64,000 bases of DNA, from positions 62,001 to 126,000 of IMG/VR virus record IMGVR_UViG_3300041411_000129; one strand, 5' to 3'. The translations under genes were made by a program, and so were the position numbers. Under the pieces are notes generated by a model that was not told the origin of the DNA, did not search any database, and saw only the letters and a program-made list of their open reading frames with translations. The stretch's first letter is position 1. Each line of letters opens with the position of its first letter. Below are positions 1-64,000 of the stretch, piece by piece.

Positions 1-3
1 TAC

Positions 4-486
4 ATGTCTAACTTCGTCTTCCTGAAAGAAGAAGGCGGTAAGTTTGGTTTCGAAGGTAACGACCGCAACTACGCGCTGTCGCTCTGCCCTGACATCAAAC
101 TGCAACGGACCAACGTTCGTCAGAAGTTCCGCGAGAACCCACGCCTGCAACACGCGGCTTACATTCTCGTAACCCTGTACTGGATGTTCACGTACTGGAC
201 TGAGTTCGATGACGGCCTACGCTGCACTCCGGCGCAGTTGTATGAAGAAATCAAGGCCATGGGGTACGATTGGGATGCGCTGCTGGATTCTCGCTATTGG
301 TTCATGCCAATCGAAGCCGGTAAGGACATTCCGTTCACATCCGCTATGGACCTCCTTCGTATCCGGGCCGGTCGGTATCACCCTTACTGGTATCCAAAAT
401 CACGTAAAGAAATGGGACTCCCAGAGCCAGTTGACATTGCCGTAGTCGCTGAGTGTGTGGTTCCAAAGGAATCAACAGGAAAATAA
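4..486 (+). CDS. hypothetical protein (160 aa)
   Basis: ORF track; phage-like codon usage; tightly followed by the next ORF. Confidence 0.75.
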   Translation: MSNFVFLKEEGGKFGFEGNDRNYALSLCPDIKLQRTNVRQKFRENPRLQHAAYILVTLYWMFTYWTEFDDGLRCTPAQLYEEIKAMGYDWDALLDSRYWFMPIEAGKDIPFTSAMDLLRIRAGRYHPYWYPKSRKEMGLPEPVDIAVVAECVVPKESTGK

Positions 487-490
487 CATC

Positions 491-772
491 ATGGCCAATT
501 CACTGGTTACGAAGGTCAGCGACCTGCTGTCTAATCAGAACGCGAAACTCGCGGCTAACTTTAATGCCACGTTCCATGTGAACGCGGAGACAGAAGAAGA
601 CGAACTCCGGGCACTCAACAAATACTTCCGTCACGAGTTGAGCAAGATCCGGATCTCTACACTGGACGAGTGTGAGTGTCTGCGAAACGATATCGCGCCA
701 GTGTATTGGCTGAAGTATTTCGAGACTCACGTCCTGCCGACTCTGGTGCGTTTCAATCTTCCCGAGGGCTAA
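491..772 (+). CDS. hypothetical protein (93 aa)
   Basis: ATG at 491 downstream of AGGA; operon spacing. Confidence 0.75.
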   Translation: MANSLVTKVSDLLSNQNAKLAANFNATFHVNAETEEDELRALNKYFRHELSKIRISTLDECECLRNDIAPVYWLKYFETHVLPTLVRFNLPEG

Positions 773-778
773 TTCCAC

Positions 779-1516
779 ATGAACGCTAAACGTAAGAAAG
801 TCACGGAAAAGATGTTGGAGCGAATCGCGTCCATCATTCCCGGCGACGATACGAACGTGAAGATCTTCAGGGAAAAACTCGAGGCAATGAATGATGACGA
901 GTTTGAATCTTACTTGCGTAAGCTCAAGCCCGTCAAAACTCAGGAAGACATCGCTAACCGCGAGTGGATTCCATTCTACGTTCCTAACCTCTCAGGTAAG
1001 CGGGTAAGTATTGCCCGCAACTACCAGATTGCGAAAGGCATGGGACGTAGCTTGGATCACCGTCTGGTAATGACTGACCCTTCAACGGGTTTGCAGTACG
1101 TCACTCCGCACGCATATCCGGTTCTCGATCTTCCAGTGCGTCGACAGGCTCAGACGGTCGCTAAGAAGCGATCTATCCCTGAGCATAACCAACGTATCGA
1201 CGACCTGACCGAACAGCCTACAAGCGAGTCTAAGGGCAGCCGTATCTCCTCTCCTGAGGGTGTGGCGCTCTTGTCTCGTGGTCTTGACAACACGATGCTT
1301 GAATTCGTGAAGATCCGTGGTGGTGACACCGCAGGTTATCGCGAGTACAAACGTCTGCTTATCGAGACGGGTGAGGTCAGCTACGCACAGTTGGATGGGT
1401 TGGGTATCGCTAAATCTACCAAGACTGCATCGATTATCTTTAATTGCATGCACATTGGTAACAACCTCGATCCAAGTACTAAGGTGCCTGCCGATGCCAT
1501 GCCCGACACGCTCTGA
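779..1516 (+). CDS. virion RNA polymerase beta-like subunit, C-terminal part (phiKZ gp149-like)
   Basis: RRQAQTVAKK...DDLTEQP...GSRISSPEGVALLSRGLDNTMLEFVKIRGGD aligns by eye with the RpoB C-terminal region KLxHLVDDK...TQQP...[31 protein letters not shown]. Confidence 0.75.
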   Translation: MNAKRKKVTEKMLERIASIIPGDDTNVKIFREKLEAMNDDEFESYLRKLKPVKTQEDIANREWIPFYVPNLSGKRVSIARNYQIAKGMGRSLDHRLVMTDPSTGLQYVTPHAYPVLDLPVRRQAQTVAKKRSIPEHNQRIDDLTEQPTSESKGSRISSPEGVALLSRGLDNTMLEFVKIRGGDTAGYREYKRLLIETGEVSYAQLDGLGIAKSTKTASIIFNCMHIGNNLDPSTKVPADAMPDTL

Positions 1517-1517
1517 A

Positions 1518-1985
1518 ATGATGAAGCTGATTACCGATATCGTGTTCAGGTATTGCAGTACGCCTGAACGCATCGGTTCGATGCTGACTCTCGCCACTGC
1601 TTCGAAGCTACAGATCAACTTCCGGACTTCCCTGCACTCTAAAACAGGCTGCTTGAAGCTTTGGGATTTCATCGAGGTCCAAACGGACGTCAGTGATCCT
1701 GAGTTCATGGAAGTTCTGATGAACATGGTTGGCGAGTTTATGTTCCTTGCCGAGGTGGATGACACCGCCTTCAACACTGAAATCGCCGGTCCTCTGGCCA
1801 GAACTCTGGCGTGGGTGAAAGACGCTGCCGGTACGCCTGACTCACTACGTGAGATGGCTGCCAATGTCGAGACGTATCGTGAGATGCTCAACTTCAACAA
1901 GTGGGCGGCTTTCGTCTACCTGATGTCGATGACCGATCTGATGCGCGTATTGACAGCGTTAAAGAACGAAGCTGCTAAAGGTTAA
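1518..1985 (+). CDS. hypothetical protein
   Basis: ATG 1 nt after the upstream stop; the longer ORF-track start overlaps the previous gene. Confidence 0.75.
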   Translation: MMKLITDIVFRYCSTPERIGSMLTLATASKLQINFRTSLHSKTGCLKLWDFIEVQTDVSDPEFMEVLMNMVGEFMFLAEVDDTAFNTEIAGPLARTLAWVKDAAGTPDSLREMAANVETYREMLNFNKWAAFVYLMSMTDLMRVLTALKNEAAKG

Positions 1986-1999
1986 CTCCGAGGTTCTCA

Positions 2000-2725
2000 A
2001 TGAGACAAAGGGCGCTTATCGACATCGATATGATCCTGGATACTCGGTACGGCACACTCAAGCGCATCGACGAAAAACTCGCCGATGCGCTCGTGCTTAC
2101 CAATCTGTATCGTGACCGGACGGATGATCATTTCGACCTAATTACCAACGGGGCTATTGACCGTGAGCAGTACAAAGCTCTTTATGCTGCTCGCGACACA
2201 GAAACCCTGTTCAACTCGAAGATGACAGACTTCGTCTATCATTTCCGAAAAGACATCAATGAGGGGTTGACCCGCATCGATCGTAAGGTAGACATCGAGT
2301 CCATCGAGGTGGATATCAACGTCTATCCCTACAATCTGGAAGCCCATGAAGCGGATGTTATCCGTGCATCGATGGAACATTACTTCCAGTGGCCGGCTGT
2401 CGTCAACATCGTAAGACTCGCTCCTGAGGATTTGAGTGCACCGTATGTCGACAACAGTTACGAGCTGATGGCGTATTACAACCATGAGGATTGGCTTGGT
2501 CCAAACACTCAGAGCGTAATCGACAAACGCATTCCACTGGTGACGCTGATCACGCCTCGAATCTCGACGTCAGGTAATGTGCCAAAGCCAGATCAACAAA
2601 TCAGAGACCCATTCGCTACACGGTCTGCGTATCTGGTTAAGTTCCTGGCCTTGCACTTCATCCCAACGTCGTGGGCTTGTTACAACCCGTTTATTCTTCA
2701 GCAGTTACAAAGTTCGAGATGTTGA
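2000..2725 (+). CDS. hypothetical protein with HAD-like N-terminal hhDxD motif
   Basis: LIDIDMILDTR at the N-terminus; GAGG RBS. Confidence 0.6.
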   Translation: MRQRALIDIDMILDTRYGTLKRIDEKLADALVLTNLYRDRTDDHFDLITNGAIDREQYKALYAARDTETLFNSKMTDFVYHFRKDINEGLTRIDRKVDIESIEVDINVYPYNLEAHEADVIRASMEHYFQWPAVVNIVRLAPEDLSAPYVDNSYELMAYYNHEDWLGPNTQSVIDKRIPLVTLITPRISTSGNVPKPDQQIRDPFATRSAYLVKFLALHFIPTSWACYNPFILQQLQSSRC

Positions 2726-3149
2726 GGATGTTCTCACCCTGAGCATCTTCACCTTCGATGAACGATACCGCTGGGAGTGCGTTGACATCCAGTGGCGAAC
2801 GGGTACGTGGTTTGACTGGGCGGTTATCTGCGTCTTGACCCATCATCTGTTTGAGTTGACGGAAGGTGTCGATAACCAGACGACCGTCAGTCGAATCACT
2901 TTCAGCGATGTCGAGTTCACGGGTGGTCAGGGCTGCCTTGTCCATGTCGCGAAGAACGCTGGTCAGGTCTTTGATGTCAGCCGGGATACGGCGTTCTTCG
3001 CCGAGTAGGTCATCGACGATCCGATAACGAAGTCCTTGAGTAAACTTGAGGACATCGCTTGGGTCTGTCGATGCCGAGGTTACTGGAACTTTGGCGTGGA
3101 GCAGCTCGCCTTCAAGGATCTCTCCATCACTTACAAAATCTTCTTCCAT
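2691..3149 (-). CDS. acidic hypothetical protein, possibly virion-associated
   Basis: AGGAG RBS on the minus strand; 152-aa ORF with a 35-nt convergent overlap with the previous gene. Confidence 0.7.
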   Translation of the reverse strand: MEEDFVSDGEILEGELLHAKVPVTSASTDPSDVLKFTQGLRYRIVDDLLGEERRIPADIKDLTSVLRDMDKAALTTRELDIAESDSTDGRLVIDTFRQLKQMMGQDADNRPVKPRTRSPLDVNALPAVSFIEGEDAQGENILNISNFVTAEE

Positions 3150-3180
3150 TTCTATCTCCTTTACCCTCTAAGGAGGGGTT

Positions 3181-3690
3181 ATGTTTCTCAAACGATTAAA
3201 GACATGGTTGTTAGGCGAGGAGGTGTTACTACCCACACAATGGCCTGAAGATGCGTGGGACCGCATGTTGATGATGGCTCACTACGCACAGGACTTTAAG
3301 CTTGGTCCGATCGGTGTCCATCATTACGATATCACCGTTGAGGTAATGTCGACGAATGTGGATGAGCTTTTCGCTCAACTTGAAACATTGATCCACTGCA
3401 CTGCCAACGAGGAGGACGTTCCTGACGGCTGGAACGACCGTGATCGTACGAAGTGGATCGATCCTTTACCAGATTACTATTTCAGCACTAAGGCCGGCTA
3501 CAGGCAGCCACAGGACGTTCTGGGTATAGTGATCGAAAAGGTCATGGTCATACATAACCTACTTGAATCACATGAGATAGTAGTTATCCATCCGTACTAC
3601 AGTTACATGCGGAGAGAGTTCTACTCTGTTGTTTGTGATGTTGTTGAAGTGCTGAACGCCAGTTACGAGTTGCACAAGCTGGCAAAGTAA
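3181..3690 (+). CDS. hypothetical protein
   Basis: AGGAGG RBS, 169 aa. Confidence 0.75.
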   Translation: MFLKRLKTWLLGEEVLLPTQWPEDAWDRMLMMAHYAQDFKLGPIGVHHYDITVEVMSTNVDELFAQLETLIHCTANEEDVPDGWNDRDRTKWIDPLPDYYFSTKAGYRQPQDVLGIVIEKVMVIHNLLESHEIVVIHPYYSYMRREFYSVVCDVVEVLNASYELHKLAK

Positions 3691-3758
3691 TAACCATCTG
3701 TCCTCATTGCCGATCCATCGCTCCCGCGTAAGGTCGGACACGCCCAAAGGATACATTG

Positions 3759-4232
3759 ATGCCAAAGCCTCCGAAGAACTCAACGTTCAGGGAATTGCTA
3801 CGAGATCCAAACAAGAAGTACGATGAGACTTCTCATGCGTTGGCTAAGCTACTCCGCGATATGCTTGCTAACAGTGGGATCGGTCCCGGTGAATGGGACA
3901 AGCTCATCGAGCGTTACTATAAAAAGATGTACACGAATCGTAAGGGTGAGATCGATCTGATCAAGGTTAACCAAGAGAAGTCTAACCTCACCCGTGCTCT
4001 GGCTAAGGACAAGGTGCCTTGGTATCGACTCGATACAGCGATCCAGATTCTTGGATCGGCGAGCTACACAATCTCGATAGAGCGAGAAGATGCACGAGGC
4101 GTGAAGTTCACCAGTAAGCTGAAGATCAAGAACCGGTATGTAATCATGCCTGAGATGAATGAGGGGGAAGATGACGGCATTGACGTACTCACCTCCGACA
4201 ATCAGAAGGGCGATGATAGCGATGAAGACTAA
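3759..4232 (+). CDS. hypothetical protein (helical, acidic tail)
   Basis: AAGGA RBS; ORF track. Confidence 0.75.
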   Translation: MPKPPKNSTFRELLRDPNKKYDETSHALAKLLRDMLANSGIGPGEWDKLIERYYKKMYTNRKGEIDLIKVNQEKSNLTRALAKDKVPWYRLDTAIQILGSASYTISIEREDARGVKFTSKLKIKNRYVIMPEMNEGEDDGIDVLTSDNQKGDDSDED

Positions 4233-4668
4233 AGTTCCTGATCCCATGCTGGATGGTGAAGATCACATCAACGTCTGGACCAAGGCCAAGACGCGCTTAG
4301 GGCGACTCCTGACCAATCCAGCGGACGTTGCAGTAACCCATCCTACGTACGGTCGCTTTCGTACGATGGAAGGGTTACATTTCTATCTGAAGACGGGGAT
4401 GATTTACGAAGACCTTCGCTCCATGAACGGCTATGAGGCACGTCGTTTTGGAGGCACGTTGAAGACGGTCTGGTTCCCTAACTTCATGGAAGAGATCAAG
4501 ATTGGCATTCGATGTAAGATTGATCAACATCCTGAGCTGAAAGAACTGATGGAGGAATCCATCTTGCCTTTCGAACATTACTACGTGTACCCGACGAACG
4601 TGGTGGTGCCAAAGAGCTCTAAAGCTTTCTGCCAGTTGCTTGAAGAGATACGCGCAGAGATGCGTTAA
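4222..4668 (+). CDS. NADAR/YbiA-superfamily protein (T4 gp30.3-like)
   Basis: Ordered NADAR-like motifs: LLTN, FRTMEG..YLK, EARRFG, W, CKIDQHPELKELM, LLEEIR. Confidence 0.65.
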   Translation: MKTKVPDPMLDGEDHINVWTKAKTRLGRLLTNPADVAVTHPTYGRFRTMEGLHFYLKTGMIYEDLRSMNGYEARRFGGTLKTVWFPNFMEEIKIGIRCKIDQHPELKELMEESILPFEHYYVYPTNVVVPKSSKAFCQLLEEIRAEMR

Positions 4669-4669
4669 A

Positions 4670-4713
4670 TAATGGGAGACTTCGGTCTCCCATTATCCCC
4701 ACTTCTTTTTTTT
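4670..4713 (+). terminator. intrinsic terminator
   Basis: 11-bp stem TAATGGGAGAC-TTCG-GTCTCCCATTA with a downstream T run. Confidence 0.8.
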
Positions 4714-4749
4714 GTCTATGGTGTGACAGTTACACTCAGGATGATGACC

Positions 4750-5790
4750 ATGGCCGCTTCATTAGCTAACACGATTTTCCAAGGCAACTCCCGTGACGCG
4801 ATGGTTGTTTCCGACGCGTACAAGATCTCAAAGAACGAGACTCGCAACAGCATGTACGATTCCGTTAAGGGGATCTACAGTGGTGCAGTCGACGGGCTGT
4901 TTGCTAACAAGAGTTCTATCACGACTCTCGCAGGTTTGGTTAAACAAGCCAAAGGCGGGAACATCGATAAGATCGGGATGCTCAACACAGCTCTCGGTGC
5001 GATGGGTTCCAGTCTGCCAAGTCTGCTCGGCACTCTAGGTGGTTCTCTCAAGAATGTCTTGGGTGATGCCGCTGGGTCGTTGATCGGTCCAGGTGCTACG
5101 AAGGGTATCGAGGTACTCTACAAGAACGCCGGTATGCTTATCGGTGCTGCTGATATCGATAGCACTAGCGATCTGTTGAAGTTCGTGAATGCGATGGCTG
5201 GCGATAGTGAGCTGACTCAGTTCATCAACATCGAAGCCGAAAGCGCAATCATCGGTGGTATCGCCAAGAACCTGATGGACTACGGTCTGGACGATCTTGT
5301 CGATGAAGCTATCGAGATGGGTCGTACCGAACAGGTCAGACAGAATGCCTTCGCTTACATGTCGGTGGCTGCTGTTAATGGACCTCTGGGTTCTGGTGTC
5401 GGTGGTTCTAACCTCGACATGATCAACAAGGTCATCGATAACATCGGGATCACCAAGTTCCTCGAATACAACCCTGATGCCGTGGCCTCCATTATCGCAG
5501 GCTACAACTTCGATCCGACTTACACCGTTGCCGATTACCCAGCGCAACGTACGAAACTTCTCGACACACTGGTTCGTATCAATGCTAACTGGGATAAGAA
5601 ACTTCGTGGTGCTGAATACATTCCGAACTTGGGTCCTTTCCTGAAGCAAAGCGCTTCATCGAAAACTTTGTTCTGCATGTCTCCTCCACTGCGTACTCTC
5701 TCACTGGCAGCCACCGGTAAGGCTACCGCTAACGTCGGTACAGTCGTGAAGACACTCTACCCGAATGCTTACATGCCGGGCATCAAGTGA
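4750..5790 (+). CDS. putative virion structural (tail/baseplate) protein
   Basis: Gly/Ala-rich 346-aa ORF converging on the tail-tip and tape-measure genes; product inferred from context. Confidence 0.55.
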   Translation: MAASLANTIFQGNSRDAMVVSDAYKISKNETRNSMYDSVKGIYSGAVDGLFANKSSITTLAGLVKQAKGGNIDKIGMLNTALGAMGSSLPSLLGTLGGSLKNVLGDAAGSLIGPGATKGIEVLYKNAGMLIGAADIDSTSDLLKFVNAMAGDSELTQFINIEAESAIIGGIAKNLMDYGLDDLVDEAIEMGRTEQVRQNAFAYMSVAAVNGPLGSGVGGSNLDMINKVIDNIGITKFLEYNPDAVASIIAGYNFDPTYTVADYPAQRTKLLDTLVRINANWDKKLRGAEYIPNLGPFLKQSASSKTLFCMSPPLRTLSLAATGKATANVGTVVKTLYPNAYMPGIK

Positions 5791-5823
5791 CATAAGGCCG
5801 GGGTTTCCCCCGGCCTCTATGCT
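5791..5823. terminator. bidirectional hairpin terminator
   Basis: CATAAGGCCGGGG-TTTC-CCCCGGCCTCTATGC between convergent genes. Confidence 0.75.
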
Positions 5824-5825
5824 GT

Positions 5826-7772
5826 TTACGAACGATCCGTCGGATTGGATAGCGCTTTGATGAGATCCCCTGACAGACCAGACATGAGTCCAGATGCCAT
5901 GCGATAAGGGGAACGCCATTGAGCGGCTTCCGCACGGCTACGCGCCATGTTGAGTTGCCACTTCCGAGTACCGTTGATCTGCACGTCCAAAGGAATGGAC
6001 GCCATCACCGCCATGAAGTCGGTCCACTTGTTATCTTCACCGTAGGTTGCCTTGGTCAGTGCAGCCGCAGTAGCTTCACCAGCCGATCCGCCCAATGCGC
6101 TAGCCACGGCACTAATAGCACCAGTGACGCCACTCACGTTCGGGTTGATAGGAACCGACAGTACGTTGGATAGGTCATCGATAGTAACGTTAACGTCAAT
6201 ACCAAGAACCTTACCGCCCTTAGCGTAACCAACGTCACCCACACCACGTTCGATACTGATCGAGGAGATCAGACCTTCACGGATGATAGTACGACCTTGG
6301 TTGTAGACTTCCAACAGGAACGGACCGTCATACGAAGCACGACCAGTTGCACGAGGAAGACCCAACGCCAAGATAGCGCCCAACGGAATGAACAGGTTCT
6401 GCAAACGAACCCAGTCATCTGCTGCCCACGATCTCAGGTGGATAGTGAACGTGGTACGGCCAATATCAGCCGAGGACGTTTCATACACCTTTTGAATGTC
6501 AGCGAAGGCGTTACCAGCCAGAGCGATGAACCCTTCTACCTGAGCAGCATTCAAGATACCCTTGGCGACGTCTCCGACGATATCCATAACCGCACCGATA
6601 GGTCCAGCGATGTTACCATCAGCGATGTTGAATCGCGCCATACGAGCCTTGGATGACATCGCGTTGATTTCGGTCTTGATGGACGGTTCAGTGATGGCGT
6701 TGTTGAAGCTATCGGAGTTAGTGCCAGTGTTGTTCACACGGAACGTCACAAAGTCAGCACCCATCCGCGCTTCAGCTTTCGCCTGCTTCGCCATTTTAGT
6801 GACGTAGCTTTCTTCACTGGAATCCTCATCCGTCTTCGGTGGTTTGCTTGCATCGTACTCACCACCAAACGCCATGTACGCTTCTTCGTACTCAGCCAGA
6901 GAGAAGCCTGGGTCACTGAGTTGAATCGTACCTGTCTCGATGGCTTGACCCATCATCTTCTGGAACTGCTCAGCCCGTTGCGCAGGATCAGCAGTCAGAC
7001 CAGACATTGCGTTATCCATCATCGCACGATACTGGTTAGCCAGACGCTGTGCTTTGGTAGAGAACGCAAACACATCGATACCACCAGCCGACATTACAAT
7101 GTCAGGCATGATGCGGTGCATCGAATCGGAGTCAGCCTTATCCGGAACAGCCAGCGGGTCAAAGAACCGTTTCTGTTCATCGTTAACGAAGTGAGGAGAC
7201 AAACCCAAGTTAACGAACATGCCGTTTACGAAACTACTTACCGCCCACCAGTACGGGTACATGGTTGGTTTCAGATAGTAATACTTCGAACGTGGCATAC
7301 CGGCAAAGAAGTCAACCATCTGTCCAGCGAGAATGAACGGCTGGAAAGGGATCGTACCGATGAAGCCTGCAACCTCACCTGCTTTAAACCACACAGACGG
7401 AGCACGACCTGTACGAGCCATCGAGCCTGCGTACACGTTGTAGAAGTTACCGAAGAAGTTCGTCATCGAGTTGAACTTCGGAACACCTGCCCGAATGTGG
7501 ATCTGTTGAGAGTTGTCGTCAAGCACCTCACTCCACCAACGACCTACGCCGTAAGATTTGGAGTAAAGGGATTTGTGCTTCAAGTCACAGTTGCCTGTAA
7601 ACTGAGGCAGAGGGTTTACTTGGAAATGTCCTCCCATCGAGGTGTCGATGAACTTGCGAGAAGAAGTGGTGTAGTAACGTCTGGTGTTGTTCGTGGCATC
7701 GGACAAAGCGCTGGCAGGAGCCAGGAACGCATTACCCGCCCACGTTCTATCGAGGATATATTTCCGAGCCAT
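5826..7772 (-). CDS. putative baseplate/tail-tip protein (phiKZ gp182-like)
   Basis: Immediately downstream of the tape-measure gene; C-terminal ISSISIERG...IDVNVTIDDL resembles tube/hub-fold strands. Confidence 0.6.
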   Translation of the reverse strand: MARKYILDRTWAGNAFLAPASALSDATNNTRRYYTTSSRKFIDTSMGGHFQVNPLPQFTGNCDLKHKSLYSKSYGVGRWWSEVLDDNSQQIHIRAGVPKFNSMTNFFGNFYNVYAGSMARTGRAPSVWFKAGEVAGFIGTIPFQPFILAGQMVDFFAGMPRSKYYYLKPTMYPYWWAVSSFVNGMFVNLGLSPHFVNDEQKRFFDPLAVPDKADSDSMHRIMPDIVMSAGGIDVFAFSTKAQRLANQYRAMMDNAMSGLTADPAQRAEQFQKMMGQAIETGTIQLSDPGFSLAEYEEAYMAFGGEYDASKPPKTDEDSSEESYVTKMAKQAKAEARMGADFVTFRVNNTGTNSDSFNNAITEPSIKTEINAMSSKARMARFNIADGNIAGPIGAVMDIVGDVAKGILNAAQVEGFIALAGNAFADIQKVYETSSADIGRTTFTIHLRSWAADDWVRLQNLFIPLGAILALGLPRATGRASYDGPFLLEVYNQGRTIIREGLISSISIERGVGDVGYAKGGKVLGIDVNVTIDDLSNVLSVPINPNVSGVTGAISAVASALGGSAGEATAAALTKATYGEDNKWTDFMAVMASIPLDVQINGTRKWQLNMARSRAEAAQWRSPYRMASGLMSGLSGDLIKALSNPTDRS

Positions 7773-7823
7773 AGATACATCCTGTTGGGAAAGAAGCCGG
7801 GTGAGTTTCCCCACCCGGCATTG

Positions 7824-10800
7824 TTACGTCACAGCGTTAGCACGCGTGTTGTCCAGAGGAGTCCGGCGCGCTGGTTCTGCTTTCGGTGGAGTTGGAGCGC
7901 CAGCTTGAGGAGTCCCACCACCAAGGTTATCCAATTTAGCCAAGATACCGTGAAGTGTGGTGTTAGAGTCCTGGTTGACTTCCAGCAGTTTCTGCATCAC
8001 ACCGCTGAGGTCAACGTTAGCTGCTTCCTGCGTCTTCATTGCAGATTGTTGCGACGCAGTGGCTGCCGCTGCCGAAGCAGACGGCTGAGGGATCATTGGG
8101 GATGGCGTGGTTACAGCAGGAGCGCCTGTACCTGCACCATTACCACCTTTGATCTCAGCGATAGCTTCTGCCGATGTGCTACCAGTAGCAATAGCGCTAG
8201 GAGCCGCGCCACTACCAGCCGCTGAAGAGGATGCTGCTGCTGCTGCATTAGCACTTGCGGTAAGACCACCCGCTGCGGCGACAGCACCACCTACCGAAGT
8301 AGGACCTTCAGCTTCCTTAGGTTCATTGGCTCCAGCTGCACCACCGGTGCCTGGCGTGGCCGTTGCAGCCGTTGCAGTAGCAGCCATGTCAGCCGCACCA
8401 ACGTCCTTAGCGATACCCGATTGAGTAGTTGTAGACGACTGCCCGGCTTTCTTACGACCGATATCTACACGACGATCCAGTTCAGCAATCGTTTCACCAA
8501 CCGTACGCATCCGCCCGCCTTTATCACGGAATACCGATGCGTTATTCTTGATAGCAGCCGCACTGGCGTGCTGGTCAGCAGAAGCATCACGAGGAGCGGA
8601 GAGGAACCTACGTGCCCCGCCAAGACCCAAGAAGTGAGCTGCATACAGATCGACGTCAGTTACTTTACCGCCAAGAGTTTTGCTAAGGCCGTTGTAGTTC
8701 TCTTTCAGGTAACACATACCCAAGATGGCGTTAGCCCGAGGATCTGTGATCGGCGTATTGGGAGCGATCCCATATGTCGCGCCGTACTTGGTCATCATAT
8801 CGCCCCAAGTACCTTTAACGAACTGATACAACCCATGCGCAATACCGCTAGACGCATTCGGATCGAATCCGGACTCAACACCAGCTACAGCCGCAGCGAT
8901 CTTAGGATCGAAACCAACCATCTCAGCCGCAGCTGTAATGATCGGACCCATCGCAGCCCAACCTTTACCACTACCATTAGGGAGCTTGTTGATATCCCCG
9001 CCAGTACCACCACCTGGATGCACGACCTCAGCACCGTACTTGCCAGACATCAGCAATGCACCAGTACCTTGGCCAGCCGGAGCTTGACCCGCTACACCAC
9101 CAGCGACTTGTTGGCCACTGAACACCTTACCCATGTTCGACAGAGTAGGACCGGTTACCCCGATGTTTCCACGGTTGCCGTTAGCCGAGGTGTTACCCAT
9201 GGCAATGTTGCTCAGCTTAGTGCCGTAGTCCTGACCCGATGTACGCTTCTGAGTTTCCATCCCGTCTACGTTAAGGACCTTGCTCTTATCACCAGTATCA
9301 ATGCCGTCAAGATATAACGTCACTGACCCAGGAAGAGTTTCCAACTCATAACCAACCCAAGGGCTGTTAGTGATGGACCACACACTCACCGAAGACATCA
9401 TGGTGGCTGTAGTAGTCTGGACGGTCTCTTGTAGAACCTCCTTCATCAACACACCCGTAAGGTTACGGGATGCATCTTTCGCAGCGCCATTGAAACGACG
9501 ACGAGACGAGATGCAGTATTGGAGGAAGGTTGGGATGAAACGGTAGTTCAGCCATCGCGTAGCATCTTCGTAGGCTTGACCATCAGCAGGCTTGAAGATA
9601 ACCATGGCCTTTTGAGCCAACTCTTCTTGATTGCCGCCAATCATCGCTTTGTCAGTGCCTGAATACTGCACTGCTTCCCAGTAGATGTCTTCCAACGCTT
9701 GGAGCTGCTGAGCTTTATCCAGCGACATCTCTTTCAAACCGTACGTCTTGAAACGCACTGCTGTTGGGATATCGAGGTTCTTCTTCGCAGCGCTGGCAAC
9801 GCGGTTACCCACTTGAGCAGCTGCACCGAAACCACCTACAACACCAGGAGCGATAGTCAACCCCTTAGCGATGTCGTTTGGAGCCTGACCGTTAGCAGCC
9901 ACACCCAACGTGGTATTCTTAGCAACCTGAGCGGCTGCACCTGTAGCGATACCACCTGCTACGGCAGCGGCTTTATTCTCAGCCTTCTGCTCCTTACGAT
10001 CACGAACCATTTTGATCGCATCTTCAACATCATCCGCATCGCAATCGAGATCGCTATCGAATGGAGAAGTATCAGTATCGTCGTAAACCTTCTGCATGTT
10101 AGCAAGGTCAACGATCTGAAGGAATGCAGAGAGGTCACCGTTACCGATACCTTCATCGGCACTCACCAGATCCGTAGTACCACGGATAGACTGCATGGCA
10201 GTACAGTGAGCCAAGAATACTGGACGGAAGCGAGTAGCGATCCAAGACAACAGGTTGTGCTGTTCTTCAGGACCTTTGGTTGGGAAGAGTTTCAAGAATG
10301 CATCGGCGTCAATGGCTTTAGGGTCCATCGAAGCCTTACCATCACGAGTGACAGTTACAGCACCTTTACATAGGCTCTCAAGAGCAAGCACCTGTTTCAC
10401 TCGATCCTCATCGGTAGGAGCCACCCCGTACTGCGTCATCCGAAGATAGAGCAGAGGGAACTTCTTCGCCTGAGACGATTTGTAGTAGCGATACCCTAGA
10501 TAAGCAATACCACCAACTGCAACCGCACCAAGGATCAATGGCATCCCGAGAACACCAACCACAGCACTACCAGCAGTAGCCAAGGCTCCACCGACAGCAG
10601 TAGCACCGGTCATCAGCGCACCACCTACTGCGGAAGCACCAGCTCCGATCGTAGCCATACCCGGCATCATTCCAGCAGCGGCAATAGCGCCACGACCGAG
10701 CCAACCAGCTGCGCGACCCATCGCACCAACACCTGGGACTTTATTCAGACCCCGACCGACTTTACTGGCGGCGTTACCGATCTTCCCACGGACTCCACGG

Positions 10801-13800
10801 CCAGACCTGAATCCTTTCTTAGGCCGACCCTTCTTCCCACGTTTACCATCGCCACCATCACCACCACCCAGATCAGAAAGATCTGCGGCATCTTCCAGCA
10901 AGCTTGACTCGCCGGCTTCTTCAGTGACTTCAGCAAGGTTATCGAACTTCTTGTCCATGTCCTTGTTCATGGTTTTGATGGCATCTACGATAGCTTCGCT
11001 ACCAGCACCACCCTTACCGGCCATCTTGCTTTCTTTCTCTTCCTTCCTACGCTTCAGGATGTCAGCCCACGAGTTGTCCCGGTCACCGTCACCATCAACG
11101 TCACCGTGAACACCTTCAGGATCAAGCTTCTTCTTCAGGAGGTTGAAGATCTGGCCTTGTACTTTCAGTTGTTCAACACCGATCTCGATAGAGGCAGCAG
11201 CCATCTCCTCATCGAGCATCCCGATACCGCCGTTCTTACCGAACCGCCCAGCCACGAACTTGTAAGCACCACCAACGACTTTGCCAATTCCTTTAGCAAC
11301 GCCTTTGTACATCTTGATAGCAAACTTACCGTACGCCAATGCAGCCTTAGCTGCGAGCTGTGCAGCTTTCACACCGACTTGAGCAAAGCCCTTACCGATG
11401 GTGAACAGTAGCGAACCATTACGAGTATAGAACGACTTGTACTTATCGATCTCTTCCTGAGAAACGATTTCGTTCATCTCGCCCTTCTCGGACATCTCAA
11501 AGACTGGGCCTTTGATTTCCTTGAGGGACATGATTGGGGAACCGTCAGCGTTACGGTACTTACCCTTCTTCATGAGGTTCGAGCGGATACGTGGTTCGGT
11601 GTCGCCTGGGAAGTAAGCATCGAACTGAGTGAATTGGTTGACGGCGAAGTTACTCGCCATCTTGATACCTTTCCACATCAAGCCGTACGTACCACCGATG
11701 TAAGCAGCGCCAAGTTTAGCAGCGATACCACCGGCCTTAGCTCCCAGCTTCAAACCGTAACTAGCGAGGGATTCACCTTTACCGTTGTAGAGCCCTTTTT
11801 CGAACTCTTCATTGGTAATGATTACGTTCCCTTCCCGGTCTTTAACTTCACCGGTAATGTCCTTGATGGACATGATGGTCTTCTGAGTCGCAACGTCGAA
11901 GTACCACCCCTTCTTAATGCCTTTCGCCAGCAGCGATGGTTCTTCATCACCCATGACGTGAACGTCAGATACACCAAGACCGCTGATGCCTTTGAACGGA
12001 AGCTTAGCTGCACCAAAGCCAGCCTTCGCACCGAACTTACCAACCTTCCACATCGCGCCGTAAGTACCCTTGATGTAACCGAGGATACCTTTACCAGCGA
12101 CGGCTGTAGCCTTAGCGCCATGAGCTGCGGCGTTACCGATGGAATAGTCTCTCCACCGACGCTTCTTCGGACCATCAGAAGGACCAGTACCACCATCACC
12201 TGGGACTTCAGTGTCGTCACCCATCGCACCGGACGCTTTGTGCGCCAAGTAATCGAGGAAGCCGTTAGCCGCGCCAGCAGCTGCTACTAATGCATCGAGG
12301 CGTTTGTGCGTCTCTTCATCAGAAGCTTTGAAGAGTTCTGGGAACTCAACGATTGCCTTGATGGACTCCGGCATTACGACGTTGGCTTGAACCTGCGCTG
12401 GAAGCGGAGGGGCGAGATCAGGACGGTTCTTCTTCGGACGATTCGAGCTGCTACTCTTACGTGGAGGACGAGGACCTTTACTGTCACCATCTTGATAAGC
12501 ACGAAGATCATCATCGTCTTCAAGGTCAACAGACCCTCGCTCACGAATCTGGCGCTTCTCTTCTTCAGCCTTCAGACGTTGCAGCTTCTCCTTAGCGGTT
12601 TCCTTCTTGTCCTCTTTCTTAACGATGTCGGTCTCATCACCAGCCAATAGCGCTTGGTAGAGTTCTTTCATCTGGATCGAGTCAGATTGGTTACCGTTAT
12701 ATCGAGTCAGCCCAAGCTCACGCCAAGTACGACGACCAGTGGCGGATGTAAGCTCGCCCATTGCCTTACCGAAGTCAGGCAAACTGTTCGATACGTCGAT
12801 GAACTTATCACGCACGTCGTTGTGGAACGACAGGTTATCCTGGTCACCGATGTGTTGCTTGGTTTCCTTATCCAGTTTGAACTTGTCATGGAAGAAGTCC
12901 ATGATTTCGCTCGCGACGGATGGATCTGTCTTATCCCACGTATTCTTCTCGACGTAACGCTCAGCCTTGAAGTCCATGCCTTCTTGAAGGTCGCCAGTCA
13001 ACTGCAAGCGCAGAGCACGACGGGCTTCGCCGGAAAGTTCACCTGCCCCCATCTCACCAAGGATCTCATCCACCATGCCACGTACGTTCGGCAAGTTTCC
13101 TTTAAGCGTGAGCTTGAGGTGCTGACTCTTTAGCGTGGAACGTGAAACCAAACTACCGGTGTAATGACTGAACGCAGTCTCTTCCTGATCCTGACCGGTC
13201 GCCATGGTTTTAACCCAGCGGTCGATGGAAGCCAAGTGAGCAGGGATGATCTCCACTACCGACTTGTGGAAGATGTTGTCGAACTGCGCAGGCTTATCGA
13301 GATCCATGATCCCGTTACCATTCACGGTACGAGCAGTCTCGTGCGTATCGATCAGGCCTTTAGCGCCCTCATGAAGTGCCCAATACTTGTTATCGTAATC
13401 CGTGTCAGACTTCGCGTAGTCGTTAATCCGCTGGAAGATCCCGCCGAACAATTGACGCAGAATGTTATCGCCAGCTTGTACGCCAGCCATCTTGCCCAAC
13501 TTAGGCTTGATCTTCTTCGCTGCCCAGTTACCAGCGTCTTCAGCTTTATCACCTACCCAGTCTGCTGTAAGAGAACCGAGGATGCTACCAGCCATCTGAG
13601 CGCGGTTAACGCCCATCTCGGAACCTTCATTCAACGACTGGTTAAACTGAAGACCTTGACCGAGCATATCGGAGGCATTCTGTTTGATCCCACCGAAGAA
13701 CTTCTTCGCAGATCCAGCAACACCCTGCATGGCAGCGCCAGCAAGACGTTGTTTCAATTGTTGCTCGACCAATTCGGTCGTTCTCATCTTCAGGAAGTCT

Positions 13801-14555
13801 GGCAAGCCAGTGTTCTTGAGGATGTCCTTCAGCAACATCTCACTCGTGTGATAGTGCTGTTGGTGAAGCTTTAAGGTACGGATACCGACGTCGAGTTGAC
13901 GATAGCCAATCTCGATGCTCTTCCGATGGTAGTTAACCAGAACAGTGTCCTGATAGCCAACCAGTCGACCGATACCTTTAGCTGTTGCTGTGGAGACTTT
14001 CATCTCCGCAGTAAAGCGTTTCTTCTCGCGAACGTCTTTTACAGCTTCGCGGTAATCGCCTTGCATCTGCTGCTTGGCTTGGAAACCAAGAAGCTTATCA
14101 ATGCCGTCGATGTTCTGAGTAAGTTCATCAGGACCTTCGTCGTGGCGGTACGGTTCGTCTGCTGCGTCAACGGCATCGCGGATGGACCCAGGAATCAATC
14201 TCCGAAGAGTTGGATTCATCCGGTCCATCTTTTGTTTTGATTTGATCAGGTAAGGATTCAGCTCGGAAGCGTTATCCTTCATGATGTCGGCAATCGTCGA
14301 GTCTAATGCATCGTATGCATCAAAGGCTTGGACGTAGCCTTTACCGACGACTTTCTTGATCATCCGCTTGATGAAGCCGGGATCGGTTAACTTCGATTTA
14401 ACGTTGGTCTTAAACGTGTCTTTGAAATGCTCGACAGGTTTGCGACTGTCTTTCATCGAGTCTTCGCCGAAATCCATATCGTCGAAGTTGAGATCATCGA
14501 AGTTCAAGTCGTCTAAGTCGTCCTTCCCTAAATCGAATTCGTCTTTCTTGGCCAT
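7824..14555 (-). CDS. tape-measure protein with C-terminal lytic transglycosylase (phiKZ gp181-like)
   Basis: 2243 aa; SLT motifs VESGFDP, GLYQFVKGTW and YAAHFLG near 8480-8950; hydrophobic Gly/Ala segment; divergent from the vRNAP genes as in phiKZ. Confidence 0.9.
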   Translation of the reverse strand: MAKKDEFDLGKDDLDDLNFDDLNFDDMDFGEDSMKDSRKPVEHFKDTFKTNVKSKLTDPGFIKRMIKKVVGKGYVQAFDAYDALDSTIADIMKDNASELNPYLIKSKQKMDRMNPTLRRLIPGSIRDAVDAADEPYRHDEGPDELTQNIDGIDKLLGFQAKQQMQGDYREAVKDVREKKRFTAEMKVSTATAKGIGRLVGYQDTVLVNYHRKSIEIGYRQLDVGIRTLKLHQQHYHTSEMLLKDILKNTGLPDFLKMRTTELVEQQLKQRLAGAAMQGVAGSAKKFFGGIKQNASDMLGQGLQFNQSLNEGSEMGVNRAQMAGSILGSLTADWVGDKAEDAGNWAAKKIKPKLGKMAGVQAGDNILRQLFGGIFQRINDYAKSDTDYDNKYWALHEGAKGLIDTHETARTVNGNGIMDLDKPAQFDNIFHKSVVEIIPAHLASIDRWVKTMATGQDQEETAFSHYTGSLVSRSTLKSQHLKLTLKGNLPNVRGMVDEILGEMGAGELSGEARRALRLQLTGDLQEGMDFKAERYVEKNTWDKTDPSVASEIMDFFHDKFKLDKETKQHIGDQDNLSFHNDVRDKFIDVSNSLPDFGKAMGELTSATGRRTWRELGLTRYNGNQSDSIQMKELYQALLAGDETDIVKKEDKKETAKEKLQRLKAEEEKRQIRERGSVDLEDDDDLRAYQDGDSKGPRPPRKSSSSNRPKKNRPDLAPPLPAQVQANVVMPESIKAIVEFPELFKASDEETHKRLDALVAAAGAANGFLDYLAHKASGAMGDDTEVPGDGGTGPSDGPKKRRWRDYSIGNAAAHGAKATAVAGKGILGYIKGTYGAMWKVGKFGAKAGFGAAKLPFKGISGLGVSDVHVMGDEEPSLLAKGIKKGWYFDVATQKTIMSIKDITGEVKDREGNVIITNEEFEKGLYNGKGESLASYGLKLGAKAGGIAAKLGAAYIGGTYGLMWKGIKMASNFAVNQFTQFDAYFPGDTEPRIRSNLMKKGKYRNADGSPIMSLKEIKGPVFEMSEKGEMNEIVSQEEIDKYKSFYTRNGSLLFTIGKGFAQVGVKAAQLAAKAALAYGKFAIKMYKGVAKGIGKVVGGAYKFVAGRFGKNGGIGMLDEEMAAASIEIGVEQLKVQGQIFNLLKKKLDPEGVHGDVDGDGDRDNSWADILKRRKEEKESKMAGKGGAGSEAIVDAIKTMNKDMDKKFDNLAEVTEEAGESSLLEDAADLSDLGGGDGGDGKRGKKGRPKKGFRSGRGVRGKIGNAASKVGRGLNKVPGVGAMGRAAGWLGRGAIAAAGMMPGMATIGAGASAVGGALMTGATAVGGALATAGSAVVGVLGMPLILGAVAVGGIAYLGYRYYKSSQAKKFPLLYLRMTQYGVAPTDEDRVKQVLALESLCKGAVTVTRDGKASMDPKAIDADAFLKLFPTKGPEEQHNLLSWIATRFRPVFLAHCTAMQSIRGTTDLVSADEGIGNGDLSAFLQIVDLANMQKVYDDTDTSPFDSDLDCDADDVEDAIKMVRDRKEQKAENKAAAVAGGIATGAAAQVAKNTTLGVAANGQAPNDIAKGLTIAPGVVGGFGAAAQVGNRVASAAKKNLDIPTAVRFKTYGLKEMSLDKAQQLQALEDIYWEAVQYSGTDKAMIGGNQEELAQKAMVIFKPADGQAYEDATRWLNYRFIPTFLQYCISSRRRFNGAAKDASRNLTGVLMKEVLQETVQTTTATMMSSVSVWSITNSPWVGYELETLPGSVTLYLDGIDTGDKSKVLNVDGMETQKRTSGQDYGTKLSNIAMGNTSANGNRGNIGVTGPTLSNMGKVFSGQQVAGGVAGQAPAGQGTGALLMSGKYGAEVVHPGGGTGGDINKLPNGSGKGWAAMGPIITAAAEMVGFDPKIAAAVAGVESGFDPNASSGIAHGLYQFVKGTWGDMMTKYGATYGIAPNTPITDPRANAILGMCYLKENYNGLSKTLGGKVTDVDLYAAHFLGLGGARRFLSAPRDASADQHASAAAIKNNASVFRDKGGRMRTVGETIAELDRRVDIGRKKAGQSSTTTQSGIAKDVGAADMAATATAATATPGTGGAAGANEPKEAEGPTSVGGAVAAAGGLTASANAAAAASSSAAGSGAAPSAIATGSTSAEAIAEIKGGNGAGTGAPAVTTPSPMIPQPSASAAAATASQQSAMKTQEAANVDLSGVMQKLLEVNQDSNTTLHGILAKLDNLGGGTPQAGAPTPPKAEPARRTPLDNTRANAVT

Positions 14556-14620
14556 AAATCCGTCTCTCTATAAGGGAGGCAATCGTTCATACAACTTTGT
14601 TTCTAAATGAGGTGAGCGTC

Positions 14621-16291
14621 TTGAAACCTGACATGCTACCCGCGTTGCTCTGGATTCTGCATGCCTCGGATGCAGACCTTAAGCACATCGCTCCAATTAC
14701 ACGACTTGACATCACCGAGGGCGCTACTAGCGACTTCCACGATGACGGTCTTTATTCCACTCGAATCTTCGGGATGGTTGGTTCTACCGAACGTGATGAG
14801 ATTTACGGCAAGATTGATCTTAAAGTAAACATCATCCACCCCAAGGTCTATCGTGACTTGGTAGGTCAGCGTGATCTGTACAAGACTATTCTTGACGGCA
14901 CCCGCATGGCTAAGTTCGACGAGGCTGAAGGTGACTTCGTTGCGAGCATTGACGAGGATGCTGAAACTGGCTTCTCGTTCTTCATGCGATACCTCGACAA
15001 AATCCAGCTGAAGACTAACAAATCTCCAGCGCGTAACGAGCGGATCAAGTTCCTTGAGAAGTGGCGTCACCGTTGGTTGATGAAGAACCTCATCGTTATG
15101 CCTGCTGGTTTGCGGGACGTGGAGATGGGTGAAGATGGTCGCGTGACTAAACACGAGATCAACGAGTATTACTTCAAAGCGATTTCCATCACCAACACGA
15201 TTACCCGCTCAAGCGACATGGAGTCGTCGGCGTACGATCAGGCACGTCTTTCCCTGACCTTGATCATCAACGAGCTGTACAAGTACCTGGAGCGCTTCCA
15301 GGGCGGTAAAGATGGCTTCCTTAAAGATAAGTGGGCATCCCGCCGGGTGCGTGAAGGTACTCGTAACGTATTGACCTCCATGAACACCACCGGTGTCAGT
15401 TTGGACTCCCCTAACGTACCGAGCTTTGACAGTACGGTGCTGGGTGTTTACCAGACAGCAGTGGGTCTTGCGCCGTTGGTCATACACTGGCTCCGCACAG
15501 GATTCCTGTCGAAGGTCATGGCGGCTGGTGAAGGTGACGTTTCTCTGATTGATCCGAAGACTCTCAAACGTACGTGGGTTTCCCTCTCGGCGTATGAGCG
15601 TGACCGCTGGATCACTGAAGATGGTCAACGCGATGTCATCAACCACTTGATCGATAACGAAGCTCGTGGTCGTCCTATCATGATCAACGGCTGCTATCTG
15701 TCGTTGGTTTATCTGGGCGAAGATACCTTCAAGGTGTTCGACTCCATCGATGAGCTGCCGGCGGGCTTTGATAAAGCCAATGTCCACCCAATGACGTTGA
15801 TCGAACTGATTTACCTCTGCGGCTATTCCAAGTGGAGCAAGTACTTCACGGACATCGTTCGTTATCCGGTTACCGGTGATGACTCGACTTATCCGTCTCG
15901 CATCTACGTTAAGTCCACATCCGTTGGCGAAGTTCGCTGGGAGCTGGATGAACATTGGGAGAAGCAGACTGGCGATGAGTTCATGGCCGTTGAGTATCCA
16001 AAGTTCGGCTTGACCACGTATCACGATTCTGAATCACCACACCCTAGCCGTCTTAGCGGCCTTGGCGCTGACTTTGACGGTGACACCGGTTCGTCCACCA
16101 AAGTCATGATGAAAGAATCGCTCGAAGAAACTGAGCGGTATCTCGGAACGCGAGCTGCATGGGTGAAGCCTTCTGGCGCTCCTCGTGCGTCTGTTGTTTA
16201 CGATACCTCCGAATTGGTCATACGTAACCTGACCAGTCGATTCAATCATGTCGTTCAGAACGCTGACACTATTCGTAAGTCGGTTGACTGA
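14621..16291 (+). CDS. virion RNA polymerase beta-prime-like catalytic subunit (phiKZ gp180-like)
   Basis: GLYSTRIFG, VMPAGLRD, RYP and catalytic GADFDGD (16064-16084); probable TTG start after GAGGTG. Confidence 0.92.
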   Translation: MKPDMLPALLWILHASDADLKHIAPITRLDITEGATSDFHDDGLYSTRIFGMVGSTERDEIYGKIDLKVNIIHPKVYRDLVGQRDLYKTILDGTRMAKFDEAEGDFVASIDEDAETGFSFFMRYLDKIQLKTNKSPARNERIKFLEKWRHRWLMKNLIVMPAGLRDVEMGEDGRVTKHEINEYYFKAISITNTITRSSDMESSAYDQARLSLTLIINELYKYLERFQGGKDGFLKDKWASRRVREGTRNVLTSMNTTGVSLDSPNVPSFDSTVLGVYQTAVGLAPLVIHWLRTGFLSKVMAAGEGDVSLIDPKTLKRTWVSLSAYERDRWITEDGQRDVINHLIDNEARGRPIMINGCYLSLVYLGEDTFKVFDSIDELPAGFDKANVHPMTLIELIYLCGYSKWSKYFTDIVRYPVTGDDSTYPSRIYVKSTSVGEVRWELDEHWEKQTGDEFMAVEYPKFGLTTYHDSESPHPSRLSGLGADFDGDTGSSTKVMMKESLEETERYLGTRAAWVKPSGAPRASVVYDTSELVIRNLTSRFNHVVQNADTIRKSVD

Positions 16292-16311
16292 TCCACGGGG
16301 ATATCTCAATC

Positions 16312-19300
16312 ATGTCTGAAATGTTAAATCAAGACGTTTATTACAGACAGTTTAGTTTGTGGCGGCAATCGGAGATCAATGCTCCTAAGTTGTATCCGAT
16401 TGCCAAACTCTGTCTGCCGAAGTTGGCGATCTTGCATTACGCCAATGTTGACGGTGTGTCCGTAGGTCCTCAAGCGTCTGACCAGATCTTTCTGACTCGT
16501 CAGGCACTCCTGTACATCGATCACATGCGTCGCTATGTCGATCCGATTGGGAACCCTGTGAAGACCCTCAGCAACATCGAGGGTATGATCACTGAGTACC
16601 GCCGTCGGAACCGTGCGTTTCGTCCTATGCGTAAGCTGGAGCGCTTAGAGACTGATAAACAGTCGCTGATCGTCTTCAACTATTCCATGTTGGCGCACAT
16701 CGTCAAGTATTCGGCATCATTCCGCGCTTCGTACTTCATGTGGTACAACATCTACCACGAAGTTATTCTGAACATGAACCATTTGGCAAAGGTTAGTAAC
16801 CGCCAACAATTCATCGAGATTGACCTCCCTGATGTCATCCCTCCTCTCGCTGCATTGCGTGAGTATCAGAGTAACCTCACCGCACAGACGCTGGCTAAGT
16901 TCCGCACACCTGAAGCTAAGCTCCTGGCTGACCTCTTCATGTGGGCTGGTCCTGAACGCTCCAAGAGTCTGTTCGGTAAACTGGAGTACGACAACCTCAG
17001 CAAAATCAACTTGATCGTTCGTCGTTTGAATGGCTGGGTGGTGATCAACCTCGGTTGGTTGGATTCGTTCCGTTCTGAGAAGAACCTTCCTGCGGACACA
17101 GATCCAAAGGAAAAGAAGCAGCGTGAGAAAGGTGAAGAACCAAAGACCTTTGCTCTGCGCTTCCTGAAGCTCATGACCACGATCCATCAAGGTACTACTC
17201 CTATCGCCACTGAAACTGGCGACGCTGTACTGGAAGAGCCTCTGGTTGAAGTTAACCCAGATGACGCGAAGATCGACTCGCAAGACTTCGACCTCGAAGA
17301 CGAGATGACCGCACTGGGTGATTCCAATCAGCTGATGGACGACGACGTTGAACTCTCCAAGCTTGAGAAAGAACTGGAAGAGCTCGACAAGCTGAAGGAC
17401 ATGTACGCCACTTCCGAACAAGTCGACGAAGAAGGTGACCTGATTGAACAGAAGGTTATCAACGTTGACCTCATGGCCCAGAAAGCAGGTGTCGCCAAAG
17501 AAGGCGAGGCAATGCTCAACAAGGCCGATGAGTTGTACGGCAAGGGGTTGCTTACCCAAGGTGAGTATCGTCGCTTAGAGCGCCTCTCAACCGTCTACGA
17601 GACACTCCCTAACCCCTACGGTGGTGAAGGTAGCTTCGTTGACGCGATGAAGATCACTCGTGAAGATGTTTTGGTCGATCCTAAAGAGTTGACCAACGAT
17701 TCCGTGGTGACCGATAAGTCGCTGGCATTTAGCCGTGTGGATGCTGTTGATCAGAAGTACATCAAGTCTGTACTGAAGAAAGACATCATGCGTGCTGTGT
17801 CTTCGATGCAGAAGGGCGCCGTAGCGATTACGAGTTACGTGGTTGATCGTAAGATCGATGCCGTGAACGATCGTGAGATGCACATCGTCAAGTTTGCGCC
17901 GGCTGTGGGTGTTCCTTCCACGGTTAAGTTCGAGCTTCCGACTATTCGTGAAGATGGCACGTTCCTGTATAACGGTACTGAATACCGCATGCGGAAACAG
18001 CGTTCCGACTTGCCGATCCGTAAGGTAGGTCCTAACCGAGTGGCGCTCTCCAGCTACTACTCGAAGATCTTCGTTGAACGGTCGAACCGTAAGAAGTTCG
18101 ATTACGGCAAATGGCTGTTGGGTCAACTGACTGTTAAATGTCTTGATCCAGACGATCCGCACATCAGCAACGCTGTACTGTCTGATGCAACCAACTTCAA
18201 AGCTGACGTACCGATGGTCTACTCGACTATCGCCGGTAGCATTGCTGGATTCACGGTTGATAAGCTGGATCTGTACTTCGATTACAAACACCGGATCAAG
18301 AAGTTCAACTACACCAAGGAAGAACTGTCGCTCGAGAAAGGCGGCTACGTTCTCTGTGGTCGTTCCAAGATGGGTCCGCTGGTCATGGCGCCTAACGGCA
18401 TGATCTACGTTCATTGGAAGAATGAGCTGCAAGACCTGGGTACGGTTGAGTCTCTGTGCGGTATCGAGATTGGTCCTGATTCGACGCCGATGTACATGGC
18501 TGAGATGAAGATCTACTCGAAGACCATTCCGGTAGGCTTTGCACTGGCTTACCTGTTGGGTATCGACGAACTGCTGAAAGTGCTTAACGTCGTTCCACGA
18601 CGCGCATTGGTTGGCGAACGTCTGAACCTTCAGGCTGATGAGTACGCAATCCGCTTTAAGAACGAATCGCTGATCTTCAAGCGCAGCGACGTAATGGCGG
18701 GTATGTTGCTCAGTGGCTTTAACCTTTACCATTCCGTCATCCGGAACTACGACATTGAACTGTTTAACGACAGGGATGTGTACGCTGCTGTACTTGAGCG
18801 TAGTGGTGTAGGTTCGCGCTATGTTCGTGAGTTGGATGCGTTGAACACTTTGTTCATCGACCCGATTACTCAGGACCTGCTCGAATGGATGAAAGAACCT
18901 ACGACCTTTACTGGTCTTCTGGTTCGTGCTACAGAGATGCTCCAAACCAACATGGTGCGTGTGCGCCGTGAAGATAAGGATCGTCTGGTAGAAGGTCTGG
19001 AAAGGGTTCGTGGTTACGAACGTGTGGCGGGTGTGGTTTACGAGACACTCTCGAAGGCTATCCGTTCTTACACTACTCGTTCGGCTACTGGCCGGGCATC
19101 TGTGGTGGTTAACCCGAACGACACCATCAACGCGCTGGTGCAAGATCCAACCACATCTCCAGTAAACAACATCAACCCGATCCACAGTCTGCGGGAACGG
19201 GAAGTTATCACCTTTGGTGGTCGTGGTGGTCGTAGCCGTCGTGCGATGGTTGCAAACACCCGTCTGTTTACTGATGAAGACATGGGCTTTATCTCGGAAG

Positions 19301-20586
19301 GTACGGTTGACTCCGGTGACGTGGCAATCATCACCTATCTGTCTCCGAACTCCAACCTGACCTCTGTACGTGGTACGGTTCGGATGTACGACGCAGAACG
19401 GGATGGTGCATCTGCATTGTTCTCTACCGCAGGCTTGCTCAGTTTCGGTGCGGACGGCGATGACCCTAAACGTCTGAACTTCATTCAAGTACAACACGGT
19501 CACGGTATCATGACTGTGGGGTCGGAAGTTCAAGGCGCTCGTACCGGCATGGAGCGAGTTATCGCTTCTCGGATGAGTCCTGAGTTTGCTGTTACCGCGA
19601 AGCAAGATGGCGAGGTTACTGAGATCGCCGCTGATGCAATCACCGTTACCATGAAGGACGGTACTACTGCTAAGTATCCGCTTGGATTGGTTCACACGAC
19701 TGCCGAAGGTTCTGTCTATCCGAACACCATCGCCACTACCCTTAAGGTTGGTGAGAAGGTCAAGGAGTTCGACGTCATTACCTACAACCAAGGCTTCTTC
19801 AAACCAAGCCTGTTGGACAAGCGTCGCGTTGACTACATGAACGGTTGCATTGGTCGCATCGCACTTCGTGAAGCCACGTATACCGTAGAAGACAGTAGCT
19901 CCATCTCTGTTGATTTCGCCAAACGTATGGGTACTTACGTTAGTAAGCTCAAGACGATTGTAGTCGACTTCCATGACGGCATTAGTGGGTTGGTTAAGGT
20001 GGGTGATAAGACTGACCTTGACACAATTCTATGCACGATTGAAGGCGCGGTTTCGTCTGCTGCCGGGCTTTATGACGACGCTACGCGGGAGACACTCCGT
20101 AACTGGGCAGCGATGACGCCTAAGGCTAAGGCCGTGGGTGAGGTTGCCAAGGTCGAGGTCTTTTACAACGGTGAGATCGACTCGATGTCCGACAGCCTGA
20201 TGGAAATCGTGGCTGATTCGGAGAAAGAGCGCAAACGCTCTGCCAAACGTCTGGGTAAGGAATACGTTCCTGCTCGCGTAGGACGCAACGTTCGTATCGA
20301 CGGACACACGCTTGAAGACCGTCAGGCAATCATCATGATTTACATCACCACCCCGGTGGGAATGGGCATCGGCGATAAGCTGGTAATTGCCAACCAGATG
20401 AAGTCTACAGTCGGTGAAATCCTCATCGGTAGCAACCGGACACTTGAGGGTGAGTTCATCGACGCGATCTTCGGTGCCAAGTCGGTTATTGACCGGATCG
20501 TAACAAGTCCGTTCGATATCGGAACGACCAATACCGTCCTGCGGTTTATCGGTGAAGAAGCATACGCCGATTACTTTGGCGAGTAA
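16312..20586 (+). CDS. virion RNA polymerase beta-like subunit, large N-terminal part (phiKZ gp178-like)
   Basis: 1424 aa; GTFLYNG, EGTVDSGDV, EDSSSIS and GDKLVIANQMKST (equivalent to RpoB GDKxxxRHGxKG). Confidence 0.92.
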   Translation: MSEMLNQDVYYRQFSLWRQSEINAPKLYPIAKLCLPKLAILHYANVDGVSVGPQASDQIFLTRQALLYIDHMRRYVDPIGNPVKTLSNIEGMITEYRRRNRAFRPMRKLERLETDKQSLIVFNYSMLAHIVKYSASFRASYFMWYNIYHEVILNMNHLAKVSNRQQFIEIDLPDVIPPLAALREYQSNLTAQTLAKFRTPEAKLLADLFMWAGPERSKSLFGKLEYDNLSKINLIVRRLNGWVVINLGWLDSFRSEKNLPADTDPKEKKQREKGEEPKTFALRFLKLMTTIHQGTTPIATETGDAVLEEPLVEVNPDDAKIDSQDFDLEDEMTALGDSNQLMDDDVELSKLEKELEELDKLKDMYATSEQVDEEGDLIEQKVINVDLMAQKAGVAKEGEAMLNKADELYGKGLLTQGEYRRLERLSTVYETLPNPYGGEGSFVDAMKITREDVLVDPKELTNDSVVTDKSLAFSRVDAVDQKYIKSVLKKDIMRAVSSMQKGAVAITSYVVDRKIDAVNDREMHIVKFAPAVGVPSTVKFELPTIREDGTFLYNGTEYRMRKQRSDLPIRKVGPNRVALSSYYSKIFVERSNRKKFDYGKWLLGQLTVKCLDPDDPHISNAVLSDATNFKADVPMVYSTIAGSIAGFTVDKLDLYFDYKHRIKKFNYTKEELSLEKGGYVLCGRSKMGPLVMAPNGMIYVHWKNELQDLGTVESLCGIEIGPDSTPMYMAEMKIYSKTIPVGFALAYLLGIDELLKVLNVVPRRALVGERLNLQADEYAIRFKNESLIFKRSDVMAGMLLSGFNLYHSVIRNYDIELFNDRDVYAAVLERSGVGSRYVRELDALNTLFIDPITQDLLEWMKEPTTFTGLLVRATEMLQTNMVRVRREDKDRLVEGLERVRGYERVAGVVYETLSKAIRSYTTRSATGRASVVVNPNDTINALVQDPTTSPVNNINPIHSLREREVITFGGRGGRSRRAMVANTRLFTDEDMGFISEGTVDSGDVAIITYLSPNSNLTSVRGTVRMYDAERDGASALFSTAGLLSFGADGDDPKRLNFIQVQHGHGIMTVGSEVQGARTGMERVIASRMSPEFAVTAKQDGEVTEIAADAITVTMKDGTTAKYPLGLVHTTAEGSVYPNTIATTLKVGEKVKEFDVITYNQGFFKPSLLDKRRVDYMNGCIGRIALREATYTVEDSSSISVDFAKRMGTYVSKLKTIVVDFHDGISGLVKVGDKTDLDTILCTIEGAVSSAAGLYDDATRETLRNWAAMTPKAKAVGEVAKVEVFYNGEIDSMSDSLMEIVADSEKERKRSAKRLGKEYVPARVGRNVRIDGHTLEDRQAIIMIYITTPVGMGIGDKLVIANQMKSTVGEILIGSNRTLEGEFIDAIFGAKSVIDRIVTSPFDIGTTNTVLRFIGEEAYADYFGE

Positions 20587-20597
20587 ATAAAAGCACA

Positions 20598-20621
20598 CCA
20601 CTCCCGGAAGACCGGGAGTGG
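20598..20621 (+). terminator. hairpin, terminator or processing site
   Basis: Perfect 10-bp stem CCACTCCCGG-AAGA-CCGGGAGTGG. Confidence 0.65.
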
Positions 20622-20650
20622 CTGTATGTATATAGTCGAGGTATTTCCTG

Positions 20651-20842
20651 ATGTCTCCCAACGAAATTAAGAATTTGCCGATTCTGGCAACCGCCATCCA
20701 ATTGATCGGCGATGTCGCGCTGAACGTTATCGGCAACGACGTTGCTGCTGAAGTTGACGGCGTGAAGATCACCCAGTCCTCGGTCAAAGTTCTGGCCGTT
20801 GCCTCCCTGAACAAAGTACTGAGCGAGAAATGCCATGCTTGA
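20651..20842 (+). CDS. small hypothetical protein
   Basis: GAGGT RBS; overlaps the next start; optimised codons. Confidence 0.7.
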   Translation: MSPNEIKNLPILATAIQLIGDVALNVIGNDVAAEVDGVKITQSSVKVLAVASLNKVLSEKCHA

Positions 20843-22226
20843 GCCTAGCGCTATTGCCGCAGCAATTCCCCTTTCCCAGATGTTGGCTGAGAAAGGCATC
20901 TCGCTGGATGCCCACGCTGACACTCCTCTCGCCTGCATCGTCCGTGACGCTCCGCTGATTGGTTTCAATCCGGGTGAAGCGAGCTACGATGCAATCAGTG
21001 CTGCATTGCTGAATGCAAGCCGTGGCGAAACCCACGCCGCTCTGCTGTCCGAGTGCATCGAGTTGGTGACCACTTCGGTTCGCCGTACTCTGGACTTCTC
21101 CCGTAACACCGTGATCCCTCACGTTCGCCGTGTACTGGAGTCGTTCACTGCCCGTCTGGAAGGTCTGGACATCGTTCCTTTGCCGTTCACGCTGAAGTTC
21201 AACTACCTGCCTGAGATCTACAAGCTGGCTCCTGGCTTGCAGTTCGTTGAGCGTTGGGAAAACAACCCAATGGCTAGCATGCCGGGTGCGTTGACTCTGG
21301 GTACTTACTCCCCAGCTGAAATCGAAACCCTGGCGCAGCTGACCGACGAAGGTGGTTTCAACGAATCCCTCAAGGAACTGTTGAACGCCGAGGAAGGTCG
21401 TGGCCTGTCCGCAATCGCTGACGTCCTGAGCGGCCGCGTAGGCATCGCCAATATGCCGGTAGAGTTCTCTCTGCCGTTGGCTATTGTTCTGCGCAACATC
21501 GAAACGCCGAAAGAAGGCGTACAGTCTTCGCTGACTGCGTACAACGATGCTCGTTCGGTTCTGTCCAACGTCGCTGCCAAGCGTGCGCTGAGCCTGATCG
21601 ATCAACTGAACATCCAGATCAAGAACAAGTCCCTGTATAAGGGTAACTTCGTTAAAGAGCTGGGCGTGATCGAACTGACCGGTGAGGTTTACAAGATCCT
21701 TCTGAACGAAGGTCTGACCTCTGAAGCCGTGATCGGTAACGAACTGATCGGCCGGAAGTACATCGGTGGGCAGATGCTCAACCCTGAGATCATTGCTGAA
21801 CTGACTGACGTCTATGCTCGCGATTACGCTACACGCAAGCAGGCTGTCAGCATCAGCAAGCACGAACACACCCGTAAGGCTCTGCAAGCTGTTCTGCGTG
21901 AAGACGTGAACATGATCGCAGAGAAGGGCGAGTTCGTGATCGAAGGTGACAACGCCGAGAAGGCGTGGGGTCGTCTGCGTCAGTTCATCGACGCTCTGTA
22001 CGAACACAACGGTCTGCAATTCGAACCGTCGGGTATCATCACTGCGGCTATCTGCGTGGTTTGGTACGCCCACACCGACGCGGCCCGTGTGATCGACATC
22101 ATGTTCAAGGTCGAGAAAGAGCAGCCTGGCCTGCCGGCGAAAGAAGTAGCTACCCTCGCCACCATTCAGTATCTGAGTGAGTGGGTTGGCAGCATGATGC
22201 TTCCTACGAAGGCTGAAGCTGCTTAA
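20835..22226 (+). CDS. putative head protein (phiKZ gp177-like)
   Basis: Synteny between the vRNAP beta gene and the protease; strongly biased codons. Confidence 0.6.
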   Translation: MLEPSAIAAAIPLSQMLAEKGISLDAHADTPLACIVRDAPLIGFNPGEASYDAISAALLNASRGETHAALLSECIELVTTSVRRTLDFSRNTVIPHVRRVLESFTARLEGLDIVPLPFTLKFNYLPEIYKLAPGLQFVERWENNPMASMPGALTLGTYSPAEIETLAQLTDEGGFNESLKELLNAEEGRGLSAIADVLSGRVGIANMPVEFSLPLAIVLRNIETPKEGVQSSLTAYNDARSVLSNVAAKRALSLIDQLNIQIKNKSLYKGNFVKELGVIELTGEVYKILLNEGLTSEAVIGNELIGRKYIGGQMLNPEIIAELTDVYARDYATRKQAVSISKHEHTRKALQAVLREDVNMIAEKGEFVIEGDNAEKAWGRLRQFIDALYEHNGLQFEPSGIITAAICVVWYAHTDAARVIDIMFKVEKEQPGLPAKEVATLATIQYLSEWVGSMMLPTKAEAA

Positions 22227-22245
22227 TCATCAAGGGGCGTGACGT

Positions 22246-22968
22246 ATGCTTTCATCGGTATATAAACGCTCGAAGGCCCGTGTGGATGCTTGTCTCAAGA
22301 AGGCAGGCACCACATTCATCGCGATGGAACCTTTGCGGATTCATATCCCTGAACGGTTTGCTGAACGTGGTCTGGCTGTGATCGAGGATGTCTCGTACAT
22401 CCTCGGTTGTTTGGCCATTATCACCGAAGACAACTATTACGCTCCATCCACTGTTACGGCTATGTTGAAGACAGAGCCTGACCGTGTGGGTCGTATCGTG
22501 ATCGATGACGTCGGGTATATCGAGCTCAGCTACAACAAAGGTTCAAAGGTCATCGCGTCTACGGAACCGGTCGTGGTGGATAACCTACCTCACCGCATCT
22601 ATACCGAGCTTCTAGGTAAAGGTCGTATTCCGTGGTATTACGATTACACCGACATTCCGTTCATCTTCCGCGAATCCCTTAAATACAATGGTGTGCGTTT
22701 AGGCGCGGATCTTGCTATTTGGGAATACATCGCAGCGCAACTGTGCCGTGACCCGGATAACCCGACCAGATACTGGCGGCAGGTTCCGAACGCCAAAGCT
22801 CTGCTGGCAACTAAGTCACCGTACTTTGTGGCTCTTCGTAACGTGAGTATTGGCTCAACCAACATGACGGCCCGTCTGGGCGGCTCTTATTTCGACCCAG
22901 GTATGACCAGTACGTTGGCGAATCCATCCGATCGTAATGAACGGTTCGAGACGGTATTGCGTCGATAA
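22246..22968 (+). CDS. virion RNA polymerase beta-prime C-terminal-like subunit (phiKZ gp176-like)
   Basis: VALRNVSIGSTNMTARLGGSYFDPGMTSTL resembles RpoC C-terminal [23 protein letters not shown]; synteny. Confidence 0.7.
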   Translation: MLSSVYKRSKARVDACLKKAGTTFIAMEPLRIHIPERFAERGLAVIEDVSYILGCLAIITEDNYYAPSTVTAMLKTEPDRVGRIVIDDVGYIELSYNKGSKVIASTEPVVVDNLPHRIYTELLGKGRIPWYYDYTDIPFIFRESLKYNGVRLGADLAIWEYIAAQLCRDPDNPTRYWRQVPNAKALLATKSPYFVALRNVSIGSTNMTARLGGSYFDPGMTSTLANPSDRNERFETVLRR

Positions 22969-22979
22969 GGAATAGAATC

Positions 22980-23786
22980 ATGGGCATGCCTTCCATTCAA
23001 TTGCCGAACTCCAGTCAGGTCAGCTCCTACAGTAGCATCGCTTTGGCGAATAGCGGCAAGAAGGGCGTTCTGAAGGATGTAGGTAACGGCTATAAAGAAA
23101 TCCTGCTGGGGGCATTCGGTGCCTTCGGTAACGGCGGCTGGCTTTATGACACCGCCTCTGCAATGCGTTATCTGGAGAACGACCAAGAGTTCCTGCGTAT
23201 GATGCAGGCTGGTCGTATCCGTGGCGAGTGGGGTCACCCAGTTCGTCCGCCAGGCATGAGCGACCAAGATTGGTTCGTTCGTATCTGTACGATCGTTGAA
23301 GCCAACATGTGCTGCCACATTCGCCGCGTTCGTCCTTCGTTGGATACCGTGGTTGACGAACGTGGCCGTAAGGTCATCGCCCTGATCGGCGAAGTCAAGC
23401 CTTCTGGTAAGGAAGCCAAAGCGTTTGGCGACATGCTGGACAATCCGGATGAAGACGTAAACTTCTCCATCCGTTGCTTCGCGAAGAAGAACTTCGGCAA
23501 CATGACCAAACACATGACCAAGATCATCACTTGGGACTTCGTGTTTGATCCGGGCATTGCCCTGACCACAAAGTACAACACTCCGAGCATGGAGTCGAAG
23601 AGCGTGACTCGTCAGCTTGACGAGGCTGAGTTCAACCTCGAGCGTCTGCGCAATGGTTTCGACCACACGCGTCAGAACAACTCCGAAGAGAGCTTCGAAA
23701 GCGTTGCTCCAGCGGTAGAGATCCTCGGTTCTCTCTATGAGAAGACCAAGTCTCAAATCTTCGTCCCTACCTCTCTCGGCTGGTAA
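22980..23786 (+). CDS. prohead protease (phiKZ gp175 / T4 gp21-like)
   Basis: GEWGHP, FSIR and WDFVFDPG motifs; C-terminal S-x-E sites (SME, SFE). Confidence 0.9.
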   Translation: MGMPSIQLPNSSQVSSYSSIALANSGKKGVLKDVGNGYKEILLGAFGAFGNGGWLYDTASAMRYLENDQEFLRMMQAGRIRGEWGHPVRPPGMSDQDWFVRICTIVEANMCCHIRRVRPSLDTVVDERGRKVIALIGEVKPSGKEAKAFGDMLDNPDEDVNFSIRCFAKKNFGNMTKHMTKIITWDFVFDPGIALTTKYNTPSMESKSVTRQLDEAEFNLERLRNGFDHTRQNNSEESFESVAPAVEILGSLYEKTKSQIFVPTSLGW

Positions 23787-23813
23787 TTAGCCAACACAAC
23801 TAGGATTGCATCC

Positions 23814-25178
23814 ATGAGCAAAGATCTCCTGCTTCAATACGGCATCGAGTCTGGTGAAGTAGCGCCAGAACCTGAGCTGGCCACCCAGACCGCTGAAGAA
23901 GTTCTGACCGAAGTGTTGGTCGAAGAAGTAGCCGCTGGCGACGATACCCTGTCCAGTCACATGGAGCAGGTTGAAGAAACCAAGGACATCGCCGAACAGC
24001 TGGAAGAACTGGCTGAACGTACCGAAGCTCTGGCTGATGCTCAGGAAGAAAATCCTCCTGCCGCTGAAGTCGTAGCAGTGTCCACCGAATCCGCCAATCG
24101 CGAATTCCGCACCATCATGCGTGCCAATCGTCTGCCTTTCGTAGCGTCCAGCTTCGAGGCCAACGAATCCGGCAACCGCCTGCGCGATCTGGCCTCCGAC
24201 GCCCGTCGCGTACAGCGTATCGCTGAAGGTCACCGCGCCAACCTGTTGGATCTGTCCAACGAAGGTGCCATCTCGCGTTTCCTGAACCGTGATGAAAGCA
24301 AGATCGCCAAAGGCATCAACGCACTGGGCGCTGCCGAAGCTTCCCTGTCGGGCAGCCTGCAATCCCTGAAAGACCACCCGGTCATCATCACTCATGACGG
24401 GATTGCTGGGTTCCTGACCCAAGGCGATTCTCCTGTCATGAACTTGAAGCAGGGTGTCGAGAAAGATGCTGCGCATCTGTCCCATTGCCACGACGCTGTC
24501 ACCAAGTCCCTGGCTACCATCGGTTCTCTGGCTAACGGCCTGAAGGCTAATGGCGCTACCAAGGGTTCGGCTGTATCGAAGATCCTGGGCGGTAACTTCC
24601 TGGGTGATCTCAGTGGCTGCGCTACCAAAGGTCCTGCTCTGATGGGCAACCACGCGTTCCTGGTTGACGGTGCTGCCGAACACGGCGTTCCTAAACTGAA
24701 ACGCGTTCGCGACACCGCGAAGAAAGATGCCAAAGGTACTGGTCGTCACATCGCTATCGGTGTTGCTGTCGGCGTTATCGTCGGTCTCGCAGTCGGTGCA
24801 GTAGTAGGCGGCGTTGTCGGCCACCTGGCCGGTAAACAAGTCAACCGTGAGGGTAGTCAAGCCAAGTCCGCAGCTTCTGCTGCCGATCTGGTAAGCGCTA
24901 TCAACACCGTAAAGGGCTTCAACAAGATCACCGACTACAAGGTCGACACCGACGCGATCGACAAGGCACTCAAAGACGCTCGTGCTTCGATGGGCGAATT
25001 GTCGGCCGAAGACAAGGCTGCTACCAAGAAAGCGATCAGCGCTCTGGAAGACGCAATCTCCCGTCTGGTGATCATCGCCGACTGCGCTTACGAGCAGGCG
25101 TTCTACGACATCACCACCATGGCATCTGTTGTTACCGCAGTGGCCAAACAAGCTGGCAAACAAGCCGGCGACGAATAA
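23814..25178 (+). CDS. internal head (ejection) protein, paralog 1
   Basis: Acidic N-terminal propeptide, S-x-E sites (STE, SFE, SNE), adjacent to the protease; glycine-zipper segment. Confidence 0.7.
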   Translation: MSKDLLLQYGIESGEVAPEPELATQTAEEVLTEVLVEEVAAGDDTLSSHMEQVEETKDIAEQLEELAERTEALADAQEENPPAAEVVAVSTESANREFRTIMRANRLPFVASSFEANESGNRLRDLASDARRVQRIAEGHRANLLDLSNEGAISRFLNRDESKIAKGINALGAAEASLSGSLQSLKDHPVIITHDGIAGFLTQGDSPVMNLKQGVEKDAAHLSHCHDAVTKSLATIGSLANGLKANGATKGSAVSKILGGNFLGDLSGCATKGPALMGNHAFLVDGAAEHGVPKLKRVRDTAKKDAKGTGRHIAIGVAVGVIVGLAVGAVVGGVVGHLAGKQVNREGSQAKSAASAADLVSAINTVKGFNKITDYKVDTDAIDKALKDARASMGELSAEDKAATKKAISALEDAISRLVIIADCAYEQAFYDITTMASVVTAVAKQAGKQAGDE

Positions 25179-25187
25179 GGGGCAGTC

Positions 25188-26597
25188 ATGCGTGAATTCA
25201 AGGATCTCATTTCAACTGAATCCAGCGTAGTAGTTGCTGAATCCAGTGATGGTCCTGAAGTCAGCGTATCTGACGTATTGGTGGAAGACACCGCTGCGGC
25301 ACCAAGCGTTACTGAGCACTTCGATCGCATCGAAGAAACTCAAGATCTGTCGTCCCAGCTCAATGAGTTGGCAGATCACGCTGATGCCGTGGCGCGTGCC
25401 GAAGAGAATGGCGAAATCAGTTCTGAAGCAGCCTTCCTCTCCACCGAATCGATGAATCGTGAGTTCAACTCTATCATGCGTTCGGCTAAGCTACCTTATA
25501 CTGCTTCGAGTTTCGAAGCGGCTGGTAGTGAGGCTGAGCGTCTGTCGGGTATTGCTCGTGATGCTCGTCGTGTCAGCTCTATCGCTATGGAGCATGTGGA
25601 TTATCTCAGGGACTACACCGAAGAAGGTGCGCTCCTGAGTTTCCTGCGTCGGGATGAAAGTAAGCTTAACAAAGCTCACGATCAACTCGATCAAGCTGCC
25701 AAACGACTTCAGAAGAACATCGACAAGTTGTCCGATCGGCCAGTGAAGATTCGTAACCAAGGCTTTGCCCGGTTCATGACTCGGAACAACCGTCAGGTCA
25801 CCGACCTGGCTGCGGCTATCGGCTCCGAAGCGAAGTACCTGTCCAATGCTCACGATCAGATCGAATCGGCTATTAAGGCAATGGGCGTAATGTCCAACAA
25901 CCTTCGTGGTTCTGGCGTTCTGGCTGCACTGAACGGTCTGTCCAATGCACGGCCATTCGCCGCTGCATCCAACTTGGGTACGGATGAAGGTTACCTCATG
26001 GGTAACTGCACTATCGAATCCTCAGAGACCGAAGGTCCTTATCCGCACCTACTTATCCCTAAGTACACTCGTACTAGCGGTATTCGGGTTCAGGGCAAAT
26101 CCATCGGTTGGGCTGCATTGGGCGCTGTTGGTGGTGCCTGGGCTGGACTGGGCTGGACTACGATCATCGCTATCGGTGGATTGGCCGTAGGGCTTCCTAT
26201 AATCACCGGTGCGGCGTATGCAGCTCGTAAGGTTGTGATAGCCGGCATGGCTATCCGCGGGGCTGTAAACACCTATAACGAGACGCAGGACGAGAGTAAC
26301 ACTCGTTCACAAGCATCTGCTGGCGATATGAAGAAAGTCGTTGAGATGGTGCTGGGCTACACCCGTTACACCAACTACAGCGTTGATGCTGATTTGATCC
26401 GTGCAAACCTGAAGGCTGCTCGCAAGAACACCGACGGGATGAGTTCTGATCAGAAGAAGCAGTTGGTGGAAGTAACCTTGGCTCTTGAAACGAGTCTGGA
26501 CCGTTTGGTGCGGCTGGCTAGCCAGACGTATGAGCAAGCGTACTACACGACCACACTGTCCGCTGCGATTATCACAGCGGCATGCAACAGGTCGTAA
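25188..26597 (+). CDS. internal head (ejection) protein, paralog 2
   Basis: Shares STESxNREFxxIMR, ASSFEA, DARRV, FLxRDESK, LMGN and YEQAxY with the previous ORF. Confidence 0.7.
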   Translation: MREFKDLISTESSVVVAESSDGPEVSVSDVLVEDTAAAPSVTEHFDRIEETQDLSSQLNELADHADAVARAEENGEISSEAAFLSTESMNREFNSIMRSAKLPYTASSFEAAGSEAERLSGIARDARRVSSIAMEHVDYLRDYTEEGALLSFLRRDESKLNKAHDQLDQAAKRLQKNIDKLSDRPVKIRNQGFARFMTRNNRQVTDLAAAIGSEAKYLSNAHDQIESAIKAMGVMSNNLRGSGVLAALNGLSNARPFAAASNLGTDEGYLMGNCTIESSETEGPYPHLLIPKYTRTSGIRVQGKSIGWAALGAVGGAWAGLGWTTIIAIGGLAVGLPIITGAAYAARKVVIAGMAIRGAVNTYNETQDESNTRSQASAGDMKKVVEMVLGYTRYTNYSVDADLIRANLKAARKNTDGMSSDQKKQLVEVTLALETSLDRLVRLASQTYEQAYYTTTLSAAIITAACNRS

Positions 26598-26600
26598 GCA

Positions 26601-26639
26601 GCATACATCGCCCGGCCTTCTTGGCCGGGCTTTGTGCCG
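26601..26639 (+). terminator. hairpin terminator
   Basis: GCCCGGCC-TTCTT-GGCCGGGC followed by TTTGTGCC. Confidence 0.7.
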
Positions 26640-26660
26640 TATAAATCGTATTCAAAATAA

Positions 26661-26677
26661 TTACAGTCACACATTGT
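26661..26677 (+). promoter_or_regulatory. putative early (vRNAP) promoter
   Basis: TTACAGTCACACATTGT, one copy of the recurring TTAYAG-N3-YACATTRY motif. Confidence 0.65.
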
Positions 26678-26739
26678 TGGAGTAGATAAACACTACGATA
26701 GCCATTCCGGTTATCTATCTAACGACCGTGGAGGTCACA

Positions 26740-27186
26740 ATGTCCAACGCAATCAAAACCCTGCAAGCTGCTTTCGATCGTATTGAAAACGTTGTTGAAT
26801 ACAACGAAGAGTTCAACAACGGTACTGGCTACTTCGACCATCTGGTGAATCACGACACCGGGCTGGAAGTTGGTCAGCGCTTCAAGATGCAAACTCCAAT
26901 GCCGAACAACCGCAAGGTCATCGGCGTGGTTACTCCTGTCGGTAACGCAGTGTTCTTCGAACGCTATACCGGTGGCGAGCGCGGTATCGTTGCACGCAAC
27001 ATCCCATCGTCCTTCAGCGGCATCTTCATTGAAGGCCAGGTTTCCGATGAGCTGCTTTCGATGGCAATCGGTTCCGCTGAAGGCTACAATCGCAACATCG
27101 GCCACATGCTGAAAGCCGTAGTTATTAAAGCTACTGGCAATGGTTTCATGGAAGCTAAGGCTGAGAAGCCAGCAGACCTGAACTAA
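26740..27186 (+). CDS. hypothetical early protein
   Basis: GGAGGT RBS; preceded by the promoter motif. Confidence 0.8.
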   Translation: MSNAIKTLQAAFDRIENVVEYNEEFNNGTGYFDHLVNHDTGLEVGQRFKMQTPMPNNRKVIGVVTPVGNAVFFERYTGGERGIVARNIPSSFSGIFIEGQVSDELLSMAIGSAEGYNRNIGHMLKAVVIKATGNGFMEAKAEKPADLN

Positions 27187-27191
27187 AAGAT

Positions 27192-27208
27192 TTATAGCTA
27201 CACATTGT
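27192..27208 (+). promoter_or_regulatory. putative early promoter
   Basis: TTATAGCTACACATTGT. Confidence 0.65.
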
Positions 27209-27261
27209 AAACTCGCAACACACCTAACCTTTCGAAACAATTTGTTATTTGGAGATACACC

Positions 27262-27510
27262 ATGTCTGCTGAAATCGCTCAAGTTGCTGCTCAATCCGTT
27301 TCTTACCTGCAACGTCTGAAAGACCTGGCTACCGCTCACCCAGTGGGTGCAGTAGTCGCTGGTACTGTCGTAGCCACTGTTGCAGTGGTCGGCGGTTACA
27401 AGCTCGCCACCAAGGTCTTCGGCGAAAAGAAGAAAGAGCCGCACGCTGACGTAACTGTCAACGTTGATGCTCGTCCTGCTGCGGATGCGACTGCCAAACC
27501 GGCAGCGTAA
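27262..27510 (+). CDS. small single-pass membrane protein
   Basis: GGAG RBS; hydrophobic VGAVVAGTVVATVAVVGGY followed by a basic patch. Confidence 0.75.
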   Translation: MSAEIAQVAAQSVSYLQRLKDLATAHPVGAVVAGTVVATVAVVGGYKLATKVFGEKKKEPHADVTVNVDARPAADATAKPAA

Positions 27511-27516
27511 CCTCAG

Positions 27517-27563
27517 TCATCAGATCGGTCGGCCAACGGCCGATCTGATGATTTCTTTTTTTT
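27517..27563 (+). terminator. intrinsic terminator
   Basis: TCATCAGATCGGTCG-GCCAA-CGGCCGATCTGATGA plus a T run. Confidence 0.85.
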
Positions 27564-27576
27564 GTATTTAAATCAA

Positions 27577-27593
27577 ACACAAACCTACATTAC
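27577..27593 (+). promoter_or_regulatory. putative early promoter
   Basis: ACACAAACCTACATTAC, matching the core of the motif. Confidence 0.5.
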
Positions 27594-27709
27594 CACATTG
27601 AGAATCAGCTGCAATCACAGCCTCGGTTTCTGTAGATAGTTACATTCGTAGTAAACCCTGTGTTCGAAAGTCGAATACCCCTAACCCGTGTAATACAAGG
27701 AATCGCAAC

Positions 27710-28168
27710 ATGAGCAAAGAATTGAACCCAGCCGTACGCGCCCTGGCCGATGACCTGAAGCCGATCATCGTTCTGGACGAAACCACTGGCGTGGCCGAAG
27801 CTACTGGCGCCGAAGACGTATTCGCCAAGCATCTGCCTGAAGGCATCACCCTCGACACCGTGAAATCCGTTCAGGACAGCCTGCTGACCTACGCTGCTGC
27901 TCACACCCTGGCCAACGGCGAAGTTCAGCGCGATGCAATGGTCAAGAACAAAGACCTGGCGTCCGGCTCGCTGTCGACCAAGATCGGCTACAGCAAGATC
28001 GAATCCAGCTACCACCGCAAGAAGTCCGGCACCGCCATGGGCAAGCCGTGGGAGAAGTTCGGCGTTTCCAATACCGACGTTACTCTCGGTGTCGGTCGCA
28101 AGGGCTCGGATCTGAAAGCTGTCGTGAACTACCTGAGCGAAGATGCGGCCTCCGTATTCGCCAACTGA
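27710..28168 (+). CDS. probably highly expressed hypothetical protein, possible remote HU-like DNA-binding protein
   Basis: AAGGA RBS; codon bias like the chimallin and sheath genes; own promoter motif and terminator. Confidence 0.75.
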   Translation: MSKELNPAVRALADDLKPIIVLDETTGVAEATGAEDVFAKHLPEGITLDTVKSVQDSLLTYAAAHTLANGEVQRDAMVKNKDLASGSLSTKIGYSKIESSYHRKKSGTAMGKPWEKFGVSNTDVTLGVGRKGSDLKAVVNYLSEDAASVFAN

Positions 28169-28230
28169 TTGCACTGCCTGGGCACCGTGACTGGAGAAGG
28201 GGCCAACACTTCTCCAGTGGTAGCCGATCG

Positions 28231-28275
28231 TAAAGCCGGGGGTTCGCCTCCGGCTTTATGCCCCTTTATTTTTTC
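28231..28275 (+). terminator. intrinsic terminator
   Basis: TAAAGCCGGGGG-TTCG-CCTCCGGCTTTA then TGCCCC and a T-rich tract. Confidence 0.8.
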
Positions 28276-28318
28276 TTAGTATACATTTCACTTTCTCACA
28301 ACCCGTAAGGACTAAAGC

Positions 28319-28642
28319 ATGATCCTCCGCACTTCTGATTTCAAGAACCTTGGCACTCTGGCTGATGCTCTCTTCCGTGAGAGTAAGATCCGCATTGTGT
28401 TTCAGGCTGACGCAGATACACCTCTGCTCAAAGTTCCACACCGCGGGCGTTATGCCTTGCCTATTCTGACTGGCAACATGACTGTCGCTGCGTACGTCAG
28501 CATGATCCGCGGCCCTCTGCGTACTCGTGGTCTCAATGCTGGCGATGATCACATTCTCGCCAATGTAGGGATTACCGTGATCAGTAAGACGGGTAATATC
28601 CCGGCTGGACAAACCCTCATCAAGAATATTGGTTTCGAATAA
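28319..28642 (+). CDS. hypothetical protein
   Basis: TAAGGA RBS. Confidence 0.75.
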   Translation: MILRTSDFKNLGTLADALFRESKIRIVFQADADTPLLKVPHRGRYALPILTGNMTVAAYVSMIRGPLRTRGLNAGDDHILANVGITVISKTGNIPAGQTLIKNIGFE

Positions 28643-28652
28643 GGATTCATCG

Positions 28653-29177
28653 ATGGATCGTGAACTTGTAGAACTCGTCAGCGAGCAAATGCCGAAGTAC
28701 GAGATTCCAAAGCAGCACTGCGGTCTCATGATCGTAGATACTCCTGAACGTGTTGATGAGCTGTACGAACAGTTCGGGTTCAACGGGACCAAGTTCATTC
28801 AGATCACTCACGGTACACTCTGGGATCGTGCCATGTACCGCAATGAACATTCTGAAGATATCCATGTGGTCGTCATGGACCTCATCGATATTAATGAACT
28901 TCATCGTTTCGGTCCACCATCGCTGGCTTGGGTAGAGTCGTGTATCCGCAACATCTTCGCTCGGTATTACTGCCGGGATGAGAAGTACTTAGCTGCCGAA
29001 GGCGATGAGCGTATCTCTCTGATGCGCCGTCAGAACGGTGGGAAGAACATCGACACCGAGTTTGATATCGTTGCCATGGGCACTAAGGACTTCATCTACA
29101 AACACAAGCATCGAGGTGTGGTCGGTCCTGCTCAGGTATTTGTAACGAAACCTTATCCAAACCAAACTACTGATTAA
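28653..29177 (+). CDS. hypothetical protein
   Basis: TAAGGA RBS directly after the previous stop. Confidence 0.75.
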   Translation: MDRELVELVSEQMPKYEIPKQHCGLMIVDTPERVDELYEQFGFNGTKFIQITHGTLWDRAMYRNEHSEDIHVVVMDLIDINELHRFGPPSLAWVESCIRNIFARYYCRDEKYLAAEGDERISLMRRQNGGKNIDTEFDIVAMGTKDFIYKHKHRGVVGPAQVFVTKPYPNQTTD

Positions 29178-29179
29178 CA

Positions 29180-29228
29180 GCATAAAGACCGGGGCGTAAT
29201 GCCCCGGTCTATGCCACTTCTTTTTTTT
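29180..29228. terminator. bidirectional terminator
   Basis: GCATAAAGACCGGGGC-GTAAT-GCCCCGGTCTATGCC plus a T run. Confidence 0.8.
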
Positions 29229-29229
29229 G

Positions 29230-29547
29230 TTACCGTTTGGAGGTTATCCGGTACTTGGTGCTCTTCGGCAACACAAGCTTACCAACCATCGTCCCAATCA
29301 TGATCTCCCCAGTCATGCTTATGGACTCCAAACGATAGTCACTTCCTTCCAGAAAGCGGCTATCTACACAATTCTGACTGTAGTGGATGACTCCACCCAG
29401 TTCCCGTAGGGCTTCCCCGACCCTACGAACCTCATCCCTGACGTTTTCTTTGTCTAGGTATACGATGCCACAGGTCCCCACACCTTGCAGCCTCAAATCG
29501 CTTTCCAGCTCCTTGAGCGACTCAAGTATTTTGTGTTGTGCTGGCAT
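29230..29547 (-). CDS. hypothetical protein
   Basis: 105-aa ORF filling the gap between two terminators. Confidence 0.6.
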   Translation of the reverse strand: MPAQHKILESLKELESDLRLQGVGTCGIVYLDKENVRDEVRRVGEALRELGGVIHYSQNCVDSRFLEGSDYRLESISMTGEIMIGTMVGKLVLPKSTKYRITSKR

Positions 29548-29621
29548 AGTGCTATCTCTTTTAGTACTTCACGGTATAAAGCCTGGACTCAACCTTTCGG
29601 AAGAGTCCAGGAGTAACGGTG

Positions 29622-30482
29622 TTACGGAGTTACCAACGAGCCTTTGATCGCATTGATCTGCTCGGTGAAACCCGTTGCAACGGCCGATACGTTGGAATCA
29701 ACGCCGGTGACGAAGTTGGCCTGGTACTGTGGGTCCATACCGCTTACGCGGACGGCATCCATGAAGCCCTGAGCCAATTTGTCAACTGCGTAACCAACCT
29801 TCTGCCAGCCAGTCCAGGACAGGTTGTAGGTGGCAAGCTCACCATCCTGCTGAAGCTGACGGTTACCGATGTTCTCACCAATTTCCTGATGGAGCCAGAA
29901 GTTGGTGATCAGCCAGGAGTTCTCGACGTAACGGAAAGTCTTGTCGGGCTCGAAGGCGATGATGGTGCCGCCGTACACGTCCGCCAGCTGGTCAGTGAAT
30001 CGATCACTTACACCAGTGAGGAGTGGATGGCCGGTATCCGGGTCCATGAACAGGTAACGCACCATGTCTTCCATGAAGCGCATGATTGGACGACGATCCT
30101 TGTCCACCACAGTGGAGGTGATCTGCGACCGCGCACGCGATACACGGGATGGGGTCTGGAAGACCTCACCGGCGTTACCCAGCTGAGTTTCCTGGGTGTT
30201 AACAGTCAGGGTACGGTTGAAGCCGTTCCAGGACTGCATCCAGTTTTCGATGAAGTTCTTGTAGGCAGCTACGTACAGCTGCCCATTAGGAAGCATCATC
30301 AGACCGGCGGGCGCTTGCAGCACTTTGATGATCAACGGTTTACGGATGTAGTCCGTAGCCGATGGGTAGTACTGCATGTCGGTCAGGTAGCCTTGTTGGC
30401 CCTGTACCGCCATGTTCAGCACTGTCATCTGAGCGCGTTCGGCGTACGCCTTATTGGTCAGAGTATCTGCATACCGTCCCAT
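29622..30482 (-). CDS. tail tube protein (phiKZ gp30-like)
   Basis: 286 aa directly downstream of the sheath; strongly optimised codons. Confidence 0.8.
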   Translation of the reverse strand: MGRYADTLTNKAYAERAQMTVLNMAVQGQQGYLTDMQYYPSATDYIRKPLIIKVLQAPAGLMMLPNGQLYVAAYKNFIENWMQSWNGFNRTLTVNTQETQLGNAGEVFQTPSRVSRARSQITSTVVDKDRRPIMRFMEDMVRYLFMDPDTGHPLLTGVSDRFTDQLADVYGGTIIAFEPDKTFRYVENSWLITNFWLHQEIGENIGNRQLQQDGELATYNLSWTGWQKVGYAVDKLAQGFMDAVRVSGMDPQYQANFVTGVDSNVSAVATGFTEQINAIKGSLVTP

Positions 30483-30485
30483 TTA

Positions 30486-32552
30486 TTAAGTCTCCGAAGA
30501 ACGACGGTTTTGCGCGATGATCGCCAGGTTCTCAACGGTGCGAGCGTTGTCACCAGCCATCTCGATATTCAGGTGCCACGAGAAGTTGCTCTGAGTATCG
30601 AACGCATCGAAATAAGCGTCCGGAGTCACGTCGACGCGGCCGTCGTACTTACCAGCAGTACGAGCGGTAACCTTGTCGTTTACCATGTCCAGGAACTGCT
30701 CATCGGTGAGCTGCGAATCACCGGACATTTCACGCCAGGTGATGTGCCCGATCCGCGTCAGGTTGCACGCGATGCACACGTTGATGTACGCATGCAGAAT
30801 CGAGGTTTGCTCTTCGTAGATCGACTGGATGCCGGCCCAGAAGAGGCGGCCCATATCGAAGTACTCGGCGTAGTTCATCCCGTTGTCCCAGTCGACCTGA
30901 CGCACTTCAGGCTCTTGGGTCACGACGTTGTGGTCGCGATAACGAGTGATGGTGTTCTGCTCACCACGGCCGAACGATTTCTCGTTCTTCATCTCACCAC
31001 CTTCAGCGCCCATGTACTCGGTGCCGAGGATCAAGATGTATTCCAGGAATGGAACGATGCCGTCGTACAGATCGTCGATCAGATAACCAGCCTGACCGAA
31101 TACGCAGAAGCGCAGCGCCTTGGTGCCGAACTCGGACGATTCTTGCTGCGCACGGAAGTGCGAACGCAGGGTGATAGCAATCGAGGAGTCTTGCGCCGGA
31201 GTGTTCAGCGGCTTCATCACGTCCTGGGTGCAGGTGTGAACGTAGACGTCTGGACGCGCGGTGTGGAATGCCGAGAACTTCAGCTTGGTGGCAACCGGGA
31301 AACCCGAATCCCAGACGGAGTCGTACGGCATGCGTGCGATGTCTTTGTATGGGACGCCATTGCTGCTGAGGTCGGTCAGGACGGTGTCCATCACGGCGTT
31401 GAAGCTGTCGTTACCCAGTTCACCGTCTGCGCCGCCAGTCATCCACAGGTTGGACAGTTCGCCCAAGAGGATGCCGCCGTCAGCAGGACCTTCAATGACG
31501 AAGGTATGGTAAGGGTTGCCGTTGATGTCGGTGCCTGTCAGGAAGTTGAACAGGTTGACATCTTTGAACTCTTCGGTGGTGTAATCCGACTCGGCCGTAG
31601 CCAGAGTGGTCAACAGCGCCTGGATGTTCGCATCGTAGAACGCGAACTTCTCGCAAGGACCCCAACCGGTGAAGGCTTGTGGATTGCTTGCTTCGTAGTT
31701 CTTCTTGATAACCTTTCCACCGTAGTACTCGGTGGAGGTCGCCAAGTCGATCGTGCCTTTCTTGAACGAGAAGTCCAGGAATGGCTGGCTACGCAGCGTG
31801 CGCTGCAAAGTAGCGGTCGAAGACTTGTTGGCGCGGTTCACGAACTGAACGCGATAGAGTCGAGCGCCCAGAGTGTCGGCCAGATCTTCATCAGCAGGCT
31901 GCTGCGACTTGGTAGTCGGAGCGATCAGACGCAGACCGATGTTGTTACCCTTCTCGCCTTCGAAGCGAGCCAGGCCGTCCCAGATTGGGATCTCTTTCGA
32001 GACCGCACCGTCGACGGTGGAAACCAGCAGGCCTTCTGCTTCAGCAGCAGCGCCGAAGGTCGATTCGCCTTGAGCGGTTTTGCTAACAGGCTTCCAGCGC
32101 CATTGAGCGCGGTGACCGGTTGCAGTTTCGCCAGTAGGAATCTTGGCGCCTTGGGCATCGAGCTTCAGGCTACCGTCGGTGTTCCGCTCGTAGAGAGGAA
32201 TCAGGTCTTCGACGACATCGAGAGCCAGGCGGAAGGACGCTTGTGCAGCACCCGGCGCAGGCAGACGAACGAAGATCGCTTTACCGGAAGCTTCGAAATG
32301 GCTACGGATGAACTGCGATTGGTGAGTGAAGAACGGAGACAATGGGTCCGTTACACCCGAACCGAACAGCAGGCTCAAGCCCGAGTCGTTTACGTAGCGA
32401 CCGTTACCGTACTCACCCCAAGGTGCGAACGATTGGAACAAAGGAAGACGAATCGGAAGGTTCTCGACCGGAAGGGTCAAGTTCGTTACCGTCTCGTCCT
32501 TAACGCCCCGGAACTCAGTCCGTGGCACGGAACTCAAACGACTTACAGACAT
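30486..32552 (-). CDS. contractile tail sheath protein (phiKZ gp29-like)
   Basis: 688 aa; PFFTHQ, GGADG and WDSGF motifs typical of phiKZ-like sheaths; paired with the tube gene. Confidence 0.85.
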   Translation of the reverse strand: MSVSRLSSVPRTEFRGVKDETVTNLTLPVENLPIRLPLFQSFAPWGEYGNGRYVNDSGLSLLFGSGVTDPLSPFFTHQSQFIRSHFEASGKAIFVRLPAPGAAQASFRLALDVVEDLIPLYERNTDGSLKLDAQGAKIPTGETATGHRAQWRWKPVSKTAQGESTFGAAAEAEGLLVSTVDGAVSKEIPIWDGLARFEGEKGNNIGLRLIAPTTKSQQPADEDLADTLGARLYRVQFVNRANKSSTATLQRTLRSQPFLDFSFKKGTIDLATSTEYYGGKVIKKNYEASNPQAFTGWGPCEKFAFYDANIQALLTTLATAESDYTTEEFKDVNLFNFLTGTDINGNPYHTFVIEGPADGGILLGELSNLWMTGGADGELGNDSFNAVMDTVLTDLSSNGVPYKDIARMPYDSVWDSGFPVATKLKFSAFHTARPDVYVHTCTQDVMKPLNTPAQDSSIAITLRSHFRAQQESSEFGTKALRFCVFGQAGYLIDDLYDGIVPFLEYILILGTEYMGAEGGEMKNEKSFGRGEQNTITRYRDHNVVTQEPEVRQVDWDNGMNYAEYFDMGRLFWAGIQSIYEEQTSILHAYINVCIACNLTRIGHITWREMSGDSQLTDEQFLDMVNDKVTARTAGKYDGRVDVTPDAYFDAFDTQSNFSWHLNIEMAGDNARTVENLAIIAQNRRSSET

Positions 32553-32705
32553 GTTGTACTCCCAGGAGCTAGTTCTGCGCAGAACTTCGAGGAATGGTAT
32601 GGTCAGCGAACTTCAGCCGAAACGCCGAAGTAAGCATACTATTTTTATTCCCGCTTTATGCAAACGAATGTAACTTTTAACTCACATAAGTAGGAGACGC
32701 GAACA

Positions 32706-33605
32706 ATGTTCGAGACCCCATACCAGACCACTCCATGTTCGCGGTTCTCTTTGGACGAAACCGCTGCTGCGATTCGGAAGCTGGAAATCAATGAAGAACT
32801 GGTTGGAACGGACTTCAGCACCCAAGGTGTGTTGCTTATTCCACCGGGTGTTATTGACATCAAACCATTCCAACAAGTGTTCACTCGCGTCCAGATTCCA
32901 TCCTTGCAAGCACCGGCTGTCATTGATGGCCGCTCGTTGATGCGCGCAGACGGTCGCTTCATTAAAGATGATGCTGCTAAGCACGCTATCTTGGTTGCTG
33001 ACTTGGTTGTGATGTGGTACACCCAAGAAACTTCCTTCAAGCGTGACATGTTGAACGTCGGTGATTTCCCAGCCAAGGTTTTCATCTCCTGGCTCAACGG
33101 GGCAATCAGTCAACGGATTGGTCTCGACCTTGGTCAAAGCACTTTGGTTCGAGCGATGATCGCAATCTACTACGTTCAGCTCTTTGGCCCACTGCCGGAG
33201 AATGCATCTGAGAACGACGTTGATCGTTTGATGGTTCGTGCATCCCGTCTGCTGCCGGCGATGGACCCTACAACTCTCCGCGGCGCACTGGGTGAGATTC
33301 CTTCACTCAATACGTTTAAAGATCTGATTTCATGGATCGTAAGAGTGTTGGATTCTCCACGAACTCACGACTTGACAGTGGCCTACGTCTACACTGCATT
33401 AGGAGCAAGCTTCGGCCCACTCCATCGTGAAGCCGTCGCCGTCGCCGTCGAATACCCGCCAATGTTCTTGGCGATGCTGTATTCCACCTGCAAAGAACGC
33501 AGCTATACCCGCACAGGACTTGGCCGGGTTATCGAAGCGGTAATCCGTCAGGGTTCCGATAAAGAATTCGTCAAGAGCATGAACCACCTTATCGGTCAGA
33601 GGTAA
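32706..33605 (+). CDS. virion structural protein (phiKZ gp28-like)
   Basis: MFETPYQTTPC N-terminus; synteny, divergent from the sheath. Confidence 0.65.
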   Translation: MFETPYQTTPCSRFSLDETAAAIRKLEINEELVGTDFSTQGVLLIPPGVIDIKPFQQVFTRVQIPSLQAPAVIDGRSLMRADGRFIKDDAAKHAILVADLVVMWYTQETSFKRDMLNVGDFPAKVFISWLNGAISQRIGLDLGQSTLVRAMIAIYYVQLFGPLPENASENDVDRLMVRASRLLPAMDPTTLRGALGEIPSLNTFKDLISWIVRVLDSPRTHDLTVAYVYTALGASFGPLHREAVAVAVEYPPMFLAMLYSTCKERSYTRTGLGRVIEAVIRQGSDKEFVKSMNHLIGQR

Positions 33606-33609
33606 GCAC

Positions 33610-36228
33610 ATGGTTAGTTCAACCGACTTTCTGGTTGATCACGCCTACCGGAATGCTTGGTGCAGTCCACGGCAAGATCGCCAGCACATCGTAGCACCGA
33701 CGCGGGTAACTAAACGCCAAGGTGCTATCGGTAACGTCAAGCTCGGGATGAAGACTTACAACCTTCCTTCGCTGGGCCAGTGGTATCACGTTTTCAACAT
33801 CGGCGACCTCCCACCTATCTTGGTGGGGATGAACACAATCGTCGATAAATGGGTATCGGTAATGGGGCAGTGTAATGCCACTTCATTACTGGTAGATCTG
33901 TATACCGAACTCGGTTTACACATCCCGGCCCACAGAGCATATTGGCTGTACACACATACCGGGCAGTTGGTCATCGCTATTTTGGATACCAAGAAGATCG
34001 CAAACCTCGGTATTGAGCAGCCGTATATCCGTTGGAGAAGCAACGCTTACTTCGACGAGGGTATCACGTTTCAGAATGACGGCGTCGAGATCGCAGGCCT
34101 TACGCCGACCACTCAGGCTCAGTATTCGCTATTCCAAGCGAAATGGCGCGATGCCAAACTGAAGCCTGGTTATGCGTGGGCTTTCGTCAACGGTGTGCGC
34201 GTTAAGGACATCAACCTGACTACCGCGAAGGTCGGGGATATCCTTGAGTACACCTACGACGCTTCGGTTAAGGTTGTTACTGAACTGAAGATCAAGGACC
34301 TCAAGTCGTTCTTGAGTATCCTCGATACCAAGGGTAAGTATCTGGTTCCGCGTGCTGGTGTTTCTGACATCATCGATTATTGCGATGACATCGACATCTA
34401 CATGCTGCGCTACCAATTGGCGCAAGCCTACACCGGTCACTATTACCACCAGAACCAACCGGACTCTGTTCGGATGGTGACTCATCGGGATTACTCGATT
34501 CCGCAGACCTATCTCCAACACTTCATCGATAACATCGACGGGTGGATCTGGAACGATGATCTGCGTCTGGAAGTGATTGTCCGGAATAGCGGCTGGACGA
34601 ATCGCCCTCTGGTTAACGAGGCGCATCGGATCAAGGAACTGTTCAAGCTTTCTGAGACTAACCGTCTGAAGGCAATGATCGGTGAGCAGTCTCTCGATAT
34701 CTGGCATGCAGCCGAACTCGAGAACAGCTTCTATCCGAAGATCATGCGCGCTGAGTTTGGTGGCATTGATCGTCCGATGGTCGAGAAGGCTTATGGGTAC
34801 AACGCGATCTCTAAACTGATCTGCGACGTGCCTTACAAGATTGCTGTGAATTCGCCATGGGTGGATCTTCCATTCGCAGTGACGCAGTTCTCGACTGTGT
34901 TTGAATACGACGCTTCCGGTCTGTTGCTCGGATGGTACGTTCACGATAACTCGATTCAGTATCCGGTCCACAATGCTGGAACGATGTACATCGAGAGCTA
35001 CGTTGGTCGTGGCGGCACCAAGTTGTCGACGGTTTACGATACCGACATGGTTAAGCTGGACTACGGCGTTGACTACCGGTTCTACGTTTGTGACATCTGG
35101 AACGGCGTTTCCAAGAACAACTGGAAGGACGTAACGGGTGACGATGAGTACTACACCATCTCTAACCGGGTGGTTAGTTGGCACATCGATCAGACGAAAC
35201 ACCACACGGCAATCCGTGACAGTAGAGACTTCCTGTGTCACACCCTCCAGTTGAACTATCGGGATGACCTGCTGACTCTCACCGTGAATATCGATGAAGT
35301 GTTGAGTGGACGTGTTCCGGTTACCGACGTGATGCGTGTTCCGCCTGGTCAGTTCGACGTGATCCTCAACAAGTACACTCTGGTGCCTGATATCGACTAC
35401 TACGTCGAATGGCCTGAGGTCTGCATCGTCAACAAGATGTATCTGAAACCGGGTATCATGCAGGACGTGACCATTCGTGGTCGTGGGTTCTGTAACCCTG
35501 ACATGACTTTGGAAGCGGTCGGTGATTCTGGCTTTGTTGCTTACGAGCAGCTCAGTCACAACGCTCGGTTTAACGTACGTGACGATAAGGTCTGCCGTAT
35601 CTCCATTGCAGGTCAGTTGTATACCCGTGAAGAAGTTGCTTTCAGTGAAGACGGGACAGTGCTTGCCACTGGTGTGAAGAACGGCACGCCGTACCTGATC
35701 ACTCACCCGGTGATTCCGATGATGGGCGTAACGGATACCGACACCTACACATTGAAGGCTGTTTCTGATGCCATCGATGAGAAAGTGGAAGGGTATCTCA
35801 CTCAGTACAGACCAGAACCGGTGCAACCTTTGCCGTCTGGGATGCCTGCTTGGTATTCGGTCTTCAGTCCTTTCTGCGCAAAGCTTATCTACGACATGCT
35901 TAACGGCATTTTGTTGATGGATGAGTTCATGGGTACTTATACCTTGCAGCAGGTGAAGGAGAAGTTGGTTGGTTACGAATGGATTCTCAAATACGACCCA
36001 GCTGTACGGGGCGTGAATGATGAATACGTCAAGATCGATCCGCATCCTGAAGCCGATGTCCTTGAGCTCAACATCTACCAGTATCGGTTCTTGGATCGGG
36101 CGGTCGAAGCTTTCCTCGACGGTAAGGTTCCTCTCAACCACCACTTGGTGATTGTAGAGCCTGGCTACGAGCATGAGCAGGACGATCACCCTCACCCGCA
36201 TCGTTCTTGGGACGAAGTGTCGGCATAA
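33610..36228 (+). CDS. virion structural/baseplate protein (phiKZ gp27-like)
   Basis: HAYRNAWCSPRQDRQ and VRMVTHRDYSI; synteny. Confidence 0.7.
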   Translation: MVSSTDFLVDHAYRNAWCSPRQDRQHIVAPTRVTKRQGAIGNVKLGMKTYNLPSLGQWYHVFNIGDLPPILVGMNTIVDKWVSVMGQCNATSLLVDLYTELGLHIPAHRAYWLYTHTGQLVIAILDTKKIANLGIEQPYIRWRSNAYFDEGITFQNDGVEIAGLTPTTQAQYSLFQAKWRDAKLKPGYAWAFVNGVRVKDINLTTAKVGDILEYTYDASVKVVTELKIKDLKSFLSILDTKGKYLVPRAGVSDIIDYCDDIDIYMLRYQLAQAYTGHYYHQNQPDSVRMVTHRDYSIPQTYLQHFIDNIDGWIWNDDLRLEVIVRNSGWTNRPLVNEAHRIKELFKLSETNRLKAMIGEQSLDIWHAAELENSFYPKIMRAEFGGIDRPMVEKAYGYNAISKLICDVPYKIAVNSPWVDLPFAVTQFSTVFEYDASGLLLGWYVHDNSIQYPVHNAGTMYIESYVGRGGTKLSTVYDTDMVKLDYGVDYRFYVCDIWNGVSKNNWKDVTGDDEYYTISNRVVSWHIDQTKHHTAIRDSRDFLCHTLQLNYRDDLLTLTVNIDEVLSGRVPVTDVMRVPPGQFDVILNKYTLVPDIDYYVEWPEVCIVNKMYLKPGIMQDVTIRGRGFCNPDMTLEAVGDSGFVAYEQLSHNARFNVRDDKVCRISIAGQLYTREEVAFSEDGTVLATGVKNGTPYLITHPVIPMMGVTDTDTYTLKAVSDAIDEKVEGYLTQYRPEPVQPLPSGMPAWYSVFSPFCAKLIYDMLNGILLMDEFMGTYTLQQVKEKLVGYEWILKYDPAVRGVNDEYVKIDPHPEADVLELNIYQYRFLDRAVEAFLDGKVPLNHHLVIVEPGYEHEQDDHPHPHRSWDEVSA

Positions 36229-36272
36229 ACCCATAGGGGGCGGGCAACCGCTCCCTCTACTGAGTCGAAATT

Positions 36273-37991
36273 ATGGCTGAGAATATCATCCCGTTACCGA
36301 ACGGTTATACGGTGATCACTGACCAAGATCGCGAAAAGGCGTCGGTGTTCAAACTCGCTGACCTCTACTCCTACAGACTCGTGGACGATGGCAGCGATGT
36401 TATTAAAGGCGAAGGCAAGTACGTACCGAACGTCGATGACCTGGTCATCATTTATGACCTCGGTATGTTTCGTGTTAGTCGGGTGGATTACACCAGTTAC
36501 GTCGCTGACCTAGAACTCTGGGAACTCCCCAAGTCTGGTGGTGATGTTGGCGTGGTCGATGTTCTGCTCGGTGTTGGCACGGGCTACACCAGCGAAACTT
36601 GGCGGGCAATGCTGGACACCCGCAAGCTGCCGTACACTCTGGACGTTGATGGTCGACTCCACATGTACAGCGATCTGGCGAAAGAATTCCGTGTCTTCAA
36701 AGGCATTGACATCACCCAGACTGGCGAAGTCATCAGTGCGTATTACAACGCATCGAACGAATACGTCAATGACGCTATCCCGCTGAAGACAGTTGGTACT
36801 GACGTTGTTACTAACCTCAATATCAAAGCTCCTACAGCAGGCTACAGCACCGTTGAGCTCGAAGATGGTGCATTGGTGACTGCTGTATTCTACAGCTTCA
36901 CTGGCGCGATCCTGAGCATCGCTAAGCTGTTGATCCACAACACCAACGTGGTCCGTCATCCGGATGATTCTGTCAAACGAATCAAATCGATCGAGATCAT
37001 CAGTCCGTATCTGTCGACGACTGAGCCGAACGTCCTGAACATCTCCATCTCTGCAACTGTGGCCACTCTGGCACTGCGCGGTAAGGTGACGTACATCGAT
37101 GGCTCGACTTCCATCCAAGACGTTGTGGATGAAGACTCGAACGGCAAGATGAAGTTGCTGGGCCTGAAGTACTGGTCCCCAACCATCACCGGTCGTTACG
37201 CCGACGTTACTCTGAGCTATGCTCCGAGTGAAGGTGAGGAATTCTCTTACAGTCAAGGCACCACATATGCCGGTACTGTGACTGTTCCTTATCAGATCCG
37301 TGGCCTGCCAGCAGATCCATCCTACAGCCTCAAGCTGTTCGTGTTCCCATCGTGGATCTCGAACCTGCAAGGCTACACGTTGGAATACTGGCTGTACGAT
37401 CTGAACCGTCAAGTCGCTCGTCGTGTGCCGAAAGCTGCGGTGGAATTGCACGAAGAGTCCATGCCGTTCGACGGACTGGAATACACTTCGGTGCAGACTC
37501 TGAAGTTCGGTGTGAACCTCAGCGTTGTCGATACCAGTTACGGCAGCAACCGTCATGTACAAACCGTGCAGATTGCGTTGCAGCGTGATGGTGGTCTTCG
37601 GGCTACCAACTGGAAAGTCAAGTTTGCGAGCAACCAACCGGGTTACTACGGTACTGGTGTCGAAGCAATCATCCGTGCTGGCAGCAGCGGCCTGAGTACT
37701 GTCAACTTGAAGTGCGGTGCTGTTGATAAGGATGCATGGCTGAAGTTGGTCTTCGAACCACTGCAAGCTCTGTACGATCCGCAAACTGAAGTGTCGGCTC
37801 CAGCTCCTACTCACTTCATCGTGACTACGAAGACTCGCGTCTACGAATTCCCGATCAGTCAGTGGGCGAACGACCTCACATTCATCAACGATCTGCTGGA
37901 AGGCGAGACTCTGTACGTTAAGTTCCTCAAACGTAACGTCTCTGGCGATCTGCAATTGGCTGTGGCTGGTTTCCCTACGCACTCGGTCTAA
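36273..37991 (+). CDS. virion structural protein (phiKZ gp26-like)
   Basis: YVPNVDDLV; beta-rich; directly upstream of terminase. Confidence 0.65.
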   Translation: MAENIIPLPNGYTVITDQDREKASVFKLADLYSYRLVDDGSDVIKGEGKYVPNVDDLVIIYDLGMFRVSRVDYTSYVADLELWELPKSGGDVGVVDVLLGVGTGYTSETWRAMLDTRKLPYTLDVDGRLHMYSDLAKEFRVFKGIDITQTGEVISAYYNASNEYVNDAIPLKTVGTDVVTNLNIKAPTAGYSTVELEDGALVTAVFYSFTGAILSIAKLLIHNTNVVRHPDDSVKRIKSIEIISPYLSTTEPNVLNISISATVATLALRGKVTYIDGSTSIQDVVDEDSNGKMKLLGLKYWSPTITGRYADVTLSYAPSEGEEFSYSQGTTYAGTVTVPYQIRGLPADPSYSLKLFVFPSWISNLQGYTLEYWLYDLNRQVARRVPKAAVELHEESMPFDGLEYTSVQTLKFGVNLSVVDTSYGSNRHVQTVQIALQRDGGLRATNWKVKFASNQPGYYGTGVEAIIRAGSSGLSTVNLKCGAVDKDAWLKLVFEPLQALYDPQTEVSAPAPTHFIVTTKTRVYEFPISQWANDLTFINDLLEGETLYVKFLKRNVSGDLQLAVAGFPTHSV

Positions 37992-38050
37992 GGGATACGA
38001 TCTAGGGAGGGCGACCTCCCTAGGTCACTATGCCGCATTGAGGACCAATC

Positions 38051-40237
38051 ATGACTCTTTTGTATTTAGACGACTGGGATAACAAATATCCCAACGCGAT
38101 TGCCGATACCCTAACGCGCCGTAAGACGTGGGTTCAGTTGGCAGCAAAGTACCAGAAGATGGGGGTGAGTAACTATTACTTCCACTTGGCTTTGCATAAC
38201 CCTCTCTTGCAGGGGGTCGATCCATATTCGGATGACTTGACTCCTGCGCAACAGCAGATGATCTTGCTCGAGTGTTCCGAGAACTTCTGGTACGCTTTAC
38301 GTGAGGTGATTCGTTTCCCGGATGCTGGTGGTGATCAGTATTTCCACTTGGATGCGAACCGTGGCAACATCGCCATGTTCTGGTGTATCTTCAACGCCTT
38401 TGTTACTTACGTACAGCAGATTCGTCAGACTGGTAAATCGCTGAACAGTCGGGCAATCATCATCCTGTTGCACATGTTTGCAGCTCAAGGTTCTGACTCC
38501 ATCCTCTTCACCAAGGGTGACTTACGTAAAGGCGAGATCAAGAACTACAAGGCTTATCGGGACGCTCTTCCGAAATGGATGTGGTACAAGGCGGACAAGG
38601 ACACGGATAACCAGTACGAATTCACCACGATGATGAATAAAAACATCACGTACTCGTACGTTCCACAAGGTTCTCCTGAGGAAGCGAACAACGTGGGTCG
38701 CGGTAAGACCCCTCGCTTCATCTACGGCGACGAGATTCCATTCTTGCCGTACGCTGCAATCTCTCTTCCTGCATTGATCGCATCCACCACGGACTCCTTC
38801 GATAAGGCGAGAGCTCAAGGTCTGTTCCACGGTGTTCTCTACACGACTACGGCCGGTGACTTGTCCACCGATTCTGGTAAGTACGTTTACGAGAAGATCA
38901 AGAAGAAGGCCATGTTCTTCAGTGAGGCTCTGTACGACGCCCGTAATCGTGCAGAAGCTATCGACATGATCATGGCGAACAGTAAGTGTGAATCCCGCGA
39001 TGCACCGTTCGTGGATATCTCGTTTAACCACTTGCAACTCGGTAAGACGAACGAATGGCTCCGCGGTAAGATCGCGATGGTTTCTGCATCTCGTGACCAG
39101 ATCGAACGAGACTTCCTTGGACGTTGGACTTTCGGTTCTGAGAGTAACCCGATTCCTGAGAAGATCCTCAACAAGATCCGTGACCACGCAACGCAAGCGC
39201 CACACGTTCAAGTTGAAGAGAAGTACAAGTACCACATCAAGTTCCAACTTCCACCTGAGGAAGTAAGGGCTCGTAAAGCTGTGATGGGTCTCGATACCTC
39301 TAACGCGGTTAACCGAGATGCCATTACTGGCGTGATGATCGATGTGGAGACCGGTGAGACGTTGATGACGTTCATGGTGAGTGAGATCAGTCTGTCTTAC
39401 TTCGCTTATTGGTTGGCTCAATTCATGGCCGACTTCCCGAACTTCACCCTGATTCCTGAGAACAAGTCCTCGTGGCTTGGTATGTTCGACATCCTTAACA
39501 GCCGTCTCCCGATGTTGGGTGTGGATGTGGGTCGTCGTATCTACTCGGATATCGTGGACAATGCTTACGGCTCTGATGCTGAGAAGCGCACCTACCGCGA
39601 CTACACGTCTGGTGGTAGTTCTGAGCGTAAGTACTTCCCGTTCCGTAACGACTTTGGTTTCATGACTACGGCCGGTAGTCGGGGCGATCTGTACATCGAC
39701 ATCTTGAAGTTGGCTACTGTTCAACAGGCTGAACTGATCCGTGAGCCTGCGCTTATCGATGAGCTGTCCAGTCTGGTGGAACGTCGCGGGCGAGTTGACC
39801 ACAAAGCCTCCGGGCACGATGACCATGTAATCTCATGGCTCATGGCTAACTGGTTCCTTCGTTTCGCTCGTAACTTGGATCACTACGGAATCGATCCGCG
39901 TAAAGTCTTGTCCCGTGTACGTTCTGTTACTGCCGGTAATGATCCTAAGGTCGTCGCCAAGAATCGTAAACGTGAGAAGCATGCGATTGATGTAGAGATC
40001 CTTGAAGCACGCATCGAAGGCGCGGCTACTCTGATCGAACGTCGTTACTTGGAAGCCAAACTCAAGTCTCTGATGTCTGAGGCTATGGGTGAGGAAGAGT
40101 CCGACGTAGTTTCGGTTGACCGGGTTGCTGTTAGTGAGAAGAACATTCAAACAACTGCTGCTCGTGGGATGAACCGAGATGGTCTGTTCGCAGCCGCTCG
40201 CAACATGCCTTTCCGTCCAGGCTTCAATCGTCGTTAA
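38051..40237 (+). CDS. terL: terminase large subunit
   Basis: Walker A RQTGKS, Walker B IYGDE, TTTAG motif, nuclease GLDTS and HDDHVISW. Confidence 0.93.
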   Translation: MTLLYLDDWDNKYPNAIADTLTRRKTWVQLAAKYQKMGVSNYYFHLALHNPLLQGVDPYSDDLTPAQQQMILLECSENFWYALREVIRFPDAGGDQYFHLDANRGNIAMFWCIFNAFVTYVQQIRQTGKSLNSRAIIILLHMFAAQGSDSILFTKGDLRKGEIKNYKAYRDALPKWMWYKADKDTDNQYEFTTMMNKNITYSYVPQGSPEEANNVGRGKTPRFIYGDEIPFLPYAAISLPALIASTTDSFDKARAQGLFHGVLYTTTAGDLSTDSGKYVYEKIKKKAMFFSEALYDARNRAEAIDMIMANSKCESRDAPFVDISFNHLQLGKTNEWLRGKIAMVSASRDQIERDFLGRWTFGSESNPIPEKILNKIRDHATQAPHVQVEEKYKYHIKFQLPPEEVRARKAVMGLDTSNAVNRDAITGVMIDVETGETLMTFMVSEISLSYFAYWLAQFMADFPNFTLIPENKSSWLGMFDILNSRLPMLGVDVGRRIYSDIVDNAYGSDAEKRTYRDYTSGGSSERKYFPFRNDFGFMTTAGSRGDLYIDILKLATVQQAELIREPALIDELSSLVERRGRVDHKASGHDDHVISWLMANWFLRFARNLDHYGIDPRKVLSRVRSVTAGNDPKVVAKNRKREKHAIDVEILEARIEGAATLIERRYLEAKLKSLMSEAMGEEESDVVSVDRVAVSEKNIQTTAARGMNRDGLFAAARNMPFRPGFNRR

Positions 40238-40239
40238 CA

Positions 40240-40270
40240 GCATAAAGCCCGGCTCACGCCGGGCCTTATG
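40240..40270. terminator. bidirectional terminator
   Basis: GCATAAAGCCCGGC-TCAC-GCCGGGCCTTATG between convergent genes. Confidence 0.75.
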
Positions 40271-40275
40271 TTCGC

Positions 40276-41532
40276 TTACTTCTCGTTGTGGTGCTTTGTG
40301 AAGGCACGCAGAAGAATGTAAAGAAGTACGGCGTTACGTACTGATGAGATCAAAACCTTGTTCTTGGACTTGATCGCAATAGTCGTAATCTCTTCAGTCA
40401 GCTCCCGCATCTCCAGAATCATCGGGTTGTTCGTACGAGACGCTTGATACAACGAGCGCATCTTACGCAACAGTCCTGGGATGTCAGAACTGGAGACCAT
40501 GGTCGATGGATTCTTGTTCAAGTAGTCGAACGCATGTTGCAGCGTAATCTCACAGATCCGCTGTACGCGCTTGTCAGCTCGAGGAGAGGCATTGTTGGAC
40601 ATGTACGACAGTGTGTTCACCAACGCGCTCTTAGGCATCGTAGGGACTGTCTTAACGATAACCTCGACCAACTCCGGGATGATGAAGTTGTTCTTATCGC
40701 TAATGATCTCCAACAGGTAACGGATGTAGCTCGAATACAACCGAGTCTTGTCGCGGATCTTGAGCTCACCATCGAGTTCGATCTGCGCATCCGAGTTACG
40801 GATCTGAAGAGTTGGATCATGCAGCACGGTTTCGAAGACATCCCGGATGTTCTTCAGGATGTCCTTGATACGGCCTTGGGTATCGTTGGCGATCTTGTCG
40901 ATGTCCTTATCGAACTTGACTAGGTGGTTGTACCACAGCGTCCCCGGACTCACGATATCCGCAGCACGTTGCTTAAGCAACTCACCCCAACTACCTGCTA
41001 CCTTAAGACCAAACCGTTTTGATAGCTGAGCGTAGGTCGCTTGGGCGACGATGGGATCGGCGTCCCAGGTAAACCAATTAGCGAGAATAGATGTGATATA
41101 CTTGTACTGGAGAACGAGAGCGCAAGCCATAGCGCCAGAGTGCCGATCGCCTTCATTGAGTTTATCTGCCGTCAGAAATTTATGGATCATCCAGAGGCAT
41201 GCCAAATTCATAACGTCGCTGGATACGTGCCGGTGAGTTACCACTTCTGGAAGAGCGTGTAGATCATCCTCGAGGGAATCCTCATCCACGTCCATCACTT
41301 CATCGAACCACTTGTTCCGGTCTTCATCTTTGAATCGAACCGGGTCAACGCCCATCAGGTTCCCACCGAAGAATCTGATGTGTACGTCATTCTTGTTTAC
41401 GAACCGCTGTTCGTAATCCATCACCTTCCGGAGAAGCTTCTGATCAAAGACAAGGTGGGAGCAATGTTGCTCAAACACTTCTTTGATATTGCGACCCGGC
41501 GCTGTGGATGGTCTGAGAGAATCTTGAATCAT
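40276..41532 (-). CDS. conserved chimallivirus virion protein (phiKZ gp32-like)
   Basis: FFGGNLMGVDPVRF and YAQLSKRFGLK..GSW; synteny with terminase. Confidence 0.6.
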   Translation of the reverse strand: MIQDSLRPSTAPGRNIKEVFEQHCSHLVFDQKLLRKVMDYEQRFVNKNDVHIRFFGGNLMGVDPVRFKDEDRNKWFDEVMDVDEDSLEDDLHALPEVVTHRHVSSDVMNLACLWMIHKFLTADKLNEGDRHSGAMACALVLQYKYITSILANWFTWDADPIVAQATYAQLSKRFGLKVAGSWGELLKQRAADIVSPGTLWYNHLVKFDKDIDKIANDTQGRIKDILKNIRDVFETVLHDPTLQIRNSDAQIELDGELKIRDKTRLYSSYIRYLLEIISDKNNFIIPELVEVIVKTVPTMPKSALVNTLSYMSNNASPRADKRVQRICEITLQHAFDYLNKNPSTMVSSSDIPGLLRKMRSLYQASRTNNPMILEMRELTEEITTIAIKSKNKVLISSVRNAVLLYILLRAFTKHHNEK

Positions 41533-41586
41533 CGAAGTCCCCACCCTGTTAGGGTTCTTTAGTCACAGGATACCTAACGCAAATTA

Positions 41587-41603
41587 TTATAGTCCTACAT
41601 TGT
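41587..41603 (+). promoter_or_regulatory. putative early promoter
   Basis: TTATAGTCCTACATTGT at the head of the early island. Confidence 0.65.
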
Positions 41604-41647
41604 AGAATCAGTATAACAACACTAACCGACCGTAGGAGGTCAACGCA

Positions 41648-41827
41648 ATGAGTAATCAAGCAACTAATAAGCCGATCTTTCTGCGTTCCGGTGATGATCT
41701 TGACTGCGATTGCGGTCGACGGGGAAGCGTAAAGATTCCGTATCAAACAGCTCCAGGCAAAACCTCGTACCACGTTTTCTGTGATGATCATTACGATGAT
41801 TGGAAGGAAGACAACAAAGGGTCTTAA
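41648..41827 (+). CDS. 59-aa putative zinc-finger protein (absent from the ORF track)
   Basis: AGGAGGT RBS; translated by hand as MSNQATNKPIFLRSGDDLDCDCGRRGSVKIPYQTAPGKTSYHVFCDDHYDDWKEDNKGS; CxC...CxxH. Confidence 0.75.
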   Translation: MSNQATNKPIFLRSGDDLDCDCGRRGSVKIPYQTAPGKTSYHVFCDDHYDDWKEDNKGS

Positions 41828-42018
41828 TGATGTCTCAGCAAGAACCTGCAAAGCTCCAACCGGTTTGCTCTCAGTGTGGGAAGCAGGTCGATACGTTGTT
41901 CACCACAACGTTAAACACAGGTGGGTACAGTTCGATTGTTGCGAACGTGTGTCCTGCTTGTATTTCTTCTAAGGGTGACGTTAGCAAGCATCTTGCCGAC
42001 TACTCACCAGAAGCATAA
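41827..42018 (+). CDS. small zinc-ribbon protein
   Basis: TAATG coupling; CSQC...CPAC. Confidence 0.75.
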   Translation: MMSQQEPAKLQPVCSQCGKQVDTLFTTTLNTGGYSSIVANVCPACISSKGDVSKHLADYSPEA

Positions 42019-42086
42019 GGACTTGCCGGGGCGTTCCCGGCGCTTATGCCGCTAAGCACGATTTCTAACTTCTTAAGGATTCCAAG

Positions 42087-42878
42087 ATGATCACCACTGA
42101 CACTACACCAGTATCCGCTCTGCAAGCTGCTTTCGCTCACGTTCAACAGGAACATCTGGTAACTGCCGCTGACTTCCCAGTCGTTTGGTGTAATGCGCCA
42201 GAGTCCGAAGTTCTGAAAGCATACACCGTAGACAACGGCAAGATGTTCCTCACCGAGGCTGAGTTCCAGGAGATCATGGCCAACTCCGCTAACAACAAGA
42301 ACGTAGTCAATATCTTCAGTACTCCGGTCAGGCAAGACCTCACCGTCGATCTATACCGCAACAAAGACGTTAACAAGGTCGACCTGTCTAACAGCAAGTA
42401 CATGGTCCGAGGTGACCTCGACTCTATTCCAGTTGATGAAGTGGTTGACAAAGACGCCAAGCTGCGTTACGTCCTGTCTGCCGCCGATATCTGGCCTGAA
42501 TCCGAAATCCCTGTCGAAGTTGCTCCAGCTCCAATCGAAACCGAAATGGGGCTTAGCACCCCACGTACGTACATGCAGTCGATCGCTGAAATCAAACCTC
42601 TGGATGAACCTATCATCTGGAACCAAACCGATGGCATCATCGAATACCTGCACATCTTCAAGAACCTCCCGACCAAAGAGCTCGACAAGGAATGTGCCTC
42701 GCCGTGCTTCCGTAGCATGATGGTTGCATTGAAACGCAATCTCTGGTTCAACGAAGGTATCAACGTAGAACTGGCGCGCCGTCTCCGCAAGGAAGGCTTC
42801 ACCGTGAACTACGTGACGTACCGTAATGAACTGACCGTCATCGTACACCCTGATGGACCTTTCGTCTGGAAGGTTTAA
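42087..42878 (+). CDS. hypothetical protein
   Basis: TAAGGA RBS, 263 aa. Confidence 0.8.
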   Translation: MITTDTTPVSALQAAFAHVQQEHLVTAADFPVVWCNAPESEVLKAYTVDNGKMFLTEAEFQEIMANSANNKNVVNIFSTPVRQDLTVDLYRNKDVNKVDLSNSKYMVRGDLDSIPVDEVVDKDAKLRYVLSAADIWPESEIPVEVAPAPIETEMGLSTPRTYMQSIAEIKPLDEPIIWNQTDGIIEYLHIFKNLPTKELDKECASPCFRSMMVALKRNLWFNEGINVELARRLRKEGFTVNYVTYRNELTVIVHPDGPFVWKV

Positions 42879-42962
42879 ACTGAGTCCCCTTTAGTCCGGC
42901 GTCTTTACTGTTCCCTTGGGATGCCGGGCTCTTTTTTTCTTTGTCCAACGTTGGAGTTTCTC

Positions 42963-43514
42963 ATGCCCTTAAGATCTGAACGCGATAAACTGCTACTCCT
43001 CTACATCTCTTCTGATGTTCCGATCATCACTCTCGAGAACTACGAGAAGTGGTACAACATCTACGTCGTTTTCCCAGGTGACGTAGTAGAGACAGTTCCA
43101 GGTGATCTCGTGATGGAAGCTTCTGGAAATGATGGCTTGTGGGTTGACCATGACTATCACCCTCAACTACTGCACAACTTGGCCAAGATCTACTGCGGTC
43201 AAGTCGATCATCTGGCTCTAGAAGTGGCCGCTGGTCGCTGGGTTCTTTCTGGTCATGGCAGTATCGGCGATACAGGCTACATTGTCGATCAGGAAGTTGA
43301 AGACACGATGTTCGAAGCCGCCGATGATACTTCGTTCGAGATGGAACGTAACGTTCGTTGCCATTGCTGCGTCAAAGTAGCACGGGAGCAGTTCAAGGTT
43401 TCCCGTCGGATCGATCCTGTCGGTGAGCACAAGCTGTTCCGCTTCTGCGGTGAACACCTCAAGGAGTTCAACGAACACCGTTTCAACTGGATCTCTAAAC
43501 ATTACAACGGCTGA
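42963..43514 (+). CDS. hypothetical protein with C-terminal Cys/His finger
   Basis: GGAG RBS; CHCC...FCGEH. Confidence 0.75.
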   Translation: MPLRSERDKLLLLYISSDVPIITLENYEKWYNIYVVFPGDVVETVPGDLVMEASGNDGLWVDHDYHPQLLHNLAKIYCGQVDHLALEVAAGRWVLSGHGSIGDTGYIVDQEVEDTMFEAADDTSFEMERNVRCHCCVKVAREQFKVSRRIDPVGEHKLFRFCGEHLKEFNEHRFNWISKHYNG

Positions 43515-43524
43515 GGAAGTCACG

Positions 43525-44256
43525 ATGTTCACTATTACAGCGCTGCACGTTATCGAAGAATTGGGCCCTAAGTTCAGTGAGTTCCTGAAGAAGAACCAAC
43601 TGATTGAGTTTGTCACCGACCCTACTGGCTATCTGGATGAGAAGACCGTTATCGGTACTATCTTCACTTTGGCTTATGGCAATGGTGTCCACTCGGCGCA
43701 GTTCGAAGAATGTAGTAAGCGCCTTGTTTCATTGTTGGGTGGCCATGTGCCTGAAGAACTGGTCGATGAGATCCTTTCGCAGGCACTGGGTTATCGGGAT
43801 AGAGCTCAACTTCGTTCTAAGGCTGTAAAGCTGAAGTTCAAGTCGAGAACGTATTACTACCCGAGCGTTTGGCGTCACGGGATGACTGGCCGGAAACAAA
43901 TCTTCGAGCCGGACTCCATTGCTCCAATCGACGTAAAGGTTAAGGTCATCGATTACTGGTCTCTGTTCCTAGAGCGAGGCTACGACATTCAACCAGCGAC
44001 TTACTACACTCCGGTCGACTACATGGTGAAGGTGGCATTCCACTATAACCAATGCCGTAAGACCTTGAAAGAGTGTGCGCGGGATATGCAGATCCTGTCG
44101 TCTGGTCAATTGACCCTCGGTGACTCTTACCGACTCCTAGCTAAGGCGATGGGGTACGAATCTTGGTATCACGCTAAGGTGTCGTCTGCTCCTGACGAAC
44201 ATATCGAAAACCTGAGAAACCCACGTCCCTCTATCGGCGATTACGCCCAACTTTAA
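43525..44256 (+). CDS. hypothetical protein with a duplicated small helical domain
   Basis: GAGGA RBS; two copies of ECxxx(L/M)xxLxxG...(I/L)LxxA(L/M)GY. Confidence 0.75.
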   Translation: MFTITALHVIEELGPKFSEFLKKNQLIEFVTDPTGYLDEKTVIGTIFTLAYGNGVHSAQFEECSKRLVSLLGGHVPEELVDEILSQALGYRDRAQLRSKAVKLKFKSRTYYYPSVWRHGMTGRKQIFEPDSIAPIDVKVKVIDYWSLFLERGYDIQPATYYTPVDYMVKVAFHYNQCRKTLKECARDMQILSSGQLTLGDSYRLLAKAMGYESWYHAKVSSAPDEHIENLRNPRPSIGDYAQL

Positions 44257-44268
44257 GGAATACCTATC

Positions 44269-44634
44269 ATGGGTGAATTGATTATTTGGTGGATTACTGG
44301 CGAGCAAGTAAAAGAGATCTTTGCTCGTTACGCTAAACATGAGAAAGGTGAGTTTGACCGAGTAACTTTACCCGATGGTCTTCCGAATTACCTGAAGGAG
44401 GAGCTCGGTTCTCGTAATGGCCGGCCTGGACGTTGCCGTCTGTGGATCAATCATAAGTTTGAATTCCAGGGCTGTAACTGGGATCAGGCTAAAGCTGACG
44501 AGTTGTTCGAGGGTATTGATCAGGCAGACATTGGCGGTATCGTCATGTGGCGTCACGATATCCAGCGTCTGTTGGATTTCGATTTCCCTAATCTCTTCAC
44601 AGACAAAGATCTGAATAAGATCGAAGAAATCTAA
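44269..44634 (+). CDS. hypothetical protein
   Basis: TAAGGA RBS. Confidence 0.75.
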   Translation: MGELIIWWITGEQVKEIFARYAKHEKGEFDRVTLPDGLPNYLKEELGSRNGRPGRCRLWINHKFEFQGCNWDQAKADELFEGIDQADIGGIVMWRHDIQRLLDFDFPNLFTDKDLNKIEEI

Positions 44635-44676
44635 ACTATACGGCGTTTATGCCGTAACCGATAAGAGTTAAGTCCC

Positions 44677-46155
44677 ATGACTATCCGCGAAGAAGTTATC
44701 GCTTTGAAACCAACAACAACCGAACGTGAAGTTCCTACCCGTATCTTCGGCGAAGCTGAAGTGCGTCAGACGTACATCGACAAGGCTAAGTACGAGAGTG
44801 CTGGTCGAGGTTCTTTCAATCCGTTATTGTCGCTGATTGGACCTAATGCTGACTTCGATGGTAATGCCTTGAATATAAAACCGGGGCAACTAGAGCAAGT
44901 GCTCTTTACACGAGGTTACGCTACAGATATAAATTCCGACATCTCTCTCACTCCAGATGCGTTCGCTGATTATCAGCGGTTTATGGCTGAGTCACAAACA
45001 GCGATGGTTCTCGAGACAGGTGACGCGACTAAAGCCCTGATCATGGAGAACAAACCGCTGGACGAGAGCGAATACTTCAACCGTAAAATGTTGGCTAAGG
45101 CTGAAGCGGTTGAGCAACGTATCTTGAAGTTGATGGAAGAAGGGATGACTCGTGTTGAGGCTACTCAAGTAGTTGCTTATAACGCAGATCAGCTCAACAA
45201 AATGCGCCAGAAAGAATGGCGCGCACACGTCAACGGTTATGAACTCTTTGGTCCTGATGATCCTAATCGCCGGCCTATTAAGGACCCGACATCTTACGAT
45301 GACGATCTGATCGCTCGTCAATACCGTGATCCACTCTTTAAGGTCCGAGCTATTGAGGATCACATCGAGAGCATCATGATGTTCAAAGATCCTGGTTGGG
45401 AAGCTCGGATTATCCGTCTGCGTAAAGAACAAGCGATGTTGATGGCGCCGGTTGCAGAACCTGTAGTCGCTGAACCGGAAGAGCCACCACCTCCACCGCC
45501 TATTCTGGACTTCACCACCGGTGATCTGGAAATGCCTGAGCGATTCATCATCAAGGATCTCAAAGGCTTCGAGTTCAATCCAGATACCAAGTTCGATGGT
45601 CTGCGCCTGCCTTACGATTCCTGCCTGTTTGTATTGGGTGATGAACTGAAGGCTGTTGTTCTGGCTACTCAAGAAGATGAGGACGTAATCACTCTGAAGC
45701 TTCTATCTGAGACCAAGAAGGATATCCCTTGGCACGCCACTGCAACGCTGTACGCGCGTCTTCAAGGCGATAAGGTTAAGGTTCGTTGGGGTAACACTAA
45801 ACGCAGCCTGGATAAGCGTTTGGGTATGGTGTCTTCTGTTCTTGCCTTCATCGCTGGTGAGCAGCTTAGTGAAGTTGAGATTGAAACCGTTATCACCGCC
45901 CCTGAGCAAGATGTTCCTCCACCTAAGCCTGGCAACTGCTACAATGTGGTTAGTCTGGTGCAAGGTCGTCGCGGTAAACGCACTGACTGGAAAGGTGGCA
46001 CTCACGCCTCTCCTCGCGAACACAAACGTAAAGGTCACTGGTGGCCTGGCAAACACGGTCCTATCTGGATCAAGGCTACTATCGTGAACAAAGGCGTTCT
46101 CGGTAAAGTCGATAAAGAATATCACGTCACTAAACTTGAAGGAACAAACGCATGA
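44677..46155 (+). CDS. multidomain early protein with an RNAP active-site-like peptide (PNADFDGN) and a C-terminal SPRxHxRxGHW domain
   Basis: 492 aa; motif at 44845-44865; poly-Pro linker; basic His-rich C-terminus. Confidence 0.8.
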   Translation: MTIREEVIALKPTTTEREVPTRIFGEAEVRQTYIDKAKYESAGRGSFNPLLSLIGPNADFDGNALNIKPGQLEQVLFTRGYATDINSDISLTPDAFADYQRFMAESQTAMVLETGDATKALIMENKPLDESEYFNRKMLAKAEAVEQRILKLMEEGMTRVEATQVVAYNADQLNKMRQKEWRAHVNGYELFGPDDPNRRPIKDPTSYDDDLIARQYRDPLFKVRAIEDHIESIMMFKDPGWEARIIRLRKEQAMLMAPVAEPVVAEPEEPPPPPPILDFTTGDLEMPERFIIKDLKGFEFNPDTKFDGLRLPYDSCLFVLGDELKAVVLATQEDEDVITLKLLSETKKDIPWHATATLYARLQGDKVKVRWGNTKRSLDKRLGMVSSVLAFIAGEQLSEVEIETVITAPEQDVPPPKPGNCYNVVSLVQGRRGKRTDWKGGTHASPREHKRKGHWWPGKHGPIWIKATIVNKGVLGKVDKEYHVTKLEGTNA

Positions 46156-46781
46156 AACTGATTACCCGCCGTGCATTCAAACTGTTGGAAGGTGAAGTAC
46201 TGTTCTCGAAATACTCTCCGATGGTCTTCGAAGGATTTGAGATCAAACTCGAAAACTGCGGCAACAACGATTGGGTTACCGATCCGATCCGACCTGACAA
46301 CATCATGAACGAAGGCTCGGAGGACATGTACCTGAAGTTGGATGTAGCGGAGCAGCTGAAGGATGATCCTAATGCCCCACATCTGGAGATGGATTTCGAC
46401 TACTCTGGCCGTGACGGTCTTTACGAAGATGACGATTCTCTGATCGCTATCTACGACGAGGCCGATATCCTCAAGTTGGCGGAGCGTCTTGTACGTCTGC
46501 TGCCAAACCACGAGCTGGTGCTTAAAGCCCCCGAGGTTGAGCCAAAGACGGTGGATCTCGACGATGGGCTAACGAAAGAAACTGCTCCAGATCCTGAACG
46601 CTGTAACGATGACGTTTACAAACACGGCGTTAGCCTTGGTTTCCACGACATGACCAAAGACGAGGCGGAAGCCTGGTGTATCGAACAAACCAAGGTAACC
46701 GGTCGTAAGCACGACTGGCACTACGTTGGTGGTCGTGTTCACATCAAGGCTATGCCAGAAGTTAAGGGAGGGGAACAGTAA
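46152..46781 (+). CDS. hypothetical protein
   Basis: ATGA coupling to the previous gene. Confidence 0.8.
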   Translation: MKLITRRAFKLLEGEVLFSKYSPMVFEGFEIKLENCGNNDWVTDPIRPDNIMNEGSEDMYLKLDVAEQLKDDPNAPHLEMDFDYSGRDGLYEDDDSLIAIYDEADILKLAERLVRLLPNHELVLKAPEVEPKTVDLDDGLTKETAPDPERCNDDVYKHGVSLGFHDMTKDEAEAWCIEQTKVTGRKHDWHYVGGRVHIKAMPEVKGGEQ

Positions 46782-47296
46782 TGGGTGCGGATTGGCATGG
46801 TGCTTCCGTAAAACTGAAACCTCGGACGATGCTTAGCGATACTCCGAATACTTTCCTTACGGGGATGTTCGGGCGGGATGTATCTATCACTGACATCGAA
46901 ATCGCCATGGTTCCTAAAGAGGTGGATCTAGGCCGAAACTATCGGCTGTTCTCTTGGTTAGCTGGCGTCTGCGGCGAAACACCACCTCTCCATGAGAATC
47001 TCGAAGAACGGGGTGAAAAGGTTCTGGAGTTACTCGACTGGTTGGGGATCGATAACGACTACAATAAGACTGGTGATTTCTGGATCGGCGATTCCAACTG
47101 GAACTACGTCAGCGTAAAGGAGTTGGTTGAGTTCAATTACGATGCTGAGTCTGTGCCGGGTGGTGATACTTACCGTGAGTTATTCATGGTGCGTGGTGTT
47201 CCTGAAGAGCAGCGTGACGAGTTCTTCAAGTTCATCCAGTGGTGTTCTGAAACCGGGCAGGATTGGATTGTGTTCGGCTTCTACGACGCGTTCTAA
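46781..47296 (+). CDS. hypothetical protein (RNYxLFxxLAGV-type phage motif)
   Basis: TAATG coupling; RNYRLFSWLAGV. Confidence 0.75.
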   Translation: MGADWHGASVKLKPRTMLSDTPNTFLTGMFGRDVSITDIEIAMVPKEVDLGRNYRLFSWLAGVCGETPPLHENLEERGEKVLELLDWLGIDNDYNKTGDFWIGDSNWNYVSVKELVEFNYDAESVPGGDTYRELFMVRGVPEEQRDEFFKFIQWCSETGQDWIVFGFYDAF

Positions 47297-47298
47297 GA

Positions 47299-47337
47299 GT
47301 AGCCTCCCTTCGGGGAGGTTGCTTCATTCTTTTTTTT
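47299..47337 (+). terminator. intrinsic terminator
   Basis: GTAGCCTCCC-TTCG-GGGAGGTTGC plus a T run. Confidence 0.85.
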
Positions 47338-47683
47338 GTAAGAAATAACTTCGACACTTCTCTTATGCATCACACTTCACTCAGCTTGGGAAAGAGGAGG
47401 AAGGGTGGTGTTTACGAAGTAAACACCGGGTTGGTGGTGAATGGGATAGACTAGACTCCGTAGCGAAATGAGTGAAACGATATTGAGTAGGAGTATCTTT
47501 ATAGCGAGGAACTCGCTAAGAGGAATTAAAAATTAACGAAATGTCCTAATGATATTTATAGGGCGTGTAAACAGGATAGGCCTATTGCCTATCCGAGTGA
47601 AAATCCTTTTATGCTCTTTACTTAAAAAAAGCCCTAATGAAATGTAAGCAACTGCTCTTAATTGTTTTTCGAGGATTTCACCG
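47338..47683. other. non-coding hairpin cluster, candidate replication origin or ssDNA signal
   Basis: Three GAA-triloop hairpins, one further 8-bp hairpin and an AT-rich tract; no credible ORF. Confidence 0.5.
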
Positions 47684-48190
47684 ATGACTGAAGCTGAAGA
47701 GAAAGAAAAAGCCAAGAAGCTGGTAGAGGAAACTCAACCGGGCATGCACCTGCGATCTATGCCTGACGCTCGCGAGTCCGGTGAAGTCATGATCGAACTC
47801 CCAACCACCATGCCGTTTGACGATGGCGTGAATGGGATTATCGAAAGTCTTGAAGCCAAGGGTTTTAAGGTTAGCTGGCGCCGCGAAGGCGACGCTTCTT
47901 TTGAAGACGCGTCTGAAGGTATCGACACAGGTCGTCCTGTGGCGGGTACTGCATCTGGGGATAACAACATCATCAATGGCGTAAGCTTACCGAAGGTAGA
48001 CGACCACTCCGTCTACAAGGTGGTAAAGCTGGTGCGTCCTGAAGATACCGTCAAGGATGGCGAGAGCGGATTGCTCTACCTGATGAATGGTAATGGTGAT
48101 GTAAAGGAATACCTTCAGAATGAAGGATTCCTCGTGGTGGATGAAGAAGAGCAGTTGCACACTGCGATTCTGGAGAATGGTGAAGCTTGA
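47684..48190 (+). CDS. acidic hypothetical protein
   Basis: GAGGA RBS; contains SLE and SFE, possible protease sites. Confidence 0.75.
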   Translation: MTEAEEKEKAKKLVEETQPGMHLRSMPDARESGEVMIELPTTMPFDDGVNGIIESLEAKGFKVSWRREGDASFEDASEGIDTGRPVAGTASGDNNIINGVSLPKVDDHSVYKVVKLVRPEDTVKDGESGLLYLMNGNGDVKEYLQNEGFLVVDEEEQLHTAILENGEA

Positions 48191-48238
48191 TCATGCGGCA
48201 TAAAGACGGGGTGGGATTACCCACCCTATCCTAAACCT

Positions 48239-48255
48239 CTACGGTCATACATTAC
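48239..48255 (+). promoter_or_regulatory. putative early promoter of the homing endonuclease
   Basis: CTACGGTCATACATTAC. Confidence 0.55.
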
Positions 48256-48286
48256 CACTTCGATATACATTCGCTGAGGTAATGTC

Positions 48287-48883
48287 ATGGGATCTAAATC
48301 AACTCCTGGGTTCTATGTGATTAAGCATAAACCATCAGGTCATTACTACGGCGGTTCTACCCATTCTGTAATTCAGAGGATCGGCCGCCATAAATCGTTC
48401 CTAACTCGTAGAGAACATCCTAACGAGAAACTGCAAAGTATTTTTACCTCATGGGAAGATATCACTATCACCGTGACGGCTACCGATGATCTTGAAGAAG
48501 CTCAAAGATTGGAGCAAGAGTTCATAAACGAACATTTGAATAAAGAACTGTGCTGCAATGTCGGTACTGGCTCCTCTAGCGTTTGGGCTAAAGGTAAAAT
48601 GCCAGAACACATGAAGGATAAAATCCGTAAGGCTAACACCGGTCGGATATTGTCTGATGAGCATAAAAGAAAAATAGTTGAATCGTTCAAAAATAGTACA
48701 GGGTATGTCAACGCTAGGATCGCAGCTAGAGAGGCATGCGGAAAGAAAGTAAGCATACGCGGTGTAGTTTACCCTAGCGTCAAGGACGCCTCCGTTAAAT
48801 TAGGACACACCCGGCCGACTATCACTAGAAGAATAAATTCCGGCAACCCAAAATACAGTAATTGGTTCTGGGTTGCCGGGTAA
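48287..48883 (+). mobile_element. free-standing GIY-YIG homing endonuclease with NUMOD3 and NUMOD1-like DNA-binding modules
   Basis: GFYVI...YYGGS...R..H...E..FI...N; HMKDKIRKANTGRILSDEHKRKI; YPSVKDASVKLG HTH; more AT-rich than its neighbours. Confidence 0.85.
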
Positions 48884-48902
48884 CGCTAATTACCGACGTG
48901 TA

Positions 48903-49742
48903 TCAGTATCGAGGTCTTGCACCGAGAGACAGCTTAAGGATTTTACGCTTAAGCTCTTGGTCTGCAAGCATCCCGACTTTCTTCCAATCCACGTTGAGGT
49001 AATCCATGTACATCTGGTCAGCATCTGCGTAGCTGTCGATAATCTCCCGGATACGTCCGAGACTTGCGCCAGCTCGAATCTGACCTTCATCCAGATCAAT
49101 GATCAGGTTGTTGTAGATGTACGCCTTGACTGCACGGAAGACGAGTTCCGCAAACTCTGAGTAGTACATCGGGTCGAGGTTGTTAAAGTTCGCCTCGTGG
49201 GACACACGACACCGTACTGCACCGTCACCGACCAACTGGTTGATGTCGTTGACTAGGATGGTGTTAATTCCTACGAGTTGAACGTATGCTGTACCCATTA
49301 CGGTACTGCCGCTAACGGCCCGCATGATGTCACGACCAACCATGAGCATATCGCCAGCACGACGATCGAAACCTGAGTTAGTACTGCTACTCAGGCCTTG
49401 AGTCAAACCGTAGATAAGTTCATGGACAGTTGTGATGTTCCGACCACCCAATGCTTCACGGGGGAATCGGTACACTACGTTGTAAGCATCGATGAAATCA
49501 ACTTCCGCAAAACACAACGGAAGGAACATTTCAGTACCAGAGTTCAGGTTGACATCGATTGCGACACGAGCCTCAATAACGAGTTCGCGGATACGCTGAT
49601 CAATAGACAGCCCATTGACGTTATCGAAATAACGCTCTTGGCGTGTTGGGTCGTAACGCTTTGGCATGAATGCTTGCTTCAAGATATCCGGTGGAATACC
49701 GTTCTTGACACGCATGATCGCCACTGTAACCGGATCTGACAT
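48903..49742 (-). CDS. conserved chimallivirus hypothetical/structural protein
   Basis: GGAGG RBS; IPPDILKQAF and AVKAYIYNNL; divergent from phuZ. Confidence 0.7.
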   Translation of the reverse strand: MSDPVTVAIMRVKNGIPPDILKQAFMPKRYDPTRQERYFDNVNGLSIDQRIRELVIEARVAIDVNLNSGTEMFLPLCFAEVDFIDAYNVVYRFPREALGGRNITTVHELIYGLTQGLSSSTNSGFDRRAGDMLMVGRDIMRAVSGSTVMGTAYVQLVGINTILVNDINQLVGDGAVRCRVSHEANFNNLDPMYYSEFAELVFRAVKAYIYNNLIIDLDEGQIRAGASLGRIREIIDSYADADQMYMDYLNVDWKKVGMLADQELKRKILKLSLGARPRY

Positions 49743-49825
49743 AACGAATCCCTCCAATAGGACTCAAGTGATTTCGCTTGAAGCCTCTTACCATTGTTGC
49801 ACCAACCATCCATTAGGAGCTGTAC

Positions 49826-50833
49826 ATGTCTGAAGTAATCAACACTGGCCTGATCAACGTTCGTCCTCGCACTATCCGTTTCTACGCCTGTGGTGGTACT
49901 GCAATCAACCAACTGCGAGCATACCGCGATAACCATCCTGGTGAACCGCGTCTGCATGGCGACGAGAAATACAGCTACATCGATACCAGCTTCGCCAACC
50001 TCGATGGCGCGCTGATGTCCGAAACCTTCACCCTGAAAGAAGCCGATGGTTCGGGTTCCGACCGGAAGAAGAACGCCGCGCGTATCGTGGGGGTACTTCC
50101 TGAAATCATGTTGGCTCACCAGCCTGCTGACTTCAACGTCGTTATCTTCTCCCTGTCTGGCGGCACTGGCTCCGTGGCCGGCCCGATCATCCTGAAAGAA
50201 CTGCTGGCCAAAGGTCACAAAGCTGTCGGCGTTACTTCCGCAGCATTCACCTCCGGCAAGAAATCCTCCAACGCCATCGATACCCTGACTGGCCTGGAGT
50301 TGGCTGTTGCGTCCGTCGGCCGTCCGGTTGTTCTGAGCTACACCCCGAACGATCCGAACAAAACCGATTCCGACAACAACATCAAACCACTGTTCGTTCT
50401 GCAAACCCTGGCCAAACTGGCGAGCGGCAAGAACGGCCATCTGGATTCGTCCGACGTGGCGAACCTGTTCGACTTCCACACCGTAACCAACTACAAGCCA
50501 TCGCTGGCTCTGCTGGATGTGTACGCTGGTGAAGAACAGTTGAAGTCTGACGTTACCAGCGCCATCGGCATTGCCGGTCTGCTGAAAGATCGCACCAGCG
50601 TCATGCCGGCTATCAATGCCGCTTATGACACTGTCGGCTACCTGCCTGAAGACAATCGTGAATTCGCCAACTCCTTCTACTTCGTCGTGTCCATCGAGAA
50701 GCTGAACGGCGTTGTCAAAGACATGAACGATCGTAAAGCTCAGGCTGAACTGAAAGAACGCGTCACCAACACCGTTTCGACCCTTGCTACCGCAGGCGTT
50801 ATGGTAGATGAAGCAACCGGCCTGGTCTTGTAA
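49826..50833 (+). CDS. phuZ: phage tubulin PhuZ
   Basis: ACGGTAIN, IDTS, GSGSDR and the tubulin signature SLSGGTGS; HLDSSD T7 loop. Confidence 0.95.
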   Translation: MSEVINTGLINVRPRTIRFYACGGTAINQLRAYRDNHPGEPRLHGDEKYSYIDTSFANLDGALMSETFTLKEADGSGSDRKKNAARIVGVLPEIMLAHQPADFNVVIFSLSGGTGSVAGPIILKELLAKGHKAVGVTSAAFTSGKKSSNAIDTLTGLELAVASVGRPVVLSYTPNDPNKTDSDNNIKPLFVLQTLAKLASGKNGHLDSSDVANLFDFHTVTNYKPSLALLDVYAGEEQLKSDVTSAIGIAGLLKDRTSVMPAINAAYDTVGYLPEDNREFANSFYFVVSIEKLNGVVKDMNDRKAQAELKERVTNTVSTLATAGVMVDEATGLVL

Positions 50834-50847
50834 GACCTGAGCCGTTA

Positions 50848-50884
50848 ATAAACTGCGGGGCCAAGTGCCCCGCAGTTTATGCCC
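50848..50884 (+). terminator. hairpin terminator
   Basis: ATAAACTGCGGGGC-CAAGT-GCCCCGCAGTTTAT-GCC. Confidence 0.8.
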
Positions 50885-50907
50885 TATTCGTAAAGAGGTT
50901 CACCATC

Positions 50908-51129
50908 ATGGCTGTAAATCTGAACATGCGTTTTGTCTGTGACCATTGCGGTAACGTAGACGACCTGCATTACACTCATCAATCTGGCGGTAATGGTTTC
51001 GAATGCCATCGTTGCAAGTTTGGTACATGGCACGGCTATTTCAGCGAAGATAAATACGATGAAGTCCACCACGTCTGCACCAACCGCGTCAATCCATATT
51101 TCAATGAAGACGGCTCCCCTAAATTCTGA
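50908..51129 (+). CDS. small zinc-finger protein
   Basis: GAGGT RBS; CDHC...CHRC. Confidence 0.75.
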   Translation: MAVNLNMRFVCDHCGNVDDLHYTHQSGGNGFECHRCKFGTWHGYFSEDKYDEVHHVCTNRVNPYFNEDGSPKF

Positions 51130-51139
51130 TAGGGGTCAC

Positions 51140-51190
51140 GAACGCTAGGAGATCCGTAAAACGATCTCCTAGTGGCGTTCTTTCTTTTTT
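51140..51190 (+). terminator. intrinsic terminator
   Basis: CTAGGAGATC...GATCTCCTAG stem plus a T run. Confidence 0.8.
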
Positions 51191-51300
51191 GTTATCACGG
51201 TATTCATTTGTATTCGAAACGGCTTCTATGCAGCTCGTAGAGCCTTGTAGATGTATTTATCTACAAAACGACCTAATCATGTAGGCTATAGGGGACACGT

Positions 51301-51693
51301 ATGTTTGAGAATCTACGACTGCCGGACAAAATCTTAGATGAGCGAAACTTCACTGTCGTTGATATCAGTGAACAAGTGGAGTTGCTCAAGCGTCATGGTA
51401 ATTTCCATCCAGATGTGATGGAAGCATGGATGGCCCGTGGATACGCCAAGAATCATGGTGTCGCCACTGTAAGCGCCAGCCTGTTCGAAAGACCTGGACA
51501 ACAAACCGCGTTCGAAAGAATGCAATTGAGCGTAACGGCGACAGAGATCGGCCTGCGTCCAGTTGACTTCCTTCCAGAGCCGGAAGACGATTGGCTAGAT
51601 GAGTGCGGTGTTTGGTTTTACGTTCGTGGATCGTACTTAGCAATGGGGAATAGCCGTGCTATTGAAAAATGTTGGCGACGACTGCGTAATTGA
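51301..51693 (+). CDS. hypothetical protein, first gene of a coupled operon
   Basis: GGGG RBS; ORF track. Confidence 0.7.
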   Translation: MFENLRLPDKILDERNFTVVDISEQVELLKRHGNFHPDVMEAWMARGYAKNHGVATVSASLFERPGQQTAFERMQLSVTATEIGLRPVDFLPEPEDDWLDECGVWFYVRGSYLAMGNSRAIEKCWRRLRN

Positions 51694-52108
51694 TTTCTCA
51701 GAGATCAGCGACAATTTCTTCGGCGAGGCTACAAGGTTCACAAAGGAGCCGACGTCTCGAGATAGACGGAATGTCGAACGTGTAGTGGGTGAGATGTTCG
51801 ATGACTACATGACGAAGAGCATGACTTGGACCAAGGCGTTCCACGACTTCAATGAAAGTTACTTCATCAACCGGCTGCCTAAGTGCTGTCGCGATCATCC
51901 AAATATCCGCACGGTCATCATCGATGTTTACGATGAGATCTCTGAAGTGTTGGCTGAGGTGATGGCGTTACCTACATGGTACGATGTATCAATGCGCGTA
52001 TCAGGAACTGCTATCCATCTGTCAGTGGGAGAAGACCAACGTATAGTCCAGTGGACAAAAGAGCACGCCCATGAGTATTCGACTAACTACAACGGCAAGG
52101 GATGGTGA
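51656..52108 (+). CDS. hypothetical protein
   Basis: GTG start, overlapping chain. Confidence 0.7.
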   Translation: MLLKNVGDDCVIDFSEISDNFFGEATRFTKEPTSRDRRNVERVVGEMFDDYMTKSMTWTKAFHDFNESYFINRLPKCCRDHPNIRTVIIDVYDEISEVLAEVMALPTWYDVSMRVSGTAIHLSVGEDQRIVQWTKEHAHEYSTNYNGKGW

Positions 52109-52562
52109 TGTAATCGTCCATGCTGTGGACGAATGGTACTCACGGTTCAAAGATACCCTTGACCTTGATAATACAGAGCTGCGGGGGATGGATACAAAAG
52201 TTAGGACGTTGATCGTGAATGTCGTTGACACAATCATCAACCCTACCGAGTCCTCCATTTATCAGCTAGCGGTCAGAGCAACCAATTCTCGAAAGGCGTA
52301 CACCACGCTTCTAGAACAGTTGGTCGAGTTCGACCACGAAATGCGTGAGCTGGTTAAGATGTGTCACGATCGTAAATGCGACGTGACTGGTGTAACCATC
52401 CCACATGACAAACTTATACTTGTCTTCCATATGGAAGATACTCGGAGGCCAGATGAAACTGGATTTGAAACTTATATCGAATCTTGTCGAAGAAGCGGTG
52501 AATACGTCCACCCAGAACTCGACAAGCAACTCAGGCTCTGGAGAAGTATCCGCGGCGCCTAA
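52071..52562 (+). CDS. hypothetical protein
   Basis: Overlapping chain. Confidence 0.7.
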   Translation: MSIRLTTTARDGDVIVHAVDEWYSRFKDTLDLDNTELRGMDTKVRTLIVNVVDTIINPTESSIYQLAVRATNSRKAYTTLLEQLVEFDHEMRELVKMCHDRKCDVTGVTIPHDKLILVFHMEDTRRPDETGFETYIESCRRSGEYVHPELDKQLRLWRSIRGA

Positions 52563-52992
52563 CTATTCGTATAAGTACGTGATCGTTGACGTCGGTGACT
52601 TCAACATGACTGACATATCCGAAAGTACGCTGATCGATCCGGGTGCTCTGCTGAAAGCTGTATTGAAGTACGAGTTCTGGGACGATGACTTCGACTTCAA
52701 GCATCTGTCTCAGGACATCCCAGATCCGTCTGAAGGCAACGTATCGCTGGCACTCGACACTTGGTACGCCGAGAACGTAGAACGCCTGCATGACACGTTT
52801 GAGTTCCTGCGTGATGTTCGCCCGGCTGTCGTTAGCGACTGCTTGATTGTACACGGCCAATGCCTGATCGAAATCTGTAAGGCATTGTCTCCTGAGGCCC
52901 AACTCGAATTGGACGACCCAGATCTCCACCTCGAGCCAGCCACTGATCTGGACGAAGAAGATCTTGACGTTCCGGAAGATGGTGATGAATGA
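52453..52992 (+). CDS. acidic hypothetical protein
   Basis: GGAGG RBS before ATG 52453. Confidence 0.7.
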   Translation: MKLDLKLISNLVEEAVNTSTQNSTSNSGSGEVSAAPNYSYKYVIVDVGDFNMTDISESTLIDPGALLKAVLKYEFWDDDFDFKHLSQDIPDPSEGNVSLALDTWYAENVERLHDTFEFLRDVRPAVVSDCLIVHGQCLIEICKALSPEAQLELDDPDLHLEPATDLDEEDLDVPEDGDE

Positions 52993-53396
52993 AGCTAGGC
53001 AAGGGGACAAGACGTACCCTTATCGTGGATATCGACAATGAGTTCCACGAAGCGCTGATACGTCTTGGTGACCATGTCCCCAACTATGAGCGCAACCAGT
53101 TCATCCAGTACACCGCAAGCATTCTGTTAATGTCGTTGTTGATGTGCGATAGAGATGGTGCCGTTGATGCATTTGAACGCATCACCTCTCTCGCCCACAT
53201 CTCTGACATGAAGAAGCATGCGACTATCTGGGGTGAGTTCTTAGCCCTGGCCAACTACTTCCACAACCACTACTATCACCATGACGAATTGATCAGAGAT
53301 CTTGAAGACATGATGCCGAAGCATCCCAAGGAATTCCCTGAGTTGATCTTCGAAGTAGAGGTTGCGGACAAAGGTGGCTATCTGAAGGTGAGTTAA
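52989..53396 (+). CDS. hypothetical protein
   Basis: ATGA coupling. Confidence 0.75.
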   Translation: MKLGKGTRRTLIVDIDNEFHEALIRLGDHVPNYERNQFIQYTASILLMSLLMCDRDGAVDAFERITSLAHISDMKKHATIWGEFLALANYFHNHYYHHDELIRDLEDMMPKHPKEFPELIFEVEVADKGGYLKVS

Positions 53397-53834
53397 ATGA
53401 CTACCGAAAATGATTCAATCAGGATTATTGCTGAGATTGATTCACACGGCAGCCATTACTTATTCAAGATCGCTGATGACTTGCAGAAGATGCCAGACTT
53501 TGAGGGCGAATGCTCTGATTATCTGGCATCGCTGGTTCTCAGCTCGATCATTGATTATTGGTGCTTAGCGGATATGGACGAACTGTCCTACATCCTAGGC
53601 GCTTGCGATGAGTACGACGATCAGGAAATAGGTCGCCGAACTAAGCGCAATATAATGGATCTGTCGAAAGCCGATCTGGATGACTTCCCAGATTTCTACA
53701 ACACCAAGTTAACTCTCATCGACATTGCACAGGAACAAGAAAGGAAGGGTTGGAAGAAGTATCGGTTCACTGAACCAGAAGTTAACCCCAACCGGAAGTT
53801 CTTTGTAGTCTGGATGGAAAAGATCTTAGATTAG
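53397..53834 (+). CDS. hypothetical protein
   Basis: Abuts the previous stop. Confidence 0.75.
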   Translation: MTTENDSIRIIAEIDSHGSHYLFKIADDLQKMPDFEGECSDYLASLVLSSIIDYWCLADMDELSYILGACDEYDDQEIGRRTKRNIMDLSKADLDDFPDFYNTKLTLIDIAQEQERKGWKKYRFTEPEVNPNRKFFVVWMEKILD

Positions 53835-53843
53835 GGAGGTCAG

Positions 53844-54161
53844 ATGTTGGAAGCGGAACAGTTTGTTATTGAGATTACACATACCCACGGCGTATCTGAC
53901 TCCGCCGTGGGTTTTATGCTGTCTAATTGGGTATTGGACTCAGCTTCTCGTAAAGAATGGTTGAGTGCTGACACGCTCATTACCCTTACCCATGACTACA
54001 ATCTCAGTATTAAAACCATTGAGAAGATGTCAGGTGACGTACTCGACGCACTGGAGGAGTGCGGGTTATATGCGCAACTGATGACCGACGATCGCAGACT
54101 CAGCTCAGTATCATGCAGGGTTAAGCGCGATGTGGCGTTAATTGATCTGGAGTGGACATGA
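53844..54161 (+). CDS. hypothetical protein
   Basis: GGAGGT RBS. Confidence 0.75.
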   Translation: MLEAEQFVIEITHTHGVSDSAVGFMLSNWVLDSASRKEWLSADTLITLTHDYNLSIKTIEKMSGDVLDALEECGLYAQLMTDDRRLSSVSCRVKRDVALIDLEWT

Positions 54162-54529
54162 AAGCAAATACGTTACCAGCAATCGCTACAAAGAGCTTGA
54201 TTGCCGTTCATAACGACTCCCTCAACAGTTTCATTAACACCGAGGATCTGTCGGAACACATCAAGGTTCTGTCTGGAATCGCGTTTGATTTCGTGCAGGC
54301 TATGCCAATCTGTCAATATGTTTATAACTGGCCGCCTGCTGAGATCATTCTTGATCGCTGCACCGGGAAGTCAAAGCTTTCCACGCTGTACAACGCTTTG
54401 TTCGATGAACTGTCTGAGAATGGATACCCTGTATCTGTCCTTATGACCATGCAGGTTGTCCAACATGTCCCAAAACGATATACCGTGCTTTCCGTCCCAC
54501 TTGCGGCGAGACTCGGGAGGCTCCACTGA
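54158..54529 (+). CDS. hypothetical protein
   Basis: ATGA coupling, GGAG RBS. Confidence 0.7.
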   Translation: MKANTLPAIATKSLIAVHNDSLNSFINTEDLSEHIKVLSGIAFDFVQAMPICQYVYNWPPAEIILDRCTGKSKLSTLYNALFDELSENGYPVSVLMTMQVVQHVPKRYTVLSVPLAARLGRLH

Positions 54530-54896
54530 TAAGGAGTTCATCGTTGTAGATATATCCGATACGGTACGGGCATTCTGCAATGAAGTTGACCGAGAAGTGG
54601 AAAGTCTTTCGTACGACATCGATGCCATCATCAGGCAGTATTCAGCTTATCGCCATGTAGGACGGTATGATGAGATCGTCACGGGTCTGTCAAACAAGTT
54701 CCTAGAACATGGTTGTGTAAAAATTGACGACGATGGACCAATAATAGCAAGAGCTGCCCTTGGTACGCTTTACCGTGGAATCACCGAACATATCCGTGAC
54801 TTAGGGTACATGATCGGAGCAGTCCACGATGTGAAGCTGAAGTTAAATAGTATCAACCGGCAGATAAGATGTAACGCAATCATGATGGTTATCTAA
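54465..54896 (+). CDS. hypothetical protein
   Basis: Overlapping chain; start uncertain. Confidence 0.65.
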   Translation: MSQNDIPCFPSHLRRDSGGSTDKEFIVVDISDTVRAFCNEVDREVESLSYDIDAIIRQYSAYRHVGRYDEIVTGLSNKFLEHGCVKIDDDGPIIARAALGTLYRGITEHIRDLGYMIGAVHDVKLKLNSINRQIRCNAIMMVI

Positions 54897-54914
54897 CCAG
54901 TACGGAGCTGCTTC

Positions 54915-55280
54915 ATGAAAAACCACTGTATCGTAGGCTACAGTCCGGGATTCTACGATTACCTGCAATCAGTGGGGTATCGTGAAGTCCCGGAACAGGT
55001 GTCCGCTGATGAACCAGACTCCCCACTGGCTTCAATCGACACACAGTTCGTAAACTGGGAACGCATTGAGTTTCTGGATTACCTGACCAATTGCATGATC
55101 GGTATCGAATCTATTGATCCGGATTATCTGGCTACCGTCGAAAGTCTCTATGAGGCTATTGATGACGATGATTTGAGACAACTGGTCGAAGAAGGTTCGA
55201 TCGAAGATTTGATATTTAATGACCGAGGCTATTACTTGGCTCGGCTGGAGAGTGTAAATGCCCCTCAACGAATCTTTTAA
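54915..55280 (+). CDS. acidic hypothetical protein
   Basis: GGAG RBS. Confidence 0.75.
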   Translation: MKNHCIVGYSPGFYDYLQSVGYREVPEQVSADEPDSPLASIDTQFVNWERIEFLDYLTNCMIGIESIDPDYLATVESLYEAIDDDDLRQLVEEGSIEDLIFNDRGYYLARLESVNAPQRIF

Positions 55281-55653
55281 AGGGAAGACGCTCAGTTTCG
55301 AGCTGAGCTCTGGTATCCGGTACACGAACTACAAGCTGCTGGCCCTGCTCGATGTGGGGACCGTTGTAGCGGTGGGGTTCCAAGCGGCTGGTGAACACCA
55401 TCAGAACTACCCGTACATGCCATCCGATTCTCCAGACGACTTCACGGCGTATGCGTATGCCAAGTTCGTCGATCCGGAGAATAAGATCCTGTATGTTGGC
55501 GTACCGTGGATCAAGGAAGGTTCCATCACCGTCCTCGACAACGTCAACTACAACTGCCTTCTCCTGAACCCAACCTCCGCCGAGCTGGAAACATTCCGCT
55601 CGATCCTGGTGGCCTCTGGGTTCGAAGGACGATTCAAGCTCACCGTAGCCTGA
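55258..55653 (+). CDS. conserved chimallivirus protein upstream of the DNA polymerase
   Basis: H.Q.YPYMP...PDD..Y.Y...VGVPWIK pattern; synteny. Confidence 0.7.
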   Translation: MPLNESFKGKTLSFELSSGIRYTNYKLLALLDVGTVVAVGFQAAGEHHQNYPYMPSDSPDDFTAYAYAKFVDPENKILYVGVPWIKEGSITVLDNVNYNCLLLNPTSAELETFRSILVASGFEGRFKLTVA

Positions 55654-55658
55654 TCACG

Positions 55659-55708
55659 CACTCCTGCCAGCCGTAAAAGGTTGGCAGGAGTGTAGCGTCT
55701 TTTTTTTT
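55659..55708 (+). terminator. intrinsic terminator
   Basis: CACTCCTGCCAGCC/GGTTGGCAGGAGTG stem plus a T run. Confidence 0.85.
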
Positions 55709-55768
55709 GTTTTGTTGAAAGATACAAACCGTACTAACAATACGTAGAGTACCTCAGAGGTTTGATTG

Positions 55769-57898
55769 ATGGCTAACGATAACCCGTTCCTCTTACCAGT
55801 AGAGGAATACAAACGTGACATCGATGTCAAGAAAGGCTATATCCAACAAGTAGCCAAGTATCTTTCACTTCAGCTCAAACTCCCTTACGAGAACACGCTG
55901 AAGTACGTCCTTAAGAAAGTAGCTAAGGGCGGCATGTTTGCATTCAAAGATCCTGCAATGCAGCAGTTGATCAAGAAAGCACGCGGTCACCGAGTTGAGG
56001 ATGAAACTACCTTCCTCGGTTACATCGAAGAGATTCGTGAGTCTGGTCGTATTGTTTCCCCATCGCTGGTGGTTTACGAGCGTCCAGAAGTAGAACGTTC
56101 CGTTACAGCTGAATGGCTGGACGATAACATCGCGGCTCGTAAGAAGTCGAAGAAAGCGATGTTTGAATTGAAACAGATCGGTGAACTGATGAAGTCTGCG
56201 CTTGCGGACTATGACCAGAACGCCCGTAAGATCCGTATCAACTCCGTATCCGGTATGCGTGGCTTTGAAGGTAACCCAATCTTCTTGGCAACCGGTCACT
56301 CCAGTCTGACATCCATGTGCCGGGCAGCAGCGGGGTACGGTAACGCCACTGTTGAAAGATTCATGGCGGGGTCGAAGCATTACCATACGCCAGAGATAGC
56401 CAAAGCCAACTTGACGGCCATCACGACTATCGAACAGATGAGTCGGGTTCAGTTGGTGATTGACGAATACAACCTCGTGTATCCAACTGTGGATGACGTG
56501 GTAGCCATGGTTGAGCGTTCTACCAGTCTGTACTGGGATATCCCTCACGAGATGGCTTTGATCCGTCAGATGGCAGAAGGGATGACTCCACTGGAGCGTG
56601 CCACCGTTTGCTACTCGGGTGACATGTACCACTTGGCTAAGTTCAACCCTGAAGTTGTTAAGAACCTGATGGGTGAGATGATTGCCATCAATATCGAAGA
56701 CATGGAAGACGTTGATACTGACGCCATCTTGATGACTGTCGATACCACGGCCATCGCTTACATCAACGCCCTGTGCGCAAACATCCTGAAAGGTAGTACG
56801 CACAAGCTGGTTAAAGAGAATAACCCGGCAGGTTGGCAGGTTATCGGTCGTACAGCACAACGCTTTAAAGAAGCCTCTGCGAAGTACGCAACCCTGATCA
56901 CTAACCTATTTGCGCCTAAGCATCTTCCGCCGACTGTAGCCGCTCTCAAGGGCATTCAGCGCCGTGTATGTCTGGCAGCAGATACCGACTCCTCCATCTT
57001 CAGTACCGAATACTGGGTTGAGTGGTATACCGGCAGCATGAAGCGTGGGGAAGTAGAGGACCGTATCTGGTATCTCGCCACCTACATGTCTTGCCAGTGC
57101 ATTGCGCACAGTCTGGCAATGTTGTCGGCAAACGTCGGTGTGGAGCGTTCGCAACTCTTCCGTCTGGCAATGAAGAATGAGTACGCCTTCCCGGTGTTTG
57201 CTCTGACCAACCTTGCTAAGCACTACTTCTCCTTCATGTCCATGCGGGAAGGTAACGTTTACGAAGAGAACGAGCTGGAGATCAAGGGTGTAGAGCTGCG
57301 CGGTTCTACTGCACCTAAGCATATCTTGAAAGCGGCTGAGGAGATGATGGAGAACATCGCTACTCACGTCAACGAAGGTCGGAAGATGAATGCGGGTAAA
57401 CTCCTGCGGTTCGTTGCCGATCACGAGATTGAAACGATCCAGTCCATTAAGCGTGGGGAATACAAATACCTGCGTTCCGCTCAGATCAAGCCGGACAGTA
57501 ACAAGATGCTTCACCACGTACTGTGGCAAGAAGTGTTTGCTCCTAAGTACGGCGAGTCTGTTAATCCTCCGTATCCATGTGTTAAGATCACTTCCGAGCT
57601 GTCTAACAAGACGAAGACTCAGGAATGGTTGGCGGGTATGGAAGATCAGGAGCTGGCCAAGCGAATGGCTGCGTGGATGGTCAAGTGGAACCGTAAAGAG
57701 ATCACTACCTTCTATCTACCAACCATGGTGATCAAGAACGGTGGTCTTCCTATCGAACTACAGGAAGCTGCAAACGTCCGGAAGTTGGCCTATCAGATCA
57801 ACTCAGGCTTCTACAGGATCTTGGAGTCTACTGGTCTTCATCTGGTGGATCGGAATAACTACCGTCTGATCTACGATTTCTTGGGACTCACTGCATGA
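55769..57898 (+). CDS. family-B DNA polymerase, polymerase subunit (phiKZ gp50-like)
   Basis: Motif B QNARKIRINSVSG, motif C ADTDSSIF, KHY and IKGVEL. Confidence 0.88.
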   Translation: MANDNPFLLPVEEYKRDIDVKKGYIQQVAKYLSLQLKLPYENTLKYVLKKVAKGGMFAFKDPAMQQLIKKARGHRVEDETTFLGYIEEIRESGRIVSPSLVVYERPEVERSVTAEWLDDNIAARKKSKKAMFELKQIGELMKSALADYDQNARKIRINSVSGMRGFEGNPIFLATGHSSLTSMCRAAAGYGNATVERFMAGSKHYHTPEIAKANLTAITTIEQMSRVQLVIDEYNLVYPTVDDVVAMVERSTSLYWDIPHEMALIRQMAEGMTPLERATVCYSGDMYHLAKFNPEVVKNLMGEMIAINIEDMEDVDTDAILMTVDTTAIAYINALCANILKGSTHKLVKENNPAGWQVIGRTAQRFKEASAKYATLITNLFAPKHLPPTVAALKGIQRRVCLAADTDSSIFSTEYWVEWYTGSMKRGEVEDRIWYLATYMSCQCIAHSLAMLSANVGVERSQLFRLAMKNEYAFPVFALTNLAKHYFSFMSMREGNVYEENELEIKGVELRGSTAPKHILKAAEEMMENIATHVNEGRKMNAGKLLRFVADHEIETIQSIKRGEYKYLRSAQIKPDSNKMLHHVLWQEVFAPKYGESVNPPYPCVKITSELSNKTKTQEWLAGMEDQELAKRMAAWMVKWNRKEITTFYLPTMVIKNGGLPIELQEAANVRKLAYQINSGFYRILESTGLHLVDRNNYRLIYDFLGLTA

Positions 57899-58098
57899 GA
57901 CAGAAAGCTGCTGCATTTATCACAGGTATCACAATCAAACGCGGTAAGTTTGGTCATGGTGAATGCGGCAGCATTTCGTTCCATGTCTTTGACGAACCGA
58001 TGACTATGGCAATGGCGTCTTGTCTCGTGTTCATTCGCGAGAAGATGATCCAAAGCGTTTACGGCAGTCTGGTGTCGGGTGAATACAATGGCGATTAA
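57895..58098 (+). CDS. hypothetical protein
   Basis: ATGA coupling to the DNA polymerase. Confidence 0.55.
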   Translation: MRQKAAAFITGITIKRGKFGHGECGSISFHVFDEPMTMAMASCLVFIREKMIQSVYGSLVSGEYNGD

Positions 58099-58525
58099 AA
58101 CAATGGTTGGCTTTGATTTCCCAGTCGGTGGGTTCAAACCAAATGAAGGTGGGTTACAGTTCAATTCTACCCCTCCAGCAAATATACATTGGGGGCAGCA
58201 AACTGTATACGGTCCGATGTTCTCAGGTAAGAAATTGTTCGAGCTGAAAGCAACACACGGCTTACCTCTGGATGTGGCTATCAGCAAGATCTTTGATGAC
58301 AGCCTGCAAACTCGCATCGATTGGGCTGAATTCATCGAGACTGCCCGATCTAACGGCTGGTGGGATTATCAGACAATCGAGGTTATTGAAATAGCCTTGA
58401 CCGATGCCGATGTCCGTCGTGAATATCGCGACGAGGTATTGCAAAGGGCCAAGATGTATATGCTGGCCAATCCAATCGACATAGCCACCGCTTTGGTGGC
58501 CAAGGGTGATAGCAATGATCGGTAA
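58088..58525 (+). CDS. protein with an alanyl-tRNA-synthetase helical-motif-like segment
   Basis: SGKKLFELKATHGLPLD...IDWAEF versus AlaRS (S/D)GxxAFxLYDTYGFPxD...VDxxGF. Confidence 0.6.
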   Translation: MAIKTMVGFDFPVGGFKPNEGGLQFNSTPPANIHWGQQTVYGPMFSGKKLFELKATHGLPLDVAISKIFDDSLQTRIDWAEFIETARSNGWWDYQTIEVIEIALTDADVRREYRDEVLQRAKMYMLANPIDIATALVAKGDSNDR

Positions 58526-58646
58526 TATCCTTATCGGTACTAATAGTCTTCCATTGGGCGCTCCTGTGCCCGGCGTTACTGAAGCTATCCCAGAACCGGA
58601 AGTAGCTGAAGAACCTACCGAAGAAGTTGAACCGGTAGACGAGTAA
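58515..58646 (+). CDS. 43-aa acidic Pro/Glu-rich peptide (absent from the ORF track)
   Basis: Translated by hand as MIGNILIGTNSLPLGAPVPGVTEAIPEPEVAEEPTEEVEPVDE; GGGTGA RBS; ends just before the terminator. Confidence 0.55.
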   Translation: MIGNILIGTNSLPLGAPVPGVTEAIPEPEVAEEPTEEVEPVDE

Positions 58647-58648
58647 AC

Positions 58649-58688
58649 GGCATACAGAGCGGGGCAGTGCCCCGCTCTGTTTTATGCT
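58649..58688. terminator. bidirectional terminator
   Basis: GGCATACAGAGCGGGGC-AGT-GCCCCGCTCTGTTTATGC. Confidence 0.8.
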
Positions 58689-59767
58689 GCTGGCAGTCTT
58701 TCCACAACCATCCTTACAAGGCGCTCAGACAAGTAACCCGAGGCAGCCCCAGTAAGGCCATTGTCAAATGTCTTCTCTTCCTTGATCTGGATGAGAGTGC
58801 GTCTGAGGATAGTTGTTTCCTTGAGGATGCGGTCGTAACCACTCTTCTCAGCAAACGCCAGCATTACAGCTACAGCATCCATCTTCTGCGCCATCAGTGC
58901 CCACTCTACCTGATAGGTAGGAGTCATGGATGGGAGACAAACGGTGTCGAGATAGTTGCTGCCGAAGATAGCTGGAATAGAAGCCATCATCTGCCCACCA
59001 GTCATGGCTTTAGCCGAGACTTTACTGTAGACATCAACAACAATAGCTTGAGCTGGGTCATTCACAGAGGTTTGACCGAATGGCAGGTTGGTCTTGACAT
59101 CGCAGCTTTCACGAATACCCAAGTGAACCATCAACTTATTGAACAGAGCCACGTTAAGGTGACTCTTAATCAGGTTGAGCAGAACAACCTGGGTCAGGAA
59201 GGCTTCGATCAACTTACCCGGATTAGCCGCCTGCCACATCTTCCATTGAGCAGCCAACAGAGGGATGTCGATATTGATGACCGCTAAGTCTGGCTTCTCG
59301 ATATCGATGGAGTTCATCACACCGAGTTCGACCATCGTCATATCGCTGATCGGGTGGTTGACTACGGTGACCGGCTCAAGGTCATGCCATCCACGCCAAA
59401 GGTCCATGATCGTGTACGACTCATCGCGAGAATACATAATGATCTCAGGGCAGCCCGGATAGAAGACGCCTTCTGTGAATAGGGTCCCTTTGCTGAAGCT
59501 GGCCGCAATGCCCAGTCCAGAACACATCCGTCTGGCCGCTATCTCGCAGTCAGCCATGTACTTGACCAGATCCCCTGTGAACTCGACATTGAGGTTCAGA
59601 AGGATCTTAGCTAATAGATGAGAGCTGTCGACACGACCTGGATAACTACCGCGTTCGGTTACGTACTTCTTGTAGTTCTCGCTAACCCTCCCACGCAGAT
59701 AGTCCATCCGGGGGAATTGGAAAGGCGAATTCTCAAACCGGGTTGTCCGATTAAGTAACTGATACAT
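58682..59767 (-). CDS. conserved chimallivirus protein (phiKZ gp52-like)
   Basis: 361 aa, divergent from chimallin in the conserved position. Confidence 0.65.
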   Translation of the reverse strand: MYQLLNRTTRFENSPFQFPRMDYLRGRVSENYKKYVTERGSYPGRVDSSHLLAKILLNLNVEFTGDLVKYMADCEIAARRMCSGLGIAASFSKGTLFTEGVFYPGCPEIIMYSRDESYTIMDLWRGWHDLEPVTVVNHPISDMTMVELGVMNSIDIEKPDLAVINIDIPLLAAQWKMWQAANPGKLIEAFLTQVVLLNLIKSHLNVALFNKLMVHLGIRESCDVKTNLPFGQTSVNDPAQAIVVDVYSKVSAKAMTGGQMMASIPAIFGSNYLDTVCLPSMTPTYQVEWALMAQKMDAVAVMLAFAEKSGYDRILKETTILRRTLIQIKEEKTFDNGLTGAASGYLSERLVRMVVERLPAA

Positions 59768-59923
59768 TTTAATGTCCCGGATAGATGGTTGCGTAAAAAG
59801 TTACACATGTTCACTATTATATAGTAGATCCCTCGAAGACATTCGTAACCCGAATGTCTCGACAGCGTCTGCTACCCCAGTACGCTGTTTAGAGTCATTT
59901 CATTTGGACCGCGACCAACAAAT

Positions 59924-60002
59924 TTCTGGTGATACATTATCATCGTGCATATAGAAACACGCTGATGGAAATGAATCTAAAAACATTACAGGTATACATT
60001 AC
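59924..60002 (+). promoter_or_regulatory. tandem putative early promoters for chimallin
   Basis: TTCTGGTGATACATTAT (59924-59940) and TTACAGGTATACATTAC (59986-60002). Confidence 0.6.
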
Positions 60003-60243
60003 CGTAGTGAATATAACCAGTGGATAAGGAAAGTCGAAGTGATCTAAGTAAAAAGTCACACAGCAACAGAATCTTAAGACCCGTAGCGTAAAGCCGGTTT
60101 AGTGCAACCGGTTCAAGCCCGTGCTATTCACGACGGTGGGTATTGCCGGGAATCCCTGATAGCGATAAGGGTAATAGTACCGTAATTGCCAGTTAGGCAC
60201 CATCGCAATAAATGTGTACACAAAATCTTTAGGAGTAGCACCA

Positions 60244-62262
60244 GTGAGCAAAGAAAACGGTAACGACGGCTTCGAAATGAAAGATGACGCCCCAGCCCCA
60301 CGCGCCGAAGCTCCAGCATCTGAGCGCCGTGAAGAACGTCGCGAAGAGCCACGTCGTGAAGAACGCAATACCCGCCGCGATCGCGATGAGCGTGAAGAAG
60401 GCGAAGAACGTGCGTTCACGATTGCGGACATCGGCCGTACCCTGAACGTCCGTCCATCCAGCGGTGGCCTGAGCGATGCTGCTCTGTCCGCACTCATGGC
60501 TGCGTTCGAGAAGAACAAGGCGTTCGACAAACCGAACCTGCCTGATGCAATCAAGCGCGACCGCTTCAAAGTGATTCCGCTGGACGGCTCCCTGGCCAAG
60601 TCCTCGCTGAACTCGCTGCTGGTAACTCTGCCAATCGTCATCGGCGCTGGCAAGGCAACTCTGGTTTACGTTCTGACCATCGAACCGGCCGGTGGCCACG
60701 GTACTCGCAGTCAGGTCGATCGCGGCACCACTTACGATGCGATCGTTCTGCCTGAAGACCAACTGGCTACCAAGCCGTACAAACGCGCCATCGAAGATCA
60801 GGTCTCCGGCCTGAACAAAGATGCCAAGGTTGTGGTGATCGGTTCGCAGGTTCTGCTGTCGTCGGTTGTAGCGAAGCTGAACAAAGAAGAAAACAGCGCC
60901 GTCGTCGATCGTATCTTCGACAACGCCCTGGATGCACTGTGCGGCTACCGCGAAAACCTGGTCGACAAGGCCGGTGGTTCCCGCAACAGCGCCTTCCGCA
61001 TCAGCCCGAAAATGATCGGCCGCACTGGCCGTCTGGAAACCACCTGGAACTACAGCGGTCAACCGGGCGAAGATAGCTCGGGTCAGCCGATCCGTTCCGA
61101 CTGCACCGGTAACCTGTTCTACAGCGAAGCCAGCAACGAAGACGATAACCAGTACGACCGTACCCCAATGGGCGAAATCCGTGCAGGTATCGACCTCTTC
61201 CTGGCCGACAACCGTGAACAGTCCAGCGGTCCATCCTTCTCGCGTCGCCGCAAGTCGCAAGAAGAAGGCGAACCGTTCATCCAGGCCGTTCTGAACATCA
61301 CCTCGATCGCTCCAGCGCCGAACTTCCCGTTCTCTCTGGAACTGGCACTGCTGCTGTTGGCTCAGGCCAACCTGCAATCGAACGACTACCGCTGGGCTTC
61401 CCAGCTGCGTCCTCGCACTGCAATCAGCAACCCAGACGGCACCGGCGTGATGAAGCCTACCAGCAACATCAACTGCCTGCACCTGCTGAACCCGAACCGC
61501 GACTTTGCCAAGATCTTCGACGACGTGTCTCCGAACATGGACGACAACGATCTGAGCGATTACCTCGCGTTCACGGTCTTCCCGAAACTGGCCATCGGCA
61601 TGATGATCCCAAGCTCGGGCGAGAAGTCCTCGGTTCTGTCGATCTTCGAAAGCATCGCGACCACTCGCGATACCGACGTTGCTCGTCGCCACACCAAGAC
61701 GCTGTTCGAAGCTGCCGACGTTCTGTCGGGCAACCGCTTCAGCCGCGCCTACAAGGACCTGGCTGGTTCCACCGACGTAGCTCCAGTGCGTTCGATGGGT
61801 ACTCGTCAGCTGATCGGCACCTGGGTTGATAACCAAGGCAACGTGCGCGACCTGCGCGAATGGAACGTTCAGTCTCTCCTCACCGAAGTTGGCGAGAAGA
61901 ACATCGATCTGGTTACTGACTTCCAGTACACCTACGAGAACGATCGCAACACCGTGGACTTCTGCCTGGCAGAACGTCTGGGCTACCTCCAGAAGGTTGT
62001 TCCGGGCATCCGCGTTACCACCACCGCTCCGCTGCTGGGCTTCGAGCCCGACTTCCTCGAGGCGCTGTCGCGCTCCCTGGACGCAGCTGACATGTCGAGC
62101 TACATGACTGCCGAAGGTGGTCTGAACACTCGTCGTCACGTTGGTGGTAGCAACTGGTCGCAGCTGGCAACTTCCGACATCGGCATCAGCCGTCGTCGTG
62201 GTTCCGACCGCACCACCGCTGATCGTGGCCGTGGTGGTCTGTTCGACACCATCGACTACTAA
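60244..62262 (+). CDS. chmA: chimallin, major phage nuclear shell protein (phiKZ gp54-like)
   Basis: About 670 aa with strong codon optimisation; GQPIRSD motif; lies between the gp52-like gene and the nvRNAP beta-prime gene; GTG start after AGGAG. Confidence 0.88.
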   Translation: MSKENGNDGFEMKDDAPAPRAEAPASERREERREEPRREERNTRRDRDEREEGEERAFTIADIGRTLNVRPSSGGLSDAALSALMAAFEKNKAFDKPNLPDAIKRDRFKVIPLDGSLAKSSLNSLLVTLPIVIGAGKATLVYVLTIEPAGGHGTRSQVDRGTTYDAIVLPEDQLATKPYKRAIEDQVSGLNKDAKVVVIGSQVLLSSVVAKLNKEENSAVVDRIFDNALDALCGYRENLVDKAGGSRNSAFRISPKMIGRTGRLETTWNYSGQPGEDSSGQPIRSDCTGNLFYSEASNEDDNQYDRTPMGEIRAGIDLFLADNREQSSGPSFSRRRKSQEEGEPFIQAVLNITSIAPAPNFPFSLELALLLLAQANLQSNDYRWASQLRPRTAISNPDGTGVMKPTSNINCLHLLNPNRDFAKIFDDVSPNMDDNDLSDYLAFTVFPKLAIGMMIPSSGEKSSVLSIFESIATTRDTDVARRHTKTLFEAADVLSGNRFSRAYKDLAGSTDVAPVRSMGTRQLIGTWVDNQGNVRDLREWNVQSLLTEVGEKNIDLVTDFQYTYENDRNTVDFCLAERLGYLQKVVPGIRVTTTAPLLGFEPDFLEALSRSLDAADMSSYMTAEGGLNTRRHVGGSNWSQLATSDIGISRRRGSDRTTADRGRGGLFDTIDY

Positions 62263-62285
62263 GTCGGCAGATGCGGTAAACTGAC

Positions 62286-62326
62286 ACAGGAGGAGGGGCA
62301 ACCCTCCTCCTGTTTCTTTTTTCTTT
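62286..62326 (+). terminator. intrinsic terminator
   Basis: ACAGGAGGAGGG-GCAA-CCCTCCTCCTGT plus a T run. Confidence 0.9.
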
Positions 62327-62342
62327 ATCTGCGAGAAGCGCC

Positions 62343-63833
62343 ATGGATTTGATTAATTACGATATCTACGAGCCACGTCAGCGTTATCCGGGGCGTAAGG
62401 GTATCTATCCAGTCATTGAAGACTTCGACCTGATGTTCAAGAACTTGAGCATTAAGCCGATGTTGGCAAACGACCTGGATCTCGAAACAGATGAAGGTAA
62501 ACAGCGGTTCAACGATCTGGTCTACACCAAGTACGATGGTGACGTGTTCTCCAACGTGCCGGCGTGTCCATGCCGTAAGACTTCTGGTGGTAGCCGTATT
62601 CATGACAACTGTATTCACTGCGGTTATGAAGTACTGCCAATTACAGAGCAAACTATCGAACCTATCGTCTGGGTAAGGGCACCTGACGAAGTTCCTGGGT
62701 TCATCAACTTGACAATCTACCGGTTGCTCAAGGCCCGATTCACCAAGTCCTCATTCAGCGTCTTCGACTACATCCTTGATCCAAAGTACCGCCCTCCTAA
62801 GCTTAACAGCAAAGAAGAGCGTCTTATTGAAGCGATCGTACCTACTCGTGGGTTGGTCTACTTCCATAAGCACTTCGATGAGATCATGTCCAAGTTGTGC
62901 GCAATCAGGCACTTCGTAACAGCGGCCAAAGCTGCTAGCACGATGCGTTTCATTGATATCCACAAACACCTGATCTTCTGCCGCTACATGCCGTTCCCAT
63001 CCAAGATTGGTTTCATCGTCGAAGATGTGGGCGACCGTACGTACGTCGATCCAAAGATGGCACCCGCACTGGATGCGCTCATCTGTCTTGGCAAAGTAGC
63101 ATCGGCCAAGCGCATTTCTCTGTACGATCTTGAATCCCGGATCGCACGGTCAAGCAATAAGCTCTGCACCTATTACTCGGGTAACGAGCATCTCAAGATC
63201 TTTGACAAGAAAGGAGTATTGCGAAAACTGGTTTACGGTGTATCGCCGCACTTTACGTTCCGTACGGTAATCACCTCGAACCACAAACCTCACGATCACG
63301 AGTCTCTCGAGATTCCATGGGGTTCAGCAGTTCTGACGTTTAAGCTCCACATCGCGAACAAGCTACGGAAGGAGAAGTATACTCCTAACGAAATCTTGAC
63401 GCTGGTCTACGATAACGTTCTTCGGACGCACCACCGCATTGAGAAGATCTTCGACGAGCTGATCGCCGAATCTCCAGGCGGTCGAGGGATGATGGCAGGC
63501 TTTACGCGGTTCCCATCGCTTAAGCGTGGTTCTACGCAAGGCTTCTACATCGATACGATCAAACGCGATCCTACCCAATTGAGTACATCCATCTCTGTAT
63601 TGACGCTGGTAGCACCCAACGCCGACTTCGATGGTGACTACATGTCTGGACAATTGGCACTGGATAACGTGACAGCAAGGGCTTTCGAGCGCCTGAAACC
63701 AAGTACTGGGTTCATGGACCTCAAGAAGGTCTTCGGAGTGAGTAACCACGCAAACATACCTGCGCCGGTTATCTCTACAATCAACGCACGTATTGAGGAA
63801 GGAAACGACCTATCAGTACCCATGGGAGATTGA
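62343..63833 (+). CDS. non-virion RNA polymerase beta-prime-like catalytic subunit (phiKZ gp55/56.1-like)
   Basis: Zn finger CPC...CIHC, KKGVLRK, RFPSL and catalytic NADFDGD (63618-63638). Confidence 0.93.
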   Translation: MDLINYDIYEPRQRYPGRKGIYPVIEDFDLMFKNLSIKPMLANDLDLETDEGKQRFNDLVYTKYDGDVFSNVPACPCRKTSGGSRIHDNCIHCGYEVLPITEQTIEPIVWVRAPDEVPGFINLTIYRLLKARFTKSSFSVFDYILDPKYRPPKLNSKEERLIEAIVPTRGLVYFHKHFDEIMSKLCAIRHFVTAAKAASTMRFIDIHKHLIFCRYMPFPSKIGFIVEDVGDRTYVDPKMAPALDALICLGKVASAKRISLYDLESRIARSSNKLCTYYSGNEHLKIFDKKGVLRKLVYGVSPHFTFRTVITSNHKPHDHESLEIPWGSAVLTFKLHIANKLRKEKYTPNEILTLVYDNVLRTHHRIEKIFDELIAESPGGRGMMAGFTRFPSLKRGSTQGFYIDTIKRDPTQLSTSISVLTLVAPNADFDGDYMSGQLALDNVTARAFERLKPSTGFMDLKKVFGVSNHANIPAPVISTINARIEEGNDLSVPMGD

Positions 63834-63834
63834 C

Positions 63835-64000
63835 ATGGCTTACATCGTAAGTGCTGATGATGACGTAATCCATGCTGCCACTCACGGTATCATGGACAGG
63901 GATGACTTGAGCTTCCTGCGAGATCGCATGGACAGCGCAATGACATCTGCTGGCGGATATGCATCCAGCTTCTTAAAGGCGGCTAGCGACAGGCTGGCTA
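63835..64000 (+). CDS. conserved chimallivirus protein, truncated by the window end (possibly phiKZ gp59-like)
   Basis: GGGAG RBS; open to the end as MAYIVSADDDVIHAATHG... Confidence 0.6.
   Translation, partial: MAYIVSADDDVIHAATHGIMDRDDLSFLRDRMDSAMTSAGGYASSFLKAASDRLA

What the first reader, a model, noticed from the sequence alone, without database searches (positions are those of the whole stretch)
59768..60243. Highly structured 476-bp non-coding region and long leader ahead of chimallin
Seen: the longest intergenic stretch in the window. Stems include AGACATTCG/CGAATGTCT (59837-59859), ACAGCGT/ACGCTGT (59862-59888) and a long-range 13-of-14 pairing TTTAGAGTCATTTC/GAAATGAATCTAAA (59888-59981) that encloses one promoter motif. 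After the second promoter there is a leader of about 230 nt with GCCGGTT/AACCGGT, TATTGCC/GGTAATA and TGCC/GGCA stems before a GTG start. Inference: an ncRNA and/or a cis-regulatory leader (autoregulation, mRNA localisation or export at the shell) for the major nucleus protein.
Basis: partly seen in the sequence, partly recalled or inferred. Interest (0 to 1): 0.65.

Follow-up and report, generated by a model that had tools for sequence, protein, structure and literature searches.

The report
Pseudoknotted RNA leader before chimallin gene
The long gap in front of this uncultivated jumbo phage's nucleus-shell (chimallin) gene holds several phage promoters and, just before the ribosome-binding site, a conserved and apparently undescribed folded RNA domain that probably tunes how the shell protein is made.

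Summary
The 476-bp gap (59768-60243) is real. It lies between a leftward virion-protein-like gene and rightward chmA in a 254-kb soil/rhizosphere jumbo phage.

Hairpin 59837-59859, GCCGGTT/AACCGGT and TGCC/GGCA are kept with compensatory changes. ACAGCGT/ACGCTGT and the 13-of-14 long-range pairing are not.

The main result is a ~115-nt RNA domain (60093-60206) in the chmA 5' UTR. It has four nested stems (H1, P2, P2a, P3), an optional stem and two loop-to-downstream pseudoknots. It occurs in 21 distinct relatives whose ChmA is 40-99% identical. In them 93% of cells pair, against 30-45% in slid controls, and 18 of 29 pairs change on both sides. G-U versus A-C counts (42 vs 3) place it on the chmA-sense strand.

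There is one copy per phage genome, always before chmA. It matches no Rfam family, is absent from the bacterial genomes scanned, and is absent from phiKZ, LucasX and MJ359.

Upstream lie two early-type promoter motifs, two middle-type motifs laid out as in phiKZ gp54, and a mini-uORF.

No conserved anti-SD pairing was found. I favour a cis-acting translational operator bound by a protein. A riboswitch, a stabiliser and a ribozyme remain open.

The parts
59793..59824 (+). Distal middle-type promoter-like element: A-rich tract ending in TTAC (59793-59804), 15 nt, then TATAG (59820-59824; TATG in most relatives)
   Evidence: Kept in all relatives with 14-16-nt spacing. The same layout (A-rich + TACT, about 15 nt, ATATGTAG, hairpin) lies upstream of chmA in phiKZ and MJ359. 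phiKZ gp54 has a secondary TSS with the middle-promoter motif, TACT near -22 preceded by an A repeat (PMC8244752). TSS not mapped here.
59833..59862 (+). Hairpin 1 (core stem 59837-59845 / 59851-59859, loop TAACC)
   Evidence: Perfect 9-bp stem (I6). Compensatory variants in relatives: ATTCG/CGAAT, ACTCG/CGAGT, ATGCA/TGCAT, ACGCA/TGCGT, CCTGCG/CGCAGG. Every relative has a hairpin at this place. Strand not settled by energies; the phiKZ-like layout puts it at the 5' end of a rightward transcript.
59862..59888 (+).
   Evidence: Present (I3) but kept only in the closest relatives. No covariation, and absent in distant relatives. Not counted as functional.
59932..59941 (+). Early-type promoter motif P1 (ATACATTATC); expected start near 59947
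   Evidence: Direct repeat of P2 (D1). Motif kept in relatives while the 15-30 nt after it are hypervariable. ACATTACC lies in 7 intergenic sites 38-266 nt upstream of same-strand genes, and TACATTA is found 8 times upstream of genes against 1.2 expected. Jumbo-phage early promoters are ~10-nt AT-rich motifs centred near -10 (PMC7598289).
59976..60003 (+). Early-type promoter P2: upstream A-tract TCTAAAAA (59976-59983) and ATACATTACC (59994-60003); expected start near 60009
Evidence: As for P1. A CTAA(A) tract 15-20 nt upstream recurs at the other genomic copies.
60026..60047 (+). SD-like AAGGAAAG plus mini-uORF GTG-ATC-TAA (60039-60047)
   Evidence: In 8 long-leader relatives tabulated by script, an AAGGA(A/G) or GAGG box lies about 7 nt before a GTG/TTG and a 2-6-codon ORF (L022 and L023 read by eye only). 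Synonymous-type changes occur in the close clade: TTG ATC TAG, TTG ATT TAG. Absent from short-leader relatives. Translation not shown.
60048..60078 (+). Proximal copy of the middle-type element (GTAAAAAGTCAC, 15 nt, TAAG)
   Evidence: 93% identical over 15 nt to 59793-59807 (D2). Long-leader relatives have GTAAAAGTTAAC, about 14 nt, then TAATGA at the same place. Short-leader relatives have the early-type motif there instead.
60093..60112 (+). H1 hairpin of the conserved RNA domain; its loop GTGC (60102-60105) forms pseudoknot PK1
   Evidence: 5 pairs, 4 with changes on both sides, 93% of cells paired in 21 sequences. Coordinates checked.
60118..60150 (+). P2 (60118-60121 / 60147-60150) enclosing hairpin P2a (60126-60131 / 60136-60141) with invariant loop GACG (60132-60135); invariant GGAA follows
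   Evidence: P2: 4 of 5 pairs change on both sides (CCCGT/ACGGG, CCTGT/ACAGG, TCCG/CGGA, CCCAG/CTGGG). P2a: 3 of 6 pairs change on both sides, 95% paired.
60154..60171 (+). P3 hairpin (60154-60157 / 60168-60171) with conserved loop GA.GCGATA; GCGA (60162-60165) forms pseudoknot PK2
   Evidence: All 5 pairs change on both sides: CCCT/AGGG, CTCT/AGAG, TCCT/AGGA, CTTC/GAAG, CCTC/GAGG.
60177..60180 (+). PK1 3' strand GTAC, pairs with the H1 loop
   Evidence: Not part of the covariance model, yet 100% paired in 21 sequences. Double changes in L015 (ATAC with GTAT) and in L019 and L172 (GCAC with GTGC); G-U in the window.
60187..60199 (+). P4, optional hairpin (TGCC/GGCA)
   Evidence: Present in about two thirds of relatives in three forms (GCC/GGC, GGAC/GTCC, TGGGA/TCCCA) and absent in the rest. 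Read by eye, not counted formally.
60203..60206 (+). PK2 3' strand TCGC, pairs with GCGA of the P3 loop
   Evidence: Invariant in 20 of 21 sequences. L022 has GCGT with ACGC, one compensatory event read by eye. Weaker support than PK1.
60213..60222 (.). Perfect spacer-less palindrome TGTGTACACA, 8 nt before the SD
   Evidence: All 18 relatives examined have a perfect palindrome here (arms 5-7, spacer 0-1) in at least 8 different sequences. Similar palindromes precede chmA in phiKZ, LucasX, G001 and, shorter, MJ359. Not a general 5' UTR feature in this genome. RNA hairpin or DNA/protein site: undecided.
60231..60246 (+). SD AGGAG (60231-60235) and GTG start of chmA (60244)
   Evidence: Aligned with the AGGAG/ATG of relatives. 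Protein matches Pfam Chimallin_Phikzvirus (6e-10) and phrog_4795 nuclear shell protein (1.4e-34).

Best explanation
The gap is the control region and 5' UTR of chmA.

Transcription (inferred from motifs). Rightward transcription starts at up to four places:
- a distal middle-type promoter followed by a 5' hairpin;
- two tandem early-type promoters;
- a proximal middle-type element.
This mirrors the early-plus-middle promoter arrangement reported for phiKZ gp54.

The RNA domain (shown). Every such transcript would carry a conserved ~115-nt RNA domain (60093-60206) that ends 38 nt before the start codon. It consists of hairpin H1, stem P2 enclosing hairpin P2a with an invariant GACG loop, and hairpin P3. 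These are tied together by two pseudoknots: H1 loop with GTAC, and P3 loop GCGA with TCGC.

Shown here: the domain exists; it is under selection for pairing; it is read on the chmA-sense strand; it is single-copy; and it is strictly linked to chmA.

Mechanism (inferred). The domain acts in cis and after transcription. In these phages transcription is physically separated from ribosomes, so ribosome-coupled attenuation is unlikely.

The mechanism I commit to is a translational operator. A protein recognises the folded domain and its invariant loops. From that site, at the upstream edge of the 30S landing zone, it blocks or traps initiation on the A/U-rich stretch that holds the ribosome-binding site. 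The candidates are unassembled ChmA itself, whose N-terminus is Arg/Asp/Glu-rich in all carriers, or another phage RNA-binding protein. This would couple shell-protein synthesis to need.

My odds: domain real, above 0.9. Cis post-transcriptional role, about 0.75. Protein operator specifically, about 0.35.
For: Structure:
- RNAalifold finds H1, P2, P2a and P3.
- On 21 distinct sequences, 93.1% of cells pair against 30-45% with partners slid by 1-3 columns. 18 of 29 pairs change on both sides against 3-8 in slid controls. No shuffle of 500 reaches the observed values.
- PK1 was not in the model, yet is 100% paired with two kinds of double change.

Strand: 42 G-U cells against 3 A-C cells.

Linkage:
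- One strong hit per genome in the window's own genome and in five relatives' records, always just upstream of chmA.
- All 12 fetched relatives share the synteny and a 335-486-nt gap.
- The domain persists down to 40% ChmA identity.

Promoters: motifs conserved while flanks vary; genome-wide enrichment upstream of genes; phiKZ precedent (PMC8244752; PMC7598289; phiKZ sequence).

Not a simple SD-sequestering switch: no conserved or significant pairing between the domain and the SD region.

Geometry: the domain ends at -38 and is followed by 37 nt that are 68% A/U.

RD/RE-rich ChmA N-termini in all 14 carriers examined.
Against: - No transcript ends were mapped. All promoters are inferred from motifs.
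- No binding partner is known, and ChmA is not known to bind RNA.
- The fold's complexity and its invariant junction and loop nucleotides would fit a small-molecule aptamer or a ribozyme equally well.
- The single-sequence folding energy of the leader is no better than shuffles (z 0.05).
- PK2 rests on invariance plus one compensatory event.
- The relatives are phylogenetically related, so the shuffle control overstates significance. The slid control does not have this weakness.
Confidence: 0.55

Rival explanations
1. Small-molecule (or ion/second-messenger) riboswitch. The pseudoknotted domain is an aptamer that senses a host metabolite or signal and gates translation or decay of chmA mRNA.
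For: Compact multi-pseudoknot fold with invariant unpaired nucleotides (GACG loop, GGAA junction, GA.GCGATA loop). 5' UTR position. An optional variable stem (P4), as in many aptamers.
Against: No conserved alternative pairing with the SD and no terminator. Found only before chmA of one phage clade: none among 56 pattern matches in bacterial genomes, and none among the non-phage metagenome matches. No Rfam family matches. No metabolic logic links a ligand to a shell protein.
Confidence: 0.18
2. Factor-independent RNA element: a stable 5' domain that protects chmA mRNA from 5'-end-dependent decay and/or serves as a ribosome standby or enhancer platform, so the first essential protein is made fast and in bulk.
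For: The SD is not sequestered in any conserved way. The domain lies 25-45 nt from the proximal predicted start in all relatives. chmA must be expressed immediately and strongly (PMC12908238, abstract listed).
Against: Simple 5' hairpins suffice for stabilisation. Invariant loop and junction nucleotides and two pseudoknots suggest specific recognition instead. phiKZ, LucasX and MJ359 manage without the domain.
Confidence: 0.17
3. Self-cleaving ribozyme or RNase processing signal that trims the heterogeneous leaders from several promoters to one defined 5' end.
For: Interleaved double-pseudoknot topology and a small set of invariant nucleotides, as in several small ribozymes. Several upstream starts would give heterogeneous leaders.
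Against: No match to hammerhead, twister, pistol, hatchet, HDV-like or any other Rfam model in nine sequences at permissive thresholds. Topology differs from HDV (H1 is a local hairpin). Single copy per genome.
Confidence: 0.06
4. Free-standing or 5'-UTR-derived small RNA acting in trans.
For: 5'-UTR-derived sRNAs made by premature termination are reported in the jumbo phage 201phi2-1, one of them conserved among giant phages (PMC11512511). One 156-nt contig of a wastewater cDNA-type library covers only 60087-60231.
Against: No terminator-like site on the + strand between the domain and the SD. The contig's library is flagged as probably DNA, and short contigs over the most conserved segment are expected from mixed strains. 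No second-site complementarity was sought or found.
Confidence: 0.04

Closest known systems
phiKZ gp54 (chmA) upstream region: early primary TSS plus middle-promoter secondary TSS (Wicke et al. 2021, PMC8244752)
   Same: Long non-coding stretch before chmA (311 nt in phiKZ). A-rich + TAC(T) element about 15 nt before ATATG, followed by hairpins. Then an AT-rich early motif, and palindromes before the SD. The neighbourhood also matches: head/virion protein gene on the other strand, and an RNAP beta-like gene downstream.
   Different: phiKZ has no match to the covariance model anywhere in its genome. Its leader from the early motif is only about 70 nt.
T4 gene 32 mRNA operator (5' pseudoknot plus unstructured A/U-rich tract; autogenous translational repression). 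From my own knowledge, not tested here.
   Same: A phage gene for an abundant self-assembling protein. A pseudoknotted element tens of nucleotides upstream of the start (here ending at -38), followed by an A/U-rich stretch that carries the ribosome-binding site.
   Different: The gene 32 element is one small H-type pseudoknot, and gp32 is a known single-strand binder. Here there is a ~115-nt multi-helix domain, ChmA has no known RNA binding, and no sequence similarity was sought or shown.
Bacterial ribosomal-protein leaders with pseudoknots (S15; the S4/alpha-operon nested pseudoknot; 30S entrapment). From my own knowledge.
   Same: Complex pseudoknotted 5' UTR just upstream of the RBS, without obligatory SD sequestration. 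Feedback by an assembling structural protein.
   Different: Those leaders mimic an rRNA site. No such mimicry is known or tested here. No Rfam leader family matches.
Pseudoknotted riboswitch aptamers in general
   Same: Covarying stems, invariant junction and loop nucleotides, an optional stem, 5' UTR location.
   Different: No expression platform found. No occurrence in bacteria. Tied to one phage gene family.
Conserved 5'-UTR structured RNA upstream of the tail gene gp182 (phiKZ) / gp277 (201phi2-1) (PMC11512511)
   Same: A conserved structured 5' UTR element tied to one structural gene across giant phages.
   Different: Different gene. That element is described as a prematurely terminated sRNA. 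No relation in sequence was tested.

Membership tests
Any Rfam 15 family (riboswitches, ribozymes, leaders, sRNAs) | Covariance-model match at or near the gathering score | tested here: not met
   No hit in the gap at E up to 10 in the window, and none in the leaders of eight relatives at E up to 5.
tRNA / tmRNA / tRNA-like element | Cloverleaf detected by ARAGORN | tested here: not met
   0 genes in the whole window.
Riboswitch | Conserved aptamer with covarying stems and invariant core | tested here: met
Riboswitch | Expression platform: conserved alternative pairing with the SD, or an intrinsic terminator | tested here: not met
   SD partners inconsistent, duplex z between -0.85 and 1.9. 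No + strand terminator-like site.
Riboswitch | Specific ligand binding | not testable with these tools
   Needs in-line probing or ITC.
Autogenous translational operator (T4 gene 32 / r-protein type) | Structured element just upstream of an accessible RBS of the regulator's own gene | tested here: met
   The domain ends at -38. The following 37 nt are 68% A/U. The SD is not sequestered in any conserved way.
Autogenous translational operator (T4 gene 32 / r-protein type) | The encoded (or another) protein binds the leader and represses translation | not testable with these tools
   Only circumstantial: RD/RE-rich N-terminus of ChmA in all carriers.
phiKZ-type early promoter (virion RNAP) | ~10-nt AT-rich motif near -10, repeated upstream of early genes | tested here: inconclusive
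   The motif is repeated and enriched upstream of same-strand genes, but only about 7 exact copies exist. No TSS or timing data.
phiKZ-type middle/late promoter (non-virion RNAP) | A-rich + TAC(T) near -22 and T(-3)ATG(+1) at the start | tested here: inconclusive
   The layout is met in relatives and in phiKZ and MJ359. The window's clade reads TATAG, not TATG. The element is unique in the MJ359 record and in this genome, so it is not a repeated consensus.
Intrinsic terminator / attenuator | GC-rich hairpin followed by a U run on the transcribed strand | tested here: not met
   None on the + strand in 59600-60400.
Small self-cleaving ribozymes | Site-specific self-cleavage | not testable with these tools
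   Only the absence of Rfam matches is known.

The most novel reading that the evidence does not exclude
The domain is a ligand-sensing or catalytic RNA: a phage-borne riboswitch or ribozyme. It would make synthesis of the nucleus shell conditional on a host metabolite, starvation signal or immune second messenger. That would be the first RNA sensor known to control assembly of the phage nucleus.
Probability: 0.2. Interest if true: 0.9.

Novelty: new variant of a known kind. Interest (0 to 1): 0.66.

Why it matters
Chimallin is the first and indispensable product of nucleus-forming phages. How its amount and timing are set is not known beyond its promoters. A dedicated, conserved, multi-pseudoknot RNA in its leader points to post-transcriptional control of nucleus assembly, and it gives a concrete object to test by probing, binding assays and reporter fusions. 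It also adds an undescribed RNA fold, strictly linked to one gene family, that can serve as a marker for a soil/rhizosphere clade of uncultivated chimalliviruses. The comparison further shows that the layout before chmA is shared from phiKZ to this clade: a middle-type promoter with a 5' hairpin, then early promoter(s), then a palindrome before the SD.

Tried and rejected
- DNA search of the phage collection with 59000-61500 found nothing. The protein search found only 23-35% identical chimallins.
- tRNA-like reading of GGTTCAAGCC: no tRNA.
- Rfam: nothing in the window or in eight relatives.
- The first viral-contig DNA pattern gave only the five contigs already known.
- The broad pattern gave 71 metagenome and 56 bacterial-genome matches. 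Only the chmA-linked ones pass the covariance model. L063/L070 (19.9 bits) lie in GC-rich coding sequence and were discarded.
- Model hits in MJ359 at 59270 and 142405 (17.9 and 11.7 bits) are not near chmA and were taken as chance.
- Deciding the strand of hairpin 1 by folding energies was inconclusive. The MAFFT alignment of that hairpin is not structure-aware, so I did not count it formally.
- A conserved upstream CCC (about 60080) was tested by eye as an alternative partner of P2, P2a or P3. It does not covary with any of them.
- Anti-SD search: the 9-bp 60121-60129 with 60233-60241 pairing exists only in the closest relatives and is no better than shuffles.
- The 60-aa ORF 59772-59954 is broken by single-base indels in L004, so it is not coding.
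- RNA evidence: only two runs of RNA type held small parts. Both are contigs, not reads, so they give no starts or ends.
- Supplementary TSS tables of the two phiKZ transcriptome papers are not held.
- One script call returned nothing and was rerun.

Full report
**Setting.** The window is bases 62001-126000 of a 253,921-bp IMG/VR virus record with direct terminal repeats. Near-identical DNA occurs in rhizosphere, root and soil metagenomes. The gap 59768-60243 lies between a minus-strand 361-aa gene (58682-59767) and a plus-strand gene starting at GTG 60244. The minus-strand gene matches phrog_3938, and its homologues in Klebsiella phage MJ359 and phiKZ are annotated as virion/head protein. The plus-strand product matches Pfam Chimallin_Phikzvirus and phrog_4795 'nuclear shell protein'. 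The gene order is DNA polymerase, small genes, the 360-aa gene on the other strand, a gap, chmA, then a ~496-aa gene that is RNAP beta-like by synteny with phiKZ, LucasX and MJ359. This order is shared by all 12 fetched relatives and by phiKZ, LucasX and MJ359. All of them have a long non-coding stretch before chmA, 284-486 nt.

**Checking the observation.** The whole gap folds moderately better than dinucleotide shuffles (z -2.83). The opposite strand does so almost equally (z -2.46), and the leader alone does not (z 0.05). Thermodynamics therefore does not decide the matter, and I turned to relatives.

**Relatives.** Protein-guided searches gave five close contigs (ChmA 81-100% identical). 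They also gave proteins of 42-86% identity, whose contigs I fetched, and later 40-48% relatives. In the close set the gap is 87-92% identical. The exceptions are two short segments directly after the two repeated ATACATTAYC motifs, which are unrelated even between strains with 99% identical ChmA. Hairpin 59837-59859 shows clean compensatory changes in the close set. The stem ACAGCGT/ACGCTGT and the long-range pairing do not.

**The conserved RNA domain.** Across all relatives the last ~150 nt before the start codon share a pattern that sequence identity alone does not explain. Identity is only 46-58% between the window and distant relatives, below that of the coding sequence. RNAalifold predicts four helices. 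I then built a covariance model from 16 sequences and realigned the members.

On 21 distinct sequences:
- 93.1% of cells form standard pairs, against 30-45% when the 3' partners are slid by 1-3 columns.
- 18 of 29 pairs show changes on both sides, against 3-8 in slid controls.
- The covariation score is 0.361, against at most 0.093 in slid controls.
- No shuffle of 500 reaches the observed values for four of the five measures (59 of 500 reach it for further pair types).

In window coordinates:
- H1: 60094-60098 with 60107-60111, up to 7 bp.
- P2: 60118-60121 with 60147-60150.
- P2a: 60126-60131 with 60136-60141, capped by an invariant GACG loop.
- An invariant GGAA.
- P3: 60154-60157 with 60168-60171, with the conserved loop GA.GCGATA.

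Two pseudoknots were not in the model and so are not favoured by the alignment.
- PK1: the H1 loop GTGC (60102-60105) pairs with GTAC (60177-60180). It is 100% paired, with double changes in L015 (ATAC with GTAT) and in L019 and L172 (GCAC with GTGC).
- PK2: GCGA of the P3 loop (60162-60165) pairs with TCGC (60203-60206). It is invariant except in L022, where GCGT faces ACGC.

Two further elements were read by eye.
- An optional hairpin P4 (60187-60199) occurs in three covarying forms and is absent from a third of members.

G-U pairs outnumber A-C mismatches 42 to 3, so the structure is read on the chmA-sense strand.

**Distribution.**
- The model hits once in the window's genome and once in each of five relatives' records, always just before chmA.
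- It finds nothing credible in phiKZ, LucasX, MJ359 or a 29%-identity viral genome.
- A degenerate pattern of the invariant core matched 71 metagenome and 56 bacterial-genome stretches. Only the chmA-linked ones pass the model.
- Rfam has no match in nine sequences at permissive thresholds, and ARAGORN finds no tRNA.
- Four full-text searches turned up no description of a structured chmA leader.

**Promoters and the rest of the gap (inferred from motifs; no transcript ends available).**
- The 10-nt AT-rich motif ATACATTAYC occurs twice (59932-59941, 59994-60003) and is kept in all relatives. It is preceded by a CTAAA-type tract. Its 8-mer core lies in seven intergenic sites 38-266 nt upstream of same-strand genes. 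This fits the description of jumbo-phage early promoters (PMC7598289).
- An A-rich tract ending in TTAC, followed after 14-16 nt by TATG (TATAG in the window's clade) and then hairpin 1, is kept in every relative. It recurs upstream of chmA in MJ359 and phiKZ. It matches the phiKZ middle-promoter description, and phiKZ gp54 is reported to have an early primary and a middle secondary start (PMC8244752).
- A second copy of this element lies at 60048-60078, immediately before the RNA domain (D2). In short-gap relatives an early-type motif takes that place.
- Between the second early motif and this element, long-leader relatives carry an SD-like box and a 2-6-codon uORF.
- I could not identify the promoter of the leftward gene.

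**Mechanism.** The domain ends 38 nt before the start codon. It is followed by an A/U-rich stretch holding a perfect palindrome (60213-60222) and the SD. I looked for a conserved anti-SD or terminator and found none. This argues against a classical SD-sequestering or terminating riboswitch. Transcription in these phages is separated from ribosomes (PMC12908238, abstract), so ribosome-coupled attenuation is unlikely too.

That leaves three possibilities:
- recognition of the folded domain by a trans-acting factor that acts on initiation;
- stabilisation or enhancement without a factor;
- catalysis.

I favour a protein-bound translational operator, by analogy with phage and ribosomal-protein feedback systems. 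I note that all carriers have an Arg/Asp/Glu-rich ChmA N-terminus. This step is inference, and I give it about 0.35.

**RNA data.** Only two RNA-type runs held small parts of the stretch, both as contigs. One soil metatranscriptome contig lies inside chmA of a relative. One 156-nt contig from a wastewater cDNA-type library, flagged as probably DNA, covers exactly 60087-60231. I do not count either as evidence for a discrete RNA.

**Verdict.** What is there is a multi-promoter region, homologous in layout to that of phiKZ gp54. It also holds a new, well-supported, pseudoknotted 5' UTR domain specific to chmA of one uncultivated chimallivirus clade. Its function remains to be tested.

Noticed in passing
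window 60213-60222; L165 (phiKZ) 2590-2625; L007 1825-1855; L104 1685-1700; L105 1700-1710: A perfect spacer-less palindrome lies just upstream of the chmA SD in all 18 carriers examined, with at least 8 different sequences. Similar palindromes lie before chmA in phiKZ (two 14-mers), G001 (a 12-mer and a 16-mer), LucasX (a 14-mer) and MJ359 (an 8-mer). Arms are Watson-Crick only and the centre is always self-complementary. That looks more like duplex-DNA symmetry or an RNA dimer site than a plain hairpin. It is not enriched in other 5' UTRs of this genome.
   Followed up: partly
window 59942-59972 and 60004-60016: The 15-30 nt directly downstream of each early-type promoter motif are unrelated between strains whose ChmA is 99% identical (window vs L002), while the flanks are nearly identical. 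These are local replacement hot-spots at the predicted transcript starts. Unexplained.
   Followed up: no
window 60026-60047: SD-like AAGGAAAG followed by the mini-ORF GTG-ATC-TAA. Eight long-leader relatives tabulated by script keep an SD-like box plus a 2-6-codon uORF that ends at or inside the proximal A-rich/TTAAC element.
   Followed up: partly
window 60244-60420 (ChmA residues ~17-56): ChmA begins with a 35-60-residue Arg/Asp/Glu-rich low-complexity tail in every phage that carries the RNA domain. LucasX lacks it, and MJ359 has a weaker version.
   Followed up: partly
L014 7393-7764: Group I intron (RF00028, 81 bits) beside an HNH_3 ORF, downstream of the gene that follows chmA in a 58%-identity relative. 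L013 also has the HNH ORF. The window's copy of that neighbourhood has no such insertion.
   Followed up: no
window 60001-60013 with 60125-60137; 60121-60129 with 60233-60241: Two window-specific complementarities. One is a 12-of-13 match between the start of the P2 transcript and the P2a hairpin. The other is a 9-bp match between the P2/P2a 5' side and the SD region. Both would compete with the conserved fold. The first is absent in L002 and L003. The second is kept only in the closest relatives and scores no better than shuffles.
   Followed up: yes
window 60229-62301, minus strand: A 690-aa open frame runs antisense to the whole of chmA and is longer than chmA's own ORF call. Codon-usage scoring picks chmA, so the antisense frame is a mirror ORF and not a gene.
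   Followed up: partly
whole genome G000: The 7-mers TTATGCC and TATGCCC are 4-7-fold enriched in the 150 nt upstream of genes. This fits a phiKZ-like late promoter core, T(-3)ATG(+1).
   Followed up: no
window 60087-60231: A single 156-nt contig (depth 5.5) from a wastewater 'RNA-Seq cDNA' library covers just the RNA domain and nothing else of the 1.6-kb stretch laid. It could be a stable RNA fragment, or merely the most conserved segment shared by mixed strains.
   Followed up: partly
window 59868-59878; relatives at the same place: A conserved box, TCTATAAT(G/C)C in most relatives, follows hairpin 1. It is degenerate (TCTGCTACCCC) in the window, and a similar box follows the hairpins in MJ359 and phiKZ. 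Function unknown. It resembles a -10 box, but no -35 partner is present.
   Followed up: no
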